DNA of 63,838 bases, filler included, from 7 parts of 7 records of this genome joined end to end with filler, not necessarily neighbours in it; one strand, 5' to 3'. Shown: positions 1-63,838, counted from the first letter of the whole stretch. Numbers and translations: made by a program. The notes: a model not told the origin generated them from the letters alone.

Positions 1-2
1 CA

Positions 3-3000
3 AGCGCTTGTGGATTGTGCGAGCCAGGTCGATTTCAGAATTTCACGGGCGCTACTTCGGCCTGCACTTCCTGTGCTCCGGGTTTTTTTGCAGATGCTCA
101 CGGCACCATTGCTTGCGGAGTGTGCAGCGCCGGTTTTTTTTCCGATGCAGGGAGGGCCTTGTGCGAACCATGCCCTGTTGGCAAATTTCAAAACAAGCGT
201 GGCCAATGTGAATGTGACAGTTGCCCCGCAGGTTATTTCCAGAATACCACAGGCAGTGGCTCGATGTGCCACGCGTGTGCCCTAGGGCACTTTCAGCTGA
301 GCAATGGTACAGCGTCATGTATATTGTGCAGCGCAGGAAAGTTTCAGAACAGCACGGCGAGTGGCTCGGAGTGTATCATGTGCCCTCAGGGACATTTTGA
401 GCGCACAAATGGCAGCTCGCAGTGTTCCGCTTGTACGATCGGTCGCTTCGCGTACCAACGTGGCCTCACCCAGTGTGTTGACTGCCCGTCCGGGCGCTTT
501 CAAAATGTCACTCATGCATCAGGTTGCCTGGCTTGCGCTGTTGGCCGATTTTCCAATGAATCGGGGCGAGTGTCACCTTGCACGGTGTGTGCGTATGGCC
601 GATACCAGAACGAAACGGGGAGGTCGTTGTGTGTTCCATGTGCCGCCGGCCATTTTCGCAGCCTTGACATGTCAGCCAGTGGTGCTACCTGCAATTCCTG
701 CGCTCCAGGACGGTATCAAAACACCACTGCACAAACAGTGTGCAATGAATGTGCCAGAGGCATGAGTCAGCACAGACACGGCGCTTCAACATGTAGGCAT
801 TGTCCGCCAGGTCGTTTCCAACCAGCGACAGGCAGCAACAGCTCCGGGTGCGAGGCATGCGTTGGAGGGTGGTTTACAGCGCAGAGTGGTGCGTCAATGT
901 GCGAGAAATGCCCTTCTGGACGATTTAGAGTCGGTGGTGATGATGGTGCTGGGAGTGTGTGTGAAGCATGCCGCATTGGCTTTTTCCAGTTGTCCACAGG
1001 ACGAACAGCGTGCGACCCATGTCCGCCCGGGAAGTTTTCCAACATCTCGGGCTTGAACGAACCGTGCAGGTTGTGCGACCCAGGGCAGTTCCAACCAGGT
1101 CAAGCGGAGTCTATCTGCGTTTTGTGCTCACCTGGCAGGTTTCAGCTGGCTGCCGGAGGGTCGTCTGGCTGTCAAGCGTGCATTGCTGGAACACATGCCG
1201 TGTCCGGTGGACACAGCCATTGCCCTCGCTGCAACCGTGGGCAATTTGAGAATAAAACAGGCAGCACTGCTCCATGCATATTATGCCGTCCTGGACAGTT
1301 CCAGCATTTGGCCGGAGGTACAACGTGCGAACCTTGCCCGGCAGGCTTTGTTGCCGGCACTTGGAACGCATCGACTTGCTTGGCTTGCCAATCCGGGCGT
1401 TTCCAGATGAAAACTGGAGGTTCGAAGTGCGTCTTGTGTGAGCCTGGTCGATTCGAAAAGGATACCGGAAGCTCCTCGTCGTGTTCAAACTGTAGTCAAG
1501 GGACGATTAAAAACTCTTCCGGAGCTTCGAGCTGTTCGTTTTGCGTAGTGGGGCGATATGAAAACTCGACGGGAAGTAGTGTCGACAATTGTGCGCTTTG
1601 TGCGCTTGGATTCTACGCCAATACAACTGGTGCCGCGATGTGCCTTCCTTGTGAGCCAGGAACACATGGTCACGAAGTTGGCCTGACAGGTTGCCACCGT
1701 TGTCGACCTGGCAAGTTTCAGACAAAAGAAAGCAAAAGCGCTTGCAACCCATGCCCGATGGGGAAGTTTCAGCCAAGAAGCGGAAGTGACTCAGCATGCA
1801 TTGAGTGCCCGTCAGGCTTGTTCCAGAATTCCACTGGAGGATCCCGTTGTCTGGCATGCAGTCCCGGAACGTTTCAGGACGTGCCGGGCAGCCTCTCTGC
1901 ATGCTCCAGATGCCCTGCTGGGTTGTTCCAAAACGCGTCAGGAAAATCCTTCTGCACAGTGTGCCCAACTGGAAAGTTTCAAAATCGTAGTGGATCACCG
2001 CAGTGCTTGCCTTGCGCACCGGGAAAATTTGTGAACACGACGCGAAGCACAGAATGCAAAAGTTGTGCGCCTGGCTTTTTCAGCCAACAAGGCATGGCTG
2101 TCTGTAGTGCATGTCAGCCAGGGCGGTTTATGGCCAAGCGAGGGGCTTCGAAATGCACTCTGTGTGTGGCTGGTCAGTACCAAACTGGGGCGGAAGCCCA
2201 GGGTGGCAGCCCGAAGTGCATCGATTGTGCCGCTGGGTTTTTTCAGAAAGGGGAGGGAGAAAGTGAATGTGTTGCGTGTGAAAGTGGATATTTCCAAAAT
2301 CGCTCGGCCGCCGTGTCGTGCAAGCCTTGTTTGCCCGGCTTCGTCGCGGAGGCTCGTGGTTTGTCAGTTTGTAGTCGATGCGAGCTCGGTCGTTTCGCTA
2401 GTGGCACAAATTGGACATCATGCCAGGATTGCGGACTTGGATATGTTTCAACCGGGGCTTCTCACTGTGAAACTTGCCCCGACTCAGCATTTTCCGCTGT
2501 CCCCCGCGCCACAGTGTGCACAGCGTGCCCCATTGGCCGCCATGCTCCAAGCGGCAAGTCCACCTGTGAGATGTGCCCTGAGGGACAGTTTCGACACATC
2601 GCAAATATCAGTATGCGGTGCATGGACTGCATGGAGGGGCGCTTCAGTGATGCTCGCGGATCCTTTTGTTCTGAATGCGGAAGTGGACAATTTCAAAACG
2701 GCACTATGTTCGTTGGACAGCGACCTCAAGCCATCTGTGTGTATTGTCCTGCAGGCACGTACCGGTGGATGGCTGATGGGCACAGTTATGAACAACCTGT
2801 CTTCGAGACCACAGCGGCGATTGCGACAACTGCGCACCCGGCCTTGAGCACTTTTGCTCCAATTACAACCGACAACAGGTTGACTGACGCGCTCAGCGAA
2901 CCGACATTTCGACGTAGTCTCACAACGTCCAAAGTGGCCTCGTTTTATGATTCATCCGACTGGATGGTCGCCGGGCTGGGGTGCTTGAAGTGTCCTCCAT

Positions 3001-6000
3001 CACACTTCTCTCTTCCTGGCAGCCGAAATTGTAGTCGGTGTCCAATTGGTAAGTTAGGAGGATGTGGCCCGACGCGCACTGATCCGTGTCCATCAGCAGC
3101 TTGTTATTGCAATGATAAAGACGTCGATGGCGTCTGCGACGAAGAGGATAGTTGTCCAGCAGATTTTCTTAACGATGAAGATGTTGATGGCATCTGCGAT
3201 GGGCAAGACTCGTGTCTTTTTGACCCCGAAAACGACGAAGACAGTGACTCAATGTGTACTCGTGTCGACTCGTGTGCCTCGGATTCCGACAATGATAAAG
3301 ATGGTGACTTCATTTGTGGGAATGTCGACTCATGCCCACGGGACGCCCGCAACGACGCTGACTCTGACCTGCTTTGCTATGAAGTTGATGAATGCCCACT
3401 GGACCCTGAAAACGATGCTGACCAAGACAATTTGTGTTTACAGCTCGATTCGTGTCCGAGCGACCCAGCGAATGACTTCGATGGCGATGCAATCTGCGGC
3501 AACGTGGATTCATGCCGCGAGGACTTCGACAACGACTTTGACAGCGACAAATTGTGCGCAGAAGTAGACCTCTGCCCCCACGATGCTGAACATGACGCCG
3601 ACAGTGACGAGGTGTGCGGCGATGTCGACTCTTGTCCATTGGACGCCGGGAACGATATTGATAGCGATTCTCTCTGCCGACGCCACGACATTTGTTACTT
3701 GGACAACGAAAATGATATTGACAGTGACAACGTTTGTGGCAACCTGGACCAGTGCCCGTACGACGCAGACAATGATTTTGATCAAGATACGCTGTGTGGA
3801 AACATGGACATTTGTCCCGCAGATCCGGAGAACGATATTGATTCCGACGCGGTGTGTGGCAACAACGATTTGTGTCCTTGGGATTTCATGAATGATGCTG
3901 ACTCGGACCACGTTTGTGCCGGCGAAGATTCCTGTCCATTTGACGTAGATAATGATCTGGACTCTGACGATTTATGCAAGGAGCAAGATAGCTGTGCTCT
4001 CGACTTCGAAAACGATCAAGACTCTGACCAGCTGTGCTCAAATGTCGACACCTGTCCGTCTGACGCTGACAATGATGATGACTCAGACATGCTCTGCTTC
4101 GATGCCGACTCTTGCCCGGAAGATGCATTGAATGACTACGATTCCGACTTGGTGTGTGTTCGTGCAGATTCGTGCCCGTTCGATTACTTCAACGATGCAG
4201 ACTCGGACAATGTTTGCGTTCCTCGCGTTCCTGTCGATTCCTGTGGGCGTGCTACGGAGGCCATCCTTTCAGAGATTTACCCGTTCGGCAATTTGAGCGC
4301 CACCGCGGGATGCGGATTGAGCAAAGACACGCTGTTGCTGCAAGCCGATGCAGTTCTACGACAGGTTCAATTCAGGTTTGAGCGCTTCCATAACGCGTCA
4401 CAAGATGATTTTATTTCGCTGTTGTCTCGCCAAGTCGAATTGGTATCAACGGTTACATTTTTTGACGTTTGGACGTTAGAGTTTCAACTCTCAGCACCAG
4501 TGATTTTGTCGAACGAGGTTGTGCGTTGGTTGATTGGTCTTGTTGTGGGAGTGGGTAAAGGCTGGATTTCACTCGGGAATTCAGCTACGATGCCCGCTGT
4601 GCAACCGAACGCGACAACCGCTGCGTCATCGCTACTCTTGTCGGTGAGTGGAAGCGATGCTGCGATATCGAGTCGGCGCCATCTTTCCCATGACATCAGG
4701 TCTTGGATTGTGCACATTGACATGCGCGGGTTGGCGACTAAATTGCTTTGGGACCCCGATGCTGATGGGCTGCCCATCGGCTGGGATCTTTGCCCTCACG
4801 ACCCGCTCAACGATGTCGACAGTGACGGTCAATGCGAGTTGACAACGTGTTTTGACAACCTTGTTACGGGCACTGGGCATTTTGACTGTGTTGATTATGC
4901 TCCGTTTTCGAGAGAATTCCCACATTCTAGGGAAGGTTTTTGTGTGCAGGACCGCATGTGCACGGCATGCTCATGCACGTGCTATGGAGAGTGTCACAGT
5001 GCGGGTTTTTATGGCGACATGTGCCCTAACGACGACGGAAATGACCATGACCAGGACATGATATGTGATAGCTCGGACCTGTGTCCGCTGGACAAGGACA
5101 ACGATGCTGATAGCGATGGCCTTTGTGCACTTTCCATCGCCTGTTACTCGGTTTCATCCGGAAATAATGACGTTAGTTGTGATCGGTATGATGGCGGCGG
5201 TGACTTGGCTGGGCGTTGTACAGCGCATGACACATGCTTCGATTGTCCGTGTGCCTGCGCCTCAGAATGCAACCTATATTTCGACGTTTGTCCAAAGGAT
5301 TCACTCAACGACGCAGACGGTGATGGTATATGCGGGAACTTGGATTCATGTCCCGAAGATGGTACGAACGATTGGGATGGTGACAACCTTTGCTTCCCTG
5401 CCGACCCGTGCCCACGTGACGCGCTTAACGATGATGACTCTGACCTAATTTGCGACTCCGACGACTCCTGCCCTGACGATGCAGCAAACGATCTCGATGG
5501 TGATGGCATGTGTAACAACCTCACACCTTGGCTGTCAACACTTATCTCTTTTGACCTGGCTGTTCCTGGTGTCGACTTTGCCGGAGTGGTGGGCGCTGCT
5601 TGTGATGTTATGATTGGTCTTGGTTTACCATGCGTCAATGCGCTGCAAGACAACCAGACCAGCGCTGTGTCTTGCGGACGAGCTACTTACTACGAGGAGT
5701 CGTACGCGATTCAGTTTGCTCAAACAATGGATATGTCGTTCAGTGTCATGGCGCCAGCTATCGGAAATTCTTCCAGTAATGGTGGCTCCGTGAATACGTC
5801 TTCTTGCACTGAGGCCCCTGATCCCGTGCTTGCGGTTGCGATGGAACAAGCGTTGCGGCTGACTTTTTGTGATGCGTCGTGCGACGGAGGCGAGTGCTCC
5901 GTCAATGACTTGCTGCTACGTCGAAACTGTTCGACCGGTTCAATCATCGTCGAAACGACTATGTCTGGGAGTTTGGATACCGATGCACTCTCTTCGTCTC

Positions 6001-7238
6001 AAGAAGGAAGCCAATCAAACAGTGATACATCCACTTTTTCCTTTGGGGATGAAAGTGCCGAGATTCTTAATAACGTCGGTTTGGTTGTTGCAGACTCGGA
6101 GGGCTCCACCGCCGTTCGTGCAACAGTTACCAATTCTATATCTGTGAACGTTTTCCTGGGAGCCGACGTTCGCAACGGAGCCGTGTTTGGCCATGGCTCA
6201 CTTGATAACAGTGTCTTCACGGGCGACAGCAGTTGGCTTGTGGATCTTGTCCAAAACAGCGTCAACGACTACTCTGGGAATACCGACGATGCTCAGCCGT
6301 CAACCCCACAGCCCACTGTGACAGTCAGTCCTGCCCCTGCACCGCTGGATACTGGCGCAGGCAGCGTGGTCCAGAATCCACATGAAGCTATGATGGTTGG
6401 AATTGGTGTAGGTACATCCGTTGTTGTGATCCTCGTTGCAGCGATCGTGCTGGTCATTTTCTGCCGACGAAAACTTGGAGGGCTTTGTGGTTGCAAGAAC
6501 CATCGCCGTGTCGTGGCTGTGTCGCGCCACGATGCAAAATTTACTGGTTCGAAACAGAGTCGCCATCGATCTTCAGCAGAAGGTCGCCATGCCCCGCGGC
6601 AGCAGCGCAATTTTGTTCGCAACGACGCAAGGCGAACCATCCGTCGCCACCAATCTAGCGTACGGGCAGACGACCAAGTACCGTTGGCAGTCCGATTGTC
6701 CGCCGTAGGACATCAATTGAGTTCTGGCGTGGGCCGGACAACTTTTGTCAACCTTGACGAACCGTTGGATGAGTTGCAAGTCGCACCGCGAGCGACTCAG
6801 ACACAACAACATGACGAAGTTGGTTCACCGCAGATGTGTTCGGGCCCACAATCGGCCAACAGCACACACGCTGTTCGCCGCATCACAATGGCTCGTGACG
6901 CTTGGTCGGCCGAAGAGGTCACTCAAGAGGTCAGCCTTGCACAAATCTCAGAAGGTGAGCGTCACGGGACGCCTTGCCAAAGCTTACAGCAACCCGATGC
7001 TCACCGACCTGCCAAACGGTTCCGGCGGCGCAAGCTTCGTCGGTTGACTTCCAGCACGCGAGCTGTGCGGGTGAAGAGACATCGAAAACTCCTCAATCGG
7101 TACGTGAACAAGGAAGCATCACAAGTCGAAGCGCAGCACACTATTGCCGGCCTTGAGGAAAGCCAGTTCGCCAGCTCCGAGGCTACGACGGCGACTGTCG
7201 ATGTCACTGTGGAAGCCTCTAGCAAGTGCCAGATTTGA
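3..7238 (+). CDS. Giant type-I membrane protein, 5'-partial: Cys-rich CxxCxxGxF (GCC2/GCC3, ephrin-receptor-like/TNFR-like) repeats, thrombospondin type-3-like Asp-rich repeats, one TM helix, basic cytoplasmic tail
   Basis: Frame is open from the contig edge. Roughly 50 CxxCxxGxFQ units (~15-2770). 21-aa DxDxDxxCxxxDxCPxDxxN units (~3111-4220 and ~4750-5520). Hydrophobic MMVGIGVGTSVVVILVAAIVLVIFC followed by RRK (~6390-6473). Confidence 0.85.
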   Translation, partial: SACGLCEPGRFQNFTGATSACTSCAPGFFADAHGTIACGVCSAGFFSDAGRALCEPCPVGKFQNKRGQCECDSCPAGYFQNTTGSGSMCHACALGHFQLSNGTASCILCSAGKFQNSTASGSECIMCPQGHFERTNGSSQCSACTIGRFAYQRGLTQCVDCPSGRFQNVTHASGCLACAVGRFSNESGRVSPCTVCAYGRYQNETGRSLCVPCAAGHFRSLDMSASGATCNSCAPGRYQNTTAQTVCNECARGMSQHRHGASTCRHCPPGRFQPATGSNSSGCEACVGGWFTAQSGASMCEKCPSGRFRVGGDDGAGSVCEACRIGFFQLSTGRTACDPCPPGKFSNISGLNEPCRLCDPGQFQPGQAESICVLCSPGRFQLAAGGSSGCQACIAGTHAVSGGHSHCPRCNRGQFENKTGSTAPCILCRPGQFQHLAGGTTCEPCPAGFVAGTWNASTCLACQSGRFQMKTGGSKCVLCEPGRFEKDTGSSSSCSNCSQGTIKNSSGASSCSFCVVGRYENSTGSSVDNCALCALGFYANTTGAAMCLPCEPGTHGHEVGLTGCHRCRPGKFQTKESKSACNPCPMGKFQPRSGSDSACIECPSGLFQNSTGGSRCLACSPGTFQDVPGSLSACSRCPAGLFQNASGKSFCTVCPTGKFQNRSGSPQCLPCAPGKFVNTTRSTECKSCAPGFFSQQGMAVCSACQPGRFMAKRGASKCTLCVAGQYQTGAEAQGGSPKCIDCAAGFFQKGEGESECVACESGYFQNRSAAVSCKPCLPGFVAEARGLSVCSRCELGRFASGTNWTSCQDCGLGYVSTGASHCETCPDSAFSAVPRATVCTACPIGRHAPSGKSTCEMCPEGQFRHIANISMRCMDCMEGRFSDARGSFCSECGSGQFQNGTMFVGQRPQAICVYCPAGTYRWMADGHSYEQPVFETTAAIATTAHPALSTFAPITTDNRLTDALSEPTFRRSLTTSKVASFYDSSDWMVAGLGCLKCPPSHFSLPGSRNCSRCPIGKLGGCGPTRTDPCPSAACYCNDKDVDGVCDEEDSCPADFLNDEDVDGICDGQDSCLFDPENDEDSDSMCTRVDSCASDSDNDKDGDFICGNVDSCPRDARNDADSDLLCYEVDECPLDPENDADQDNLCLQLDSCPSDPANDFDGDAICGNVDSCREDFDNDFDSDKLCAEVDLCPHDAEHDADSDEVCGDVDSCPLDAGNDIDSDSLCRRHDICYLDNENDIDSDNVCGNLDQCPYDADNDFDQDTLCGNMDICPADPENDIDSDAVCGNNDLCPWDFMNDADSDHVCAGEDSCPFDVDNDLDSDDLCKEQDSCALDFENDQDSDQLCSNVDTCPSDADNDDDSDMLCFDADSCPEDALNDYDSDLVCVRADSCPFDYFNDADSDNVCVPRVPVDSCGRATEAILSEIYPFGNLSATAGCGLSKDTLLLQADAVLRQVQFRFERFHNASQDDFISLLSRQVELVSTVTFFDVWTLEFQLSAPVILSNEVVRWLIGLVVGVGKGWISLGNSATMPAVQPNATTAASSLLLSVSGSDAAISSRRHLSHDIRSWIVHIDMRGLATKLLWDPDADGLPIGWDLCPHDPLNDVDSDGQCELTTCFDNLVTGTGHFDCVDYAPFSREFPHSREGFCVQDRMCTACSCTCYGECHSAGFYGDMCPNDDGNDHDQDMICDSSDLCPLDKDNDADSDGLCALSIACYSVSSGNNDVSCDRYDGGGDLAGRCTAHDTCFDCPCACASECNLYFDVCPKDSLNDADGDGICGNLDSCPEDGTNDWDGDNLCFPADPCPRDALNDDDSDLICDSDDSCPDDAANDLDGDGMCNNLTPWLSTLISFDLAVPGVDFAGVVGAACDVMIGLGLPCVNALQDNQTSAVSCGRATYYEESYAIQFAQTMDMSFSVMAPAIGNSSSNGGSVNTSSCTEAPDPVLAVAMEQALRLTFCDASCDGGECSVNDLLLRRNCSTGSIIVETTMSGSLDTDALSSSQEGSQSNSDTSTFSFGDESAEILNNVGLVVADSEGSTAVRATVTNSISVNVFLGADVRNGAVFGHGSLDNSVFTGDSSWLVDLVQNSVNDYSGNTDDAQPSTPQPTVTVSPAPAPLDTGAGSVVQNPHEAMMVGIGVGTSVVVILVAAIVLVIFCRRKLGGLCGCKNHRRVVAVSRHDAKFTGSKQSRHRSSAEGRHAPRQQRNFVRNDARRTIRRHQSSVRADDQVPLAVRLSAVGHQLSSGVGRTTFVNLDEPLDELQVAPRATQTQQHDEVGSPQMCSGPQSANSTHAVRRITMARDAWSAEEVTQEVSLAQISEGERHGTPCQSLQQPDAHRPAKRFRRRKLRRLTSSTRAVRVKRHRKLLNRYVNKEASQVEAQHTIAGLEESQFASSEATTATVDVTVEASSKCQI

Positions 7239-8009
7239 GGCACCGCGGTTGGATGCAACACTCACTGCGTCGACATTTCGTAGCCCCAACACGCGTTCGG
7301 ACGGGACTTTTTAATGCCGACGTGTTGCGGGGCACCCTGTGACAGCGCTAGAACAGAAATAATAGTGCAAGTAATAGTGATTGAATTCAGTCCACTAAAC
7401 TCCAATGGTAGACCAAAAGGTGAAGTCAAATAATAATTAGCAAAATTGTATTCATCACCTCAAAGTGATAAAAAAACAGCTGCATGCATGAAACGGATAA
7501 ACCAGCGGAACCCTGAACGGGCCCACCAAGAATGAAAACGGCCCAAATATGATGAACATAAAAAGGGGCAGCATCATGGCAACTTCCTTTCCACGATTGT
7601 CCAGCACACGGCGGCTTACGGGGCAATGGATGCTCTAAATGTCTCTTCTGGCCTTCCCTGCGCCGCCTCCGCACTAGCTCCCTCAACAAACCAGTCACGT
7701 GGTGGCGTTGCAGGCATTCTGCAACCCTCGCATTGATCCGCCCCATTGCTGCCTTGTTCCGCTCGCTGGCCGCTGCTCATTGATTGTAAATCATTATAAA
7801 AAAAATTGCCCTACAACGAGAGCTGATCATAAAACCCAGCTACGGTCTTATTTAGCGCATCACGTGGAACGGGCATAATGGTTTGCTCTTGTGCACGCAA
7901 AGGATGGTTGATCGCGGTGGCTTTTGCAAGTTTGTTGGAGTCATCAACTGCTTTGCTGTGCCATAGGTTGCAGGCTTCTCGGGTACTACGAACCCTTGCC
8001 CTTAATAAG

Positions 8010-8109
8010 NNNNNNNNNNNNNNNNNNNNNNNNNNNNNNNNNNNNNNNNNNNNTTAATTAATTAANNNNNNNNNNNNNNNNNNNNNNNNNNNNNNNNNNN
8101 NNNNNNNNN
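8010..8109. other. Artificial contig linker (N44-TTAATTAATTAA-N44); same structure at 13339-13438, 21519-21618, 28972-29071, 42316-42415, 58721-58820
   Basis: Identical 100-nt structure with a six-frame-stop 12-mer. Gene content and apparent taxon change across several of the linkers. Confidence 0.98.
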
Positions 8110-8142
8110 TGTGCGTGTGTGTGTGTGCGTGTGTGTGTTGTG
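8110..8142. repeat. Imperfect (GT)n microsatellite at contig start
   Basis: tgtgcgtgtgtgtgtgtgcgtgtgtgtgttgtg directly after the linker. Confidence 0.85.
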
Positions 8143-8270
8143 CCTTTTTTTTCTGTCGTTTTTGCGTTGGTGTGCAAAAGGTGTGTGCGAGGCTGGTGTG
8201 TGCGGTGCGTGGTGTTTGGTGTTGCCGGTGTGGATCGGAGGGGGAGTGGGTATTTCGGCTGTGAGCCAGC

Positions 8271-10667
8271 ATGGCAGACCCCATCCCATTGTTGGACAAG
8301 AGTTCGGACGGTGACGAGCACATTGGGGGTGTAGCGGAGAAGCGGACGCTGTTTGCGCGCCGGTGGTACATTCTTTTTGTCTTGTCACTCATTGCCTGCG
8401 TTCAGGCAAGTCATTGAGCATGCGTGCATCGTGGTGTTTGTTGCATGCTTGCGTATTGCCAAAGAACCGATTGTTTTTCGTTGCCAAAAGCGCGAACGCA
8501 TTTCGTGTCGTGCGCCTCATGCCATCCTCGTGTGCTATAATCGACAGGGGTGGGTGTGGAACACATATGGGCCAATTGCTATCACGACGTTGAATTCCAC
8601 TGTGTTTAACTGGAACGACGCTATTGTTGCGTGGATGGCACTGTGGGGCCCGGTCGGCTATTTCATTGCCTTCGCGCCTACGGCTTGGATGCTGGACGTC
8701 CTTCAGATGCGTCCAACAGCCATTACTGCGGCAGCTCTCGTTTTGGCTGGATGTCTTGTGCGAATGATCTCTACTGACAATGTGCCTCTGCACAATGGCA
8801 CCAATGTTACACTGACAATGGTTGTGCAGCACGTGGGGCAGATGCTGAACGGGCTCGCCGGGCCTTTTTCAATGAGTGCGGGCACTGTGCTCTCTGCAGC
8901 GTGGTTTGCGCCAAAGGAACGCACTATTTCGACGGCTATCTTTTGCACTGCGAATCAGGTGTGTTCGTCGATTTGGCACGTGGTTGGGTCCCTGTGTCTG
9001 TTTTGCACGAACATGTGTAACACCATGCATGTTCGTTTGTGGGCGCAACCTTCTTCGTGTGGGTCGCTTACTTTTTGTTTTATGGGGCGCCGAGAAGGTT
9101 GGGGTTACGATCAGCTACATTGCTGGTCCACAACTGGTTCCTGTGCATGGAACGGTAGACGACGTGCGCTTTTACCTTTGGGTTTGCGTTGGTGCAGCAG
9201 CACTGACGTTTGTGCTAGCAGTGGCATACTTGCCATCGAAGCCACCAGCAGGTGCATTGTATTCCTGCGTTTTTCACTGAGACGCATGGTCCGTGACTTC
9301 CTTACAAGACACTGCCGCACCCCTGCTTGTATGATCATGGCCGCAGGCTTTGAACCATCGTCGTCTGCCGCAGTTGAGCGCATCCCTATTCGCGAAGGGG
9401 TGGGACTGCTACTCCACAATCGGAATTTTTGGCTTGTCACCATTGCATACGCCTTTTGCACGGGATTCTACGCTGGATGGGGTCCGCTCTATGCTCTTAT
9501 TGTCAATTGGCTTGGTCCTAGCATAGCACCCGATCCACAGGTGAGGTTCCACGGCACTGACTTGATTGTGGTTTGCACAATGCCAAAGCCCTCACGTTAA
9601 ATAATTGGTTTGGATGGATTTACTCAGAAAACAGCATCGTGGATTGGATTTTGGAGCAACATTGCCGCAAATCTTGCTGGCATGCTCTTTGCATGGATTC
9701 TCGACCGTGGGCTCGGTCGGAAGCGGGTGTGTGAAGCAGACTAATTGAATGCATTGTCTGGTGGCTACTTTGAAAATAAGAGACAATCATGCTGTTGTTA
9801 GATAAGCGTCTGTGTGTTTTTTGCTATTTTGCTTCCAACAGTTGAAGGCGCTGTTGATCGTCATTTCCGCACTTGGCGCATTGTCATATGCGGTGTTTGC
9901 AGTATTGATTGCCGAAAAGTCGTGGCTGCAGGTGTGTTTTTGGAATTCGCTCGCAGGCAAGAATGTTCATGGTAGACAATGACGATTGCCAACTGCAAGC
10001 TGGACGATGGGAGGGATTAAGCGTGGGATCGAAGGTTGTGCATGGTGAAGCTTGCTCGTGCCAAGTCTCCTTTGATTGTTTGTGACGCGGATTGTCATTG
10101 ATAGGTTGCTGGACTTCCAACCGTGTACATACTCTGCATCCTTTCAGCTTGCTTTGTCATGGGAACCGTGCCCATGTACTACGAGTTGGCAGTTGACACC
10201 GTGTATCCAGTTGCAGAGGGCTTAACCACGACTGTTCTCACTGTCACGAACAACCTGGGCGCTTTCATTTTTATGCTTTTGCCCATTGTTGGCGTTGGTA
10301 TGTACTCCGAACATTTTGTTTGAGGTCGCTACTGCTTTGTGACGTTCATGATTCAGCTCTGCAGCATAGCATTCAATCTGTCCCACTGTTGCAATACCCA
10401 GGAATAGGGGACTGGGTGAACTACTCGGTCGGCGGGGCGTGCATTCTTTCCATTATCATGATGTTGATTTTCCGTGGACGGCTGAAACGGTTTGATGAGG
10501 ACAATGCGCAACATGCGCAGAGAAACGGCAGCGGTACCGTCGATGGGTCGAAACGACAGACTATTGACTCTGCGGAAGATTCTACCGGCGATGGAAGTAT
10601 CTTCCGAGGTCGAATGACTAGCGCTGACTGCTATGCAACCACTGGTGCCACCGAGCAAGACGTGTGA
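8271..10667 (+). CDS. Multi-exon MFS transporter, SLC49 family (SLC49A4/DIRC2-FLVCR-like)
   Basis: Manual splicing: exon 8271-8405, intron 8406-8547 (GC-AG), exon 8548-8958, intron 8959-9097, exon 9098-9251, intron 9252-9346, exon 9347-9540, intron 9541-9627, then further exons to the stop at 10667. This gives RRWYILFVLSLIACVQ/GWVWNTYGPI, GQMLNGLAGP, WFAPKERTISTAI and YELAVDTVYPVAEG, typical SLC49 motifs. Confidence 0.85.
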
Positions 10668-10883
10668 TCATTGGCCCGTGAGCAGCACTTCTCGGCTTGG
10701 TGTGCAATGTACGTTTTGTGATCTCCGCTCAGCCATCGCAAAAAAAGCAGTCGTGGCTTGCAATTGTGTGCATTGTAAAATTATCAACTCAACCCAAGTC
10801 GCCGCCCCAGCGTGATCCATCGACCAGCTGCGCGGGGCACAAGACAGACCTCGAGACTTCACCAACATCAAACTAGGCTGGCT

Positions 10884-12734
10884 TCAAGCCGTGACACAGC
10901 AAGATTGAAGGCCTGCACTCAATGCATCTGCGTTCAACCCACGGCCAATGAAAATAACTTCCGACTTTCGCGCTTCATCTGAACCCCAAGCCTCAGATGA
11001 TTCCTGCACATCGAACACCTCGTGGACACTTTGGAAAATAACCTTTTTTGATGACCCTGACCCTGCCAAAATACCCTTTCCGCGGAAGCACTCGCGTTTT
11101 CTTGCAGCGGTCTGCAGGCGAACAAACAAGGCCTTTGCGTCTTCCTGATTCTGTAGCTCAAGAACAGGTCCATTCGCAACGCCAACACTGTCAGCAATTT
11201 CGCTCCCTGTCCCTTTGTTCGCAGCTTGACTCCCATCATCACTTTTCTCACCTCCGGCAGTCACTGGTTGGTTTGGCTCAGGTCGCGGGCCGTGGTTCGA
11301 AGTGCTATTTTCGTTGTTGTACCAGAGAATCTGATATCGCCGCACAGTTTCGTTACGTGTCGATGAAAAGTATTCATCACTTCCCAGAACTTCGCCAACG
11401 CGGTATTCGAGGAGTGGAAGGGGATTTTGGCTGCTACCAGCATCCTTGGTATTCACTTTTTGGACCACATATTTTCCTACTCCAATTGCCGTGTCGGCAG
11501 AACACACTTTAAGGTCACCAAGGCAAGGATATTCCCCGACTTGAGCACGAATCAAAGGTGCTGCTTCCAATGTGTTGTCCCAAAGCACACTGGCAATCCA
11601 TTCGTTGAATTTCTTTAAATCAATATCTCCCCGGCCATCGCATCGCGCAACAACTGCTTTCAACTGTAAATGCTCATGCGGTATCGGCAGTGGTGCTGGT
11701 GCTGGGCTGACAACCGCCGATTCCGCTGTCGCCGCGTCGCGTCCACCACTCTGCTCACAGGCAGTGCAGTGATCCCCATGGGCATGACTGTGGCCGGATG
11801 ACGATTCAATTTCTTGTCCACAGTGGGAGCCGTGCATCTTGTGAGCTTCCCGCTCTTTTTCTGCAACGACCAAGCCATTGTTGCGGATCAGAGCCCCGGA
11901 CACGGACTTGAAGGCAGCGTCCCCAGCGTCCACATCAAAGGCACGAACATGCAAAATTTCCTCCAAATCAATGCGGCTGTTTGTGCAAAGCAGAAGCTTC
12001 GCCATTGGATTGATGGCGGTCACAGAAGTCTTGGCAGCTCGCACACCAGCCTCGTCGACGAGGTCCCGCTTGTTGAGCAGAATGCAGTCACCATACGCAA
12101 CTTGCCAGTATGCCTCCCGAGTGTGATCGCCGACGTGACGGGCAAAGTGACGAAGGTCTACTACTGTAACGATGGCATCAAGGTATAGAGAGCTTCCAAG
12201 TGCACTGTCGAGCCAAAAGATGGAAGCGATGGGTCCAGGATTGGCCAGTCCAGTCGTTTCGATGAAAATGAAGTCAAACATCTCACGCTTCTCCATCAAC
12301 ATCTCCAGGGTGGAGACAAGGTCGTCCTTCACTGCGCAGCAAATGCACCCATTGTTGAGTTCATAAAAATCCTTCAAATCTTGCCCGCTGACACCGTTTT
12401 TGGCAATGAGGTTCTCCACCCCGATCTCTGCTCCAAACTCGTTTTCAATGACAGCAATGCGCTTGCCATGCTGGGCTGTCAGAATGTAGTTCAGGAGTGT
12501 CGTCTTCCCAGCGCCCAGAAATCCGGTGATGATTGTGACGGGGACAGGATGGGAAGCAGAGGGTTCATTCGTTTCATCAGAAGAGACTGTACCAATTGCC
12601 TTCTCCTCTTCGTCTTCTTCTTCTTCTCTTCCTGCTTCTTCTTGCTGCTGCTGCTGCTGCTGCTGAGCCTCAACCCCAGCGGCGAGTTCAGCCTCGTCCG
12701 TGAGCTCCGGAATCTCCTCATCACTGCTCGCCAT
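10884..12734 (-). CDS. COG0523/CobW-family zinc metallochaperone GTPase (ZNG1/CBWD-like), intronless
   Basis: GFLGAGKT Walker A, ENEFG, NGCICC metal motif, ETTGLANP, NKRD, His-rich linker, C-terminal CobW_C (FRGKG...FQSVHEVF...VIFIGRGL). Confidence 0.93.
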   Translation of the reverse strand: MASSDEEIPELTDEAELAAGVEAQQQQQQQQEEAGREEEEDEEEKAIGTVSSDETNEPSASHPVPVTIITGFLGAGKTTLLNYILTAQHGKRIAVIENEFGAEIGVENLIAKNGVSGQDLKDFYELNNGCICCAVKDDLVSTLEMLMEKREMFDFIFIETTGLANPGPIASIFWLDSALGSSLYLDAIVTVVDLRHFARHVGDHTREAYWQVAYGDCILLNKRDLVDEAGVRAAKTSVTAINPMAKLLLCTNSRIDLEEILHVRAFDVDAGDAAFKSVSGALIRNNGLVVAEKEREAHKMHGSHCGQEIESSSGHSHAHGDHCTACEQSGGRDAATAESAVVSPAPAPLPIPHEHLQLKAVVARCDGRGDIDLKKFNEWIASVLWDNTLEAAPLIRAQVGEYPCLGDLKVCSADTAIGVGKYVVQKVNTKDAGSSQNPLPLLEYRVGEVLGSDEYFSSTRNETVRRYQILWYNNENSTSNHGPRPEPNQPVTAGGEKSDDGSQAANKGTGSEIADSVGVANGPVLELQNQEDAKALFVRLQTAARKRECFRGKGILAGSGSSKKVIFQSVHEVFDVQESSEAWGSDEARKSEVIFIGRGLNADALSAGLQSCCVTA

Positions 12735-12986
12735 CTGTCAAGCGTTCGAATCGGTTGATTCACACAAAAGAACACGTTTCAAGACGGGGGTAAAAAAGAA
12801 TAAGAAGGAAAAGCAAAAAATGAAAAAAAGCGCTCAGAAGCAACCTACAGGACATGGCCGAACATCCAGTATTAACATGCAGACCACACGACCGCTTCGC
12901 CACCGTGAGCGAAAGGCGAGGTTTGTTCTGAGTTTGGTATGACTTGTAAGTGCGACTCAAAGAGGGAGAGGAGGCCGCATAGAAAG

Positions 12987-13051
12987 AGAGTCTCGAGAGA
13001 GAGTGAGAGAGTCTCGAGAGAAGCAAAGAGAGAAGAGAGAGAGAGAGAGAG
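12987..13051. repeat. (GA)n-rich simple repeat upstream of the CobW gene; a (CT)n tract also ends the contig at ~13313-13338
   Basis: gagagtctcgagagagagtgagaga...gagagagagagagaga and ctctctctct before the linker. Confidence 0.8.
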
Positions 13052-13438
13052 AAGGCCAACGAGTCAAAAGAAAGTGGTGCAAGCACCTTAATTAATTAAA
13101 GGGACATATTTCTATAAACTCTCTATTTTACGATTTCACATCACTATTGAATACTTCCCAGTCAAATGAAAGCTGTTTTTTTAAAGGAATTTGATTGAAA
13201 CATCTGTGAAGAGCCCTGTACATATTCCGTAAAAAGGCAGGTTTTACAGAAAGCTATGGTTAAGCAAGCTGATAGTTTAACGAACGTGAAGTCGGGTTCA
13301 ATTTTCTTTCCCTTTCTCTCTCTCTCTCTCTCTCTCTCNNNNNNNNNNNNNNNNNNNNNNNNNNNNNNNNNNNNNNNNNNNNTTAATTAATTAANNNNNN
13401 NNNNNNNNNNNNNNNNNNNNNNNNNNNNNNNNNNNNNN

Positions 13439-13961
13439 CGGTCTGTGCGGCAAGGACGGCAACATGGTCTATGCCGAAAAAGCCCACAAGACGGTGACCG
13501 ACCCCGATTCCAATATCGAGCGAGTTCTGGATCTGGGCTTTGTCGGCGAACCGGTGGAAGTCGACCGCACGCTGCTTGATCTGCTGGCAAAGTCCGAAAT
13601 GATCCCCGTTCTGGCGCCGGTGGCTCCTGGCCGGGACGGGCATACCTACAACATCAATGCCGACACCTTTGCCGGTGCCATTGCCGGCGCCGTCGAGGCA
13701 TCGCGACTGCTGTTCCTGACCGATGTGCCGGGCGTTCTGGACAAGAACAAGAAGCTGATTGACGAGCTGACTGTCAGCGAAGCCCGCGCCCTGATTGCAG
13801 ACGGCACCATTTCGGGCGGCATGATCCCGAAGGTGGAAACCTGCATCGAGGCGATCGATCGCGGCGTGAAGGGCGTGGTCATTCTCAACGGCAAGACCGC
13901 CCATGCGGTGCTGCTGGAACTGTTCACGGCCCACGGCGCGGGAACCTTGCTGGTTCCGTGA
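13439..13961 (+). CDS. argB: Acetylglutamate kinase, 5'-partial
   Basis: [32 protein letters not shown] and [10 protein letters not shown] motifs of alphaproteobacterial ArgB. Confidence 0.95.
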
Positions 13962-13979
13962 AATAAGTCAGAAAAGCGC

Positions 13980-14010
13980 TTGACCTGAACTGCACTCCAG
14001 CCGGTAGGCT
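13980..14010 (+). promoter_or_regulatory. MerR-type sigma70 promoter with 19-bp spacer and dyad operator
   Basis: TTGACC (13980-13985), 19 bp, TAGGCT (14005-14010). Imperfect dyad CTGAACTGCACTCCAG (13985-14000, 12/16 self-complementary). Lies directly upstream of a MerR gene. Confidence 0.8.
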
Positions 14011-14087
14011 TTGTCCACACTGGCAACTGGAGAACAGCTGATGGTTATATTTGAAGCCTTAGCCAAGACTGAACTTGGCGTCCCCGC

Positions 14088-14474
14088 ATGAAGATCGGCA
14101 AGCTCTCCGAGCTGAGCGGACTGAGCATCGATACCCTTCGTTATTATGAAAAGATCGGGCTGATCGACCCACCCTACCGCAAGAGCGGGCAACGGCTCTA
14201 CGATCCTGAGTCCGTACGTTGGATCGATTTTCTCAAAGCGCTCAAGGCCACGGGCATGAGCCTTGACGACATGAAGCGCTATGCGCTGATGCGGCACAAG
14301 GGCAATGCCACAGCCGCCAACCGCCGTGTCATGCTGGAAAACCAGCATGCACTGGTCCTCAAGCGGATTGAAGAGCTCAACGCCTGCGCGGCGCTGCTTG
14401 AGTACAAGATTGCCAATTATCACGAGATTGAAGCAGCGCATGAACAGCCTGCGCGAAAGGGAAATGCACAATGA
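14088..14474 (+). CDS. MerR-family transcriptional regulator (AdhR/YyaN-like)
   Basis: MKIGKLSELSGLSIDTLRYYEKIGLI HTH, R-x-Y, LKATGMSLDDMKRY, C-terminal coiled coil ending KIANY. Confidence 0.93.
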   Translation: MKIGKLSELSGLSIDTLRYYEKIGLIDPPYRKSGQRLYDPESVRWIDFLKALKATGMSLDDMKRYALMRHKGNATAANRRVMLENQHALVLKRIEELNACAALLEYKIANYHEIEAAHEQPARKGNAQ

Positions 14475-14893
14475 TCCCCGAGACCTCCTCCTCCTCACAA
14501 GCTTCGCCACAAACCGCGCTCGAGCGCGGACGCGCTATCGTCGCACAGATCAACCCGGGGCTCGAAGCAGCACTATCCGAGCGTTACGACAATCTGTTCC
14601 CCGACTTCGCCGAAACACTGGTCGAGTTCGCCTATGGCAGGCTTTATGCCCGCGACGGACTGGATCTGAAAACCCGGCAGATCGCCACGGTCGCGGCGCT
14701 GACCGCACTCGGTGGCCAGACCGGGCCGCAATTGCGCGTCAATCTCGAACACGCACTGGCAGCTGGCGCCAGCAGGCGCGAATTGCTGGAAGTGATCCTG
14801 CAGATGTCAGTCTATGGCGGCATGCCTGCGGCCATCAATGGCATGAATGTCGCCATGCAGTTGTTTGAAGATCAGGATGCGTTAACAGCCTGA
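14471..14893 (+). CDS. Carboxymuconolactone decarboxylase (CMD/AhpD-like) family protein
   Basis: FAYGRLYARDGLDLKTRQIATVAAL...GASRRELLEVILQMSVYGGMPAA. ATGA overlap with the MerR gene. Confidence 0.88.
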   Translation: MIPETSSSSQASPQTALERGRAIVAQINPGLEAALSERYDNLFPDFAETLVEFAYGRLYARDGLDLKTRQIATVAALTALGGQTGPQLRVNLEHALAAGASRRELLEVILQMSVYGGMPAAINGMNVAMQLFEDQDALTA

Positions 14894-14900
14894 TCTCCTG

Positions 14901-16235
14901 CTATCGGCAGGTTTCGCGCGCCGGATCGCACCGCGGCGCACCTGCTGATGCACCGGTCAGGCCTGTCGTCACACCCAGAATGCTGTCACCAAGGCCCTTT
15001 CCAAAACGACGGGACTGCGCATCAAACGTATCGCGTGCTTTCGGATCAATAATGGATATCGGGGCTGAAATCACCATGCCTGCGGCAGAGCCGACGGTAT
15101 TGGAAACAGACATTGCCGTGGCGCCCAGTTCGGCGCCGAGACCGAGATCCTGGTCGGTGACGGCCTGGCCGTCAATCAGCCGCTGCCCCAGCAGTTTCAC
15201 AACGTCCGGACTTTCTGCGAACTTAGAGTGGTTCAGCCGGTCTCCACCCTGCAGCGCTGAAAGATCAAGCACGGTGATTCCACTGCGCTCAAGCCCTTCG
15301 CGATAGAATGGATCGTTTATGTCGATCTGGCCGAGCCTGTCGACATTGCCGGAGATTCGGCGCGACAGGGTCAATGCGCGGTCATCCTTGGACACAAACA
15401 CGGTGAATTTTGGCCGCTTCGGCCCCATATCAGCGATTTGCTGGCGGAAGACATCAACATCAAGGTCGGGTGACGCCAGGATGACATTGCCGATCTTGGA
15501 AGGCACGCCATCGTTCCGGATCGCCATCTGGCGCAGGGATTCGATCGTCAGCCAGGTGCCCATCGAGTGCGCCAGAATGGTGATGTCCCTGATTTCCGGT
15601 GCCGCTGATGCCCCAGCCAGAAGCGCCTCAAGCGCCGAGCGGGAATAGTTGGTGCTTTCCTTGTCATAGCCGTAGTCGAAGACAGAACCACGCGACGGCC
15701 AGGTAAACATCACCGGAGTGGCGTCAGTCTTGCTGTCATGGGCAATCTGGGCAAAGCGGTAAACGGCGCTTTCATAGCGGGTATTGAAACCATGCACGAA
15801 GATCAGCAAGCGCCCGGATGGCGACTTGTTGCGCTGGTACCACGCCTTCACACCCTCGACAGAGGTAAACTGGTTTGCCGACAGTGTGGCAAACTCGCGC
15901 GACGGATCGGCTGGCAGTTTCTTCGGCCATTGCACCTCGCCGACCTTGCGTTCGGCTTCAGGCGGGATCGAGACCACAAGTTCATTGAAGTCGATCGCAT
16001 CACCGCGTTCGCCGGAGTAAAGCAGGCCCGAGTTCTCGGATGGCGCGCGTGTGGTGGCGACCAGGATCGAGATTTCCGCCGCATTCGGCGCGGTCTGGGC
16101 AACAGGTGACAGCACGCCTTCCGGCGGGCTGGCGCAGCCGGCCAGAACCAGTGCGACCAACAGGGCACCTGCCCGGGCCCTGACCGGTCCTATCGAGACC
16201 TGCAGAAACATGAAATGGGAACGCAGGGCGGGCAT
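14901..16235 (-). CDS. Alpha/beta hydrolase lipoprotein (DUF900/esterase-like)
   Basis: Lipobox LVLAGC, FVHGFNT, FTWPSRG, AHSMG nucleophile elbow, LASPDLD, NHSKF. Exact start codon uncertain. Confidence 0.85.
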   Translation of the reverse strand: MPALRSHFMFLQVSIGPVRARAGALLVALVLAGCASPPEGVLSPVAQTAPNAAEISILVATTRAPSENSGLLYSGERGDAIDFNELVVSIPPEAERKVGEVQWPKKLPADPSREFATLSANQFTSVEGVKAWYQRNKSPSGRLLIFVHGFNTRYESAVYRFAQIAHDSKTDATPVMFTWPSRGSVFDYGYDKESTNYSRSALEALLAGASAAPEIRDITILAHSMGTWLTIESLRQMAIRNDGVPSKIGNVILASPDLDVDVFRQQIADMGPKRPKFTVFVSKDDRALTLSRRISGNVDRLGQIDINDPFYREGLERSGITVLDLSALQGGDRLNHSKFAESPDVVKLLGQRLIDGQAVTDQDLGLGAELGATAMSVSNTVGSAAGMVISAPISIIDPKARDTFDAQSRRFGKGLGDSILGVTTGLTGASAGAPRCDPARETCR

Positions 16236-16303
16236 AGGCAATCCGTTCGGGAAAGAGACAATACCGGTCGCCTTTCAGGCGCGGTAATTGTCCGTCGTGC
16301 GGG

Positions 16304-17206
16304 TCAGACCAGCAGCAGAACAAGTATCCCGGCTACAATCAGAATACAGCCAAGGATCTCGAGCTTGTTGACGTGTTCCCTGAATATTAGCACTGAAGAG
16401 GCAAATGTGAAAATCATTTCAACCTGAGCCAATGCCTTGACGGCGGCAGCGGTTTGCAGGGTCATGGCCATGAACCAGCCGAACGATGCCGTGGCGCCAA
16501 CCAGGCCGACCAGTGCCGAAATTTTCCATGCGGCACGGACACGGCCCAGTTCTGCCGGCGCCCTGAACCACATCCAGACCAGCATGACTATCGACTGCAG
16601 CACGATGGCTGCGAGCAGCGTAAGAGCGGCCTGCATCATGAAATTCGGACCGTTCAGCGATAGCGACGCTCCGCGATAACTGACAGCGGCGAGGCCGAAA
16701 AAAGCGCCGGAGGCCAGCCCCAGGGCGGATGTGCGGGAGAACACCGAGCGAAGCAGCGCTGAAGTCCCCGAAGCCGAGCGGGCGACGGAGATCAGCACGA
16801 CGCCAACAAGACTGATGGCGATGGCGAGCAGAGTGCCAGCACTGAGCTGATCCCCCAGAAATATCAGACCAAACAATGCGGCCTGGGCCGGTTCGGTGCG
16901 GGAATAGGCGGTGCCGACGGTGAAATTGCGATGGCCGAACATCTGAATGAGCAATGCCTGGCCGCTGATCTGCGCCAAGGCCGCCAGAACAACCCATCCG
17001 GCAAAGGAGGGATTGGGCCGGGGAACAGGATAGCCCATGCCGAAAGCCAGGAAGCCCACGAACATCAGCGCGAACGGGACGCCGAACCCGAAGCGGACAA
17101 AGGTAGCTCCCGTGGTTCCCATCACCCCCTTGAGGTGTTTTTGCAGAACCGAGCGGATATTCTGCAAAAAGGCAGCGGCAATGGTTATGAGAACCCAGGT
17201 TTCCAT
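16304..17206 (-). CDS. EamA/DMT family transporter
   Basis: About 10 hydrophobic helices. METWVLITIAAAFLQNIRS start at 17206 (the longer ORF extension is not membrane-like). RFGFG, RNFTVGTAYSRTE. Confidence 0.88.
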   Translation of the reverse strand: METWVLITIAAAFLQNIRSVLQKHLKGVMGTTGATFVRFGFGVPFALMFVGFLAFGMGYPVPRPNPSFAGWVVLAALAQISGQALLIQMFGHRNFTVGTAYSRTEPAQAALFGLIFLGDQLSAGTLLAIAISLVGVVLISVARSASGTSALLRSVFSRTSALGLASGAFFGLAAVSYRGASLSLNGPNFMMQAALTLLAAIVLQSIVMLVWMWFRAPAELGRVRAAWKISALVGLVGATASFGWFMAMTLQTAAAVKALAQVEMIFTFASSVLIFREHVNKLEILGCILIVAGILVLLLV

Positions 17207-17467
17207 CTTGGCAAAAATGTCCTGTATCGGTGAGCAAACGCCATGTCCCGCCGTGCAAAATGAACGAAGGCGGTCGTGTCGGAGAGAAGTCAACGATCTA
17301 GCAGGATCGAGCATGTCGCGACAAGGGCAACGCAGCCCTCGTCTGGGAGCACGCGAGCCAGGCAGACCGCGCCGCGCATCAAATTGGGTGCGCGATGGTC
17401 GCTGCAACTCCCTGAAGTGACGCACATACGTTATCGTTCACATGATTACATGTGAACGCGACCTGCA

Positions 17468-18283
17468 TTACGCTGCGCGAACTGTCTCCTCCGCAATCAG
17501 AGCCTGATTTCGACCGTTGCGCTTTGCCTCATAGAGCTGGCTGTCGGCTGCACGCAGAGCTTCCTTGCTTCGCAATTGCGGACCGAACGGAGCGCCGCCG
17601 ATGCTGACTGTAACTTTCAGTTGCTTGCCATCGGCTGTCGTCAGGGAAATTCGCTCGACACTTGCGCGCAGACGCTCTGCGGTCACCACGGCATCCGACC
17701 TCCTTGCCCCGTGAAGCACGACAGCGAATTCCTCGCCACCAATGCGTGCCCCCAGATCGGTGACCCTGATCGAGCTGGAGATGGCCTGCCCAACCGCGAG
17801 CAAGGCGCGGTCTCCAGCGTCATGGCCATGATGATCGTTGATTTGCTTGAACCGGTCCGCATCGATTATCAGCAGGTAGCCCGAATCCGATTTGCGCTTG
17901 AGTTCGGACAAGCGAGCAAGAAACTTGTCCCGGTTGGCAAGGCCGGTCATGCTGTCGTGGCTCGCCCGGTGCTCGAGATCCCTGTGCGCATCCTTGAGTT
18001 TGGCATGAACCTCGAAGAGGCTTTGGTGCGCGTCGCCGAGCGCCTTGTGCGCGGCTTCAAGTTCCATTGTTTGCCGGTAGAACACAAATGTCGCACAGGG
18101 CGTGATCGCCAGCGCGCAACAGGCCGCGATCGTAAGCCCCAGGGGCAGCGCCGTGGTTCGATCGGCCATCCACATGATGAAGCCGGTGATCAGCAACGAC
18201 AAAACGACCGTGCCAATCGTCAAAAATACAATTTTTCTGATCATTGCACGCGAAACTGTCGGCAAGAAGCCGGTACTCTGCAT
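17468..18283 (-). CDS. Membrane-anchored diguanylate cyclase (GGDEF)
   Basis: Two N-terminal TM segments, coiled coil, DSMTGLANR, DADRFKQINDHHGHDAGD, RxxD I-site (RVTD) and GGEEF. Confidence 0.93.
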   Translation of the reverse strand: MQSTGFLPTVSRAMIRKIVFLTIGTVVLSLLITGFIMWMADRTTALPLGLTIAACCALAITPCATFVFYRQTMELEAAHKALGDAHQSLFEVHAKLKDAHRDLEHRASHDSMTGLANRDKFLARLSELKRKSDSGYLLIIDADRFKQINDHHGHDAGDRALLAVGQAISSSIRVTDLGARIGGEEFAVVLHGARRSDAVVTAERLRASVERISLTTADGKQLKVTVSIGGAPFGPQLRSKEALRAADSQLYEAKRNGRNQALIAEETVRAA

Positions 18284-18434
18284 CTTCAGCTTATCCTGAT
18301 ATCTGGTCGCGCGTAAAATACCGGGATAGTTTTGACAGCGGGTATACAGAGTAGGTAAACCTGCCGTTTACATCTGGCGCCTGTGTTCCATGTTGAACCA
18401 CAGCCACCATTTCCACGACAGGACAGAGGTTTTC

Positions 18435-19142
18435 ATGCCCCATAAATCGGCCTTGCCCGATCCCGCAGCCTTCGCCCATGTGAGCGAATGGGTGTTCGAT
18501 CTCGACAACACGCTTTACCCGCGTCACACCGACCTGTTTTCCCAGATCGACATAAAAATGACGGCCTATGTGCGTGATCTGCTCGACCTTGACCATGACG
18601 CCGCACGTGGCATCCAGAAGAAATATTACCGCGAGCACGGCACCACGCTGCAGGGACTGATGCTTCATCATGGCATTGACCCGAATGATTTTCTCGAGAA
18701 AGTTCACGACATCGACTACTCCTGGGTGAAACCGGATCCGGCGCTTTCAGCCGCAATCAAGGCGCTGCCGGGGCGCAAATTCATTTTCACCAACGGCGAT
18801 ACGCCGCATGCGGAGCGCACCGCGCGGGCGCTCGGGATTCTCGATCATTTCGATGACATCTTCGATATTATCGCGGCCGACCTCATGCCCAAGCCTGCGC
18901 CTGAAACCTATGACAGGTTTCTCGCCAAGCATGGCGTCCACAAGGACAAGGCGGCGATGTTCGAGGATTTGCCGCGCAACCTGCTGGCGCCACATGCGCT
19001 GGGCATGCGCACGGTGCTGATTGTGCCCAACAATGTAGATGTGGTTCTCGACGAGGTCTGGGAACACGAGGGCAAGGATGGAACCCATATCGACCATGTT
19101 ACTGATGATCTGGCTGCATTCCTGGGCCGGGTGGTTTCATGA
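18435..19142 (+). CDS. Pyrimidine 5'-nucleotidase (HAD superfamily)
   Basis: WVFDLDNTLY, YYREHGTTLQGL, FTNG, PKP, MFEDLPRNL. ATG at 18435 is preceded by an SD-like GAGG. Confidence 0.9.
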   Translation: MPHKSALPDPAAFAHVSEWVFDLDNTLYPRHTDLFSQIDIKMTAYVRDLLDLDHDAARGIQKKYYREHGTTLQGLMLHHGIDPNDFLEKVHDIDYSWVKPDPALSAAIKALPGRKFIFTNGDTPHAERTARALGILDHFDDIFDIIAADLMPKPAPETYDRFLAKHGVHKDKAAMFEDLPRNLLAPHALGMRTVLIVPNNVDVVLDEVWEHEGKDGTHIDHVTDDLAAFLGRVVS

Positions 19143-19284
19143 TGATCAGGCAGCGGACCGGACATGGCGCGCTGCCACCTTTCCAAAGTTTAATCTACAT
19201 TACAGGGCTTTAAGTGGTTTTCACGAGCTGCAGCAACCACATTGAGTGAGCACAACACGACCCCCTCGTTAAAGGAACTCACTC

Positions 19285-19887
19285 ATGAAAAAGACAATTC
19301 TCGCCACCCTCGCCGCAGCTCTGATCGCCTCCACCGCTGCACCTGCCTTTGCTGCCCAGGGCAAGGGCGATGGCCCCCGGCATGGCGGCCCGCGCATCGA
19401 GCGCCTGATGGAACGATTTGACGCCAACCAGGACGGCGCTGTCATGCTCGAGGAAGTCTCGGCACATCGTCTGGCCATGTTCGAAAGCGCCGACACCGAC
19501 AAATCCGGCTCGCTGAGCCAGGACGAGCTCAAGGCCTTCGGCGACATGCGCAAGGAAATGCGCGACCAGAACCGCGAAGAGCGCCGCGCTGAAGGCAAGG
19601 GCATGAAAGACGGCAATCGTGATGGCAAGATGGGCAAGCACGGCGAGCGTGACGGCCGCATGGCCAGCAAGCACGACGGCAAACGTCATGGTGAAGGCAA
19701 ACGCCATGATGGCGAAGGCCGGGGCGGCCCCCGCATGGAGCGCCTCGACGCCGACAAGAACGGTGAAATCAGCCTCGGGGAATTCACCTCGCTCGACACC
19801 AAGATGTTCGACCGGTTCGACCGCAATGGCGACAAGAAGATCGACGTCACCGACTTCTATCGCGGCAACGCTGCCGACAACAACTGA
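19285..19887 (+). CDS. Secreted EF-hand calcium-binding protein
   Basis: Signal peptide ending AFA. Four EF-hand-like loops (DANQDG, DTDKSG, DADKNG, DRNGDK) around a Gly/Lys/Arg/His-rich linker. AAGGA SD. Confidence 0.88.
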   Translation: MKKTILATLAAALIASTAAPAFAAQGKGDGPRHGGPRIERLMERFDANQDGAVMLEEVSAHRLAMFESADTDKSGSLSQDELKAFGDMRKEMRDQNREERRAEGKGMKDGNRDGKMGKHGERDGRMASKHDGKRHGEGKRHDGEGRGGPRMERLDADKNGEISLGEFTSLDTKMFDRFDRNGDKKIDVTDFYRGNAADNN

Positions 19888-19914
19888 TCCTTCGGGATCA
19901 TTGAACACGAGAAC

Positions 19915-19944
19915 CAGGCCGGGACGTTCCCGGCCTGTTTTTTT
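19915..19944 (+). terminator. Intrinsic terminator between the convergent EF-hand and LOG genes
   Basis: CAGGCCGGGA-cgt-TCCCGGCCTG followed by T7. A second small hairpin TGATCC-TTCG-GGATCA at 19885-19900. Confidence 0.85.
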
Positions 19945-20797
19945 ATGCCAGCGGGGCGATCTCGTGGTGCTTGGCGATGATCGACCAGGCCTCTTCCGCC
20001 GTGTCGACAAAATTGAGCAAATCGAGATCACCAGGGGAAATGGTTCCGAAATCAGCCAGCGCCTGAAAATCGACGATCGAATTCCAGAATTCCGACCCAA
20101 ACAGGATCAGCGGCACATGCTCCATGCGACCGGTCTGGATCAGGGTAAGCGATTCAAACAACTCGTCCATGGTTCCAAAGCCGCCCGGAAAAATCGCGAT
20201 GGCCTTGGCGCGCATCAGGAAATGCATCTTGCGGATGGCGAAGTAGTGAAAGTTCAGGCTGAGTTCAGGCGTGACGAATTCGTTCGGCGCCTGTTCATGC
20301 GGCAACACAACATTGAGCCCGATCGAAGCAGCACCCACATCATGTGCGCCGCGGTTGCCGGCTTCCATTACTCCGGGACCACCGCCGGTGCAGACGACAT
20401 ATTCATGACCATCTGCGGCCATCGAATGGGTTGAGCACAGCCTGGCGAAGGCGCGGGCCTCATCATAGTAGCGCGATGCGGCCGTCAGATTCTTGGCCTG
20501 AACCTCGTTCTTGGCTGCCCATGGCTCCTTGCCGGGCTCGGGAATGCGGGCGCCGCCGAACATCACCACGGTGGAGCGGATGCCTGCCTCCATGAGGATC
20601 ATCTCAGGCTTGAGCAGCTCCAGTTGCAGGCGAACCGGTCTGAGTTCATCACGACACAGGAAATCCTCGTCGGCATAGGCCAACCGGTAGGCCGGCGAGG
20701 TGCTCTGAGGGGTCTTGGGCTGGCGGTCGGCGCGCCGCTTGTCCTCGCGGCTGTCGGCCAGCGGATCCCAGGCCTGATTTGTGCGTTTGGCATTCAT
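19943..20797 (-). CDS. LOG family (TIGR00730-like Rossmann-fold) nucleotide phosphoribohydrolase
   Basis: RPVRLQLELLKPE, TGGGPGVMEAGNRGA, FHYFAIRKMHF, PGGFGTMDE. Confidence 0.92.
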   Translation of the reverse strand: MNAKRTNQAWDPLADSREDKRRADRQPKTPQSTSPAYRLAYADEDFLCRDELRPVRLQLELLKPEMILMEAGIRSTVVMFGGARIPEPGKEPWAAKNEVQAKNLTAASRYYDEARAFARLCSTHSMAADGHEYVVCTGGGPGVMEAGNRGAHDVGAASIGLNVVLPHEQAPNEFVTPELSLNFHYFAIRKMHFLMRAKAIAIFPGGFGTMDELFESLTLIQTGRMEHVPLILFGSEFWNSIVDFQALADFGTISPGDLDLLNFVDTAEEAWSIIAKHHEIAPLA

Positions 20798-20943
20798 CTG
20801 CAAATTCCCGTTTGGCGTTGCCGAAGAGACCGGAATTGACCCCGCGCCCTGCCTCGCTTAGGAGAGGTGCAACGGCGCTGGCAGTCCGGCCTATACGGCC
20901 ATGACCGCCCACACTAGACGTTGAACCTTAAGGAATCGCCACG

Positions 20944-21518
20944 ATGAAACATGATTTGGCCGCTCTCGCCAGCACGATTGAAACCGCATTTGACGACCGC
21001 GATGCGGTGTCCACTTCAACCCGCGGCGAGGTTCGCGATGCGGTTGAAACCGCGCTCAACCTGCTCGATCTGGGCCAGGCGCGTGTCGCCGAGCGTGGCG
21101 ATGACGGTCAGTGGACGGTAAACCAGTGGCTCAAGAAGGCGGTGCTCTTGTCGTTCCGTCTGAACCCGATGGAGATCATCAAGGGTGGGCCTGGCGACGC
21201 TGTGTGGTGGGACAAGGTTCCGTCGAAGTTCGATGGCTGGAGCGCCAATGAATTTGAGCGTTCCGGTTTTCGCGCGGTTCCCGGATCGATCGTCCGTCGC
21301 GGATCGTTCATCGGCAAGAACGTCGTTTTGATGCCGTCCTTCGTCAACCTCGGCGCCTATGTCGATGAAGGCACGATGGTCGATGGCTGGGCGACGGTCG
21401 GCTCCTGCGCGCAGATCGGCAAGAATGTACATCTGTCCGGCGGCGTCGGCATCGGCGGCGTGCTGGAGCCGCTGCAGGCAGGCCCCACCATCATCGAGGA
21501 CAACTGCTTCATCGGCGC
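20944..21518 (+). CDS. dapD: Tetrahydrodipicolinate N-succinyltransferase, 3'-partial
   Basis: [63 protein letters not shown]. Confidence 0.97.
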
Positions 21519-21618
21519 NNNNNNNNNNNNNNNNNNNNNNNNNNNNNNNNNNNNNNNNNNNNTTAATTAATTAANNNNNNNNNNNNNNNNNNNNNNNNNN
21601 NNNNNNNNNNNNNNNNNN

Positions 21619-21644
21619 GTGTGTGTGTGTGTGTGTGTGTGTGT
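21619..21644. repeat. (GT)n microsatellite at contig start
   Basis: Perfect gt repeat after the linker. Confidence 0.9.
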
Positions 21645-21659
21645 TCCGTGCGGCCACAG

Positions 21660-21794
21660 GAGGACGAGAACAATTTCAGTTCGAATTCTGCGGTTGTTCG
21701 GCAGAGGCGCCGAAAGGCGTCGTTGCAAAGCGCAAGCAGCACTGAGTCGAATGATGGGGGTGTAGAACTGACTGCCATGGGTGGCGGCGATTGA
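21660..21794 (+). CDS. Possible terminal exon of an upstream eukaryotic gene
   Basis: CAG acceptor at 21657-21659 after the GT tract, then EDENNFSSNSAVVRQRRRKASLQSASSTESNDGGVELTAMGGGD-stop. No recognisable domain. Confidence 0.3.
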   Translation, partial: EDENNFSSNSAVVRQRRRKASLQSASSTESNDGGVELTAMGGGD

Positions 21795-22262
21795 TTGCGA
21801 GTGCATGAACATCGTTTACCGCCATTCCTATTGCCCACCGAGGCATGCCCATTTTAAAGTCGTCAGAGGGTGCAGTCTACTTTAATTCTGCTAAGAACGT
21901 ACTATCAAGCAAGAAAACTGGCACCCGCTTCGCAAAGCGCCGGTCAACGAAATTTCACTGGACATTGATCGCTGCAAAAAAACATCGACAGGGTCGACGT
22001 TCTCTCCACAAACATCGAAATCAGACTTGTACGTTCATCTACGCCTGGTCGCAAAGATAACCACGCTGAAGGTAGAGTTGTTTGCGTTTTTTCAAAGGGA
22101 AACTTTTTACTTTTAAAACAATTTTTGGGAACTATACTATTAGACTAAAAACCTCGGTAGCGTACCGTTTCTGGCTGAATCCAAGCCGGCTACTCTTCCT
22201 ATGGTCGTATCCGGTACGGAAACCTGCGGCCATACAATGCGGGGCATACAGGTTCCGAACTT

Positions 22263-25200
22263 CTACGCAACCACGTGAAGGCTTGCGGCGGCAGAGGTTC
22301 CATTGCGAGCTTGAGGTGCCGAAGGAGCGTCCGTGTCCAGGGGAGATGGAAGGTTGGTGGCGCCCTTCGTGTCGCTGAGGGGTGACTTAAGAAGATCCTT
22401 CGCTCGCTGGGCCACTTCTGGATCGTGCAGAACCTGCTGCGTGGACACAAGAACGGCACTTTCGTTGACCTTGTCCTGGGGCGACGAGGGACGCTGTTGC
22501 AACACTGCATCGCTACCATTGAGTGACTCAGCGATGTCCTGCCGCTCCCGCAAGAACGGGACGGTTTCAACGGCAGGGCCCGTGAAGCGGTTGCTTTTTG
22601 CATCATAATCTGCTCGTCGCAACATGTGAGAGCTGTTTGACTCATCAACCAGCAAACTTCGTTGCTGCTGCGTGGGCGCACTGTCCTTCGGGTATGTCGG
22701 GAACCGTCGTTGAACTCCAGAGCTATCACCAGTAGGACTGGTAGAGCCCCCCATGCAGTGCTTCTCACAGTTTTGAAGGCATCCTACAACAGAGTTAGTC
22801 TCCAAGGCACCCGTGTAAGCACGCAGGGGTGCGACATCAAGCCCTGGAAGTTTAGTCCCTTTGCTGCCCCCCACGGAGCTATTACCCCCAACATTGCATT
22901 CCTGCATGCAGTGCTGGGCACACCGAAGCGCCATCTGCGCGTCACCGAGGGATGTTCTTTTGTCACAAGCAGCGCCAGCCGCGTTGAAATTGCAGGTGCA
23001 GACCCCGGTCCTGTGATCGCAAACCCCGTTCCCGCTGCAATCGTTCGGGCATCGCCTAAGAGAGCAGTCTTCGCCGGTATAGTTGGCCGAGCAGGCACAG
23101 GCACCAACGGCCGTGTTGCATGTGCCGTGGCCAGAGCACCAGCCGCGGCACGGCACCTTCCGCAGCTCGCACGAAGGTCCGTAAAACTCCGGCGCGCAGG
23201 TGCAGGTCCCGGTTTCAGCGTCGCAGGTTCCACGGCCATTGCATTGGGCAGGGCACAGCTTTGTCTCACACGTTTCTCCAGTGAAGCCGGATGCGCAAAC
23301 ACACACGCCATCAGTAGAGCAGTGCCCACCGTTGCGACACGCTGCGGGGCAGCGTTTAAATTCACATGCCGGCCCCGAGTACCCGTTCGCGCAGGCGCAC
23401 GTCGGCACGAGAGTATAATTATCCTGTGCAAGCCCACGAGTGCTGGCAGCTCGCGCAGCGGACCAGTTTGCGTTGAGATGCGGCAGCGCTCGAATGCTAC
23501 AGGCGCCATGACCATTGCAGAGGGAGGCGTTGCAACTGCGGAACTGACAAGCAGCACCAAAGTAACCATCGAAGCAACCGCAAGTCAACGGTACCTCCGG
23601 CGGCTTGCCACCCGGGGTCAATTCCGAGGTGGCTTCTGCCTTGGCAGCCGCCGACATCGGAGCGACAGCTACAGCGGAACCAGGCGGGTCCTGTGACGCA
23701 CTGCTGCTGATTCCACTATGGGTTCCATCAAAAACCATGCGGGTTCCGCTCGATTCAGACAACGTCACCGTCGGGGAGGGTTCGCCGTTGCTTGGGGCAT
23801 TGAGTCTACTAATGCCCTCACTCGCAAAAGGAACAATCGCCGAAGGGCTACCCTCTCGACTGCATGATCCATGGCCTGAGCACGCGTGCGGGCATTGCTG
23901 AATCGAGCAGTCTTCTCCCGTAAAGTCAGGCTGGCAGAGGCAGAGAGGTCCACCAGCTGACGAATCGCAGGCACCATGTCCGCTGCACTGATTGGGACAG
24001 GTGCTACTTTCACACCGCGGGCCCGTAAATCCATTTCGGCACAGGCACTCGCCGTTGACACATTCGCCACGGCCCACAACACAACCTCCTGGGCATGGTT
24101 TCGGGAGAGGCTGGGAGCACATCGCGCCAGTCCAAGCGTCCTCGCAAGCGCACGCATACTGTGATCTACCCTCGGCCCGTCCCGCTTGCGAAGCCGGAAC
24201 TTCGACACACTGTCCATGACCAGTGCAGCTGTTCAAGTGGCTGCAATGCTTTTTGACGCGCGTTGAGCAATCGTGCCCCGTCCAGCCCTGGCTACATTCG
24301 CAGCGAATTTCACTTCCTTCTGTGCGTGGCGCAAAAGGACTGGTGTCACTCGAAGTGCTTCCGGGCATGGGCGTGATTCCACCACTATTCGTCGCACACA
24401 CGCCGTGCCCGGAGCAGTGGTTTAGACGTTCGCAAGCGCTGTGATACCGCTGATCACAGCTGAAACCGAGCCAGCCGGCATCACACACGCACTGGGCGCG
24501 GTACGTGTGTTCAACCATCAGCCTTGTCAGCGACAAAGCCGATGCATCGGCATCATCATTCTTGCCACGCATCGCACCCGCCAGCCCAAGCAGTGACATA
24601 GCATGCAATTGTGATTTGCCACTGTCGTGGCGCTTGGACGCTGCACCCACTGGTGCGGTCGACGACCGTCCCACAGCCCCATCGTTCACCATGAAGTCCA
24701 TTGGTGGCAACCAGTCCCACACAGAGGCGGCCTCGCCGTCGGAAAGTCCCACAGTGGCGCGTGCGTGAGCGTGTCGGTGACGCAAACGAGATGCGTGCCG
24801 CTCTTGTTCGTTCGTCTGAAGCAGCGACACCGGAGAAAAAGAGCCTAATTTCTCAAACCAGGGGGCGCGGTTCTCGCCGTCACCTACAGCACCAGTGTCG
24901 GGGTGTTGACGGATTACCTCAATTCCGCGGGCAGCCGCTTGTTCTGGGCTCGCAAGCCGCCCGACATGCAGGAACGAGGTGTGCGCACTGGAGTTGTCAC
25001 TGGCATCACCAGCAGCATCCGTGTCAACGAAAACGCCGGTGATGGCGCAACGCCCATGGTTGGAACAGTTGTGCGGGCACCAGCGTTCAGACAGGAACGC
25101 AAGTGACAACAGCATGTCTTCTGCCATGCGCGGGGGTACAGAGACCTCGCACGCCGCACCCTGTCGCATCGGCTTGCACACACAGGCGCCGTCCACGCAT

Positions 25201-28200
25201 GCGCCATGCCCCGAGCAGTTTCGAGGGCATAATTTCAAGCTGCAGTCTGGTCCACCCCACCCAGCCGCACAACTGCAAGTCGGGCCTGGACGATGCACTG
25301 TTGCGGCAGTGTGAGATTGAGTCGAGTTTGCGGTGCCTCCGAATGAGGCAAGTCCTCGCGCCGTCGCATTCGACACGACCGGCCCATCGGTTGCGTTCGG
25401 AAAGTTAGCATGGTCCGCCACTCGACGTACCGCGTTGAGAGCTGGAAAACCTTCTGCAGCCGGCGTGCGAATGAGGAGATGTAAATCGTCGTAACCATCG
25501 AGACATACCCCATGACCAGAGCAGTTGCCTTGCCCGCGGCAAACACGCTGCTCGCAGGCGCGGCCACCCCAGCCGTCCGCGCAGCGGCATGTTCCGTTGC
25601 GTTGGCATACGCCTCGCCCTCCGCAGCTGTTGGGGCACACTCTCACATCGCAGTCGGAACCACCCCAGCCCTGATCGCAGTAGCAGGTTCCGTTTACGCA
25701 GAAGCCATTCGGACCACAGCCGGCACGTCCGCGGTACGAGGACCACAGTCCGCGGCTATCTCCTGCGCTGCTACTCTCTCCATCACTTTCGCCATCCAGT
25801 GCGCCCTGACGCACCGAGCGAGTGAGTCCATCTGCAACGAGACGAGCTGCACGCAAGTGACGCTCAACGTTGTGAACACATTGGCGCCGGGAGCAATTGA
25901 AACCAGTCCACCCCGGCTCACATTCGCAACTGAAAGATGGTGCATCCTCAGCAACGCCGGCGCATTCACCGTGACCAGAGCAGGGCACCTCCACTCGTGG
26001 TCGCGCAGCAAAACCGTTCACAACAACAGTTCCGGGGCATTGCGGCTGCGTGCAGGTCTCTCCGGTCCAGCCGTCGTCACAGCGGCAGCGGCCGTTCGGC
26101 CCACAACGCCCGTGGAAGCCGCAGGCCTTCGGGCAAACGGGGACAGAGCAGTCCTCGCCACCGCGACCGTCACGGCAAAAGCAAGTTCCGTTGACGCAGA
26201 CACCCCCATCGCCAGAGCAGTCATTCAGGCAACTCCGACTTCCACAATCAATACCAGCCCATTTTTGGCCTGGAAACGCAGACTTCTCCGACGCAGCGAT
26301 ACCATCCACAAGTTTGCAAGTGCAGAGTCCGAGCGCTTCGTCACATTGGCCACGGCCGGCCGCAGCACCGCAACCACCGACGCAAACTCGCTGCGCACAA
26401 TCGCCGTTCGGCCCACCGAAACCAGTGTCGCAACGACACGAGGCGCTGCCGCCAGGGCCATGTCCGGTGCTACGATTGTGCTCGCAAACACCGTGACCGC
26501 TGCAACCACTCGGGCAAGCGGACAAAGAACAATCTTCTCCTGTGAAACCCACCTTGCACAGGCAGGTGGCGCTGGTGCGGTCACCCTTGCACTGTCCCTG
26601 TCCCAGGTGCGCCGAGCAATTTCCCGGGCAACTTCGCCGGTTACAAGCTGGCCCTTCCCATTGTTGGCCAGGAAAGTTGGGAAGCGTATGCACCGGGCCA
26701 CATGTGCATGTGCCGTCCGCGGCGTTGCAGAAACCATGCTCTACGTAGCGCACAGAACAACTGTCGCCTGTGAAACCGTCGTCACAGCGACAGCGGCCGT
26801 CGTGACCGCAGGTCCCATGACTACGGCACTGATGTGGGCAGGCACGCTGTGCACAGCTTTCTCCGGTCCAACCAGCTGCGCAATGGCACTTGCCGTCTCG
26901 ACACTCGCCGTGCGAAGAGTTGCCTGTTGTTGAGGGCGAGTTCGAGCAGTTCCGCGGGCACTGCGCCGTGCCGCAGTCAGGGCCAGTCCATCCCTGGAAG
27001 CACTCCGGCGGATCGGCATCCCCGGCCAGAAGCAGGCCGTGGTGTGGGACGACGTACCGGTGTTGACAGGAGTCGCCTTTCCAGCCGGCGTCGCAAAGGC
27101 ACCGCCCGTCCCGGCCGCAGCGGCCGTGATAGTTGCACATGTCCTTGCAGGCAGTCAGAGTACACTGGGCGCCGGTGTACCCGGCTTCGCAAAAACAGGT
27201 TCCATTCACACATTGACCATGGCCTCCACAAGTGGGTAGGCGAGGGCTGAGGCCCGCAGCTTCGGCCGTCAGCACTTCATCTGATAAACCCGCTGTGCAT
27301 TTGGCAAACGAGCAGTCGGCGGCGCCAAAGTGCTTCCCACAGTCGCATGTCCCGTCGGCCCGGCACGTGCCCCGGTTGTGGCAGTCATTGGGACACGCTT
27401 TGCGTTCGCAGGCGTCTCCAGTGAACCCGTACTCGCACACACACTCGCCGGTTGGCGAGCAGGCGCCATGACCACTGCAACGAGGGGGTGCGTCTGGTCC
27501 GCGCCTCCCACCGCGCCCAAGGGTGGGCCCTGGCGCCTCCACGCCAGCACTCCAGAGCACCTCCGACCGGACCGGACACTCGATACGCTCGCATGCGGAG
27601 CCCCACACGCCTTCGTCGCAGACACAGGTTCCATTGTTGCAGGTCCCCAGACCGCTGCAATTGTGGGGGCAGGGCAAAATGTCGCAACGTTCGCCGCGCC
27701 AAGGCGCCTCGCACTGGCACGTGAAGTTGGAGCACTGGCCATGCCCACTGCAGTCACCGGGGCACACCATCTTCTGGCACCCATTGCTCATGCGAAGGCG
27801 AGCAGAAGTGGGCGGCGGCAAAGCTGCTGCTCCCCAAGCTCGCGATGAAGAGTTTGATCCCATGGACGAGTTGCCTCCAGCGTCTTCAGCGTCGGGATCA
27901 TCCACAGGGACAAGGTGGTTCGTCCAGCCAGGATCGCAGAAGCACTTGCCCCCGTGGCAATACCCATGGTCTTCGCACCCCGGGTCACAGGCAGAGACGG
28001 AGCAGTCGATGCCCCGCCAGCCAGCACGGCACGAGCAAGTGAAGTTCGAGCATGTTCCGTGACCAGAGCAGTTATTCGGACAGACAGTCTGGCTGCAGTC
28101 GAATCCGCCGTACCCGTCCCGGCAAACGCACGTGTCATTGCGGCAGAAGCCCCGCGACACACCGTTGCAGACCTTGCCACCCACGATGGGGCACGTGCTG

Positions 28201-28766
28201 TTGGAGCAGTCGTCGCCAGAAAAGTATGGGTTGCAGTCGCACGTTGCATTCACCGTACACGTCCCGTGGTTCGAGCAGTTGTTTGGGCACGCAGGCTGCT
28301 CACACGTGAGCCCGGCCCACCCGGCATTGCAGGAGCAAGTGCCGTTGTTGCAGACGCCATTCCCGTGGCAGTCGCCGTCACATGCAACGCCGCTGCAATC
28401 CTCGCCGGCAAAGTTCTCAAAGCAGTAGCACGTCCCGTTGAAGCACTCGCCTTGGCTGCTGCATGCGTTCAAGCAGGCCAGCGTGGCACAGGTGTCACCT
28501 TCGTACCTGACGTGGCACGCGCAGGTCCCGTTCTTGCACACACCGTGCCCGCTGCACGCCCCAGCATCGTTTTCATCACACACAGAGTCCGCACTTGTGG
28601 TTACAGTTGGCGTTGTTGTTGCAGAGTCGGGGTCTGCAGAGCGCAGGTCAAGTAGCTGGAGGTGGGCACGCGAGAGCGCGTGAAGCTGGAGGCCGTCTGA
28701 GTGGAAGCACTGGAGGAGACTCACAAGGAGCGCCAACAGCAACGGGTTTGAGGCGGCTCTCCGCAT
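22263..28766 (-). CDS. Secreted tenascin/teneurin-type EGF-repeat protein (2167 aa), intronless
   Basis: N-terminal signal peptide. Several dozen CPxxCSGHGxCxxGxCxCxxGWxGxDC units interrupted by low-complexity inserts. No TM helix seen. Confidence 0.88.
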   Translation of the reverse strand: MRRAASNPLLLALLVSLLQCFHSDGLQLHALSRAHLQLLDLRSADPDSATTTPTVTTSADSVCDENDAGACSGHGVCKNGTCACHVRYEGDTCATLACLNACSSQGECFNGTCYCFENFAGEDCSGVACDGDCHGNGVCNNGTCSCNAGWAGLTCEQPACPNNCSNHGTCTVNATCDCNPYFSGDDCSNSTCPIVGGKVCNGVSRGFCRNDTCVCRDGYGGFDCSQTVCPNNCSGHGTCSNFTCSCRAGWRGIDCSVSACDPGCEDHGYCHGGKCFCDPGWTNHLVPVDDPDAEDAGGNSSMGSNSSSRAWGAAALPPPTSARLRMSNGCQKMVCPGDCSGHGQCSNFTCQCEAPWRGERCDILPCPHNCSGLGTCNNGTCVCDEGVWGSACERIECPVRSEVLWSAGVEAPGPTLGRGGRRGPDAPPRCSGHGACSPTGECVCEYGFTGDACERKACPNDCHNRGTCRADGTCDCGKHFGAADCSFAKCTAGLSDEVLTAEAAGLSPRLPTCGGHGQCVNGTCFCEAGYTGAQCTLTACKDMCNYHGRCGRDGRCLCDAGWKGDSCQHRYVVPHHGLLLAGDADPPECFQGWTGPDCGTAQCPRNCSNSPSTTGNSSHGECRDGKCHCAAGWTGESCAQRACPHQCRSHGTCGHDGRCRCDDGFTGDSCSVRYVEHGFCNAADGTCTCGPVHTLPNFPGQQWEGPACNRRSCPGNCSAHLGQGQCKGDRTSATCLCKVGFTGEDCSLSACPSGCSGHGVCEHNRSTGHGPGGSASCRCDTGFGGPNGDCAQRVCVGGCGAAAGRGQCDEALGLCTCKLVDGIAASEKSAFPGQKWAGIDCGSRSCLNDCSGDGGVCVNGTCFCRDGRGGEDCSVPVCPKACGFHGRCGPNGRCRCDDGWTGETCTQPQCPGTVVVNGFAARPRVEVPCSGHGECAGVAEDAPSFSCECEPGWTGFNCSRRQCVHNVERHLRAARLVADGLTRSVRQGALDGESDGESSSAGDSRGLWSSYRGRAGCGPNGFCVNGTCYCDQGWGGSDCDVRVCPNSCGGRGVCQRNGTCRCADGWGGRACEQRVCRGQGNCSGHGVCLDGYDDLHLLIRTPAAEGFPALNAVRRVADHANFPNATDGPVVSNATARGLASFGGTANSTQSHTAATVHRPGPTCSCAAGWGGPDCSLKLCPRNCSGHGACVDGACVCKPMRQGAACEVSVPPRMAEDMLLSLAFLSERWCPHNCSNHGRCAITGVFVDTDAAGDASDNSSAHTSFLHVGRLASPEQAAARGIEVIRQHPDTGAVGDGENRAPWFEKLGSFSPVSLLQTNEQERHASRLRHRHAHARATVGLSDGEAASVWDWLPPMDFMVNDGAVGRSSTAPVGAASKRHDSGKSQLHAMSLLGLAGAMRGKNDDADASALSLTRLMVEHTYRAQCVCDAGWLGFSCDQRYHSACERLNHCSGHGVCATNSGGITPMPGSTSSDTSPFAPRTEGSEIRCECSQGWTGHDCSTRVKKHCSHLNSCTGHGQCVEVPASQAGRAEGRSQYACACEDAWTGAMCSQPLPKPCPGGCVVGRGECVNGECLCRNGFTGPRCESSTCPNQCSGHGACDSSAGGPLCLCQPDFTGEDCSIQQCPHACSGHGSCSREGSPSAIVPFASEGISRLNAPSNGEPSPTVTLSESSGTRMVFDGTHSGISSSASQDPPGSAVAVAPMSAAAKAEATSELTPGGKPPEVPLTCGCFDGYFGAACQFRSCNASLCNGHGACSIRALPHLNANWSAARAASTRGLAQDNYTLVPTCACANGYSGPACEFKRCPAACRNGGHCSTDGVCVCASGFTGETCETKLCPAQCNGRGTCDAETGTCTCAPEFYGPSCELRKVPCRGWCSGHGTCNTAVGACACSANYTGEDCSLRRCPNDCSGNGVCDHRTGVCTCNFNAAGAACDKRTSLGDAQMALRCAQHCMQECNVGGNSSVGGSKGTKLPGLDVAPLRAYTGALETNSVVGCLQNCEKHCMGGSTSPTGDSSGVQRRFPTYPKDSAPTQQQRSLLVDESNSSHMLRRADYDAKSNRFTGPAVETVPFLRERQDIAESLNGSDAVLQQRPSSPQDKVNESAVLVSTQQVLHDPEVAQRAKDLLKSPLSDTKGATNLPSPLDTDAPSAPQARNGTSAAASLHVVA

Positions 28767-29071
28767 ACTGCTGGCTGAGTGTGTCAGTGAGCGAGTGGCG
28801 GCCTCTCCACTCTGTCACCCCAGCCCACCCCAGCCCAGCTCGGTTCGGCCCGGCTCAGCCCGCGTCTTCTGTTTGTTGTCGCTGACTCTGGCCACGAGTC
28901 ACGGCCCTCGCGCACGCTTGCGTGCCGATGAAGTCACGGCCATGAGAAGCAAAACGACAAAAAGGAAAAGCNNNNNNNNNNNNNNNNNNNNNNNNNNNNN
29001 NNNNNNNNNNNNNNNTTAATTAATTAANNNNNNNNNNNNNNNNNNNNNNNNNNNNNNNNNNNNNNNNNNNN

Positions 29072-29110
29072 AGCAGCAGCAGCAGCAACAACAACAAAAC
29101 AACACAAACC
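29072..29110. repeat. (CAG)n/(CAA)n simple repeat at contig start
   Basis: agcagcagcagcagcaacaacaacaaaac. Confidence 0.7.
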
Positions 29111-29412
29111 CAGGCAAGAATGGGCGGGTGCATTTCAAGTCCTACGCCAGCAACAGTCCACCGCGCTCAAACCAAGCACACAGTCGACTTGGCAAATCAA
29201 AAAACAGTGGTAAACGCAGCGGCCGTGGGAAAGGCAAGCAGGAAATCGACAAGCTACTGTGAATGAGGTGTCCAGCACTTGCCGAGACTCACAACTCACT
29301 GATTGGATTTGTTCATTGCACTAAATAAAATGAAATAAATTACACATTATGATGTAACTTTACACTATTTACAGACAGCTCTGAAAGGAAACGGTTAGTG
29401 AGCACTTTGGTA

Positions 29413-32400
29413 TCAATATCGCAAAGCGCAGAAGGCGCCAACACCAGCACGAATCCAAGTATCTTGGTCAACTTGGTTCAAGTTGTTACGGAACTCAGCG
29501 CGGTTGGACGGGATCTCCATCCACATGACGAAGTTGGTCGAATGACCAGTCGTGGACAGTGTACCACGTCGCAGCAGCGTCTTGTACACGGGCAAACGGT
29601 AAATGCCCTTCTCAGTTGGGGGTCGGTTAGACTGTGGGTCCATGTGGATCATCGGCAGCCGTGTGTAAAGCTGTTTGGGCAACGAGTCGTCGATGCTGTG
29701 GATCTCGGAGTTCCAACGGGCGCCCTCGAGCCAGAGACCCCAGATCAAGCAACCGTCCTCTGGGGACGCGTACTTGCCGGCATCTTCAAGGTCCTTGCGG
29801 GTGAGCTCGTTCTGCACTCGAACATTAAACGAGACGGTGTCGATCGCCACGGTGTACTTGCGGGCATAGTTTTGCTGGACACCAGTGAAGAATGCTTGCG
29901 GGAAGTAGAATCCAGGAACCCAATAACACGCTGGCACGCCGTTATCGATCCAGTCGTTGAGGAATGCAAGACGGTCCATCAGCTCGTCCACCCATGGACC
30001 AAGAGGCTTCAATGACGGATAGGCGTTAGCCTCCCAGTTCGCAGGAATACCACCAACGAAAAGTTTGTCGCCCATGGCTTCGAGCTCTTGCGACATTGTG
30101 ACCAGACCTTTCAGTGCCTTGCGCAGCAGAGGCAAAGTACGTGTCATTTCTTTGAGCAGGCCGTTGTACCGCATGCATTCTTGCAGAAGCACTGTGTTCA
30201 TGCACTGGTTGTAAGTGAGGGGGTAGGACATGGACACTGCTTCCGTGTCGAACGGGGGATACATGCGGTCTTCGATACCCTTGCAGATGTCTGAAATGAT
30301 GTCCTCGCGACTCATGCCCTTTCCACCAACGGCCTTCGGCTGCAGTGACAAAATGGTTTCGAAGGCCTCAGTCGTTTCGGTCTCAGCACAAATAATATCG
30401 GCGTTCTGATGCAAGCCGAACGCCTCGGGGTCTGACGTCAGCGGCAGAGACTCAATGTAATCAACGTAACTCTGGTGCGGACTGTCTTCGTCAAATGCAA
30501 TCGAACGGTAAACCCCAGATGCCGAAAACTTGTAGTCATCGATTAGTACCTTTGGATTGAAAAGGTCGAGCAGCAAAACGTGGATAGTGCGGAGATCGAT
30601 GTAGTCGGTAACGCGGCCCCCGTAGTTGACATAAGACGTCAGGAAGTGCAGCACCTTGAAGGGGGGCTCTTCGTAGGCGTCGAGGAAGCGTTCTACCTGC
30701 GATTTGGAAATCTCCAAATCAGTGTCGTTGAACTCGTACGGACAATTCCATCCCAGTGGCCCATACTTGCGCCGGTCTTGCACTGAGGCGTGGAAGAAGC
30801 ACAAGGCAAACAGAAGCTTTTTGAATACACCAGGCTTGGTTGTCACATTGAGCTTGTCGTCGTCGAGTTTGAAGTACGCATTCTTGAGGTTTGCACGCAG
30901 ACCAGCTGGGGGTTCCAAGGTCATCTTTACGCCATTTTGCAGAATCGCGACAGGGAATGCCAGGGACGGCATAGAGGTCAGCCACAACCGGAAGTTTTTG
31001 TGGCATGTGTCTGGGTTGATCTCTTCCACCAACACCTCCAGCTTGTCCATCCATGACACGTAGAGGTGACAATTCTGAAGGAAGACCCACGACCCGTTCT
31101 GAATGCCCTCGGCAATCATCTTCTCAGCCTTTGTGTCTTGGCCTTGACCAAGCGACAGGCCACCCACCTTGCAACGCATTTCCTCTGCAAACGCGTACAC
31201 CATCTTCGTTGGATCAGATCCAGCAGTGAGCACGAAAACTAATGGCGACGTGCAAGAGGAGTCTTCGTATGAGCCGTTGACATCAAAGGGCGGCGGTTCC
31301 ACAAACCGCTTGCCCATCTGCTCCACAACGTAGGACAGGACAGCAGGCATCACCTTGTCGGGGCGCACAGTTCGCAGCAAGCACATCTTGCGGAACGAAT
31401 TCATTTTGTTCCACTCGCCAGGATATTCTTCTTCCTGAGGTGTGTCCGAGTCGTAAAATTTCTTCCAAGCAGTCGCGTCGAACGTTTCGGCCAAACCCTT
31501 GAACGCAGGAAGCGTTGCGAGACCCACAATCTCGCTCCAGCTGCGCTCAACAATCCAGGACGGGTCGGGGTTGGCTGCTGTGACTTTATCTGGCGCCATT
31601 CCTGAGATCAAAAAGCGCCATTCAAGTGGATCAATTTCATCATTTCCCTGCTGAATCTTGATGCACATCATGAACGAGAAGAGGAGTTTGTGCTTCTCGA
31701 ACAACGATCGGCAAATGTTCTTGTACAGGCTAAAGGTGAAGTAATCGATGAGGCTGAGTTTGCGAACGGCCAGATCGGGGTTCTGCTCCGAGTCTTGACA
31801 GCCCTTGGCGTAGAGGCGTGTAAACCACTCAAGTGAGTACTGGTACATCGGGTCGATCTTGGCGAGGTCAGCAATGCAGAAATACAACAGCGATCCACGG
31901 AACGCGCATGGTCGGTACTCCTCGCGCACGGAGTCGATCTCCTTTTCAGCAATAGCAGCTTCCGCCATCTTCTCGTCAATCTCTTTGGCAGTTTTTTTCG
32001 ACTGCCCAAGAGCTTCAATGAGCTCGAAATCGTCGAGAATGTTGCCCTTTGAGTTCGACAACAGCTGCAGGATCATGTCTTCCAGGTCCTTAAGTTGCTT
32101 TGCCATCTTGGCGTTGGACACAACAAGGCCGTTTTTCTGCTCCTCCAGGTCAGGTCGCTCCTCACGGATTGTCACACCAAGCAGCTGGTCCTCGAGACCT
32201 CCGAGCGTGATGGTGAAATTAAGAAGCGAAACTTTGACGCAAACCTCTGGTGGGTAGTGTGGGTTGGGCAACTTGGTTGTCATGAAAAAGCGGAACTGAT
32301 CGTTCCATGGGATCACACTATCGCCAACTTTGATCATTTCGGTACCCCCCTGCCGGAACTTTTGCTGAAGCAAAAGGGGCTCCAACGCCGCATCAAGCTC

Positions 32401-35400
32401 CTCCATTATGTTCTCAAGGATGATCCAGCGGCCAAAGCGTACACCATTTTCGAGAGTGCGTAGGAAGTTCGGCTCGGTGAGCTTAATGACCTCAAACCCA
32501 TTCGCTGATGTCTCTTTTGCGAAATTCTTGATGAAACGATTCGCCTGACCTTGTGGGTCGATACACAGCGGCCACCGTCGCGCTGTGCTCATGATGATAC
32601 CGTTCTCGAGTGAATGATTGTCGGTTGGAAGACCAACAATGTTCCACGATCGTAGTTGCACTGGATCCGCAAGCACAGCCATGATGGATGCGTCGTTTGA
32701 GTGAGACACATTCAGTCGCTTGATGTTCTTGAGAATCTCACTGACAATATCTTGGCGGAACGAAGGGGTAAATGCGCCAAGGTAGGCGATAGTGCCTGCA
32801 GCCACGAGCACGTCTCCCACAAGATTGTCGTAAGTGGTTGTTAATGTCCCAACAGTGACAGCCCAGCGCTCTTTCTCATCGGCAAGACCATTAATCAGGA
32901 TGTCAGCACGGGCAAGCCGGTCAGTGCACTGTTTCATCTTGGCCGCCAACTCTTCCTTTTCTGCGTTAGACTTGTTGAAGTTGGCCTCAAGCTGGCCCAA
33001 TCGGTCATTGACAGCATCAAGTTTTGTTTTGGCATCAGCCAACGTTGCCATCGTAACTGCCAACGAGTCCGTGGCTTGCTTAAGCGCTGCTTTCTTGGGC
33101 TCCACCTCTTTGGCCACCGTGTGGTATTTGTACATCGCACGAGCCCACATGCAAACGGCTGTGCAGGCCTTGGATGCTTTGGCGACCATGGCAGGAGTGA
33201 AGTCGGGGTTCTCACAATAGACACCAAGCTTTTCGGCTTTGTTGTCAGGGATGTTGTCCTTGTCAAAAGCGACCAAGTCGTCTAAGAATTTCTTGGGGTT
33301 ATTCAAGATATTCTTCTTCGCTGCTGCCCAATAGTTCTTGACTTTCTGACCCATGTTGACGGGGTCTTTCTCAATCACAGGGCGAACGTCAAACATCAGG
33401 CATGCCACTTCCATCGTCAACTTTACTCCAGACGGTGGCGTTTTCATCGACCCAACCTCGACGATATCGGACTTCTTGAGCAACGACAAGCAGGCAACAG
33501 CTTCGTCGAGAGCAGGCAAAGCCTCGTCCAAGTCACGCTGTGCATCCTCGGCAATAGCTTTCGCCTCTGCGGCCTCAATATTGGCTTGCGCTTCGATTTC
33601 CTCCACCACTGCTTTTGTTTTGCTTGCGTCGACTTTGTCCTTGTCAATCTGGATGATCATCGCCGATACTTCCTCGCTTGTCTTTTTTAACACAGGAGAC
33701 ATTTCGATGATCTGCTCCTTCAGCGTTGACACAGCCTCCTCGGCAAACGAGATTTTATCAAGACCATTTTGGAGCTTGGTTTGTAACCCACCTACTTGGT
33801 CACGCTTCTGCTTGATAACTTTCTTGTACGTGTCCAGTAGCTCGAGGTATGACGTAGGTGTCACGTAGTTATTGCGGTCCAACATGGCCAAGTAGCGTTT
33901 GGAGGCAGAAGCCACGCTTTGGTGGATGTTTTTGAACATTTCGACAACACCGTCAAAATTGTCGCCCAGCTTCATATCTTCCAATCGCATGGACGAGTCG
34001 GCCACGCTCTTGAGGGCCTCATCGGGCCATTCCGAGAACCAGTCAATGGTGCAGCAGTTCACCAGTGACGGGAACATTCGCAAGCGGGTGCGGAAGGCCT
34101 CTCCAATTGGACTCATGCACGTCACAACATGAATGTTGTTGCGGACGCGGTTAATGTACTGGCCAAAAATGTTCAGCTTCGTTGGCGGAATACGCTTCTT
34201 TTGGCAGTCAATACGACAAGTTGAAATGATTTGATCCATTTCTTCAGGTCCATAGAGATTGGGAACATCGCCTGAATTCAAAATGTTGTTCACGTCTTCA
34301 AGCATGGACTCAAACACGATCTGGGTGTCATTGAACAGGAAGACAACTTGCTTGTTGTCAAGACCTGCTTTGAGCAAGCATGTGCGCAGATCTTCGCGCC
34401 ACTGCTGCTGGCCGTAGCCCTTGGCGATCTCGACCTGGTAGCACTCGTACTCAGCCATGAAGGTCGCGAGGCGGGTCAAAGATTGCCGGCCTGAACCACC
34501 GATACCGAGCAACAGGGCGTTGCCCATCGGTTGGCGAATCACACGGGCAATGCGCGAAACATGGCGGATGGCATCTTTGAACATCACCAACAGCATCGGC
34601 GTCTTTGACTCTGCGTTGTAGTCGTTGAGGTACTCTTCGACAGTTGGGATGATTTTGTCTCCGTCCACCTGTGCGTAAATTCGTGGATCCGCGCCAGGAA
34701 TCATGTAGTCACCGTAGAGCAAAAATTCTGGGTCCGACACCACCTCATCGAGCTCCATATTGTTCTCCGTAAATTTGGCACGCATGAAGTCATCGAACCA
34801 ACCACGGTCAGTGTCATTGATGAGTCGGTCGCGAAACACGCGCTGGCATTCGTGCAGCCACAGACGCATCGTATCCTTGGGTGTGATGAGCTTCTTCACA
34901 TCAGTCATCAGCATGCCTTGGAAAATTTTGCCGAGATCACGCAGGTTGAAAGTGTAATGCGGCCGTGACGGCGTAGGGAGAAGGGCGTTGAGAATGGAGT
35001 CGTACAAATTGATGGAACTGGCTGTGAGAAAACCAGTGAGAGCCCCGACTTCCTCCTCACATTGTGAGAGATGGCCGTCAAGAATGGTTGAGAAAATCTT
35101 GGTCATGACTTGCTCGCTCATTTCTGTGTAGCAAAGCACGTTGAAGTGACGGAAGTAACGAGGCGTTACCGGGTTGCGGCCGCCACCCGGTGGCCCGCAA
35201 GCGTTGACGACGATAGTGTCAATGATTGAGCGCCACTTGAGCGTTTTGCGGTCATACCAGCCAGACGCGCACAACAGCTGGCGGAGAAGTTCAATGGGAG
35301 GCTGCGCGCCAAAAATTTCTCGCTGGGGCATGTTGACATCATCAACGAAGACAACGAACTTCTTCCCGGCCATGGGTCCATAGACACCCTTGCGGCGCTT

Positions 35401-38400
35401 TTCGCACTTGCCATCGATGATGTCCTGAGTCATATTCTCAGACGTCTGTGCAGAAAATGTGAACGCAATCGGCACAAACTTTTTGTCCATCTTTTGCAAG
35501 TACGTGCCCACATTGACGGACTTACCAGTCCCCGTAGGACCACACACCAACACATGCATGGAGTTTTGGACCAGCATGTCCATGATGTTGGTGTAACGAA
35601 TCGTGTCTGCTGTTGGGATTATGAGTTCGGAGAAGCTCAGTTTCGGGTTGTGTGCATACGGTTCCACGGTGTCATTCCAGTCCACCCATTTGTTTTGCGT
35701 AGGATCCCAAATGTAGTCGTAGATGGTGCCTTCCTCGGGGAAAGGGTAGCGGAAACCATTTGAAGCGCACTCACGACGCACGAATTCGTCCAATGCTTTA
35801 CGTCCAAATTTGTCGACGGTGCAGCAGACACTCCACACGAACGAGTACATGAAATAGCCATCCAGAGATTCACCAAGGGCTGCAATCTCATCCTTTGTGA
35901 GCTTTTCTTCGCCCTCACCGCGCTTGAACGCCTTAAACTGGCAGTCCATCATCTTGCGCAAACTTGCAGCAAGGTTGTTGTTGACAGTCGGCACTGGCTC
36001 CGTGAGTGCGCGGCGCAGGAAAAACAATGTGGGCTCGAGGAAAGTGTCGGTGAGCTGACGCAGCTTTGCCTTATGCGCTTTCGTGAAACCTTTGGGCAGT
36101 TGAGCAAGCCACGAGTACATCGCACAGTCAAGGCCCAAGGCCGATGGCTCCATGTAGATCATGCCACAGCGACTGACGGTTGCGGGGGACGCCACTGACA
36201 GATCCGCAGGCTCAAACATCATCGTCATGGGAGCTGACAGAGCGACGATCTCGCCTGAGTTAAGGCACAGCTTCTTGTTGTCATCCAATACGGTGTTCAT
36301 GCTTTCGATCCAGAGTGTGTCCACAGGGCCATCAAAGAGCATCCACTTTAAGTCATCGTCGTCCTGCTTGACACACACACGGATAAGGTTGGCCAAGACG
36401 CCATCCTGCCATTCGTGCGTTGAGGGGTCAAACGACCCATAAAGCTGGCCCATGGTGATGGATTTCGGGTTGATATACCGAACCCACACGTTCTCGTAAC
36501 GTTCGCCTTTAATGCCACGCTTTTTCAGGAGCGACAAAGCATCGGCGAGCACATAGATGTTGTTCGATTTACCTCCACCGGTGGGGCCAACGACCATAAG
36601 GCCATGCCGAACCACAATCATCTCGTAAAGCTGGATGACCTTGTCGACGAACCACGGCACAGGCTGCAAACCTCGCTTGTCAGTGATGTAGCGGATGGCA
36701 GCATCCAGAGACCCGTAGTTCACCTGTGGTTTGGTCTTGCCGGGGAACAAGTCGCCCATGATACCCTCAAACAGAGGAAGGTCATGCGACAGGAACTTCG
36801 GTAAGTTCACGTCGATCAAGCCACGCAGCATGAGCTCTTCTTCGTCGCAGTCAGGGTCAGCACGTTTGAGATTACCAGCAGCAACAATGACAGTTTTCAC
36901 GGCACGCATGCCGTAATCATAGTGATCCTGGGATGAAAGCTGCTCAGAGCACAGACGGAAGGTAGCAACCATCTTCTTGGCACAAGAGCGGGAGTCACCG
37001 TAGCCGTAGGCAAAGAGCATAATTTCTCCGATCAGCGCATAGTCTGGAACCATCATGGCAACAGGACGGAACAGTGCCTTTAGATTGTCGGGAAGCTCGG
37101 TACGTCCAGCATAGCCTGGGTTCATGGTGATGAAAACAGCAAAAGCTCCATCCAAGGCGATGTCAGTGTCTTCAAAAATGATGCGCTCCTTTCGTTGGAA
37201 TACTCCCTCTTGCAGCGTCATGATCTGCTGGGCAATAACTGACAATACCTCGATGTGGATGCGATTAAACTCGTCGAAGCAGCACCATGCACCACAGGAT
37301 GCCAGGCCTTTGAAAAATTTGCCAGTCATCTTGTAGTCCATGCCATCCGAGCAGTTGAACACCACACATTGTTTAGCCAGGGCCTTAGCAAGATCTTTCG
37401 TGGTCTCAGTCTTGCCGGTTCCAGCCGGCCCTGCAGGGGCGCCGCCCAGAATTTGTTCCAGAGCTCCCATGAGAGTGAGGTAGCATTTATCAGTAAGAGG
37501 CGTAATCACGAGACGGAAGCTGTTGCCAAGGTACTCGTACGCGTAGCGGCGAATGGACGTGACCATGATACCGTACAAATCTCCCTCGGTAGTAATGTCA
37601 GCCAGCGTACCTTCCTCTTCTTTGGCAAATTTGGAGTCCAAGACAGACGTGCCGGGAGCAACCATCCAGTAAAAACGCATTTGACTGATCCATTCGAAGG
37701 CTCCCTTGTCTGCGACACCAAGTTCAACGAGGTTGATTGTGACATCGCGAGCGTGAACATCCATAACAGTGAGAGCACCAATCGAGTTTCGCGCAAGCTT
37801 CGGAAGGTACCCGCGCACCAACACGACCATGTCCGCGAGCTGCGACTTTTGGAGCTCCAGCGCTTCCTTAACGCCTTCGGCACCCTTAGCGGCCATCTGA
37901 TCTTCCATCATTCGCGTCCAGTGATTCATGGAGCAATTGATGACGCACATGCCCGGCCAAACCTGCATCCATTTGGTACGCTTCGTGACAGTGTAGTCAA
38001 TGATCGCCTTGTAAACTTGGCTTTTGACGGAAGCTTTCATTCCAGTCTCCAAATCAGTCATCCAGTCCTCGACATTACGGCCGACGGGGTTGATAGGGTC
38101 AATGAAGGCGATGACTTCTTTCTCCCTCGACACCATTTCGGTGATTTGCAAGTCTTCATCGAAGGTCACGCGCTGCATTGCCTCGAAGCACTTTTTAAGG
38201 TGAGGTTGCACCTTGTGAGGATCTTTGGTCTCAGACAAAATCTCAAGAAGCTCATCATTGGACAGAAAGTAGAATCGTGAAAACGCTGCGCGCTTCGTCT
38301 CGAGGTAGTCGGACAACCCCTTTTGAACGAGATCAAGGAACTTGTTTGACTCTTGGAACTTTTCGTACAGTTTGCTGCTGTTGCAGAATTTGATTGCCAG

Positions 38401-41400
38401 CGGGCTTTTTTCCGCCGCAGACAGAGTGCTGCGCCAGTTGCGGTCGACAGTGATGAAACGCTTGGCCTCGGTGGGAAGTTGTTTCTGGATGTCGTCCGAA
38501 TCAAAAATGGGCTGCAGGTACAACCACGAGCGCTGCACAGCCAGCCACTCCTCAATGACTTCCGACACGCAGGAGAGGGTCTTGTCCCAGTCCGCGATCC
38601 GCTCCTCGAAAGGTTTCTTGAAAGACGAGAAAGACATAGCCTGAGTCATGGTGATGTGCTCGTCAAGAAGCGCCATCAGCTCATCGGCACCGCGCAGGAC
38701 TGACGTCCCAGTTTCCTTGTAAGGGACGATCTCCAAGTTCATCGATTTCCATTCCTCCACCATCTTGTCCAGGGCCAGCTCGATTTGGTACTCTTTGGCC
38801 GCTTGTTCACCAATCTTTTCACAGGTTTCGGCCTGCTCCACGAGGCCCATGTCGATGATGGTTTGCAAAGAGAACGAATCATCCGGCTGGATAACCTTGT
38901 TGATCTTAACGCTCAGGTCCTTCCAATGACGATCGCGCATGCCAGGGTTGCGCAGCGCCACGACGACTGGCCCATAGGGGCGGAAAGCATCAACCTCCAC
39001 TTTAAGCTTCTTGGCAATGTCGGCGCAGCTGTGCTGGCCCTTCTTAGAGAACGCCTTCTCGCACTTCACAAGCTTGCGGTAGTATTCATTGACATCCTTT
39101 TCAAGTGACTCCGCGTCGATGTCAGTGAATTTTCCATGCATCCAAGCCTCGTGGTTGGAAGCCCAGCTGGCAGCGGTTGACCACAGGAACTCGAATGGTT
39201 CAAATTCACGTTGGATCTGCGAAATTTGTCCGTACTCAGTGATGTCGGCATCAAAGAGTGCCTCGCGCGAGTTGAACACTGCTGCGTCATTCTTGAATGT
39301 CTCGATCTTTTCCTTGATCTCGTTGACATACTGAGACACTTGCACAACCTTGGCAGGGTCATTGAAGCGCTCCAACCGTGATACTTCAGACGCTAGCGAG
39401 GTCAGATTCTCCTCAAACAGCTGCTGCTCCGTCTTCATGTCGTTCATGTAGGCTTGGCGTTTCTCGGCGTTCTCCTCTTCGAGCTCATGGATGCGGTCGT
39501 CGATTTTCTTTGGGAAGCCGAAAAGGTTCCAGCGAGCGACGAAGTCCCGCTTGGGCAAGTAGAAACCAAAGCCCTCCAAAATGTCGAACTCACGAAGCAT
39601 TTGCTCTGATCCGGTTGCCTGCTCTTCCATGACTTTTGGCACTTCTTTCATGTACTCCTCCATGGCGCTGAGTTGTTCAATGGTGGTGACGGGCTTTTGC
39701 AAGTTGCGTGAAACCTGTTCGTACTTTTGCGTGAAGGACAAGGCAGCTTCGCCAACGCGAGACGCGAACATGTTGAGCATGTGATCGGCAATCTTGGTGT
39801 GCTTCTCGGCCAGTTGTTGCTGAATCTTTTTGCAGTTCACGGTAAAGAGGTTGACGGGCATGCTCGCGGGAATATCGTCCCGCAGCTTCTTGGCAAGCTC
39901 GCGGTGTTCCGTTACGAGCTGTCGCAGCTGGCCCAGAAGACCCAAATAGTCCAAAGACGCGTGCTCATCATCTTGCGTAAACTTTGCGATCAGGTTTTTG
40001 GACATTTCCTCAACGTCTAGCTTCACAACATCGTTGTATCGCTCGTATGTCTTTGCGTAATCCAGCACGGGTTTGCAGCAGTCTGCGATGTACTCAGAGA
40101 CTCGATCCAGGATTGCGCTTGGCAACGCTTCGCCTTTCTCGACGGTGGAAAGTACAGGCGTCTCGCTCCAGAACAAGCGATTCATGACACGTCGTTCTAC
40201 CTGAACAATCCCTTTCACACCTTCCAGGCCAGCTGCAAAAGAATCCTTAAAAGCAGTCAAGAACTCTTCCGGTGCGGTAGCAAGCTCGATGCTTCCGCTA
40301 TCGTTATTGATCTCGAGATCAACCACAAAGAGCGGCGAGGACTTGTTGCGAGAAAGCACTAGTTCACCGAAAGCCTGGATGCTGGATTCCACCATTGAGC
40401 GGAGACTGTCCTCCATTTTGAAGTTTGCGAGTGCAAAAAGGTTCTTGAGCTTGGACATGTTGTACATGTCACGGTTGGTTTCGTCCAATTTGAACCAGCC
40501 TTTGGTCACTGTGCCCAGCTCAGTCTCAAAGTGCTTTTTGATTGCGGAGCACCACTTGTCATTGACGAAGCCGACTGCGTCCTTCAAGTACCCAGCCTGC
40601 TGCCCAAGGAACTCTGTGATGTGCTGGGGCTGAGAAATGTCCACGCTGAAGAGGCCGATATTGAGCAACCCCCCGCACGAGTCTGCGACTTTCTCAATCA
40701 CAGCGCACGTTTCTGGCCGCCCCATCAGCGTCTGGAACGAGAAACTTTTCAGCTGCGACGCAAAGTCTGGCGGTTCGTCCACATGAACATCCTGCTCTGC
40801 GAGTTGCAGCGGCACCGTTCCTGTCGCAGGGGGAAGCGGTTTTTCGTCCGTGCGTGCAGGAAGTTCGGGGAAAACTCCGTCTTGCGCGTTCATATCAAAA
40901 ATAATCTTGTTCATCGTTCTGGAGTAGTCCAAGTTGACCTCGCTTATTAGCGAGCGCGTGTCCAAAGCTTCTTTGCTCCCAAGCTGTGCAGTGCGGAAAG
41001 CCAATGCCAGGACTCGGTTCAACTGATCACTGTCGAGCGGGGGGATATCGTCTGTTGGCATGCAATCCACGTAGAGGTTGTAGCGAATTGTATCCATTGC
41101 ATGCCGACGGCCGGCGTATGCCGCGGCCACGCGATCAGCGTACACAAATGGGTCCTCTGAAGCGAAGCAGATGTCGAGGCGCGGAACCTGACCCCGTGTG
41201 TCCGAAGACTCCCATTCCACGGTGAAGTTTGCAGAGTCAGCGTTGTAACCAGTGACACGCGCAGGCTCAAATGCTTTTCCGTCACGAAGCGCTTTGGCGG
41301 GCACAGGCTGCGCACCAGCAGAGTCGCCCGCGCCGACCGTGAGCCACTGTGCGGGGTTTTTGTAACGCTCGAACTGCAGGTCGTCGAACACGGCCAGGGG

Positions 41401-41787
41401 CAACTCGTTTGAGAAAGGTTTGCCCTCGAACGTGCCGGCAGCCAAATCAATCCCGCGCTCTGCGAAAAGTTCAACGAGGTTCACGTTCTTATACGCCCGT
41501 CGCTTCCTTTCCACAAGGACCTCACGCGGTGCTCCATCGTTCGACTGGAACGGAGCGTTGATCTGCGGCTGCACGGCGGCGCTGGATGATCCGGAACCAC
41601 CAGCAGCTCCGCCCGCCTGCTGCTTTCGTCGGTGTCGCCGCGATGTTTTTTTCTCGCCAGCAAAGACGGAGCCTTGAGGTCGCTGCACGCCACGAGCAGG
41701 CTGTTGCTGTTGCTCTTCCACGACTTCAGCATAAATGTCGTCGAGCTTCCCAGCCGACTTCGTCTTCGTCTTCTTCGCAGACGGCAT
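29413..41787 (-). CDS. Axonemal inner-arm dynein heavy chain, DNAH1-like, intronless
   Basis: Four P-loops (GPAGTGKT, GPTGGGKS, GPTGTGKS, GIGGSGRQ), CFDEFNRI, QDHYDYGMRAVK, stalk/MTBD, LSTTGHSTNFV C-terminus. The N-terminal PREVLVERKRRAY resembles DNAH1. First ATG at 41787. Confidence 0.95.
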   Translation of the reverse strand: MPSAKKTKTKSAGKLDDIYAEVVEEQQQQPARGVQRPQGSVFAGEKKTSRRHRRKQQAGGAAGGSGSSSAAVQPQINAPFQSNDGAPREVLVERKRRAYKNVNLVELFAERGIDLAAGTFEGKPFSNELPLAVFDDLQFERYKNPAQWLTVGAGDSAGAQPVPAKALRDGKAFEPARVTGYNADSANFTVEWESSDTRGQVPRLDICFASEDPFVYADRVAAAYAGRRHAMDTIRYNLYVDCMPTDDIPPLDSDQLNRVLALAFRTAQLGSKEALDTRSLISEVNLDYSRTMNKIIFDMNAQDGVFPELPARTDEKPLPPATGTVPLQLAEQDVHVDEPPDFASQLKSFSFQTLMGRPETCAVIEKVADSCGGLLNIGLFSVDISQPQHITEFLGQQAGYLKDAVGFVNDKWCSAIKKHFETELGTVTKGWFKLDETNRDMYNMSKLKNLFALANFKMEDSLRSMVESSIQAFGELVLSRNKSSPLFVVDLEINNDSGSIELATAPEEFLTAFKDSFAAGLEGVKGIVQVERRVMNRLFWSETPVLSTVEKGEALPSAILDRVSEYIADCCKPVLDYAKTYERYNDVVKLDVEEMSKNLIAKFTQDDEHASLDYLGLLGQLRQLVTEHRELAKKLRDDIPASMPVNLFTVNCKKIQQQLAEKHTKIADHMLNMFASRVGEAALSFTQKYEQVSRNLQKPVTTIEQLSAMEEYMKEVPKVMEEQATGSEQMLREFDILEGFGFYLPKRDFVARWNLFGFPKKIDDRIHELEEENAEKRQAYMNDMKTEQQLFEENLTSLASEVSRLERFNDPAKVVQVSQYVNEIKEKIETFKNDAAVFNSREALFDADITEYGQISQIQREFEPFEFLWSTAASWASNHEAWMHGKFTDIDAESLEKDVNEYYRKLVKCEKAFSKKGQHSCADIAKKLKVEVDAFRPYGPVVVALRNPGMRDRHWKDLSVKINKVIQPDDSFSLQTIIDMGLVEQAETCEKIGEQAAKEYQIELALDKMVEEWKSMNLEIVPYKETGTSVLRGADELMALLDEHITMTQAMSFSSFKKPFEERIADWDKTLSCVSEVIEEWLAVQRSWLYLQPIFDSDDIQKQLPTEAKRFITVDRNWRSTLSAAEKSPLAIKFCNSSKLYEKFQESNKFLDLVQKGLSDYLETKRAAFSRFYFLSNDELLEILSETKDPHKVQPHLKKCFEAMQRVTFDEDLQITEMVSREKEVIAFIDPINPVGRNVEDWMTDLETGMKASVKSQVYKAIIDYTVTKRTKWMQVWPGMCVINCSMNHWTRMMEDQMAAKGAEGVKEALELQKSQLADMVVLVRGYLPKLARNSIGALTVMDVHARDVTINLVELGVADKGAFEWISQMRFYWMVAPGTSVLDSKFAKEEEGTLADITTEGDLYGIMVTSIRRYAYEYLGNSFRLVITPLTDKCYLTLMGALEQILGGAPAGPAGTGKTETTKDLAKALAKQCVVFNCSDGMDYKMTGKFFKGLASCGAWCCFDEFNRIHIEVLSVIAQQIMTLQEGVFQRKERIIFEDTDIALDGAFAVFITMNPGYAGRTELPDNLKALFRPVAMMVPDYALIGEIMLFAYGYGDSRSCAKKMVATFRLCSEQLSSQDHYDYGMRAVKTVIVAAGNLKRADPDCDEEELMLRGLIDVNLPKFLSHDLPLFEGIMGDLFPGKTKPQVNYGSLDAAIRYITDKRGLQPVPWFVDKVIQLYEMIVVRHGLMVVGPTGGGKSNNIYVLADALSLLKKRGIKGERYENVWVRYINPKSITMGQLYGSFDPSTHEWQDGVLANLIRVCVKQDDDDLKWMLFDGPVDTLWIESMNTVLDDNKKLCLNSGEIVALSAPMTMMFEPADLSVASPATVSRCGMIYMEPSALGLDCAMYSWLAQLPKGFTKAHKAKLRQLTDTFLEPTLFFLRRALTEPVPTVNNNLAASLRKMMDCQFKAFKRGEGEEKLTKDEIAALGESLDGYFMYSFVWSVCCTVDKFGRKALDEFVRRECASNGFRYPFPEEGTIYDYIWDPTQNKWVDWNDTVEPYAHNPKLSFSELIIPTADTIRYTNIMDMLVQNSMHVLVCGPTGTGKSVNVGTYLQKMDKKFVPIAFTFSAQTSENMTQDIIDGKCEKRRKGVYGPMAGKKFVVFVDDVNMPQREIFGAQPPIELLRQLLCASGWYDRKTLKWRSIIDTIVVNACGPPGGGRNPVTPRYFRHFNVLCYTEMSEQVMTKIFSTILDGHLSQCEEEVGALTGFLTASSINLYDSILNALLPTPSRPHYTFNLRDLGKIFQGMLMTDVKKLITPKDTMRLWLHECQRVFRDRLINDTDRGWFDDFMRAKFTENNMELDEVVSDPEFLLYGDYMIPGADPRIYAQVDGDKIIPTVEEYLNDYNAESKTPMLLVMFKDAIRHVSRIARVIRQPMGNALLLGIGGSGRQSLTRLATFMAEYECYQVEIAKGYGQQQWREDLRTCLLKAGLDNKQVVFLFNDTQIVFESMLEDVNNILNSGDVPNLYGPEEMDQIISTCRIDCQKKRIPPTKLNIFGQYINRVRNNIHVVTCMSPIGEAFRTRLRMFPSLVNCCTIDWFSEWPDEALKSVADSSMRLEDMKLGDNFDGVVEMFKNIHQSVASASKRYLAMLDRNNYVTPTSYLELLDTYKKVIKQKRDQVGGLQTKLQNGLDKISFAEEAVSTLKEQIIEMSPVLKKTSEEVSAMIIQIDKDKVDASKTKAVVEEIEAQANIEAAEAKAIAEDAQRDLDEALPALDEAVACLSLLKKSDIVEVGSMKTPPSGVKLTMEVACLMFDVRPVIEKDPVNMGQKVKNYWAAAKKNILNNPKKFLDDLVAFDKDNIPDNKAEKLGVYCENPDFTPAMVAKASKACTAVCMWARAMYKYHTVAKEVEPKKAALKQATDSLAVTMATLADAKTKLDAVNDRLGQLEANFNKSNAEKEELAAKMKQCTDRLARADILINGLADEKERWAVTVGTLTTTYDNLVGDVLVAAGTIAYLGAFTPSFRQDIVSEILKNIKRLNVSHSNDASIMAVLADPVQLRSWNIVGLPTDNHSLENGIIMSTARRWPLCIDPQGQANRFIKNFAKETSANGFEVIKLTEPNFLRTLENGVRFGRWIILENIMEELDAALEPLLLQQKFRQGGTEMIKVGDSVIPWNDQFRFFMTTKLPNPHYPPEVCVKVSLLNFTITLGGLEDQLLGVTIREERPDLEEQKNGLVVSNAKMAKQLKDLEDMILQLLSNSKGNILDDFELIEALGQSKKTAKEIDEKMAEAAIAEKEIDSVREEYRPCAFRGSLLYFCIADLAKIDPMYQYSLEWFTRLYAKGCQDSEQNPDLAVRKLSLIDYFTFSLYKNICRSLFEKHKLLFSFMMCIKIQQGNDEIDPLEWRFLISGMAPDKVTAANPDPSWIVERSWSEIVGLATLPAFKGLAETFDATAWKKFYDSDTPQEEEYPGEWNKMNSFRKMCLLRTVRPDKVMPAVLSYVVEQMGKRFVEPPPFDVNGSYEDSSCTSPLVFVLTAGSDPTKMVYAFAEEMRCKVGGLSLGQGQDTKAEKMIAEGIQNGSWVFLQNCHLYVSWMDKLEVLVEEINPDTCHKNFRLWLTSMPSLAFPVAILQNGVKMTLEPPAGLRANLKNAYFKLDDDKLNVTTKPGVFKKLLFALCFFHASVQDRRKYGPLGWNCPYEFNDTDLEISKSQVERFLDAYEEPPFKVLHFLTSYVNYGGRVTDYIDLRTIHVLLLDLFNPKVLIDDYKFSASGVYRSIAFDEDSPHQSYVDYIESLPLTSDPEAFGLHQNADIICAETETTEAFETILSLQPKAVGGKGMSREDIISDICKGIEDRMYPPFDTEAVSMSYPLTYNQCMNTVLLQECMRYNGLLKEMTRTLPLLRKALKGLVTMSQELEAMGDKLFVGGIPANWEANAYPSLKPLGPWVDELMDRLAFLNDWIDNGVPACYWVPGFYFPQAFFTGVQQNYARKYTVAIDTVSFNVRVQNELTRKDLEDAGKYASPEDGCLIWGLWLEGARWNSEIHSIDDSLPKQLYTRLPMIHMDPQSNRPPTEKGIYRLPVYKTLLRRGTLSTTGHSTNFVMWMEIPSNRAEFRNNLNQVDQDTWIRAGVGAFCALRY

Positions 41788-42290
41788 TGTGGAAGGCGTA
41801 GGCGTAGGCTGCTTTGAAAGCGAGGCCCCGCTCACACTCGAACGCCAAAGACAGCCCCAAGATCACGAGAAGCGGGGAGCACACGGGGTGGCGGGGAAGG
41901 ACAGGGAAAAAAAATAAAATATGTTTTTGTAATCACGGGACTCTCCTGCAAGCACCTTCCAAGTGCGAAAAATAACACAAAAAAAAATTACCCCGAATAA
42001 AAAAAAGCGCCGGATGAAAAGAAAAGAAAAGAAAACAGAAGAGAATCAACCACCGCCACCAAAAAAAAAAAGACAAACCAATCTCCCACACGGATTCGCT
42101 CGTCACTCAAGGCACAACCCAGAACAACACTCACCTCACGTAGCAGCAGCACGACCACACGGCTGTCAGTCACCAGCAGCAACGCCTTCGGGTGTGAGTG
42201 AACACGAAAGCGTGTTGTATGCGAGCAAGCACGTGGGGAAGAATGAGAGTGAGCAATGAATGAACGCGAGAAAGACAAAGCAAGCGAGAG

Positions 42291-42315
42291 ATGAGTGAGT
42301 GAGTGAGTGAGTGAG
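42291..42315. repeat. (GAGT)n microsatellite at contig end; the same unit ends the window at ~63815-63838
   Basis: atgagtgagtgagtgagtgagtgag. Confidence 0.9.
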
Positions 42316-42416
42316 NNNNNNNNNNNNNNNNNNNNNNNNNNNNNNNNNNNNNNNNNNNNTTAATTAATTAANNNNNNNNNNNNNNNNNNNNNNNNNNNNN
42401 NNNNNNNNNNNNNNNT

Positions 42417-42455
42417 GGAGATGCACCAGCAGCAGAAGAGTCTTCTGAATCTTAA
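42417..42455 (+). CDS. C-terminal fragment of a CDS, probably 50S ribosomal protein L25/Ctc
   Basis: GDAPAAEESSES-stop acidic tail followed by a terminator. rplY commonly lies upstream of pth, so this call rests on synteny only. Confidence 0.45.
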   Translation, partial: GDAPAAEESSES

Positions 42456-42477
42456 AATTCTCAAAACTTTTAATTTT

Positions 42478-42507
42478 AATCCCGACCTTCGCGTCGGGAT
42501 TTTTTTT
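42478..42507 (+). terminator. Intrinsic terminator
   Basis: AATCCCGAC-cttcgc-GTCGGGATT followed by a T tract. Confidence 0.85.
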
Positions 42508-42516
42508 GTCTTAAGA

Positions 42517-42960
42517 ATGGATTTTAAAAGGGTGACATTGTCAGATTATCAACTCTGCATGAAAATGATGAGGGATTTCTACGCTATTGATAATTATCCA
42601 TTTTCTGAATCGAAAGCAAAACACTGTTTTGACGAAATTGTCCACAATGATCATTTGGGACATTTCTGGCTTTTGTATCATAACGGATTACCAATTGGAT
42701 ATATCATTCTCACATTCGGTTTCAGTTTTGAGTATGGAGGAATGGATGCATTCATTGATGAGTTTTATATTATTGAAAGTGAACGAGGAAAGGGTCATGG
42801 CGCTGCTACTCTGGAGAAGTTGAAAGAAAAAGCCAAACAGCTTGGAGTTAAAGCGATTCATTTAGAAGTAGAAAAAACAAATCAGGTTGGTAATAAACTC
42901 TATCATCGTTCTGGGTTTATAGGAAACGATCGAACACTTTTAACACAAAGAATAGATTAA
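42517..42960 (+). CDS. GNAT family N-acetyltransferase
   Basis: GFSFEYGG, IDEFYI, RGKGHG acetyl-CoA motif, LEVEKTN...LY...GF. Start placed after the terminator. Confidence 0.88.
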   Translation: MDFKRVTLSDYQLCMKMMRDFYAIDNYPFSESKAKHCFDEIVHNDHLGHFWLLYHNGLPIGYIILTFGFSFEYGGMDAFIDEFYIIESERGKGHGAATLEKLKEKAKQLGVKAIHLEVEKTNQVGNKLYHRSGFIGNDRTLLTQRID

Positions 42961-43517
42961 TGAAATACCTTATCGTAGGGCTCGGAAACATCGGGCCCGA
43001 GTACGAACTCACACGACACAACATTGGCTTTCTAACGCTAGATCGAATGACTGACCAGGAGGGTGTCGCTTTTGAAATGAATAAGCTGGCATACACGTCC
43101 GAGATAAAGCATAAAGGCCGAACCCTTATTCTCATCAAACCTACCACTTATATGAACCTGAGTGGAAAGGCCGTCAATCATTACCTACAGCAGCATAAGA
43201 TTCCGAAGGAAAAACTACTAGTCATTACAGACGATATCGCCCTCCCCTATGGGAAAATCCGATTGAAGTCCAAAGGTTCAGCCGGGGGGCACAATGGGCT
43301 TAAAAACATTGAACAACTGTGCGGTGGCTCTAACTATCCTCGCCTACGCTTTGGTGTCGGGGATGACTTTCACAAAGGTCAGCAAGTTGATTACGTATTG
43401 AGTCCATTTACCAAACAGGAAATGGATGAGTTGGTGCTAAACATGGATCGAGCGATCGATGCAATTAAGTCGTTCTGCACCATCGGGATGGAGCGTACAA
43501 TGAATCAGTTTAACTGA
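42960..43517 (+). CDS. pth: Peptidyl-tRNA hydrolase
   Basis: LIVGLGNIG...TRHNIGF, KPTTYMNLSG, GSAGGHNGLK, YPRLRFGVG. Confidence 0.97.
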   Translation: MKYLIVGLGNIGPEYELTRHNIGFLTLDRMTDQEGVAFEMNKLAYTSEIKHKGRTLILIKPTTYMNLSGKAVNHYLQQHKIPKEKLLVITDDIALPYGKIRLKSKGSAGGHNGLKNIEQLCGGSNYPRLRFGVGDDFHKGQQVDYVLSPFTKQEMDELVLNMDRAIDAIKSFCTIGMERTMNQFN

Positions 43518-43604
43518 TGTTACATTCACGTTAAATAATGGGAGATTTGTGTTCATGCCTTAGCGGATTCACGGATAGTTTCGTGCTCATAGACAAAAAA
43601 CACC

Positions 43605-46600
43605 ATGAGCACTACATTAAGAAACCTAATCACAGTCCTTTCATTAAGCATTACCTTACTCGCATCTGCTCAGGAGACGCGTATTCATTCCGAAGATGGC
43701 CTATTCCATCATACTCCAAAGGGTGATATTCACATAAATGATTTCGATCCATTCATTCGAAGGTTTCTGAAACTTGAGCAAAATGACCAATTGATTCAGG
43801 TAAGCTCAGATGTTGATATCTCCGGCAACTCTCATATCAAATTTGTACTTATCACCAGTGGTTTAAAAAGAGATCACGAAACGATCATTGTTCATACCAA
43901 CCCAAAAGGAATTATTCTGTTTATAAATGGGGAGTACGTTCCGGTTACAAATCTGCAAGTCAAGCCTTCAATCAATGAGAGTAGCGCACTAGGTAGAGCC
44001 CTGAATCATATTAATGCTGAAAAATACAAATGGGAGACACCAGGAGCCGATGCTAACCTCTATCCAAAAGGTGAATTATTAATATACAATGGATCATTGG
44101 TTTATAAATTTATTGTTTCAGCCACTGTTCCGGAAAGCTCAAATGAAGTTTATGTAGATGCACATACAGGAAAAGTGCTAAGAACAAGTTCGATGATTAA
44201 CCATGATACAGGGATTGCACATACCAGGTATAGTGGTGTTCAGTCGATCGAAACTCATCCAAATGGTAATTCATTCCAATTAACTGATAAAATGAGAGCC
44301 TCAGATATCGAAACATACAACCTATCAAATAGCTCGACAGATTATGGAGTGGCTACCTCCTACTCTGACAATGATAATACCTGGGATGAGTATGGTTCAA
44401 ACAAAGAAGTTCAGGATGCCTTAGATGCTCACTGGGCTGCAGGACAGGTATATGACTATTGGCTCAATATCCATGGGAGAAAGAGCTTTGATGATACAAA
44501 ACTCTTTTCACAGGAAAATGGAGCTAAAATCAAAAGTTATGTACACTATGGAACCAACTCCTCGGGTGCTTCCTGGGATATGAGTACTTGGTCAATGCGA
44601 TTTGGCAATGGTGGTTCGTCCTTTAATGGCAAAACCACATTAGATGCAGTTGCACATGAATTTGCTCATGGAGTAGATCAATTCTCCTCTGCTCTTACTA
44701 ACTACCAGGAATCCGGCGCTCTAGATGAAGGTATTGCCGACATTTGGGCTACCTGTGTGGAGTATTATGTCAATGGCCTCAACATCCTACCACAACCTAA
44801 GGAAATATGGAAATTTCAATCTGAAAATATCATCAATGGAAATTCATTCAGATCTCTGGACAATCCAAATGAAAATAACCATCCGGATACTTATAAGGGA
44901 GATTACTGGTGGTATGGTACTGGAGACAAAAGCGGTATTCATACAAACTGTACCGTAGTTGGTCATTGGTTCTTTCTGGCGTCTGAAGGAGGAAGTGGTG
45001 TAAACGATCATGGTTTTTCGTATTCAGTAAATGGAGTAGGCATTTCAAAGATGGGACAGATTCTATACGAAGCTCAAAAAAATTATTTTACACAAAATAC
45101 CAATTATTATACAGCACGGATTTTAACAACTCAAGCTGCCATAATTCTATTTGGACAATCTTCACCGGAAGCCGCTGCTGTCATAGATGCCTGGGACGCA
45201 GTTGGGGTCACTGATATCTTAGCCAACCAGCCTCAATATTGTATCCCTGAAATTGATACGATAGCCTATAATAGTGAGGAATACTCAATAGATGTGAGGC
45301 CAGAAGACTTTTATCAAAACCAAACATTTCCATTCATCAACACGATGAAAATTTTCTCTGCAAATACTACCTATTTCAAAACCTGGATAGATGTAGACCA
45401 TGATGGGACTTTTGATCCGAGTGAAGAAGTGTTTTCAGGAACACACCCTATACCTAGTTATGAGCAAAATTTCGATATTCCATTAAACACTCAAGTAGGT
45501 TTTACTCGAATTAGACATATTCGAAGTTCTCAACCTATTGGAACAGCCTGTGATAATATTGAAAAAGGAGACATTGAAGATATTATAGTAAATATCTTAC
45601 CAAGTGATTACGGGGCGTGTGCGCCTTATGGAAGAAATAAGTATATAAATGGCCCTTCTTATGCCATCTCATGGATGAAGCTTGAGTCAACTGAAAATTC
45701 CTCCGATTATCTTCTATGTGATCATAACGGGAGTAGCTGTTTGACAAGTGCATTTTCAAATACAGGATATAACCCTATGCCATTGCCGACCTACAACGTG
45801 ACACCTGGAAGTTCATACAAAATTGGACTGGGTGGCACTCATCAGTATAATCCAAGTCTTGCAGAAGCGCACTGGGAAGTTTGGATAGATTATAATCAGG
45901 ACAAGGTATTCGAGGAATCAGAGCTCATCTTCAAAACTTTAGTTAGTAGCTCCAATATTATCCACCACAACTTTGATATTCCTTTTTCTGCTTTGCCAGG
46001 AGAGACCAGAATGAGAGTGAAAGTCAGAAAGTATAATAGCCCGGAGGGGCCATGCGGAGATATTGGTCTTGGTGAAGTGGAAGACTATAAAATCAACATA
46101 CTACCGTGTGAACCTTCCGCTCCTACAGGTATAAAGGTTGCACATCTCCCAAACTCTTTATCAGCCAAGATATTTTGGAATTCTGCAAATGGTGATTATC
46201 GAGTACGGGTGAGACCTACTTCTGACATTTTTTGGGAGAGTATTACAAATACAAATAGCACAAAAATTCTTCAACAATTTGATCATCCGGGAACGACATA
46301 TATAGTGCAGGTAGGCACTGTTTGCCAGGGGCAAGTGGCATGGTCTTCGTCCATATTTACACAAACAAATTGCACCATACCACAGAACGAAGGAGTGAGC
46401 CATGTCACAAGCAGTTCTGCCCAAATAAGCTGGGATGGACAGTTGGATAAAAATGGACAAATGCTGGACTATGTGATTTTTGCAAGGGAAGAACCCACTG
46501 ATCCATTCTATCCTTATTGGGCTGCCTATTATGTAAATAATGATGATAACTACCAATTGACCGGGCTTAAGGCCAACACCAATTATCAATTCAAGGTGAG

Positions 46601-46967
46601 ATCACAATGTGAAATTGGAAGTTCCAACTTCACAGAGGTAGGTACATTTAAAACGAAATATAAATTTTTCTTCAGGAGTGGGTTTGATAATACCACTAAT
46701 GCCGTTGCTGAAAATAGGATTGAAAACCTCAATGGAGACGTAACCTTGTATCCCAATCCGGTTCAGGATAGATTAAAACTTGTTATCTCAAATACTAAAA
46801 ATCCCAGAGCTGCTAACATTTTGGATGTGTCAGGAAGAATTATTCAAACGATATTAATTGACGGCAATACTTCCAGCCATGACGTGTCACAATTAAAACC
46901 AGGGACATACTTCATAAGTATCAAAGTTGAAGAAAAGAGATATAAGGTCAGATTTATAAAAAACTGA
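43605..46967 (+). CDS. T9SS-secreted M4 (thermolysin-family) metallopeptidase with GEVED and fibronectin-III domains
   Basis: Signal peptide, FTP/PepSY propeptide (VYVDAHTG), AHEFAH, ESGALDEGIADI, GIHTN. Two GEVED-like domains (WID...GDIED, GEVEDY), fn3-like domains, T9SS CTD (LYPNPV...LKPGTYF...FIKN). Confidence 0.92.
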   Translation: MSTTLRNLITVLSLSITLLASAQETRIHSEDGLFHHTPKGDIHINDFDPFIRRFLKLEQNDQLIQVSSDVDISGNSHIKFVLITSGLKRDHETIIVHTNPKGIILFINGEYVPVTNLQVKPSINESSALGRALNHINAEKYKWETPGADANLYPKGELLIYNGSLVYKFIVSATVPESSNEVYVDAHTGKVLRTSSMINHDTGIAHTRYSGVQSIETHPNGNSFQLTDKMRASDIETYNLSNSSTDYGVATSYSDNDNTWDEYGSNKEVQDALDAHWAAGQVYDYWLNIHGRKSFDDTKLFSQENGAKIKSYVHYGTNSSGASWDMSTWSMRFGNGGSSFNGKTTLDAVAHEFAHGVDQFSSALTNYQESGALDEGIADIWATCVEYYVNGLNILPQPKEIWKFQSENIINGNSFRSLDNPNENNHPDTYKGDYWWYGTGDKSGIHTNCTVVGHWFFLASEGGSGVNDHGFSYSVNGVGISKMGQILYEAQKNYFTQNTNYYTARILTTQAAIILFGQSSPEAAAVIDAWDAVGVTDILANQPQYCIPEIDTIAYNSEEYSIDVRPEDFYQNQTFPFINTMKIFSANTTYFKTWIDVDHDGTFDPSEEVFSGTHPIPSYEQNFDIPLNTQVGFTRIRHIRSSQPIGTACDNIEKGDIEDIIVNILPSDYGACAPYGRNKYINGPSYAISWMKLESTENSSDYLLCDHNGSSCLTSAFSNTGYNPMPLPTYNVTPGSSYKIGLGGTHQYNPSLAEAHWEVWIDYNQDKVFEESELIFKTLVSSSNIIHHNFDIPFSALPGETRMRVKVRKYNSPEGPCGDIGLGEVEDYKINILPCEPSAPTGIKVAHLPNSLSAKIFWNSANGDYRVRVRPTSDIFWESITNTNSTKILQQFDHPGTTYIVQVGTVCQGQVAWSSSIFTQTNCTIPQNEGVSHVTSSSAQISWDGQLDKNGQMLDYVIFAREEPTDPFYPYWAAYYVNNDDNYQLTGLKANTNYQFKVRSQCEIGSSNFTEVGTFKTKYKFFFRSGFDNTTNAVAENRIENLNGDVTLYPNPVQDRLKLVISNTKNPRAANILDVSGRIIQTILIDGNTSSHDVSQLKPGTYFISIKVEEKRYKVRFIKN

Positions 46968-47072
46968 AGCAATTAAATTGTTTCCTGGTATCAGGATGGA
47001 GCTCACAATGAATGAATTTAATTGAAAAGGATTCAGCCTCAATTCCTTATATTAAAGGATTGAAACCTGACA

Positions 47073-50030
47073 ATGATTCGAAAACTCACCATTTCATTAT
47101 TCATTGCCTTTTTTACGCATGTCTACTACGCACAGGGACAGGTCGACTCTCTGCGTCAGGCATTGCAAAATCAGAAAGAGGATACTTTGAAGGTTCAAAC
47201 TTATTTACAGTTCTTTTATTCTGATCTTTTTTATTCGAACCCGGCAGAGGTCATTGAATTCCTTAAAAAGTCAGCAGACTTATCTAGAAAACTCGGCTTT
47301 AATAAAGGCATTGCAGAAGCTTTCAATTCATTGGGCTATATGTATCGAATCAGAAGTGAAAACGATTCAGCATTTCACTATTTCAACGAAGCATTAATCA
47401 TCTCACAGAATTCTGAATATACCCAGGGCTTACTGGACGCCTATATCGGTTTAGGAAATACAAATAACCAGATTGGTAACTGGAAAGAAGCGTTGGCACA
47501 ATTCAAAAATGCTGAGAAAGTTGCCGAACGAACAAAAAATGATCGAATTGTTGCGAGTGCAAATAATAACATGGGCAACATTAGCCTGGCTCAGGGAGCG
47601 CTTTCGGATGCACTTGAGTACTATCAAAAAGCGGCTGAAAAGGGAACTCCTACTATTCGCGAGGTGGCGTTAATCAATATTGCATTGGTTCATATTGAAT
47701 TAAAGAACTTCCTAAAGGCTCGCGAGTATTTTCAGCAAGCAATTAAAATGTCTGAAATAGCAGGTACTAAATATAACCTGGCATTTATTTATGAACACCT
47801 TGGATCTGTAGAGCAAATGGATGGAAATTCTACCAAGGCTATCGATTATTACAATGAAGCTATCACACTGTTTGAATCGATTGATGAACGATACAACGTC
47901 TCTAACCTTCAGACCAACCTGGCAGATATTTACTTCGAGTCAGGAGATTATAGCAAAGCATTGAAAATGTATAGAACCAGTTTTGCTATCCAGGAAAAAA
48001 TCGACCATTTCGTTGGCCAATGCAATAACTTATTGGGAATTGGTAAAACGCTGATGGCAACCGGAGACTTTCAGGAAAGCGAAGCTGCATTATTAGACGC
48101 AAACAAAATTGCCGATAAACACCAGCTACTTACGGCTAAGGATAACGTCGTACTTTCTCTTAGCACACTGTATCAGGAAATGGGAAATTATGAAAAAGCC
48201 CTTAATTACCATATACAATACAAAATACTTAGTGACAGTTTACTTAATCAAGAAAAATCTAAGCAGATCAACGAACTGGAAACCCAATTTCAAACAACCC
48301 AGAAAGAGCAGGAAATTGATTTACTAAGTGCAGAAAATCAAATTGCTAACCTTCAAATACAAAAGCAACAAAACCTTAGAAACTACCTGCTAATCATCGC
48401 TGTTATCCTGGTTGTTCTTATCGGAGTGGTCTACAATCAGTATAACATCAAGGCAAAGGCCAACAACCGGTTGAAAGAACTCGATCAGCTTAAGACCTCC
48501 TTTTTTACGAACATTTCACACGAATTTCGAACGCCATTATCTCTCATCCTAAGCCCTATACAAAAGCTGTTACAAACCAATCATTCAGGCGAGACACAAA
48601 AAGAATTAAGCCTGATTCATCGGAATGCAACACGTCTGCTTGAATTGATTAATCAGCTACTTGACCTTTCCAAACTGGAAGACGGGAAACTCGAACTCAA
48701 AGTACGAAAAGGCAACATCAAAGAATTTTTGGAAATCAGCATAGCCTCCTTCGAATCTCTTGCCGTCGCTCAAAAGATTCGTTTTCATTCGGACCTGAAT
48801 CAGGTACCGGAAGTGGTATACTTTGATGAAGATAAGGTCCAAAAGATTATAACGAACTTGCTCTCCAATGCTTTTAAATTCACTCCATCTGAAGGAAGCG
48901 TAAGCCTAACCACAACATTTGAAAACGGACAGTTGCTGATTGCTATATCAGATACCGGACCAGGGATTGAGCCTTCCGAATTGAAAAACATTTTTCATCG
49001 GTTTCATCAAAGCTCTGCAACTAATCCCAATGCGGCCGGGACTGGAATTGGGCTCACTCTGACTAAGGAATTGGCAACCTTGCATCATGGAAAAATCGAA
49101 GTTGAAAGCACGCCTGGTAAAGGGAGCACTTTTACATTCATATTTCCCACAAATAAGGCGGCTTATGCAAACTTCGAAATCACAGAAAAAGACGCAGAAA
49201 CAACTACAGCTCTGTCAAGACAGAAACCTGACATTACAGAATCAACTTCCGAAAAGGAAATGCTGGGAACAGATATCCCGGTTGTATTGATTGTTGAGGA
49301 CAATGCAGATTTACGGTTACACATCAGTTCCCTTCTGCAAAAATATTATATCGTTCATGAATCAATACATGGAAGAGAAGGAATCAACGACGCTTTAAAG
49401 CTGGTGCCCGATATCATCATCTCAGACCTGATGATGCCGGAGGCTGATGGAATTACACTCTGCAACGAACTGAAGGTGAATGAGAAAACCAGTCACATCC
49501 CCATTGTTTTGCTCACAGCCAAAGCAGATAAAGAGACAAAGCTGGAAGGACTAACAAAGGGGGCTGACGAATACCTAACCAAACCTTTTGACAATGAAGA
49601 GTTGCTTATCAGGGTTGAAAACCTGATCAAATCAAGAAGCACACTCAAGCAAAAATTCAGTCAGACGTTAAAATTGGAGCCTTCGCAAATCGAGGTGAAT
49701 TCACCCGATGAAGCTTTCATCAGAAAAGCCATGGAAATAGTTGATCAGCATTTATCTGATGAGACTTTTACCGTTGAGGCATTTCAAAAGGAGATGGGAA
49801 TGAGTCGTATGCAGCTTCACAGAAAGCTAAAAGCACTCACTCATTTTTCAGCCAGTGAATTCATCCGGGACCTTCGTCTACAGCGAGCAGCCACCCTCCT
49901 ATCTGGTGGTCACATGAATGTAGCAGAAACAGCCTACAGTTGTGGATTCAACAGCCTCTCCTATTTCACTCAATGTTTCAAAGAAAGGTTTGGATCCACT
50001 CCTTCTCACTTCACAAAAAAAGCGTCCTAA
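47073..50030 (+). CDS. Hybrid two-component system: periplasmic TPR sensor, TM, HisKA, HATPase, receiver, AraC HTH
   Basis: TPR repeats, FFTNISHEFRTPL, NLLSNAFKFT, DTGPGI, GTGIGL, IVEDN...SDLMMP...KPF, SRMQLHRKLK...GFNSLSYF. Confidence 0.95.
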   Translation: MIRKLTISLFIAFFTHVYYAQGQVDSLRQALQNQKEDTLKVQTYLQFFYSDLFYSNPAEVIEFLKKSADLSRKLGFNKGIAEAFNSLGYMYRIRSENDSAFHYFNEALIISQNSEYTQGLLDAYIGLGNTNNQIGNWKEALAQFKNAEKVAERTKNDRIVASANNNMGNISLAQGALSDALEYYQKAAEKGTPTIREVALINIALVHIELKNFLKAREYFQQAIKMSEIAGTKYNLAFIYEHLGSVEQMDGNSTKAIDYYNEAITLFESIDERYNVSNLQTNLADIYFESGDYSKALKMYRTSFAIQEKIDHFVGQCNNLLGIGKTLMATGDFQESEAALLDANKIADKHQLLTAKDNVVLSLSTLYQEMGNYEKALNYHIQYKILSDSLLNQEKSKQINELETQFQTTQKEQEIDLLSAENQIANLQIQKQQNLRNYLLIIAVILVVLIGVVYNQYNIKAKANNRLKELDQLKTSFFTNISHEFRTPLSLILSPIQKLLQTNHSGETQKELSLIHRNATRLLELINQLLDLSKLEDGKLELKVRKGNIKEFLEISIASFESLAVAQKIRFHSDLNQVPEVVYFDEDKVQKIITNLLSNAFKFTPSEGSVSLTTTFENGQLLIAISDTGPGIEPSELKNIFHRFHQSSATNPNAAGTGIGLTLTKELATLHHGKIEVESTPGKGSTFTFIFPTNKAAYANFEITEKDAETTTALSRQKPDITESTSEKEMLGTDIPVVLIVEDNADLRLHISSLLQKYYIVHESIHGREGINDALKLVPDIIISDLMMPEADGITLCNELKVNEKTSHIPIVLLTAKADKETKLEGLTKGADEYLTKPFDNEELLIRVENLIKSRSTLKQKFSQTLKLEPSQIEVNSPDEAFIRKAMEIVDQHLSDETFTVEAFQKEMGMSRMQLHRKLKALTHFSASEFIRDLRLQRAATLLSGGHMNVAETAYSCGFNSLSYFTQCFKERFGSTPSHFTKKAS

Positions 50031-50137
50031 TGGCCTAAAAAAGGCTATGTTACATTTCGATCGATTTTTGGGATATACCCGTAGATCAATCCTGCTTTCA
50101 TCTTCTACATTGGTCTCACCTAATTAAAATGTAGATT

Positions 50138-50602
50138 ATGAAACACCTGAAATTACTCCTCTTGTCCCTGCTGCTGGTAGCATGCTATGGACAGAAATCT
50201 CCTGAAAAACCCAAGCTGGACATCAAGGATGAACTAGCAAAAATCGAACAAACTCGAAATGGTTTTATGCTAGCAATCGAGGAAAAGCGATATCAAGATT
50301 TGGGAAAGTATACTACCGCTAATATGGAAAGAGTTGGACCTGCAACTACTAAATGGATGGAGATGTACAAACTAGGACAAGATCGGGGTGCTTTTCCCTA
50401 CGATCGTATCATTATGAATCCCAGGGAAACTGTGATCGTAAGTGATTCGGTGGCTTATGATTACGGAACCAGTCAGGTATTCTATACCAATGAAACCGGT
50501 GAAGAAGTCATGCTCACCAACTCATTCCTTGTTATTATGAAGAAAGTTCAGGACGGAAGCTGGAGGTTACATAGAGAAGTAGCTTCAGGTCAGGTGAAGT
50601 AA
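50138..50602 (+). CDS. NTF2-like (DUF4440) lipoprotein
   Basis: Lipobox LLVAC. VAYDYG and C-terminal KKVQDGSWRLHRE typical of the NTF2 fold. Confidence 0.75.
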   Translation: MKHLKLLLLSLLLVACYGQKSPEKPKLDIKDELAKIEQTRNGFMLAIEEKRYQDLGKYTTANMERVGPATTKWMEMYKLGQDRGAFPYDRIIMNPRETVIVSDSVAYDYGTSQVFYTNETGEEVMLTNSFLVIMKKVQDGSWRLHREVASGQVK

Positions 50603-50608
50603 AATATA

Positions 50609-51205
50609 ATGACGATGAAAAGAATACTAGCCATTATAACATTAGGTTCCTCGTTTTTAGCTTTTGCTCAGCAGGATACCCTGATGTCGAAACCGACATT
50701 ATCCAGGGAAGAAATCAACAAAGAGATTGCGCGTAAATTCTATGAAGACCTCTGGTTTACCAACAACACGGATAAGTACGCTGAGTATGTAGCCGATAAC
50801 TACGTAGTACATGACATAGGAGACCGAAAGGATGTGATTGAGCCTGCAATTGAACAAAAAATAGTGGCAGATCGATTCTGGGATAACGGTACCTGGAATT
50901 CAAAGATCAATTATCAAATTGCTGAAGGTGACCTGGTGGCTACACGATGGGAAGCCACCTATAAACCAACCACCTTTTTAGGTAAGGTAGTTTTTGGGGC
51001 TGGCACCATTCCGATAATTAACGTATTCCGGTTCAATGAAGAAGGAAAAATAGTAGAGATATGGAATCACCGCCATGATATTGATACCAATCAAACCATG
51101 ATATTTACCATCAAGGGATTGTTGATTGGTTTACTCATCGCTCTGATTCCCACTTTCATTGCTTTCCGCCTAAAGCGCAAAATTAAACAGCTACAATCCA
51201 CTTGA
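50609..51205 (+). CDS. SnoaL/ester-cyclase-like NTF2-fold protein with signal peptide and C-terminal TM anchor
   Basis: NKEIARKFYEDLW, QIAEGDLVATRW, FRFNEEGKIVEIW, hydrophobic GLLIGLLIALIPTFIAF followed by RLKRK. Confidence 0.78.
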   Translation: MTMKRILAIITLGSSFLAFAQQDTLMSKPTLSREEINKEIARKFYEDLWFTNNTDKYAEYVADNYVVHDIGDRKDVIEPAIEQKIVADRFWDNGTWNSKINYQIAEGDLVATRWEATYKPTTFLGKVVFGAGTIPIINVFRFNEEGKIVEIWNHRHDIDTNQTMIFTIKGLLIGLLIALIPTFIAFRLKRKIKQLQST

Positions 51206-51237
51206 TCTGATTCAACCAGCAATAAACCCGAATCACG

Positions 51238-51969
51238 ATGCACAAATACAAATCCCTTCATCTCTGGATGCTCATCCCAATGGTCTTCATGCAGCTAGGA
51301 ATAGCTATGGACTATTGGGGTGACTTTACCGACAATGCCTGGTCCGTACACATCCATTACTGGACAGGCACCATCTGGTATCTCTACCTTATTATCCAAC
51401 CTTACTATGCTACACATGGTAAGCTGGAAAAGCACCGGACCAATGGTATCATTGGGATGTTTCTGGCTGGTGGTGTATGTCTCACTGCTTTCAGTATGAT
51501 GTATCGGGATATTGAAAACGTAAATATGTCTGCCGCCAACCCGGAACGATTTGGGCCTTTTACTCCCGATTTCTTCTATGGAGTGGCTGCCTGCGAAATC
51601 CCCATGATACTGATTTTCGGATATGCGGTGATCATGAGTATCATCAAACGCAAGCAACTGGAAGACCATGCCTGGTGGCTTGTTTCTACAGTATTTATCA
51701 TAATGATGCCAGCTTTAGGAAGAGGAGTTCAGCTTTTCTTCATCATTCCCCAGGCTGATAAGTGGCCTAACATTGATATCGTGTTTCCTACTCTATTGAG
51801 TCAATTCATTATCATTCTTCTGATATTGATCACTGCATGGAAATATGATAAGCTTAAACATCCAGCTACCTATTGGGCTTTGGGTATCAACGTTTACTGT
51901 CTTTTCATATTCCAGATAGGCGAAACCAAATGGGTTCAGGATGTATTAAATGCGCTCTTAAAAGGATAA
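51238..51969 (+). CDS. Polytopic membrane protein (DUF2306-like)
   Basis: About 7 TM helices with H-x6-W...IIQP, HRTNG and H-x-WW motifs. Confidence 0.65.
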   Translation: MHKYKSLHLWMLIPMVFMQLGIAMDYWGDFTDNAWSVHIHYWTGTIWYLYLIIQPYYATHGKLEKHRTNGIIGMFLAGGVCLTAFSMMYRDIENVNMSAANPERFGPFTPDFFYGVAACEIPMILIFGYAVIMSIIKRKQLEDHAWWLVSTVFIIMMPALGRGVQLFFIIPQADKWPNIDIVFPTLLSQFIIILLILITAWKYDKLKHPATYWALGINVYCLFIFQIGETKWVQDVLNALLKG

Positions 51970-51991
51970 CTAAACCTCATTCTAATTAGGT

Positions 51992-52615
51992 ATGAAAAAG
52001 AACTTCTTCACCAAAAACTACTTTTTTGCTCTCAGTGTAACCATCCTGATCATGAGCCTCATTGCCTTCTCTGACAATATGTTTACAGATGTGGATCAAC
52101 CAAGCAATAGTGACCCTCGAATGATCATTCATGGATTGATCATGTTTGCTTGGACCATCGTACTAATTCTACAAACCAATCATATCAGAAAACTCAATGT
52201 GAAACAACATATGCGCTTTGGGATGATTGGTTTCGCAATCGCATGCATGATGCTGGTGAGTATATTCTATCTCTCCTATATAGGTCCAGATTTCGCAGAT
52301 CTTCCCTTCTTCGGCAAAGCCAATCGAATTTTTATTCCTGCATTTGCGGTCATGATGGCATTTGCTTACCTCAAGCGGGAGAAAAAGATGCTACACCAGT
52401 ACCTCATTTTTGCAGGTATGATGCTAGCTATGGAGCCCATCCTGAGTCGTTTTTGTGGCAACTTAGGAATAGACCCGGGCGCTTATGCCGGACTTATCTG
52501 GCTGTTTCTATGGGTCTCCATTTTCGTCTACGACATTGTTTCAAGAAGAAAACTCCACCCAGTTCTTTATGTTGGGTTTATTTTCTGGATAGCTGTATAT
52601 ATTATGGTTGCTTAG
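51992..52615 (+). CDS. Polytopic membrane protein, related in pattern to the preceding gene
   Basis: IHGLIMFAW...LQT, HMRFG, LHQYL, RKLHPV. About 7 TM helices. Confidence 0.65.
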   Translation: MKKNFFTKNYFFALSVTILIMSLIAFSDNMFTDVDQPSNSDPRMIIHGLIMFAWTIVLILQTNHIRKLNVKQHMRFGMIGFAIACMMLVSIFYLSYIGPDFADLPFFGKANRIFIPAFAVMMAFAYLKREKKMLHQYLIFAGMMLAMEPILSRFCGNLGIDPGAYAGLIWLFLWVSIFVYDIVSRRKLHPVLYVGFIFWIAVYIMVA

Positions 52616-52630
52616 AGTTTCGAATCGGTT

Positions 52631-52666
52631 TAGCCCCTGTTAGGGTTTGGAACCCTAACAGGGCTA
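52631..52666. repeat. REP-like inverted repeat / bidirectional terminator between convergent operons
   Basis: TAGCCCCTGTTAGGGTT-tgg-AACCCTAACAGGGCTA. Confidence 0.75.
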
Positions 52667-52669
52667 TTA

Positions 52670-53341
52670 TTAAAGATGCAATCCACACTCGGTTTTCTGA
52701 TTATTCAACCATCTCCCTTCCCGATGATCGCCCTTTTCAGTACAGTGGGTACATCCCACTGAGCCGTATCCCTGGTAGTAAAGTTTGTTTTGTGGCAGCT
52801 CATAAATGGTATGATATAAGCTCACCTCTTCTGCTGTCATGTCGATGATGGGATGAAATTTGAGCAGTTCATCCCTTGGTTCAAAAATCCGAAGGTGCTG
52901 ACGATTGGCATTCTGAAATCTTAAAAGTCCCGAAATCCAAACATCCTTTCCTTTCTTCAACTGATTCGTTGGATCTACTTTGTTAATAAAGCAGCACAGA
53001 TCGTTTTGGTATTTCCACGTTTGATTATCCTGGGTGAAGCGATGCTTGTTTTCCTGCGCTCCCACTTCCACAATATTCAAACCAAGCTTCTGCTTGATCT
53101 CTTCTTTGTACTCGAGCGTTTCTTCAAACAAATACCCGGTATTGACCAGGTAGACGGGATGCTTAGGTGCTGCCTTACTGATCATATGTAATAGAATGGC
53201 AGAGGTGGTTCCAAACGAAGATGTCATCAATATTCGATCATGATCAAATTCAGTAAAGAGCCGCTCCATCCGCTCGAGCGGACTCAAGGGATGGTAGCGC
53301 TCATTTAACCGAACCAAATTTTCTTGTTTATTAGACCTCAT
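52670..53341 (-). CDS. cysH: APS/PAPS reductase
   Basis: TSSFG, NTGYLFEET, DLCCFINKV, WISGL, GYGSVGCTHCT, REGRW, KTECGLH. Confidence 0.92.
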   Translation of the reverse strand: MRSNKQENLVRLNERYHPLSPLERMERLFTEFDHDRILMTSSFGTTSAILLHMISKAAPKHPVYLVNTGYLFEETLEYKEEIKQKLGLNIVEVGAQENKHRFTQDNQTWKYQNDLCCFINKVDPTNQLKKGKDVWISGLLRFQNANRQHLRIFEPRDELLKFHPIIDMTAEEVSLYHTIYELPQNKLYYQGYGSVGCTHCTEKGDHREGRWLNNQKTECGLHL

Positions 53342-53921
53342 TTCTGTCAATCAATGATTTGGTAATACCATTCAACGCTTTCACTTTGAATGAGAAATCT
53401 CCTTTCAGCCGATCCCGAATCACCTTCAGGTTCTGAAGTAGCAGGTCTGTTTCATCCGGAAGTGTCTCATTCAGCACCTCTTTCAATCGTTTAGAAAATG
53501 TTGGGGACTTTCCGTTTGTACTAATACCGATTTTTAGATCACCTTTCTTCACCGTCGATCCTAAATAGAAATCACATAAACCCGGAGTGTCAGCTACGTT
53601 TACAAGCAGATGCTTTTTCCGAGCTATTGACCTGATCTTTGTGTGCAGTGCGTGATCATCAGTGGCCAGTATAACCAGGTCTTTTCCTTTCAGATCACTC
53701 CTCCGAAACGATCGCTCTATTAATTTGATCTGTCTGGATAATTCCTGTCTTTGCCTGACTTCTGCATTGAACTTTTTGGCTACAATTGTAACGTTAGCTT
53801 CATGATCGTTTCTCAGTAAAGCATCCAACTTTTCCAGCCCTACATTTCCTCCTCCAACGATCAGCGTCTGAATCTGATTGAGTTTCAGGAATATTGGAAA
53901 TAATGAATTTCCTATGGTCAT
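53331..53921 (-). CDS. Precorrin-2 dehydrogenase/sirohydrochlorin ferrochelatase (SirC/Met8, CysG N-terminal-like)
   Basis: LFPIFLKL, IVGGGNVG, VNVADTPGLCDFY, ISTNGKSP. Confidence 0.92.
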   Translation of the reverse strand: MTIGNSLFPIFLKLNQIQTLIVGGGNVGLEKLDALLRNDHEANVTIVAKKFNAEVRQRQELSRQIKLIERSFRRSDLKGKDLVILATDDHALHTKIRSIARKKHLLVNVADTPGLCDFYLGSTVKKGDLKIGISTNGKSPTFSKRLKEVLNETLPDETDLLLQNLKVIRDRLKGDFSFKVKALNGITKSLIDRNEV

Positions 53922-54670
53922 GCTACTTTATGTTTTTTGATTGATAATTGATTGGTTTGAGTTGTAAATGCAGCTCCTTCTCCAAAAATTAAGAGTGCCG
54001 GGGATGCTGGCTTTTGATCTCTGGCTTCATCAAGAATTGAATCCACCGTACCAGCAATTACCTGTGCCTCAGCTAGCGAGCCATTGCTGATAATCGCAAC
54101 AGGTAAATCTCCCCGACCCTCTTTTAGATAGTGAGCAACCACCACATCAAGCTTTGACAAACCCATAAATATCAAAGCAGTAGATGCATGTTTGGCAGCT
54201 TTCCTCACCTCGCCACTCACCTTTCCATCAGCCGAAGTAGCGGTCAGGATTGAAAAACCCTGATTGACTCCTCGACACGTAAGTGGGATATTGTATAACC
54301 CCGGCAACATGATGCTGCTAATCCCAATGACCACTTCAGTCGGAATACCATGTGCCTGGGCAAACTGTATTTCTTCAAAGCCTCGCCCAAAGACAAAAGG
54401 GTCTCCCCCCTTTAGTCGCACGACTCGTCCTTTGCTATATGCTTTTTCGACAATCAGCTGGTTAATTCTTTGTTGAGGCACGCTTGATTTTCCGGCTCTT
54501 TTCCCTACCGAAATTTGCTCAGCACAAGGTGCGTATCTAAGTAGTTCCTTAGAAACCAATGAATCGTAAAGCACAACATCCGCTTGCTCCAGTGCCTTCA
54601 CGCCTTTCACGGTAATCAGATCCGGATCTCCAGGACCAGCTCCTACCAACGTTAGTTTTTGATCGCTCAT
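53918..54670 (-). CDS. cobA: Uroporphyrinogen-III C-methyltransferase
   Basis: LVGAGPGDPDLITVKG, VVRLKGGDPFVFGRG, IPLTCRG, FMG. Confidence 0.95.
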   Translation of the reverse strand: MSDQKLTLVGAGPGDPDLITVKGVKALEQADVVLYDSLVSKELLRYAPCAEQISVGKRAGKSSVPQQRINQLIVEKAYSKGRVVRLKGGDPFVFGRGFEEIQFAQAHGIPTEVVIGISSIMLPGLYNIPLTCRGVNQGFSILTATSADGKVSGEVRKAAKHASTALIFMGLSKLDVVVAHYLKEGRGDLPVAIISNGSLAEAQVIAGTVDSILDEARDQKPASPALLIFGEGAAFTTQTNQLSIKKHKVA

Positions 54671-54672
54671 AG

Positions 54673-56796
54673 CTATGCTTTGTAATGGTTACTGATGACC
54701 AACTTTTCTTTTGATTCACCCTCCTGAGATCGAAAAGCAAATACCTGTTCAATGAATGTTGAAGCATTGTCGAGGTAGTTTTTCGCGAAAGCCTGATTTG
54801 GTGCATACCTATTGATTTTAAGTACTTCCTGAGCAAAAGATTCTGCTATTGGAAAAGCGGCCTCATCAGAAAAGTGTGACTGAAAATCATCGATGATGCC
54901 CTTGTGGGTATTGCATTGAATATCCTTGCTCAGCAACAATGACTTGGCACCAATCACCAAAGCACTGTAGCTATGATAGATCGCATTGGCCCATTTTTGC
55001 TTTTCAAAGTCTTCAATGGCCCATTCAATGCGCTCCTTTGCATCCCCAAGAATGGTATCTACCAAATCCAACACCACTCCGGCACACTCTCCCACCCCTA
55101 CCTCAGGTACGAACTCCTCCGCATGTCCCCAATCCTGAAATTCGTCATCACAGATGTGAGACAGATCAGCTAGTGGCTTGAGTAGTTCATAAAAATATTT
55201 CTTACCCTCTCGCCGGAAGTATTGATTGAAATATTCGGTCTCTTCTGCATTGGCTTCATAGTCATCCAGAAGTGCTCGAACTACATCAGGGATTCGTTTT
55301 GTTGGAATCTTGATGACCTTTTCAGCGATATATCCATGATGATCCGGTTCAATTCCACCACCGATGACCACCTGCATTGCCGGCACCACTTTGTCTCCAT
55401 TCTTGATACTACTTCCATGAAAACCAATATTGGCGATCATGTGCTGGCCACAGGAATTCATGCATCCGCTGATCTTGATCTTGATCTGTGATTCATCAAT
55501 CAAGTGTGGATACTCCTCATGGATAACTCGTTCAAGTTCAGTAGCCAGACGCGTACTATTGGTCACACCTAAAGCGCAGGTATCAGTTCCCGGGCATGAA
55601 GTGACATCTGCCAGTGTATCAAATCCGGGATTAGCCAGCCCCAATTCATTCAGCGAAGCAAAAAGCGCCGGAAGACTTTCTCCGTTTACAAACCTGAATA
55701 GTAATCCCTGATTGATGGTAATTCGAATGTCCTTTGAAGCATAGGACTCTGCAATCAAGGCAATTCTACGTGCCACTTTAGCAGAAATGTTTCCTAGTGA
55801 TACTTTGATTTTGACTGCATAAAAACCCTTTTGCTTTTGCTCCACCACATTGATTCTTCTCCATTTTTCGAAAGCATCCTTATCTTGAATTTTATAATTG
55901 GAATATGGACGTTTTAAAGCCGGATAACTTGTTTCCTCATATGAGATTGGGTGGACCTGGTCAGGTAAAGCTTTATACTCTTCATCTACCAATCTGAGAA
56001 AACCATCCAGTCCCAAGCCTTTCTTCGGGTCCACTAAAAATTTCAAACGGGCTTTATGTCGCCTCTCCCGTTCACCATGTCTGTCAAAGACCCTTAAACC
56101 CGCCTCAATAAATGGAATGAGCTTTTCTTCCGGTAAAAAGTCATGAGCCACCTGTCCAAAGAAGGTCTGGGCACCCAGGCCACCACCAACCAAAACTTTA
56201 AATCCACGGATTCCACTTTTCACTTTCGGGGCAAACCCGAAATCATGGATATAGGTGAAGGCCTCATCGTGATCACTGGAAGAAAATGCAATTTTGATTT
56301 TTCTTCCCATGTCCTGGCAAATTGGGTTTCTTAGAAAGTATTCGAATACCTCATGCGCATAGGGTGTGACATCAAAAGGCTCTTCCGGATCAACTCCGGC
56401 CAATGGAGAGGCCGTTACATTTCGAACTGTATTGCCACACGCTTCTCTTAACGTAACATTTACACGCTCCAGTCTGGACCAGATTTCCGGTGTATCATCC
56501 AATGGGATGTGATGCAACTGAATATTTTGACGAGTAGTTAAATGGAGGTTGCCATTGGTATACTCATCTGCTATGTTGGCAATGACGCGAATTTGATCCG
56601 GTGTGACTTTTCCATAAGGAAGTTTAATGCGTAGCATCTGAACTCCTTGCTGTCGCTGACCATATACTCCTCGGGTTAACCTGAACGCCTTAAACCGCTC
56701 CTCCGGGATTGTCCCCAGATGAAAAGAACCTATTTTTTCCTGAAGCTCTTCTATATCTCTCTTTGCTTCGTTTGATATCGTTGTAGTAGATGACAT
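54673..56796 (-). CDS. Siroheme/[4Fe-4S] sulfite (nitrite/sulfite family) reductase with C-terminal HEPN domain
   Basis: GVYGQRQ, HLTTRQNIQ, ACGNTVRN, CPGTDTC and SGCMNSCGQH cluster ligands. HEPN-like AIYHSY...AKSLL...THKGII tail. Operon context indicates sulfite as substrate. Confidence 0.92.
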   Translation of the reverse strand: MSSTTTISNEAKRDIEELQEKIGSFHLGTIPEERFKAFRLTRGVYGQRQQGVQMLRIKLPYGKVTPDQIRVIANIADEYTNGNLHLTTRQNIQLHHIPLDDTPEIWSRLERVNVTLREACGNTVRNVTASPLAGVDPEEPFDVTPYAHEVFEYFLRNPICQDMGRKIKIAFSSSDHDEAFTYIHDFGFAPKVKSGIRGFKVLVGGGLGAQTFFGQVAHDFLPEEKLIPFIEAGLRVFDRHGERERRHKARLKFLVDPKKGLGLDGFLRLVDEEYKALPDQVHPISYEETSYPALKRPYSNYKIQDKDAFEKWRRINVVEQKQKGFYAVKIKVSLGNISAKVARRIALIAESYASKDIRITINQGLLFRFVNGESLPALFASLNELGLANPGFDTLADVTSCPGTDTCALGVTNSTRLATELERVIHEEYPHLIDESQIKIKISGCMNSCGQHMIANIGFHGSSIKNGDKVVPAMQVVIGGGIEPDHHGYIAEKVIKIPTKRIPDVVRALLDDYEANAEETEYFNQYFRREGKKYFYELLKPLADLSHICDDEFQDWGHAEEFVPEVGVGECAGVVLDLVDTILGDAKERIEWAIEDFEKQKWANAIYHSYSALVIGAKSLLLSKDIQCNTHKGIIDDFQSHFSDEAAFPIAESFAQEVLKINRYAPNQAFAKNYLDNASTFIEQVFAFRSQEGESKEKLVISNHYKA

Positions 56797-56814
56797 ATTT
56801 TCTTTATTAGGAAT

Positions 56815-56850
56815 AAAAAAACCCTGATGACTCAGTGGCCACCAGGGTTT
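56815..56850 (-). terminator. Intrinsic terminator (attenuator) immediately upstream of the sulfite reductase gene
   Basis: On the minus strand AAACCCUGGUGGC-cacuga-GUCAUCAGGGUUU-UUUU: 13-bp stem with a U7 tract, ending ~19 nt before the ATG at 56796. Confidence 0.88.
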
Positions 56851-56870
56851 GTATTCGTTTTTATTTTATT

Positions 56871-56969
56871 TTACAAATACCTCTTTTTAGGTGACCTTAG
56901 CACTATTCTCCAGCACATGTACATACACATGCAACAGATGCCTATCCATGTCAGGTGTTTGGCTTTCAT
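56871..56969 (-). CDS. Putative Cys/Met-rich attenuator leader peptide (32 aa)
   Basis: MKAKHLTWIGICCMCMYMCWRIVLRSPKKRYL-stop. The ATG overlaps the metZ stop (ATGA), and the 3' end overlaps an antiterminator arm. Confidence 0.8.
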   Translation of the reverse strand: MKAKHLTWIGICCMCMYMCWRIVLRSPKKRYL

Positions 56970-58174
56970 GACGACACTAGTTTTTCAATTCTTGGATTCA
57001 TTTGTTTTTCCTTACTGGCTTGTAGTGCCTGCTCAATGTCATTGAGAATGTCATTCACATTTTCAAGACCTACAGAAATGCGCACCAATCCCGGAGCAAT
57101 TCCCACACTAGCCCGTTCTTCTTCTGATAGTTTGCTATGTGTAGTACTTGCCGGGTGTGTAACAGTCGTTCGCGTATCGCCCAGATTGGGTGTCAGACTG
57201 AGCATATTTAGATTATCTAAAAAACGCACGCCTCTCTCTAATCCATCTTTTACGATGAACGTCACGATCGCTCCCCCGTGCTTCATTTGCTTTTTGGCTA
57301 GCTCCCGCTGAGGATGACTTTCCAGAAACGGATACTTGACCAATTCCAATTCTTCATGCCCTTCGAGATATGAGGCGATCTTATAGGCATTTTCACAGTG
57401 TTTTTCCATTCGCACTGCGAGCGTTTCTAAACTTTTGCTTAGCACCCATGCATTGAATGGGGACAAGCTCGGACCCGTGTGGCGGGCGAAGAATCGTAGC
57501 TCCTCGATCAATTCCTTCTTCCCTACAATGGCACCCCCTAGTGTTCTGCCTTGTCCATCGATAAACTTGGTGGCAGAATGAGTGACAATATGCGCACCCC
57601 ACTCAATCGGGTTTTGCAAATAAGGGGTAGCAAAGCAGTTATCAACATTCAGAATGAGGTTGTGCTTTTCAGCCAGTTGACCCAAGTACTCGAGATCAAC
57701 GATATCCAGTCCAGGATTGGAAGGTGTCTCTACAAAGATCATTTTCGTTTTCGGAGTGATCAGGCTCTCCCATTTTTCCGGCCGGTGAAGATTGAAATAG
57801 GAATGATCGATTCCCCACTTTGGAAATACCTTCGTAAAAAGCTGATGCGTGGACCCAAACAAGGCACGAGACGCCAAAACATGATCGCCATGCTGTAATA
57901 GCCCCGCCATACTGGTGAACATTGCCGACATACCTGTTGCAGTGGCTAATCCATCTTCCGCTCCTTCCAGGTAACAGAGCTTATGGATAAACTCATCGGT
58001 GTTGGGATTAGAGTACCGGGAATAAATGTTTCCTGGAATCTCATCGTTAAATTTAGCCCTGGCCTCCTCCGCATTGTCGAAGGTGAATGAGCTGGTGAGA
58101 TATACCGGGGCAGAATGCTCCTTCTGGGAAGCATTCGACAGTTGAGTGCGAATAGCTTGCGTTTCAAAATTCAT
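56966..58174 (-). CDS. metZ: PLP-dependent trans-sulfuration enzyme, O-succinylhomoserine sulfhydrylase-like
   Basis: YSRYSNPN, TGMSAM, LFGST, ETPSNP, VDNCFATP, HSATKFIDGQGR (PLP lysine), NLGDTRT...HPASTTH. Confidence 0.85.
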   Translation of the reverse strand: MNFETQAIRTQLSNASQKEHSAPVYLTSSFTFDNAEEARAKFNDEIPGNIYSRYSNPNTDEFIHKLCYLEGAEDGLATATGMSAMFTSMAGLLQHGDHVLASRALFGSTHQLFTKVFPKWGIDHSYFNLHRPEKWESLITPKTKMIFVETPSNPGLDIVDLEYLGQLAEKHNLILNVDNCFATPYLQNPIEWGAHIVTHSATKFIDGQGRTLGGAIVGKKELIEELRFFARHTGPSLSPFNAWVLSKSLETLAVRMEKHCENAYKIASYLEGHEELELVKYPFLESHPQRELAKKQMKHGGAIVTFIVKDGLERGVRFLDNLNMLSLTPNLGDTRTTVTHPASTTHSKLSEEERASVGIAPGLVRISVGLENVNDILNDIEQALQASKEKQMNPRIEKLVSS

Positions 58175-58242
58175 TTGAACGGATTTAATAAATTGGAAAA
58201 AGGAAAAGTAGGGACGGACCTGCTTTAGGAGCGGTCAAAAAA

Positions 58243-58323
58243 TTAACAGCAGCAACAGCACATAGATCGAGCGTGCGTGTTGAGAAATTGGATGTCCTGA
58301 ATGTGTTTATGTGCTTTTTTCAT
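58243..58323 (-). CDS. Putative polycysteine leader peptide (26 aa)
   Basis: MKKAHKHIQDIQFLNTHARSMCCCCC-stop (ATG TGC TGT TGC TGC TGT TAA), between the SAM riboswitch and metZ. Confidence 0.82.
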   Translation of the reverse strand: MKKAHKHIQDIQFLNTHARSMCCCCC

Positions 58324-58325
58324 AA

Positions 58326-58422
58326 TTTATATTCACTTTAAAAGTTCAGGAATTAGCACCTTGGTTTGGTTACCAGGTTGCTAGCACATCAACGAGCCTG
58401 TCTCTCCGTGCTTCTTTATAAA
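58326..58422 (-). ncRNA. SAM-I riboswitch
   Basis: P1 UUUAUA/UAUAAA, AAGA, P2 GCAC..GUGC with kink-turn GA/UGA, pseudoknot CAGG/CCUG, P3 UAGCAACC...GGUGCUA, AUUCC, short P4. Lies upstream of a Met-synthesis gene. Confidence 0.9.
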
Positions 58423-58597
58423 TTTTATCTCTCCATTGCTAAAAAGATGCGCCAAAACTGAACTAAAGATTTTAAACTTCCAAAAACTTTTTCGAAAAAA
58501 ATTTCTTTGCAAGTAACCTTTCTGCTAGTCGGAAGTATTTCTAAAAGTGCAACTATTATTCGTTTAAAGCGTCTTTAAACCAACTCAACTACTCAAA

Positions 58598-58720
58598 ATG
58601 AAGTACTACCTGCGAATTACCTTGCGCAATTTTTTGCGTCACAAAGTTTCCTCACTCATCAATTTAATCGGACTAACGACCGGATTGACCTGTGCCTTTT
58701 TCATCTACCTCTGGGTGCAG
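58598..58720 (+). CDS. MacB/FtsX-type ABC transporter permease, 3'-partial
   Basis: MKYYLRITLRNFLRHKVSSLINLIGLTTGLTCAFFIYLWVQ, a typical Bacteroidota ABC permease N-terminus. Confidence 0.85.
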
Positions 58721-58873
58721 NNNNNNNNNNNNNNNNNNNNNNNNNNNNNNNNNNNNNNNNNNNNTTAATTAATTAANNNNNNNNNNNNNNNNNNNNNNNN
58801 NNNNNNNNNNNNNNNNNNNNTGTTGTTGTTGTTGCTGCTGCTGCTGTTTGTTGGTTTTGTTCGCTCTGTACAG

Positions 58874-59113
58874 ACTGGGAAAGGGTTCAAGAACGGCGAG
58901 TACGGCCACCTTTTCAGCCTCGGGAACATCAAGGGCAAGGAAGCCCGTCCGCTGTGGCGCTACCTGTACCAGGTCACAAACACTAAGCCTCCGATGTGGA
59001 ACTTCAAAGGGAAGTACCTCGTGGACCGCCAAGGGAAAGTGCACAAGGTCACTGACCTCGAGGCGCAGATCGTGGAGCTGCTCGCCGAAGAAGCCCCAAA
59101 GAGCGGCCTCTAA
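58874..59113 (+). CDS. Last exon of a glutathione peroxidase-family protein
   Basis: CAG acceptor at 58871-58873, then ...IKGKEARPLWRYL...PMWNFKGKYLVDRQGKV with the GPx WNF motif. Confidence 0.75.
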   Translation, partial: TGKGFKNGEYGHLFSLGNIKGKEARPLWRYLYQVTNTKPPMWNFKGKYLVDRQGKVHKVTDLEAQIVELLAEEAPKSGL

Positions 59114-59458
59114 GGCACACCGTCTCCTCATCTAGATCGAACCGAAGCTCCTCCACCATCCCCGTGCACACAATGCTTGTTTGCGTGAATGAAGGCCTCT
59201 TTGCTTGAATGGCTTGGCGGTCGCAGACGCTGGTGTTTCAGCTTGAAACGCTGTGTTTTGTGGCTGCCATGCTGTCGCCGAGAGTCCTGATATACGAAAC
59301 TGGTGAACGTGTGAAAACCCGGTGTGCGTGGCACAAGTTGGTTCAACAATTTGCGATCGTCTGCAATTTTTTAATAGTTTACGCGAACGCATCGCATCTG
59401 AAATACACGATGCCCAGTTTTTTTGCCAGCACCTCACACCACGGTGTTGCCAAAGTTC

Positions 59459-62400
59459 TCAAGTGAACCCGCTCTGCGCGAACATTTTCACACGCTCAAG
59501 ATCCCAGCACGTGACTCCGGTGGTGTGAAAATAATACGTTCGATACCTGGTGAACCCAGCAGAAAAAGCATTGTTCTTTCTAAGCCACAGAGAATCTGTG
59601 TCAAAATGACACAATGTAACCGAGCAACAGCACATTGCCGTACGTTTCTGCCTGACGCGACTTTTGCCACCCAGCGGGTAGCGTATAGGCATCTTCGTCT
59701 CGATGCCGTTGGTTGGCTGACAAATCTTTGCTTGGAGACGCACCGCCAACGTGCTGTGTGCAGCAGAACAAAAACTACATTGTCACCAAGGTCGAAAAGG
59801 GGCATGCCACCCACGCCAGAAAGAGGCAGAGGACGGCCCATACCAACTCCCAACCACGCTCGAGTCGACGTACTCTACTGCCAAAGGGAAGGGCCGAGGA
59901 TTGAGCCGCGGTAGCATTGGATGCCACCTCATTGTCGACTGCTGCCTGTTGCGCTTCTTTTCGAAGTGACAAGGCAAACAGTTGCAAAGAAGTCATTCCA
60001 CTAGTGTCATCGTCTATTTCCGCACTCAGCGGTTCCTCGCGTTGCTCTTCCGACTGTGCACGCTCGTCGCTTGCCTTTTCCGATGCTTCTACTGCTACTT
60101 CTTCTTCAACACCTGACGCAGTCCGGTCATCTGTGACCAGGGGGTCATCACATACCTCGTCTCTGTGCTCTTCCGACATATCTTCAGCACTATCCACGGT
60201 TTCTGCCAGAACCACTTCCTTGGCAAGGGGGCTAGCAGTGACTTCATGATAACTACTGCTTCCACTACTGCTTGCGTCGCTACCTTCACCTTCTTGCGCA
60301 ATTGCATCGGAGGGGGCGGCCAGAGCCACAGACAAACGTCGTTGATCGCTGTTGCAACCAATTTCGTCGTCGTCAACAGCAACACTATTTTCAGTCCCAT
60401 CAAAGTGGGCGCCCAGAAATTGTAGACGATGGCGCGGGGACGGTGAAGCGGCGCTTCGTGCTTGCGGCCGTGAGGGAGTGGTCGACGAGAGACGGGCAAT
60501 CACCAACGAAATTCCGGGCTTTTCTTTGATGGCGCGGGCAAAGTCCCGAGCATCGTCAATGTCCTACAGCAGAACCAGGGGAAATAAGACCGATATCAAA
60601 ATGCAGTTAACCCATTGGGCAACTCAAGGGACTGTATCACCAACCTCGGACCCATTCACGCTCACTATGATATCGTTCACCCGCATTCCACACTCGAAAG
60701 CGGATAACGTCTCTGCTTCGCCACGGAAGCCGTTGCTTGTACAGTTCTCGTGAGCACGCAGATACACTACGCGAAGAGATCGGCGGTGTAGTCGGTACCT
60801 GACGCAAGGTGGAGTTCAAAGGCATCTCATGCTCAAAAACGAAAAAACTGCATTCGAGGTGGGCAAATCGATGCAATGTTGCTGCAACACGACACGCACA
60901 AATTACGAGGTGGATTTCGAATTGGATTGAAGAAGTCAACGATAATGCCATGGTCACCGTTCGCACGCTGCCCCCCAGAAGAACCACTGTCAAGCTGCAC
61001 GTTAAGCGCAAATAGCTAAACCGTCACTGAATGAAGGTGCGAACATGAAGGCAAGCAGGGTGGGATAGAGGAGCGTGGCGGTGCAAGTCGAACCTCGACA
61101 TTGTAGTAGAGAACCTCCGTGGCATCACTTTCTGCAGCCGAAAACGAATTCTTCCAAAGCTGGAAAATACAAAAACGCACACGCGTGCAATAGGTGTCAC
61201 AGTTGCCGAACAAAGGAAAAACGCTTGCACACTTTTTCCTTGCGCCAAGAGGACGCACCTTTTCACAGCACAGCGTGTCTTTGAGTGAGAGGGCTCGGCT
61301 ATCTTCGTTGCCAGCGGCCAGCTACACGTCGGATGTCATCAAAAAAAGAAAAAGAAGAAAAAGAAAAAGGAGTGTAAGCAAAAAATCTCGAGAACAGAAA
61401 CAAACACATTGGTACCGAGCGGCAGAAAACATGCCGAAAACCACTCACCGAGAGGGTCTCTTCTGCAAAAACAAGATCAAAACTGTTTGGATACTTTGCG
61501 GCAAAGCTGCCCCCACTGGCCTGCGATGGCTCACGCACCTCGATGAGGGCTGGCATAATGAACGTTTTTTTTGGCTTTGCAGCCTACACACACAATCAAA
61601 ACACTGCTTTGAAATGCGGTGCATTTCGGGGCGCGATGCACCTACTTATTTATGATCGTATGAACAAGAAACATGGTCGCACCTCCGAATTTTCAGGAAA
61701 ATACGAAAGGGTCCGCCCGGAAAGAAGCAAAAACATAGACGAGCTTCGTAGAAGCATTCCTTGGCGACCTACGCAGTTGAAGTAAAATAATGTTTATTTT
61801 CAGTTGCAAAGAAATCAACCCACAGACAAGCGAGGCAATGCTTGTCGCAGGATCTGGGCCGAGGCAGGTCTGTGGAAACTCACAGTCATGCATGGTCAGA
61901 GTTGCCGCGCACACGTTTGTTCTCCACCTTTTCAGCACACCGGCCAAGACAACCGCCTTGTTGTTTCCAAAACAGCAAGCACAACACCGAGCAAATCCAT
62001 TGATTGAGATGATACAATGCACGTGTATACGACAGAGTGATGAGCCACGAAGAATCCGCACTGGCATGGGACCAACAAAACAAAGTCACAAACCTGCACG
62101 TCATCATCCGGGTCAACCGGAACGACCGATACTTTTGCCCCCCTGAATTGGAGGTCGATGCTGTGCCGCAAGTGACCCATGCTGGAATTGCTGGGGCTGG
62201 CACGACCCCAAGGCCTACAGCCATACGAATAGGTAAGAAAAACGCTTTCGCAAACCTCCTCTTTTCATAAACGCAGGCAAGTAACGTACGACGCATGCTG
62301 CATAACCGCCGAAGGGGCCGTGGCGTGAATGAAGTCCCCCATGTCCACACGCATGACCAGCGAATCGAATCTGTCATCTGAACGCCCACCTGTTTTTTTG

Positions 62401-63444
62401 AATATTTCAAGAGTGGTTCCTTGCAGCACCAATCGATGTGCTTTCGCGCTGCTCAGCGAGGTTCTTCGAGGACTACGTCCCATTCGCCCGGTTGACATGA
62501 AAAAAATCCCTGTTCTGTAAGTGGTCAGCAACAGCACAGACAAGGCTGAAACAACATGATCTCATTCGACCATCCGCTTGAATGACCCATTGAAATTTAA
62601 AGCGACGGACAGTGGAGGGCAAGCTTCTCCAGCAGTAGACGCCATTTGGTAATAGTCCAAGTAGTCCGCAGGTGGGCGTGAGATCACTCTGTCCTTTGCA
62701 GTGCTAGAACAACTATGGTCGCTGGGGGTTAAAACATCATCTGGAGCGAAAACGAAAGTAACGACATTACTCCCTGCACGTTCGCGAAGCAAACTTAATT
62801 TCACATTAGCCATTGCAGCATTTTTATTTTCGACTGACCCGATGTGTTTCCATCTTCGACATCTGCGCCGTTGATAGCTTGAACGAGCTCGAGATTGGAG
62901 TCCACCGCGTACAAATCTCTGAGACTATCTTGAGACTGAATCGCACGCTCCGGAGAGCTGGCAAACACAGAGTCGTCCTCACGCTTCAGACTCTTGACAC
63001 ATCGCCCAAGGGCTTCCACCCAGTTTTCACAGTCTATGCCCGTCTTAGCATGGATCTCGACTTCCAGATTCGACCTTAAAACATCAAATGACAAGACCCA
63101 CCAACAACGAAAGAGTTGTGATCGCAAATGCAAATCGTGGCAATTCCCACGCACAACGGCCATCAATCAAATACAAAGTAAAATGCCACTCACCCGTTAC
63201 GGATGAAAAACGAGTGCAGGCCACGAGAGTCTGAGTGTTCGTCGACAAAATCTACCACAGTGGACGGCAGCAGCTCAATTGCGCCTTTGCGGGTCGTCTT
63301 GGTGGGGTCTGTCCAGTACTCGAGCAACGAGCGGTAGAGGACGAACCACCGGTTGTGCTTGCTGCCCAGCTGCTGCACGCCGTCACGCTTTGTGGGCGAC
63401 TTCTTCAGCCAGCCCTGCTTGATCACCATCGCGCGGTTGGCCAT
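59459..63444 (-). CDS. Multi-exon PH-domain protein with a C-terminal WW domain (internal exon structure only partly resolved)
   Basis: Exon 1 KQGWLKKSP...RWFVL...LEYW...KGAIEL ends at a gtgagt donor. The next exon holds the PH C-terminal helix (CENWVEAL). An acidic low-complexity exon lies at ~59870-60560. Removing intron 59547-59643 gives LPAGWQKSRQAET/YRTYYFHTTGVTCWD. Confidence 0.65.
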
Positions 63445-63838
63445 GGAGAGGGCACACCCTCGCCGTCAAGCGGGGCAGCTGCTCTGGATTTCGAGTGAGT
63501 CACGCAGCGACGTGCCTCATTGTTTAGCGTTTCGCTTAGGATTTTGGTCTTTTCTTATCGACAACAGTCAGACCAAGCCGCCACTCGCTTGCTTCAGAGT
63601 GCGGGCCCATGACTCACAAGTTGGTCTCGAGCCGAAAACAAAAACAAAAACAAAGACGAAAACGAAAAACAAACACAAACACAAAAGCAAAAACAAAAAC
63701 GTACGAAGGGCAATAGTGAGGCGAGGACGGCGGTGAGAGCGAGAAAGCGAGAGTTCGTGAAGAGAGAGTGTTACAAAGCGAAGAAGGAGGAGTGTAGTCT
63801 TTCAGAGAGTGCTGTGAGTGAGTGAGTGAGTGAGTGAG

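Follow-up and report, generated by a model that had tools for sequence, protein, structure and literature searches.

A candidate cysteine/methionine attenuator inside a riboswitch-headed sulfur assimilation operon of the Bacteroidota

The classical leader-peptide attenuators are those of the enterobacteria: trp, his, leu, thr, pheA and ilv. The element described here, called leader 2, is built from the same parts: a short open reading frame (ORF) rich in codons for the regulating amino acid; an intrinsic terminator directly before the regulated genes; and an antiterminator that shares a strand with the terminator, so that the position of the ribosome is predicted to set the outcome. It departs from the classical cases in several respects. 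The signal it would sense is cysteine, together with methionine, which lies outside the classical list; it sits within an operon, and its ATG shares nucleotides with the stop codon of the gene upstream; it has no 1:2 element, and the antiterminator is the default fold; and the host belongs to the phylum Bacteroidota. The classical attenuators are summarised in the introduction of a paper by Canestrari et al. (bioRxiv 10.1101/834739), which is also the source for the mycobacterial relatives of this idea.

Those relatives are polycysteine small ORFs. In that paper they are described as leaderless and without an intrinsic terminator, and their action as translational, by sequestration of the downstream ribosome-binding site; attenuation by cysteine through an upstream ORF (uORF) is stated there to be previously undescribed. 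Seliverstov et al. 2005 (PMC1262725) predicted leader peptides with Cys runs but without terminators in Actinobacteria, and suggested Rho. Leader 2 resembles the mycobacterial and actinobacterial ORFs in being a tiny ORF with a Cys run before cysteine or sulfur genes, to be read as a sensor of tRNA-Cys charging. It differs from them in lying inside an operon and in having a canonical terminator/antiterminator pair; as an internal ORF with such a terminator, it does not fit the leaderless, terminator-free mycobacterial description. A second mini-ORF of the same operon, leader 1, comes closer to the actinobacterial type: its Cys run lies at the stop codon, with no terminator behind it. A further comparison is uORFC-8-2 of Brewer et al. 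2021 (PMC8632094), a motif before the cysS gene of Rhodobacterales, in which a uORF with Cys codons is followed by an intrinsic terminator and attenuation by Cys-tRNA is proposed. It has two tandem Cys codons and no Met, controls cysS, and lies in an alphaproteobacterial 5' leader; leader 2 differs in all of these. No common sequence or model links the two, and Rfam gives nothing above threshold for leader 2.

The operon head invites another comparison. The Salmonella mgtA leader combines a Mg2+ riboswitch and a proline-rich mini-ORF, mgtL, in one leader RNA; similarly, the head of the operon considered here joins a riboswitch (a SAM aptamer) with a mini-ORF that would sense its own codons (poly-Cys). 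Here, unlike in mgtA, the ORF start abuts the closing helix, and one gene further on there is a second leader, which is terminator-based; ligand and amino acid differ as well. A literature search in which subscription journals were thinly covered turned up no description of this element in Bacteroidota, and no translationally coupled internal leader. Bacteroidota ribosomes do not use Shine-Dalgarno pairing, according to the abstract of PMC9976891.

The window, that is, the whole stretch of DNA analysed, is 63,838 nucleotides long and consists of seven contigs strung together via N44-TTAATTAATTAA-N44 linkers. All features discussed below lie on the minus strand of one contig (42416-58720; 16.3 kb, 41% G+C), and are collected in Table 1. 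The best matches to its sulfite reductase are in Ekhidna genomes (Cytophagales, Bacteroidota), at 97%, 91%, 86% and 77% amino acid identity. The protein encoded upstream of leader 2 is metZ-like: it matches Cys_Met_Meta_PP with E = 4e-129, and against its best model, the NCBIfam O-succinylhomoserine sulfhydrylase NF006003, it scores 515 bits, just below the cut-off of 522. The genes behind leader 2 are, by family models, sulfate-assimilation genes. The U tract of the terminator is 18-20 nt from the ATG of the reductase gene; with a spacing of only 18 nt, the promoter serving the reductase must be upstream of the terminator.

Table 1. Positions of the features in the window, numbered from its first nucleotide
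Feature	Position	Strand	Basis or remark
Promoter-like site TTTG-N20-CAGTTTTG	58453..58484	-	relaxed -33/-7 pattern, weak
SAM-I riboswitch aptamer, operon head	58324..58424	-	RF00162 covariance-model match
Leader 1, 26-codon ORF MKKAHKHIQDIQFLNTHARSMCCCCC	58243..58323	-	ORF with MCCCCC end
metZ-like gene, 402 aa	56966..58174	-	O-succinylhomoserine sulfhydrylase family
Leader 2, 32-codon ORF MKAKHLTWIGICCMCMYMCWRIVLRSPKKRYL*	56871..56969	-	ATGA overlap with metZ TGA
Sensor block C C M C M Y M C, codons 12-19	56913..56936	-	leader 2
Antiterminator 5' strand GGUCACC	56890..56896	-	sequence, folds, covariance-model alignment
Nested A/U-rich hairpin GUAUUUGU/ACGAAUAC	56851..56880	-	fold
Antiterminator 3' strand GGUGGCC, within terminator 5' arm	56837..56843	-	sequence, folds, alignment
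Intrinsic terminator: 13-bp stem, 6-nt loop, U7	56815..56850 (stem-loop 56850..56819)	-	-18.9 kcal/mol
NirA-family sulfite/nitrite reductase haemoprotein, 707 aa, first regulated gene	54673..56796	-	domain/family models
cobA-like methylase	53918..54670	-	family models; downstream operon (52670..54670)
Sirohaem synthase N-domain protein	53331..53921	-	family models; downstream operon
cysH-like PAPS/APS reductase	52670..53341	-	family models; downstream operon

The region between metZ and the reductase gene had been read, in the original prediction, as an attenuator, and all the coordinates and counts given for it held on re-checking the sequence. The leader ATG overlaps the metZ stop codon as ATGA (ORF start 56969; TGA 56968-56966); codons 12-19 include the seven Cys or Met codons among eight that had been claimed; and GGUCACC does start 16 nt past the last Cys codon (56915-56913). 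The pairing of GGUCACC with GGUGGCC comprises 7 bp, one of them G-U; nested inside it, GTATTTGT (56880-56873) pairs with ACGAATAC (56858-56851); and T7 stands directly behind the terminator, whose stem has the 13 pairs stated. The 5' arm of the nested hairpin contains UAA (56873-56871), the stop codon of the leader. The Cys/Met codons are predicted to fold into a hairpin of their own, with no pairing to GGUCACC.

The 171-nt region folds with -44.5 kcal/mol (z = -2.30; 4 of 200 shuffles equal it), and the stretch after the Cys codons, joined to the 5' arm and loop of the terminator, reaches -17.6, compared with -10.2 in shuffles (p = 0.03). The antiterminator duplex by itself gives p = 0.07-0.085, so that, taken alone, the antiterminator of the window beats chance only marginally; its strength comes from relatives. 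None of the families of Rfam release 15 reaches its gathering threshold over 56805..56975, and two sub-threshold candidates there were rejected: L10_leader (27 bits against a gathering threshold of 44) and STnc40 (24 against 45).

The relatives are 80 further loci encoding the same reductase, which with the window make 81 upstream regions; many of these loci are akin, and counts over them are not counts of independent events. A mini-ORF was scored if it had an ATG start, 6-70 codons, at least three Cys in eight codons, and lay at most 450 nt upstream. Such Cys-rich mini-ORFs occur in 63 of the 81 regions; the rate in 1620 shuffles is 4.0%, and on the antisense strand, as a control, 9 of 81 regions have one. 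The other 18 regions have no Cys-rich mini-ORF starting with ATG. The mini-ORF is followed by a hairpin/T-run terminator, lying between leader and regulated genes as it does in the window, at 60 of the 81 loci, which span Cytophagales and Saprospiraceae/Chitinophagales; these hold 70 units, of which 68 were kept after removal of two spurious second calls (L012, L051). Among 92 TGY runs, an in-frame ATG lies upstream in the Cys frame for 84, but in the two remaining frames for no more than 6 and 25; by this bias, the Cys frame is predicted to be the one that is translated. Outside the Cys run, peptide length and sequence vary freely across the family.

Dinucleotide shuffling of the 81 upstream regions (1620 shuffles) never produced a small ORF with seven Cys or Met codons in eight, the maximum being five; leader 2 thus has the make-up of an attenuator leader, a short predicted ORF rich in codons of the regulating amino acid. 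The methionines seem to belong to the signal as well. Within the Cys runs, no other non-Cys residue comes near Met in frequency across the family: it accounts for 40 of 125 such residues (32%), compared with 105 of 1618 (6.5%) elsewhere in the peptides, and 26 of the 68 units have Met strictly within the run. Dual sensing of Cys and Met is plausible, because the regulated genes feed sulfide both to cysteine synthesis and to a sulfhydrylase of the MetZ type.

Covariation of the helices in homologues, proposed in the original prediction as a check on the switch, is present across the family. For 45 of the 68 units, the stretch after the Cys codons, taken together with the 5' arm and loop of the terminator, has a better fold than 100 shuffled versions (p <= 0.05); its duplex with the terminator arm and loop passes in 39. 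In a swap test both real sequences are kept, and each leader 3' region is paired with its own and with unrelated terminator arms: its own terminator ranks first for 24 of the 68 units, within the top 5% for 36 and within the top 10% for 50, with a median rank of 0.047 (0.051 for the window); among 12 mutually unrelated representatives, nine are in the top 5%. A covariance model (R1), built from seven sequences and comprising outer helix and nested hairpin, matches this site alone, in 19 sources, apart from one spurious antisense row. In the resulting alignment, which includes that spurious row and is biased towards its own structure by model fitting, 84% of cells pair, compared with 62.6% in shuffles, none of which attains that figure in 500 trials, and changes on both sides are seen in 15 of 15 antiterminator pairs; when the partners are slid by 1-3 columns, pairing falls to 39-57%. 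An antiterminator that shares a strand with the terminator and co-varies with it is thus found at the level of the family, on an alignment fitted to the model.

Within Ekhidna the signal is thinner. The outer helix is paired in 34 of 35 cells of five sequences, with one compensatory change from C-G to U-A (L002) and two one-sided changes (L006); this co-variation is not significant, as 116 of 500 shuffles reach it, because the sequences are too few and too invariant. The terminator is nearly constant in this genus, and the last leader codons (KRYL) do not differ by a single nucleotide; they occupy the position of the nested hairpin arm, so that their conservation is explained by the RNA. A hairpin in the nested position is also found in relatives, with a different sequence. 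A MAFFT alignment of 13 divergent attenuators was structurally inconsistent and was discarded for counting.

How the ribosome would throw this switch was modelled with RNAfold, on the assumption that the ribosome covers 15 nt on the 5' side of the A-site codon and 12 nt on its 3' side. The claim that a ribosome stalled on the Cys/Met codons frees the antiterminator agrees with folds of nascent RNA that still lacks the 3' arm of the terminator, where all seven pairs form with the A site on any of codons 12-20; none form while the A site is at 56903..56879. The companion claim, that a ribosome at the stop codon covers GGUCACC, does not hold for this footprint, which there is 56888..56861, which leaves the strand 2 nt outside. 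In that position the 5' arm of the nested hairpin is melted, and RNAfold still forms the antiterminator. The helix may nevertheless be unable to close around a ribosome parked at the stop codon; this is a steric argument, and folding programs cannot represent the bulk of a ribosome. In four relatives (L004, L017, L025 and L027) the stop codon adjoins the antiterminator strand, and direct coverage would result there.

The geometry had been called that of a textbook attenuator, and beyond the position at the stop codon it departs from this in a second respect. With no ribosome the antiterminator has a probability of 1.00 in the nascent RNA, equal to that with a stalled ribosome; hence there is no anti-antiterminator, and read-through is the default. 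The nascent-RNA folds contain nothing like the 1:2 anti-antiterminator or pause hairpin of the trp type. In the full-length RNA the terminator state, at -25.4 kcal/mol, is the minimum whatever the position of the ribosome (-21.4 for the antiterminator state); because the terminator is always the stabler full-length fold, the decision would have to be kinetic, as in classical attenuators.

The placement of leader 2 within an operon had been put down as unusual. The mid-operon position stands; its rarity does not, as this is the common arrangement in the clade. A same-strand metZ-like gene ends no more than 700 nt upstream at 42 of the 81 loci, and 29 of these 42 have the leader. The leader ATG and metZ stop codon overlap as ATGA in 12 of the 29, from at least five lineages (the window, four Ekhidna loci, L017/L032, L019, L023 and three Fulvivirga loci); in the rest the gap is 0-16 nt (10 of 29) or 22-183 nt (7 of 29). 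Thirteen metZ-linked loci have no leader starting with ATG, and in 11 of them metZ and reductase are separated by a mere spacer of 20-63 nt with no terminator, so that the two genes plausibly form one transcription unit in this clade. Leader 2 does not lie in a 5' leader just behind the operon promoter, as in the classical design: its ATG overlaps the stop codon of a 402-codon gene. The one metatranscriptome run that matched, over a small share of the stretch, yielded one contig of 362 nt (depth 2.9) from a relative of about 90% identity; it covers 56864-57223, and so spans the 3' end of metZ and the leader. Since contigs show neither transcript ends nor single transcripts, it is neutral either way.

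The core of the original prediction (a Cys/Met leader with competing helices, in mid-operon and loaded from the gene upstream) is thus supported by conservation, co-variation, ATGA overlaps or close gaps, and folds. Leader 2 is probably a ribosome-mediated transcription attenuator, sensing charged tRNA-Cys and probably tRNA-Met, and placed as a valve between metZ and the reductase-cobA-sirohaem synthase-cysH genes of an operon headed by a SAM riboswitch. Most likely it would open sulfur assimilation only under Cys/Met shortage. On this model, polymerase would read through from metZ, and the ribosome finishing metZ would re-initiate at the ATGA and translate the 32-codon leader. When Cys and Met are ample, that ribosome would trail the polymerase through codons 23-32, masking GGUCACC; it would melt the nested hairpin and park on the stop codon within it; the terminator arms would then pair, and transcription would end at the U7 tract. 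With too little Cys-tRNA or Met-tRNA, it would stall in codons 12-19; the free GGUCACC would pair with GGUGGCC as the latter emerges, and the nested hairpin would clamp the two together; the terminator would be blocked, and polymerase would enter the sulfite reductase operon. As the antiterminator is the default without a ribosome, termination would need a ribosome close behind the polymerase. The hand-off from metZ may supply that ribosome, which would account for the conserved ATGA overlap.

A different account supposes that leader 2 is a 5' attenuator of the ordinary kind, transcribed from a separate promoter in the 3' end of metZ and translated by independent initiation; the ATGA overlap would then be a by-product of packing, and metZ transcripts would end at the terminator. 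It is unlikely, even though part of the family behaves as it would predict: 31 of the 60 unit-bearing loci have no metZ-like gene upstream; several loci carry tandem leaders, each with its own terminator, so that the module can act as a 5' element; and the gap between metZ and leader extends to 22-183 nt in seven metZ-linked loci. Against this, 22 of the 29 metZ-linked leaders, from several lineages, have ATGA or a gap of at most 16 nt; the 11 relatives with a short, terminator-free interval between metZ and reductase point to one transcription unit; and an antiterminator that forms by default fits a design in need of reliable ribosome delivery. Promoter searches bear on the question weakly. 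They used the Bacteroidota motifs -33/-7 and TAnnTTTG, which may not hold for this genus. A relaxed -33/-7 scan of the operon strand from 56700 to the contig end gave a single weak site, 29 nt upstream of the aptamer, and accordingly none between the aptamer and leader 2; with such a motif this absence counts only lightly against a promoter in metZ. The strict TAnnTTTG scan found sites at 0 of 29 metZ-linked and 3 of 29 independent leaders; it is uninformative, being blind even where a promoter must exist, and promoters inside genes could escape sequence scans altogether.

The remaining accounts dispense with the codons as signal. The conserved, in-frame ORF could encode a functional Cys-rich micropeptide, for example a metal or redox binder, or the RNA could bind a protein or ligand. 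Either is very improbable. The nucleotide invariance of the KRYL codons in Ekhidna might be thought to favour such a product, but these 3' codons are the nested hairpin arm; across the family the Cys(/Met) run alone is conserved, and the rest of the peptide is free in sequence and length. Moreover, the ORF always precedes a terminator that co-varies with its 3' end, and always lies upstream of sulfur-assimilation genes; for a binding RNA, no Rfam family matches, L10_leader being the best. The account we disfavour most, to the point of finding it barely credible, is a plain constitutive terminator of metZ behind an open frame that arose by chance. The terminator is certainly strong enough (13 bp, U7, -18.9 kcal/mol), and its fold has the lowest energy whatever the full-length state. 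Yet the start of the reductase gene, 18 nt past the U tract, leaves no room for a promoter; the density of Cys and Met codons was never matched by shuffled sequence; and the pair of ORF and terminator is conserved, and co-varies, over 60 of 81 loci.

The attenuator reading, then, places leader 2 in an operon that has a further regulatory element at its head. The SAM-I aptamer (58424..58324) is found there with 75.8 bits (gathering threshold 44.4; E = 6.7e-17; model positions 1-108), and of the 36 related loci searched, 32 have a SAM riboswitch ahead of metZ. The ATG of leader 1 in the window follows immediately on the 3' strand of the aptamer (P1, the closing helix); of 33 sources with the riboswitch, 29 (one a weak case) have a Cys-rich ORF whose start is about 10 nt or less from the aptamer 3' end. 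Both the riboswitch and this second poly-Cys mini-ORF had been missed by the original prediction. A terminator scan found no canonical terminator after aptamer and leader 1 in the window, and nearly none across the 33 sources; a consensus fold from aptamer to metZ gave a long-range helix with zero compensatory changes. Searching two Ekhidna genomes with the pattern TGYTGYTGYTGY gave 18-21 matches per genome; among the 28 loci inspected, matches are mostly out of frame and inside genes. Apart from the leader of this operon, the only conserved poly-Cys ORF to emerge follows a second SAM aptamer; this pair of aptamer and ORF stands before a second metY-like gene in the two Ekhidna genomes. It is speculation that SAM gates the translation of this second Cys sensor, possibly via Rho.

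One way to understand the operon as a whole is as a sulfur sensor with three checkpoints: a SAM-gated poly-Cys ORF, with no intrinsic terminator and working through Rho or translation; a Cys+Met terminator switch; and re-initiation at ATGA in place of a pause hairpin. This larger scheme is tentative, a real possibility that we lean slightly against. If it is true, the Met codons would let a shortage of methionine open sulfite reduction for the MetZ reaction, which consumes sulfide.

The more immediate implication is that a terminator-based attenuator responding to Cys, or to Cys and Met, would be conserved over many Bacteroidota, whereas the mycobacterial cysteine case is translational. Its internal position and start/stop overlap offer a natural test of whether a ribosome handed over from the upstream gene may replace a pause hairpin in synchronising translation with transcription. 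The dozens of unannotated mini-ORFs are flagged for genome annotation. The operon itself would be a natural test of how a SAM riboswitch is combined with sensors of tRNA charging, and of how abundant marine bacteria balance sulfite reduction between the synthesis of cysteine and that of methionine.

The window joins seven contigs, from more than one molecule, by linkers of the form N44-TTAATTAATTAA-N44. The contig that carries the Cys/Met leader has a G+C content of 41%, and the others lie between 50 and 60%; the window may be a mixed bin.

Within that leader, which precedes the sulfite reductase gene, the block of Cys and Met codons folds on itself as an 8-bp hairpin; it is possibly a pause hairpin, or it may be a chance product of codons rich in TG and CA. 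The Cys codons of the related locus L002 also lie within a hairpin, but a different one. A GTT(A/G)TTT-like motif, GGTATTTG in the window, forms the 5' arm of the hairpin nested inside the antiterminator; it recurs at the matching place, at the leader stop codon or just 3' of it, in eight related loci (L004, L005, L017, L021, L023, L025, L027 and L028). TTNTTT is a pause motif for NusG-dependent pausing in Bacillus, and the leader motif is similar to it. The leader motif may act as a pause site, bringing ribosome and polymerase into step.

At its C-terminus the 707-aa reductase itself extends some 170 residues past its NIR_SIR domains, a length conserved in all 80 relatives; within this extension, residues 583-639 match HEPN weakly, scoring 19.9 bits and so below the cut-off of 22.

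Locations of the features
Feature	Location	Strand
Linkers	window 8010, 13339, 21519, 28972, 42316, 58721	
Reductase gene	window 54673-56796	
GTT(A/G)TTT-like motif	window 56873-56882	
8-bp hairpin, GCAUGUGU-AUGU-ACAUGUGC	window 56914-56933	minus
SAM-I aptamer and second poly-Cys mini-ORF	window 58243-58424	minus
SAM-riboswitch-like aptamer and mini-ORF, Ekhidna genomes G001 and G002	L102 1300-1670; L097	
Tandem leaders, upstream of reductase gene	L007-L013, L018, L059-L061, L064, L068, L070-L072, L075, L079	

Where metZ is absent upstream of the reductase gene, two tandem poly-Cys leaders are frequent, many of them with a terminator of their own.

The head of the operon carries another poly-Cys mini-ORF (MKKAHKHIQDIQFLNTHARSMCCCCC*), whose ATG comes immediately after the 3' strand of the closing helix of the SAM-I aptamer. 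The same layout is found downstream of SAM aptamers in 29 of 33 riboswitch-bearing sources (L001-L074). Two Ekhidna genomes hold a further pair, in which a SAM-riboswitch-like aptamer, recognised by eye alone, is followed immediately by a conserved mini-ORF ending ...CMCCCCSNR* or ...CMCCCCSCR*, and then by a second O-acetylhomoserine sulfhydrylase-like gene. A canonical terminator between the aptamer with its mini-ORF and metZ is absent in almost all of the 33 sources. The poly-Cys mini-ORF that follows the SAM-I aptamer may be a SAM-gated Cys sensor, working via translation or Rho.

Follow-up and report, generated by a model that had tools for sequence, protein, structure and literature searches.

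A SAM-I riboswitch aptamer abutting a polycysteine leader ORF: a putative composite sulfur-sensing mRNA leader recurring in Cytophagales

Introduction

Can a single mRNA leader read both SAM and sulfur amino-acid supply before a methionine-synthesis gene is expressed? This question is raised by a locus within a 63,838-nucleotide stretch of DNA, composed of 7 parts of 7 records of one genome joined end to end with filler and from now on referred to as the window, in which a SAM-I aptamer directly precedes a very short reading frame ending in a methionine and five cysteines. An earlier note, based on the sequence alone, proposed that the expression platform of this riboswitch is the initiation site of the leader, that SAM binding blocks leader translation, and that this acts in series with Cys-dependent stalling in an AND-like logic. 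Riboswitches and leader-peptide attenuators are usually studied as separate devices, whereas here the ligand-closed stem of a riboswitch appears to be the landing site for ribosomes on a sensory mini-gene.

A full-length SAM-I aptamer adjoins a short polycysteine reading frame

All features of the locus lie on the minus strand. The Rfam SAM-I model (RF00162) matches 58424..58324 at 75.8 bits (gathering score 44.4, E 5.3e-16) over its full length (model positions 1-108 of 108, P1-P4 in place), and this is the only Rfam hit in the window. All eight P1 pairs are A-U or U-A, including model pair 8-101, which is usually C-G and is A-U here, as the earlier note had stated. The 3' strand of P1 (58324..58331) runs to the last aptamer base at 58324, while the ATG of the leader ORF starts at 58323. 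The gap between aptamer and ATG is thus 0 nt and not 2 as given in the note, because the two U residues that the note had placed between them are the two outermost P1 pairs. Consequently, the 3' strand of P1 also constitutes positions -1..-8 of the initiation region of the leader, with an A at -3. Inspection by eye of the region upstream of the aptamer found no exact match to the Bacteroidetes -7 promoter motif, and no promoter is claimed.

The leader ORF (58323..58243) comprises 26 codons plus stop codon and translates to MKKAHKHIQDIQFLNTHARSMCCCCC. Its candidate regulatory codons (58246..58263) are an ATG followed by five Cys codons (TGC TGT TGC TGC TGT), located immediately before TAA. There is no room for a hairpin between aptamer and ATG, no SD is present, and a consensus scan found no terminator-like site anywhere between the aptamer and the next gene, so that the usual SAM-I expression platform (a terminator/antiterminator or a helix sequestering an SD) is absent at this locus. 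The only visible expression platform of the aptamer is the initiation region of the leader itself. Overall, the observation made in the earlier note is confirmed apart from the 2-nt gap.

The leader stop codon is followed by a 68-nt C/U-rich, G-poor spacer (58175..58242) and by a gene for a Cys_Met_Meta_PP enzyme of 402 aa (56966..58174; PF01053, 430.9 bits), the best match of which is O-succinylhomoserine sulfhydrylase (MetZ-like; NF006003, 515 bits, just under the curated cut-off of 522). A second Cys/Met-rich leader ORF of 32 codons (56871..56969), reading MKAKHLTWIGICCMCMYMCWRIVLRSPKKRYL, overlaps the stop codon of the MetZ-like gene with its ATG (ATGA) and is followed by a canonical intrinsic terminator (56819..56850; 13 pairs followed by a T run) upstream of a sulfite reductase-like gene (56796..54673). 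A comparable Cys/Met-rich sORF is present in 16 of 18 relatives checked (absent in L005 and L009; L numbers denote individual loci of relatives), each followed by an inverted repeat and T run visible in the sequence, and this second element looks like a classical Cys/Met transcription attenuator. The sulfite/nitrite reductase-like ORF is 707 aa long and has a C-terminal region beyond the NIR_SIR domains, which gives only a sub-threshold HEPN match (19.9 bits, cut-off 22). Siroheme-synthesis genes and a PAPS reductase-like gene are found further downstream. Upstream of the aptamer, a run of N with a TTAATTAATTAA linker in its middle occupies 58722-58850, presumably a joint between contigs or a masked stretch, and the sequence resuming at 58822 begins with a (TGT)4(TGC)4-like repeat on the plus strand.

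The leader frame is conserved in Ekhidna relatives

A scan of genome contigs with the MetZ-like protein returned 80 loci, the closest of which (92-98% identity) are Ekhidna records. A SAM-I aptamer was found by Rfam upstream of the gene in 33 of the 80 loci. Absence of the frame in close relatives had been named beforehand as a refuting condition; however, all 8 Ekhidna loci keep the ATG at +1 and a 26-codon frame ending in four or five Cys. TGC and TGT interchange synonymously, and the last codon varies (Cys, Arg or Ser). More distant metZ loci have otherwise unrelated leader sequences that again start +1..+17 after the aptamer and end in three to seven Cys (L008, L010, L012, L013, L014, L015, L019, L034 and L058), while L009 has only two Cys. 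Other genera show what looks like an evolutionary series. In L076 the aptamer is followed at +8 by the ATG of the gene itself, in L036-L038, L040, L048 and L049 a 39-46-codon ORF from +8 ends inside the first codons of the gene, suggesting translational coupling, and in L044 the frame from +8 appears, as read from the sequence, to be fused in frame to the gene.

Three Ekhidna genomes (G001-G003) encode three or four SAM-I elements each. A second element (L081, L085, L086), located before a metY-like or metX-like gene, is also followed at +8 by an sORF with a poly-Cys tail. In contrast, the SAM-I before a metH-like gene (L087-L089) has a GC-containing P1 and no sORF, and one SAM-I (L090) is followed by a plain terminator. 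The poly-Cys leader therefore goes with the sulfur-incorporating steps, although gene names in these genomes were assigned by N-terminal sequence likeness, apart from the families scanned with profiles.

The arrangement recurs across Cytophagales

RF00162 was searched in 151 sampled genomes of the order to which Ekhidna genome G001 belongs (Cytophagales), 121 of which had a match. The 149 best matches were analyzed, leaving out 111 lower-scoring ones. Taking the first ATG at -3..+30 from the aptamer end, 40 of 149 open an ORF of 23-55 codons (median 36) with at least three consecutive Cys in the last ten residues, whereas 36 have another sORF, 72 have none and 1 is the main gene. The start offsets of these 40 leaders are +8..+15 with a mode of +10, the Cys run ends 0, 1, 2 or 4 codons before the stop in 26, 9, 4 and 1 cases, and 37 of the 40 have the W-UAUAAA form of the P1 3' strand. 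Control sORFs of 20-60 codons taken from the flanks gave 0 of 1087. Seven more leaders, found in GC-richer genomes, start with a conserved GTG, at +10 in six loci and at +4 in one (L180, L182, L186, L202, L219, L227, L234), with related loci (L178, L237) having Cys/Met-rich tails. In total, 47 of 149 SAM-I hits in 38 of 94 genomes have a start codon at +4..+15 opening a poly-Cys-tailed ORF of 23-55 codons.

A test ignoring start codons gave the same picture. (TGY)>=3 runs number 52 in the 38,740 nt (260 nt each) just after the 149 aptamers, against 13 in 123,184 nt further downstream, which is far more than chance. Of the 52 runs, 42 are in frame with an ATG at -3..+30 from the aptamer end without an intervening stop, and 39 of those 42 reach a stop within 0-2 codons.

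Downstream genes, judged by N-terminal likeness, are mostly metY-like, the remainder being MetZ-like (L135, L189), metX-like (L133), cysH-like (L176, L210), sulfite reductase-like (L187) and membrane or transport proteins, with spacers of 41-389 nt. In an even sample of the phylum, 0 of 110 retrieved SAM-I hits outside the order sample carry such a leader, counting ATG starts only and leaving out 26 further matches. One of these hits (L342), with the all-A/U P1 end, is followed at +9 by a 43-codon ORF with a tail rich in Met and Cys but without a Cys run.

Sequence context of the leader start and of the Cys codons

Bacteroidetes lack SD sequences, and initiation is tuned by low structure from about -20 to +20 and by adenines at -3, -6, -12 and -13 (Baez et al. 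2019, PMC6847099). In the 40 ATG-started leaders, A occupies -14, -13 and -12 in 34, 31 and 26 cases, -6 in 25 and -3 in 19. The -12 to -14 adenines are the AAA of the P1 3' strand, whereas in the window, with the ATG at +1, P1 covers -1..-8 including the A at -3. By inference from this geometry alone, closing of P1 on SAM would remove exactly the single-stranded A-rich context that these ribosomes need.

Met is about ten times enriched next to the Cys run, with 24 of 214 residues against 13 of 1238 elsewhere (p 2e-12). It is present in 17 of 47 leaders, and at position -1 in 9, including the window. The leader may therefore read Met-tRNA as well as Cys-tRNA, which would let Met shortage induce the gene through the same pause and would change the logic proposed in the earlier note.

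A rationale for Cys sensing on methionine genes could be that cysteine is made only from homocysteine. In the three Ekhidna genomes no cysE-like gene was found (best 43 bits, cut-off 210), the best cysK-model hit is the locus passing the cystathionine beta-synthase cut-off (529 against 510), and a CGS/CGL-like paralogue is present. Cysteine may therefore derive from homocysteine there, making the MetZ/MetY step common to both end products. However, this does not generalize: a cysE-like gene (about 150-180 bits) occurs in 20 of 38 genomes with a poly-Cys leader and in 39 of 56 without one (p 0.13), many of these genomes being incomplete.

No general link between leader and main gene was found

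Several routes by which leader translation could reach the main gene were analyzed. The start region of the main gene is predicted to be mostly unpaired, with a mean unpaired probability of 0.60, and 0.62 with the Cys tract masked to model a stalled ribosome, and only 2 of 38 leaders (L133 and L136) pair the Cys tract with it. Canonical terminators are absent between leader and MetZ-like gene in the window. Among the 40 relatives, a strict scan found 0 of 40 but was too strict, recovering only 9 of 39 in its positive control, while a looser scan found 16 of 40 against 7.5 expected from shuffles, with only 17 of 39 in its positive control, leaving the status of terminators ambiguous.

In Ekhidna, two hairpins are predicted around the leader stop codon. 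Hairpin H1 (58253..58282), in which an upstream leader segment pairs with the Met codon and the first Cys codons, forms in 9 of 9 sequences. Hairpin H2 (58217..58236), starting about 6 nt after the stop codon, forms in 8 of 9 with different stem sequences, at -7.3 to -10.2 kcal/mol against shuffle means of -2.0 to -4.4. A long-range helix between leader body and spacer is supported only by two compensatory pairs in one Ekhidna sequence, and a general test for such helices was negative (duplex z mean 0.2; 1 of 40 below -2). Pairing of the P1 3' strand with the region upstream of the MetZ-like start was predicted as well, but was judged to be A/U-rich chance because the complementary heptamer is not kept in relatives. 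The Cys tract is usually base-paired in predictions (mean unpaired probability 0.33). Averaged over 38 leaders, it tends to form the 3' arm of an upstream hairpin, and the stop codon to +14 tends to be the 5' arm of the next hairpin, within reach of a ribosome paused on the last Cys codons, although this profile has no shuffle control. Leaders and spacers are C-rich and G-poor, with C>G in 38 of 40 sORFs and 37 of 40 spacers; however, the spacer C/G of 1.66 is only modestly above that of other leaders (1.2-1.44). Among public RNA data, a single metatranscriptome run contained 0.06 of the sampled words, as contigs, and contributes no evidence.

Interpretation of the composite leader

We hypothesize that this is a composite sulfur-sensing mRNA leader, a reading to which we assign a probability of roughly 0.55. 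What the analysis establishes is a genuine SAM-I aptamer whose weak, all-A/U P1 directly abuts the ATG of a conserved 26-codon ORF ending Met-Cys5-stop, upstream of a MetZ-like homocysteine-forming enzyme and sulfate-reduction genes, and the recurrence of this module in many Cytophagales in front of metY, metZ, metX, cysH-like and sulfite reductase-like genes. SAM binding by this RNA, translation of the leader, its dependence on SAM, any response to Cys or tRNA charging and the polarity of that response are inferred from sequence alone. In favour of the composite reading, the targets are sulfur-assimilation genes, and the same organisms have what looks like a classical Cys/Met leader plus terminator before sulfite reductase. 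Translation in these bacteria starts without SD pairing on unstructured A-rich RNA, so that SAM-stabilised P1 would remove the initiation context and shut off leader translation. With SAM low, the leader would be translated, and ribosomes would then pause at the terminal Met/Cys codons if charged tRNA-Cys, and perhaps tRNA-Met, is scarce, by analogy with the poly-Cys sORFs of mycobacteria (10.1101/834739).

In the final and least certain step, ribosome occupancy of the leader would keep transcription or the mRNA going into the downstream gene. The likeliest route, proposed only tentatively, is protection of C-rich, G-poor leader and spacer RNA from premature, possibly Rho-dependent, termination, or a refolding of the hairpins around the stop codon. 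The composition, the long terminator-poor spacers and the Cys run at the stop codon resemble Rho-dependent leaders such as tnaC and mgtA. On this reading, the gene is off with high SAM and highest with low SAM plus Cys/Met shortage. However, it should be noted that strict serial gating would leave cells unable to respond to Cys shortage when SAM is high, which is awkward for cysH and sulfite reductase targets. The interpretation given in the earlier note is partly supported: the aptamer, the conserved Cys-ending frame and the initiation region as sole visible platform agree with it, while SAM-dependent blocking of initiation and the AND logic remain inference.

It is possible, though unlikely on present evidence, that the leader works as a ribosome-occupancy integrator with feedback on the riboswitch itself. 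The initiating ribosome and P1 would compete for the same nucleotides and, as the ORF is only two to five ribosome lengths long, ribosomes queued behind one stalled at the terminal Met/Cys codons would hold P1 open and keep SAM out. Shortage of either sulfur amino acid would then override SAM repression, giving Cytophagales an order-wide, protein-free sulfur regulon (a SAM-gated 'ribulon') built on SD-less initiation.

The locus offers a natural case for asking how riboswitches control translation in bacteria that do not use Shine-Dalgarno pairing, and shows how two end products of one pathway, SAM and cysteine or methionine, could be read by one RNA. The design is frequent enough in the elements examined to be a main layer of sulfur regulation in Cytophagales, and such ORFs are easily missed by gene callers.

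Alternative explanations

Among alternatives, the best surviving, though still unlikely, is that two independent modules merely sit next to each other, with the riboswitch acting on the main gene by its own route, such as transcript fate, and the poly-Cys ORF initiating regardless of SAM as a separate Cys attenuator. An in-frame ATG one codon before the Cys run in all Ekhidna leaders could start a 6-codon mini-ORF independently of the riboswitch, and the 9 of 47 leaders with Met at -1 fit this view. However, the long frame from the aptamer-proximal start codon stays open in 42 of 52 TGY runs, this start codon is held at +8..+15 in the 40 ATG-started leaders, no other expression platform is visible, and sister loci place either the ATG of the main gene or a coupled sORF at the same +8 position.

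Less likely is the opposite polarity, the strict form of the AND gate, in which the downstream gene would need the leader to be translated to its end, so that Cys shortage, by stalling ribosomes, would lower expression of sulfide-consuming homocysteine synthesis and spare sulfur for cysteine. The position of the Cys run directly at the stop in 26 of 40 leaders and the prevalence of metY or metZ targets, which compete with cysteine synthesis for sulfide, are in line with this, and stalled ribosomes uncoupled from RNA polymerase would favour polarity. On the other hand, the same module precedes cysH-like and sulfite reductase-like genes (L176, L210, L187), where repression under Cys shortage makes no sense, spacers of 41-389 nt argue against reinitiation, and the amino-acid-codon leaders known to us, including those of mycobacteria (10.1101/834739), all switch on when ribosomes stall.

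Translational attenuation of the mycobacterial type, in which the UGY codons pair with the start region of the next gene until a stalled ribosome frees it, was shown experimentally for Ms5788A (10.1101/834739) but is very unlikely here as a general mechanism, given predicted pairing in only 2 of 38 leaders, a mostly unpaired main start region, and pairing of the Cys codons with an upstream leader segment (H1) in the window. Equally doubtful is an untranslated frame acting as a UG-rich RNA structural element, which the usually base-paired Cys tract might suggest, or a functional Cys-rich micropeptide, for instance a speculative metal binder, since frame, start and stop positions are conserved while the rest of the peptide is not, TGC and TGT interchange synonymously, and the N-terminal parts show no conservation across genera, which argues against a folded or processed product.

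Comparison with known systems

Each part of the arrangement has precedent, including SAM-II acting on translation at a distance (PMC9373788), but literature searches, which did not extend to supplementary files, found no description of a SAM riboswitch joined to a poly-Cys leader. The tested features of the SAM-I family are a full-length match above the gathering score and location in the 5' leader of a Met/SAM/sulfur metabolism gene, both found here, while the absent usual expression platform defines the platform and not the aptamer family. Compared with ribosome-mediated attenuators of the trpL/hisL type, the leader has a short ORF with a run of codons for the presumed regulating amino acid and a frame conserved while the sequence drifts, but no intrinsic terminator with competing antiterminator at 58175..58242, whereas the second sORF of the window does have a terminator.

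The polycysteine leaderless sORF attenuators of mycobacteria (Ms5788A, 'Cys ribulon'; Canestrari et al., 10.1101/834739) likewise have a short ORF with a run of Cys codons near its end upstream of sulfur-metabolism genes, presumed to sense charged tRNA-Cys by ribosome pausing, with several loci per genome sharing the design. Here, the ORF is not leaderless but preceded, and probably gated, by a 101-nt SAM-I aptamer on the same strand, pairing of the Cys codons with the next start region is not general, the phylum is SD-less and Met codons accompany the Cys run. In the B12 riboswitch-controlled uORF of M. tuberculosis ppe2 (Kipkorir et al. 2024, PMC11260477), a riboswitch controls translation of an upstream ORF, which in turn determines expression of the main gene. 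The geometry of aptamer and initiation region in the window fits such control. There, however, the link is termination-reinitiation and the uORF has no sensory codons, whereas here the stop lies 68 nt (41-389 nt in relatives) from the main ATG and the uORF carries putative regulatory Cys/Met codons. Sister loci without poly-Cys (for example L036-L038, L048, L049) do overlap the main start codon.

The Salmonella mgtA leader combines a Mg2+ riboswitch with the proline-codon sORF mgtL and Rho-dependent termination, and thus also joins a ligand-sensing RNA to a codon-sensing short ORF, with a link through Rho being proposed for the present leader. Ligand, amino acid and phylum all differ, and the mgtL sORF lies within the switching structure, while here P1 of the aptamer is itself the initiation context of the sORF. 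E. coli tnaC is a leader ORF whose decisive residues lie at the stop codon, followed by a long spacer without an intrinsic terminator, in which a stalled ribosome masks a Rho entry site, but it senses free tryptophan through the nascent peptide and not tRNA charging, and has no riboswitch. Finally, the uORFC-8-2 motif upstream of cysS in Rhodobacterales (PMC8632094) is a uORF with conserved tandem Cys codons proposed as a ribosome-mediated attenuator. With two Cys codons in mid-ORF, a clear terminator stem with a U run, no riboswitch and a different target gene, it resembles the second sORF of the window (56969..56871) more than the SAM-linked one.
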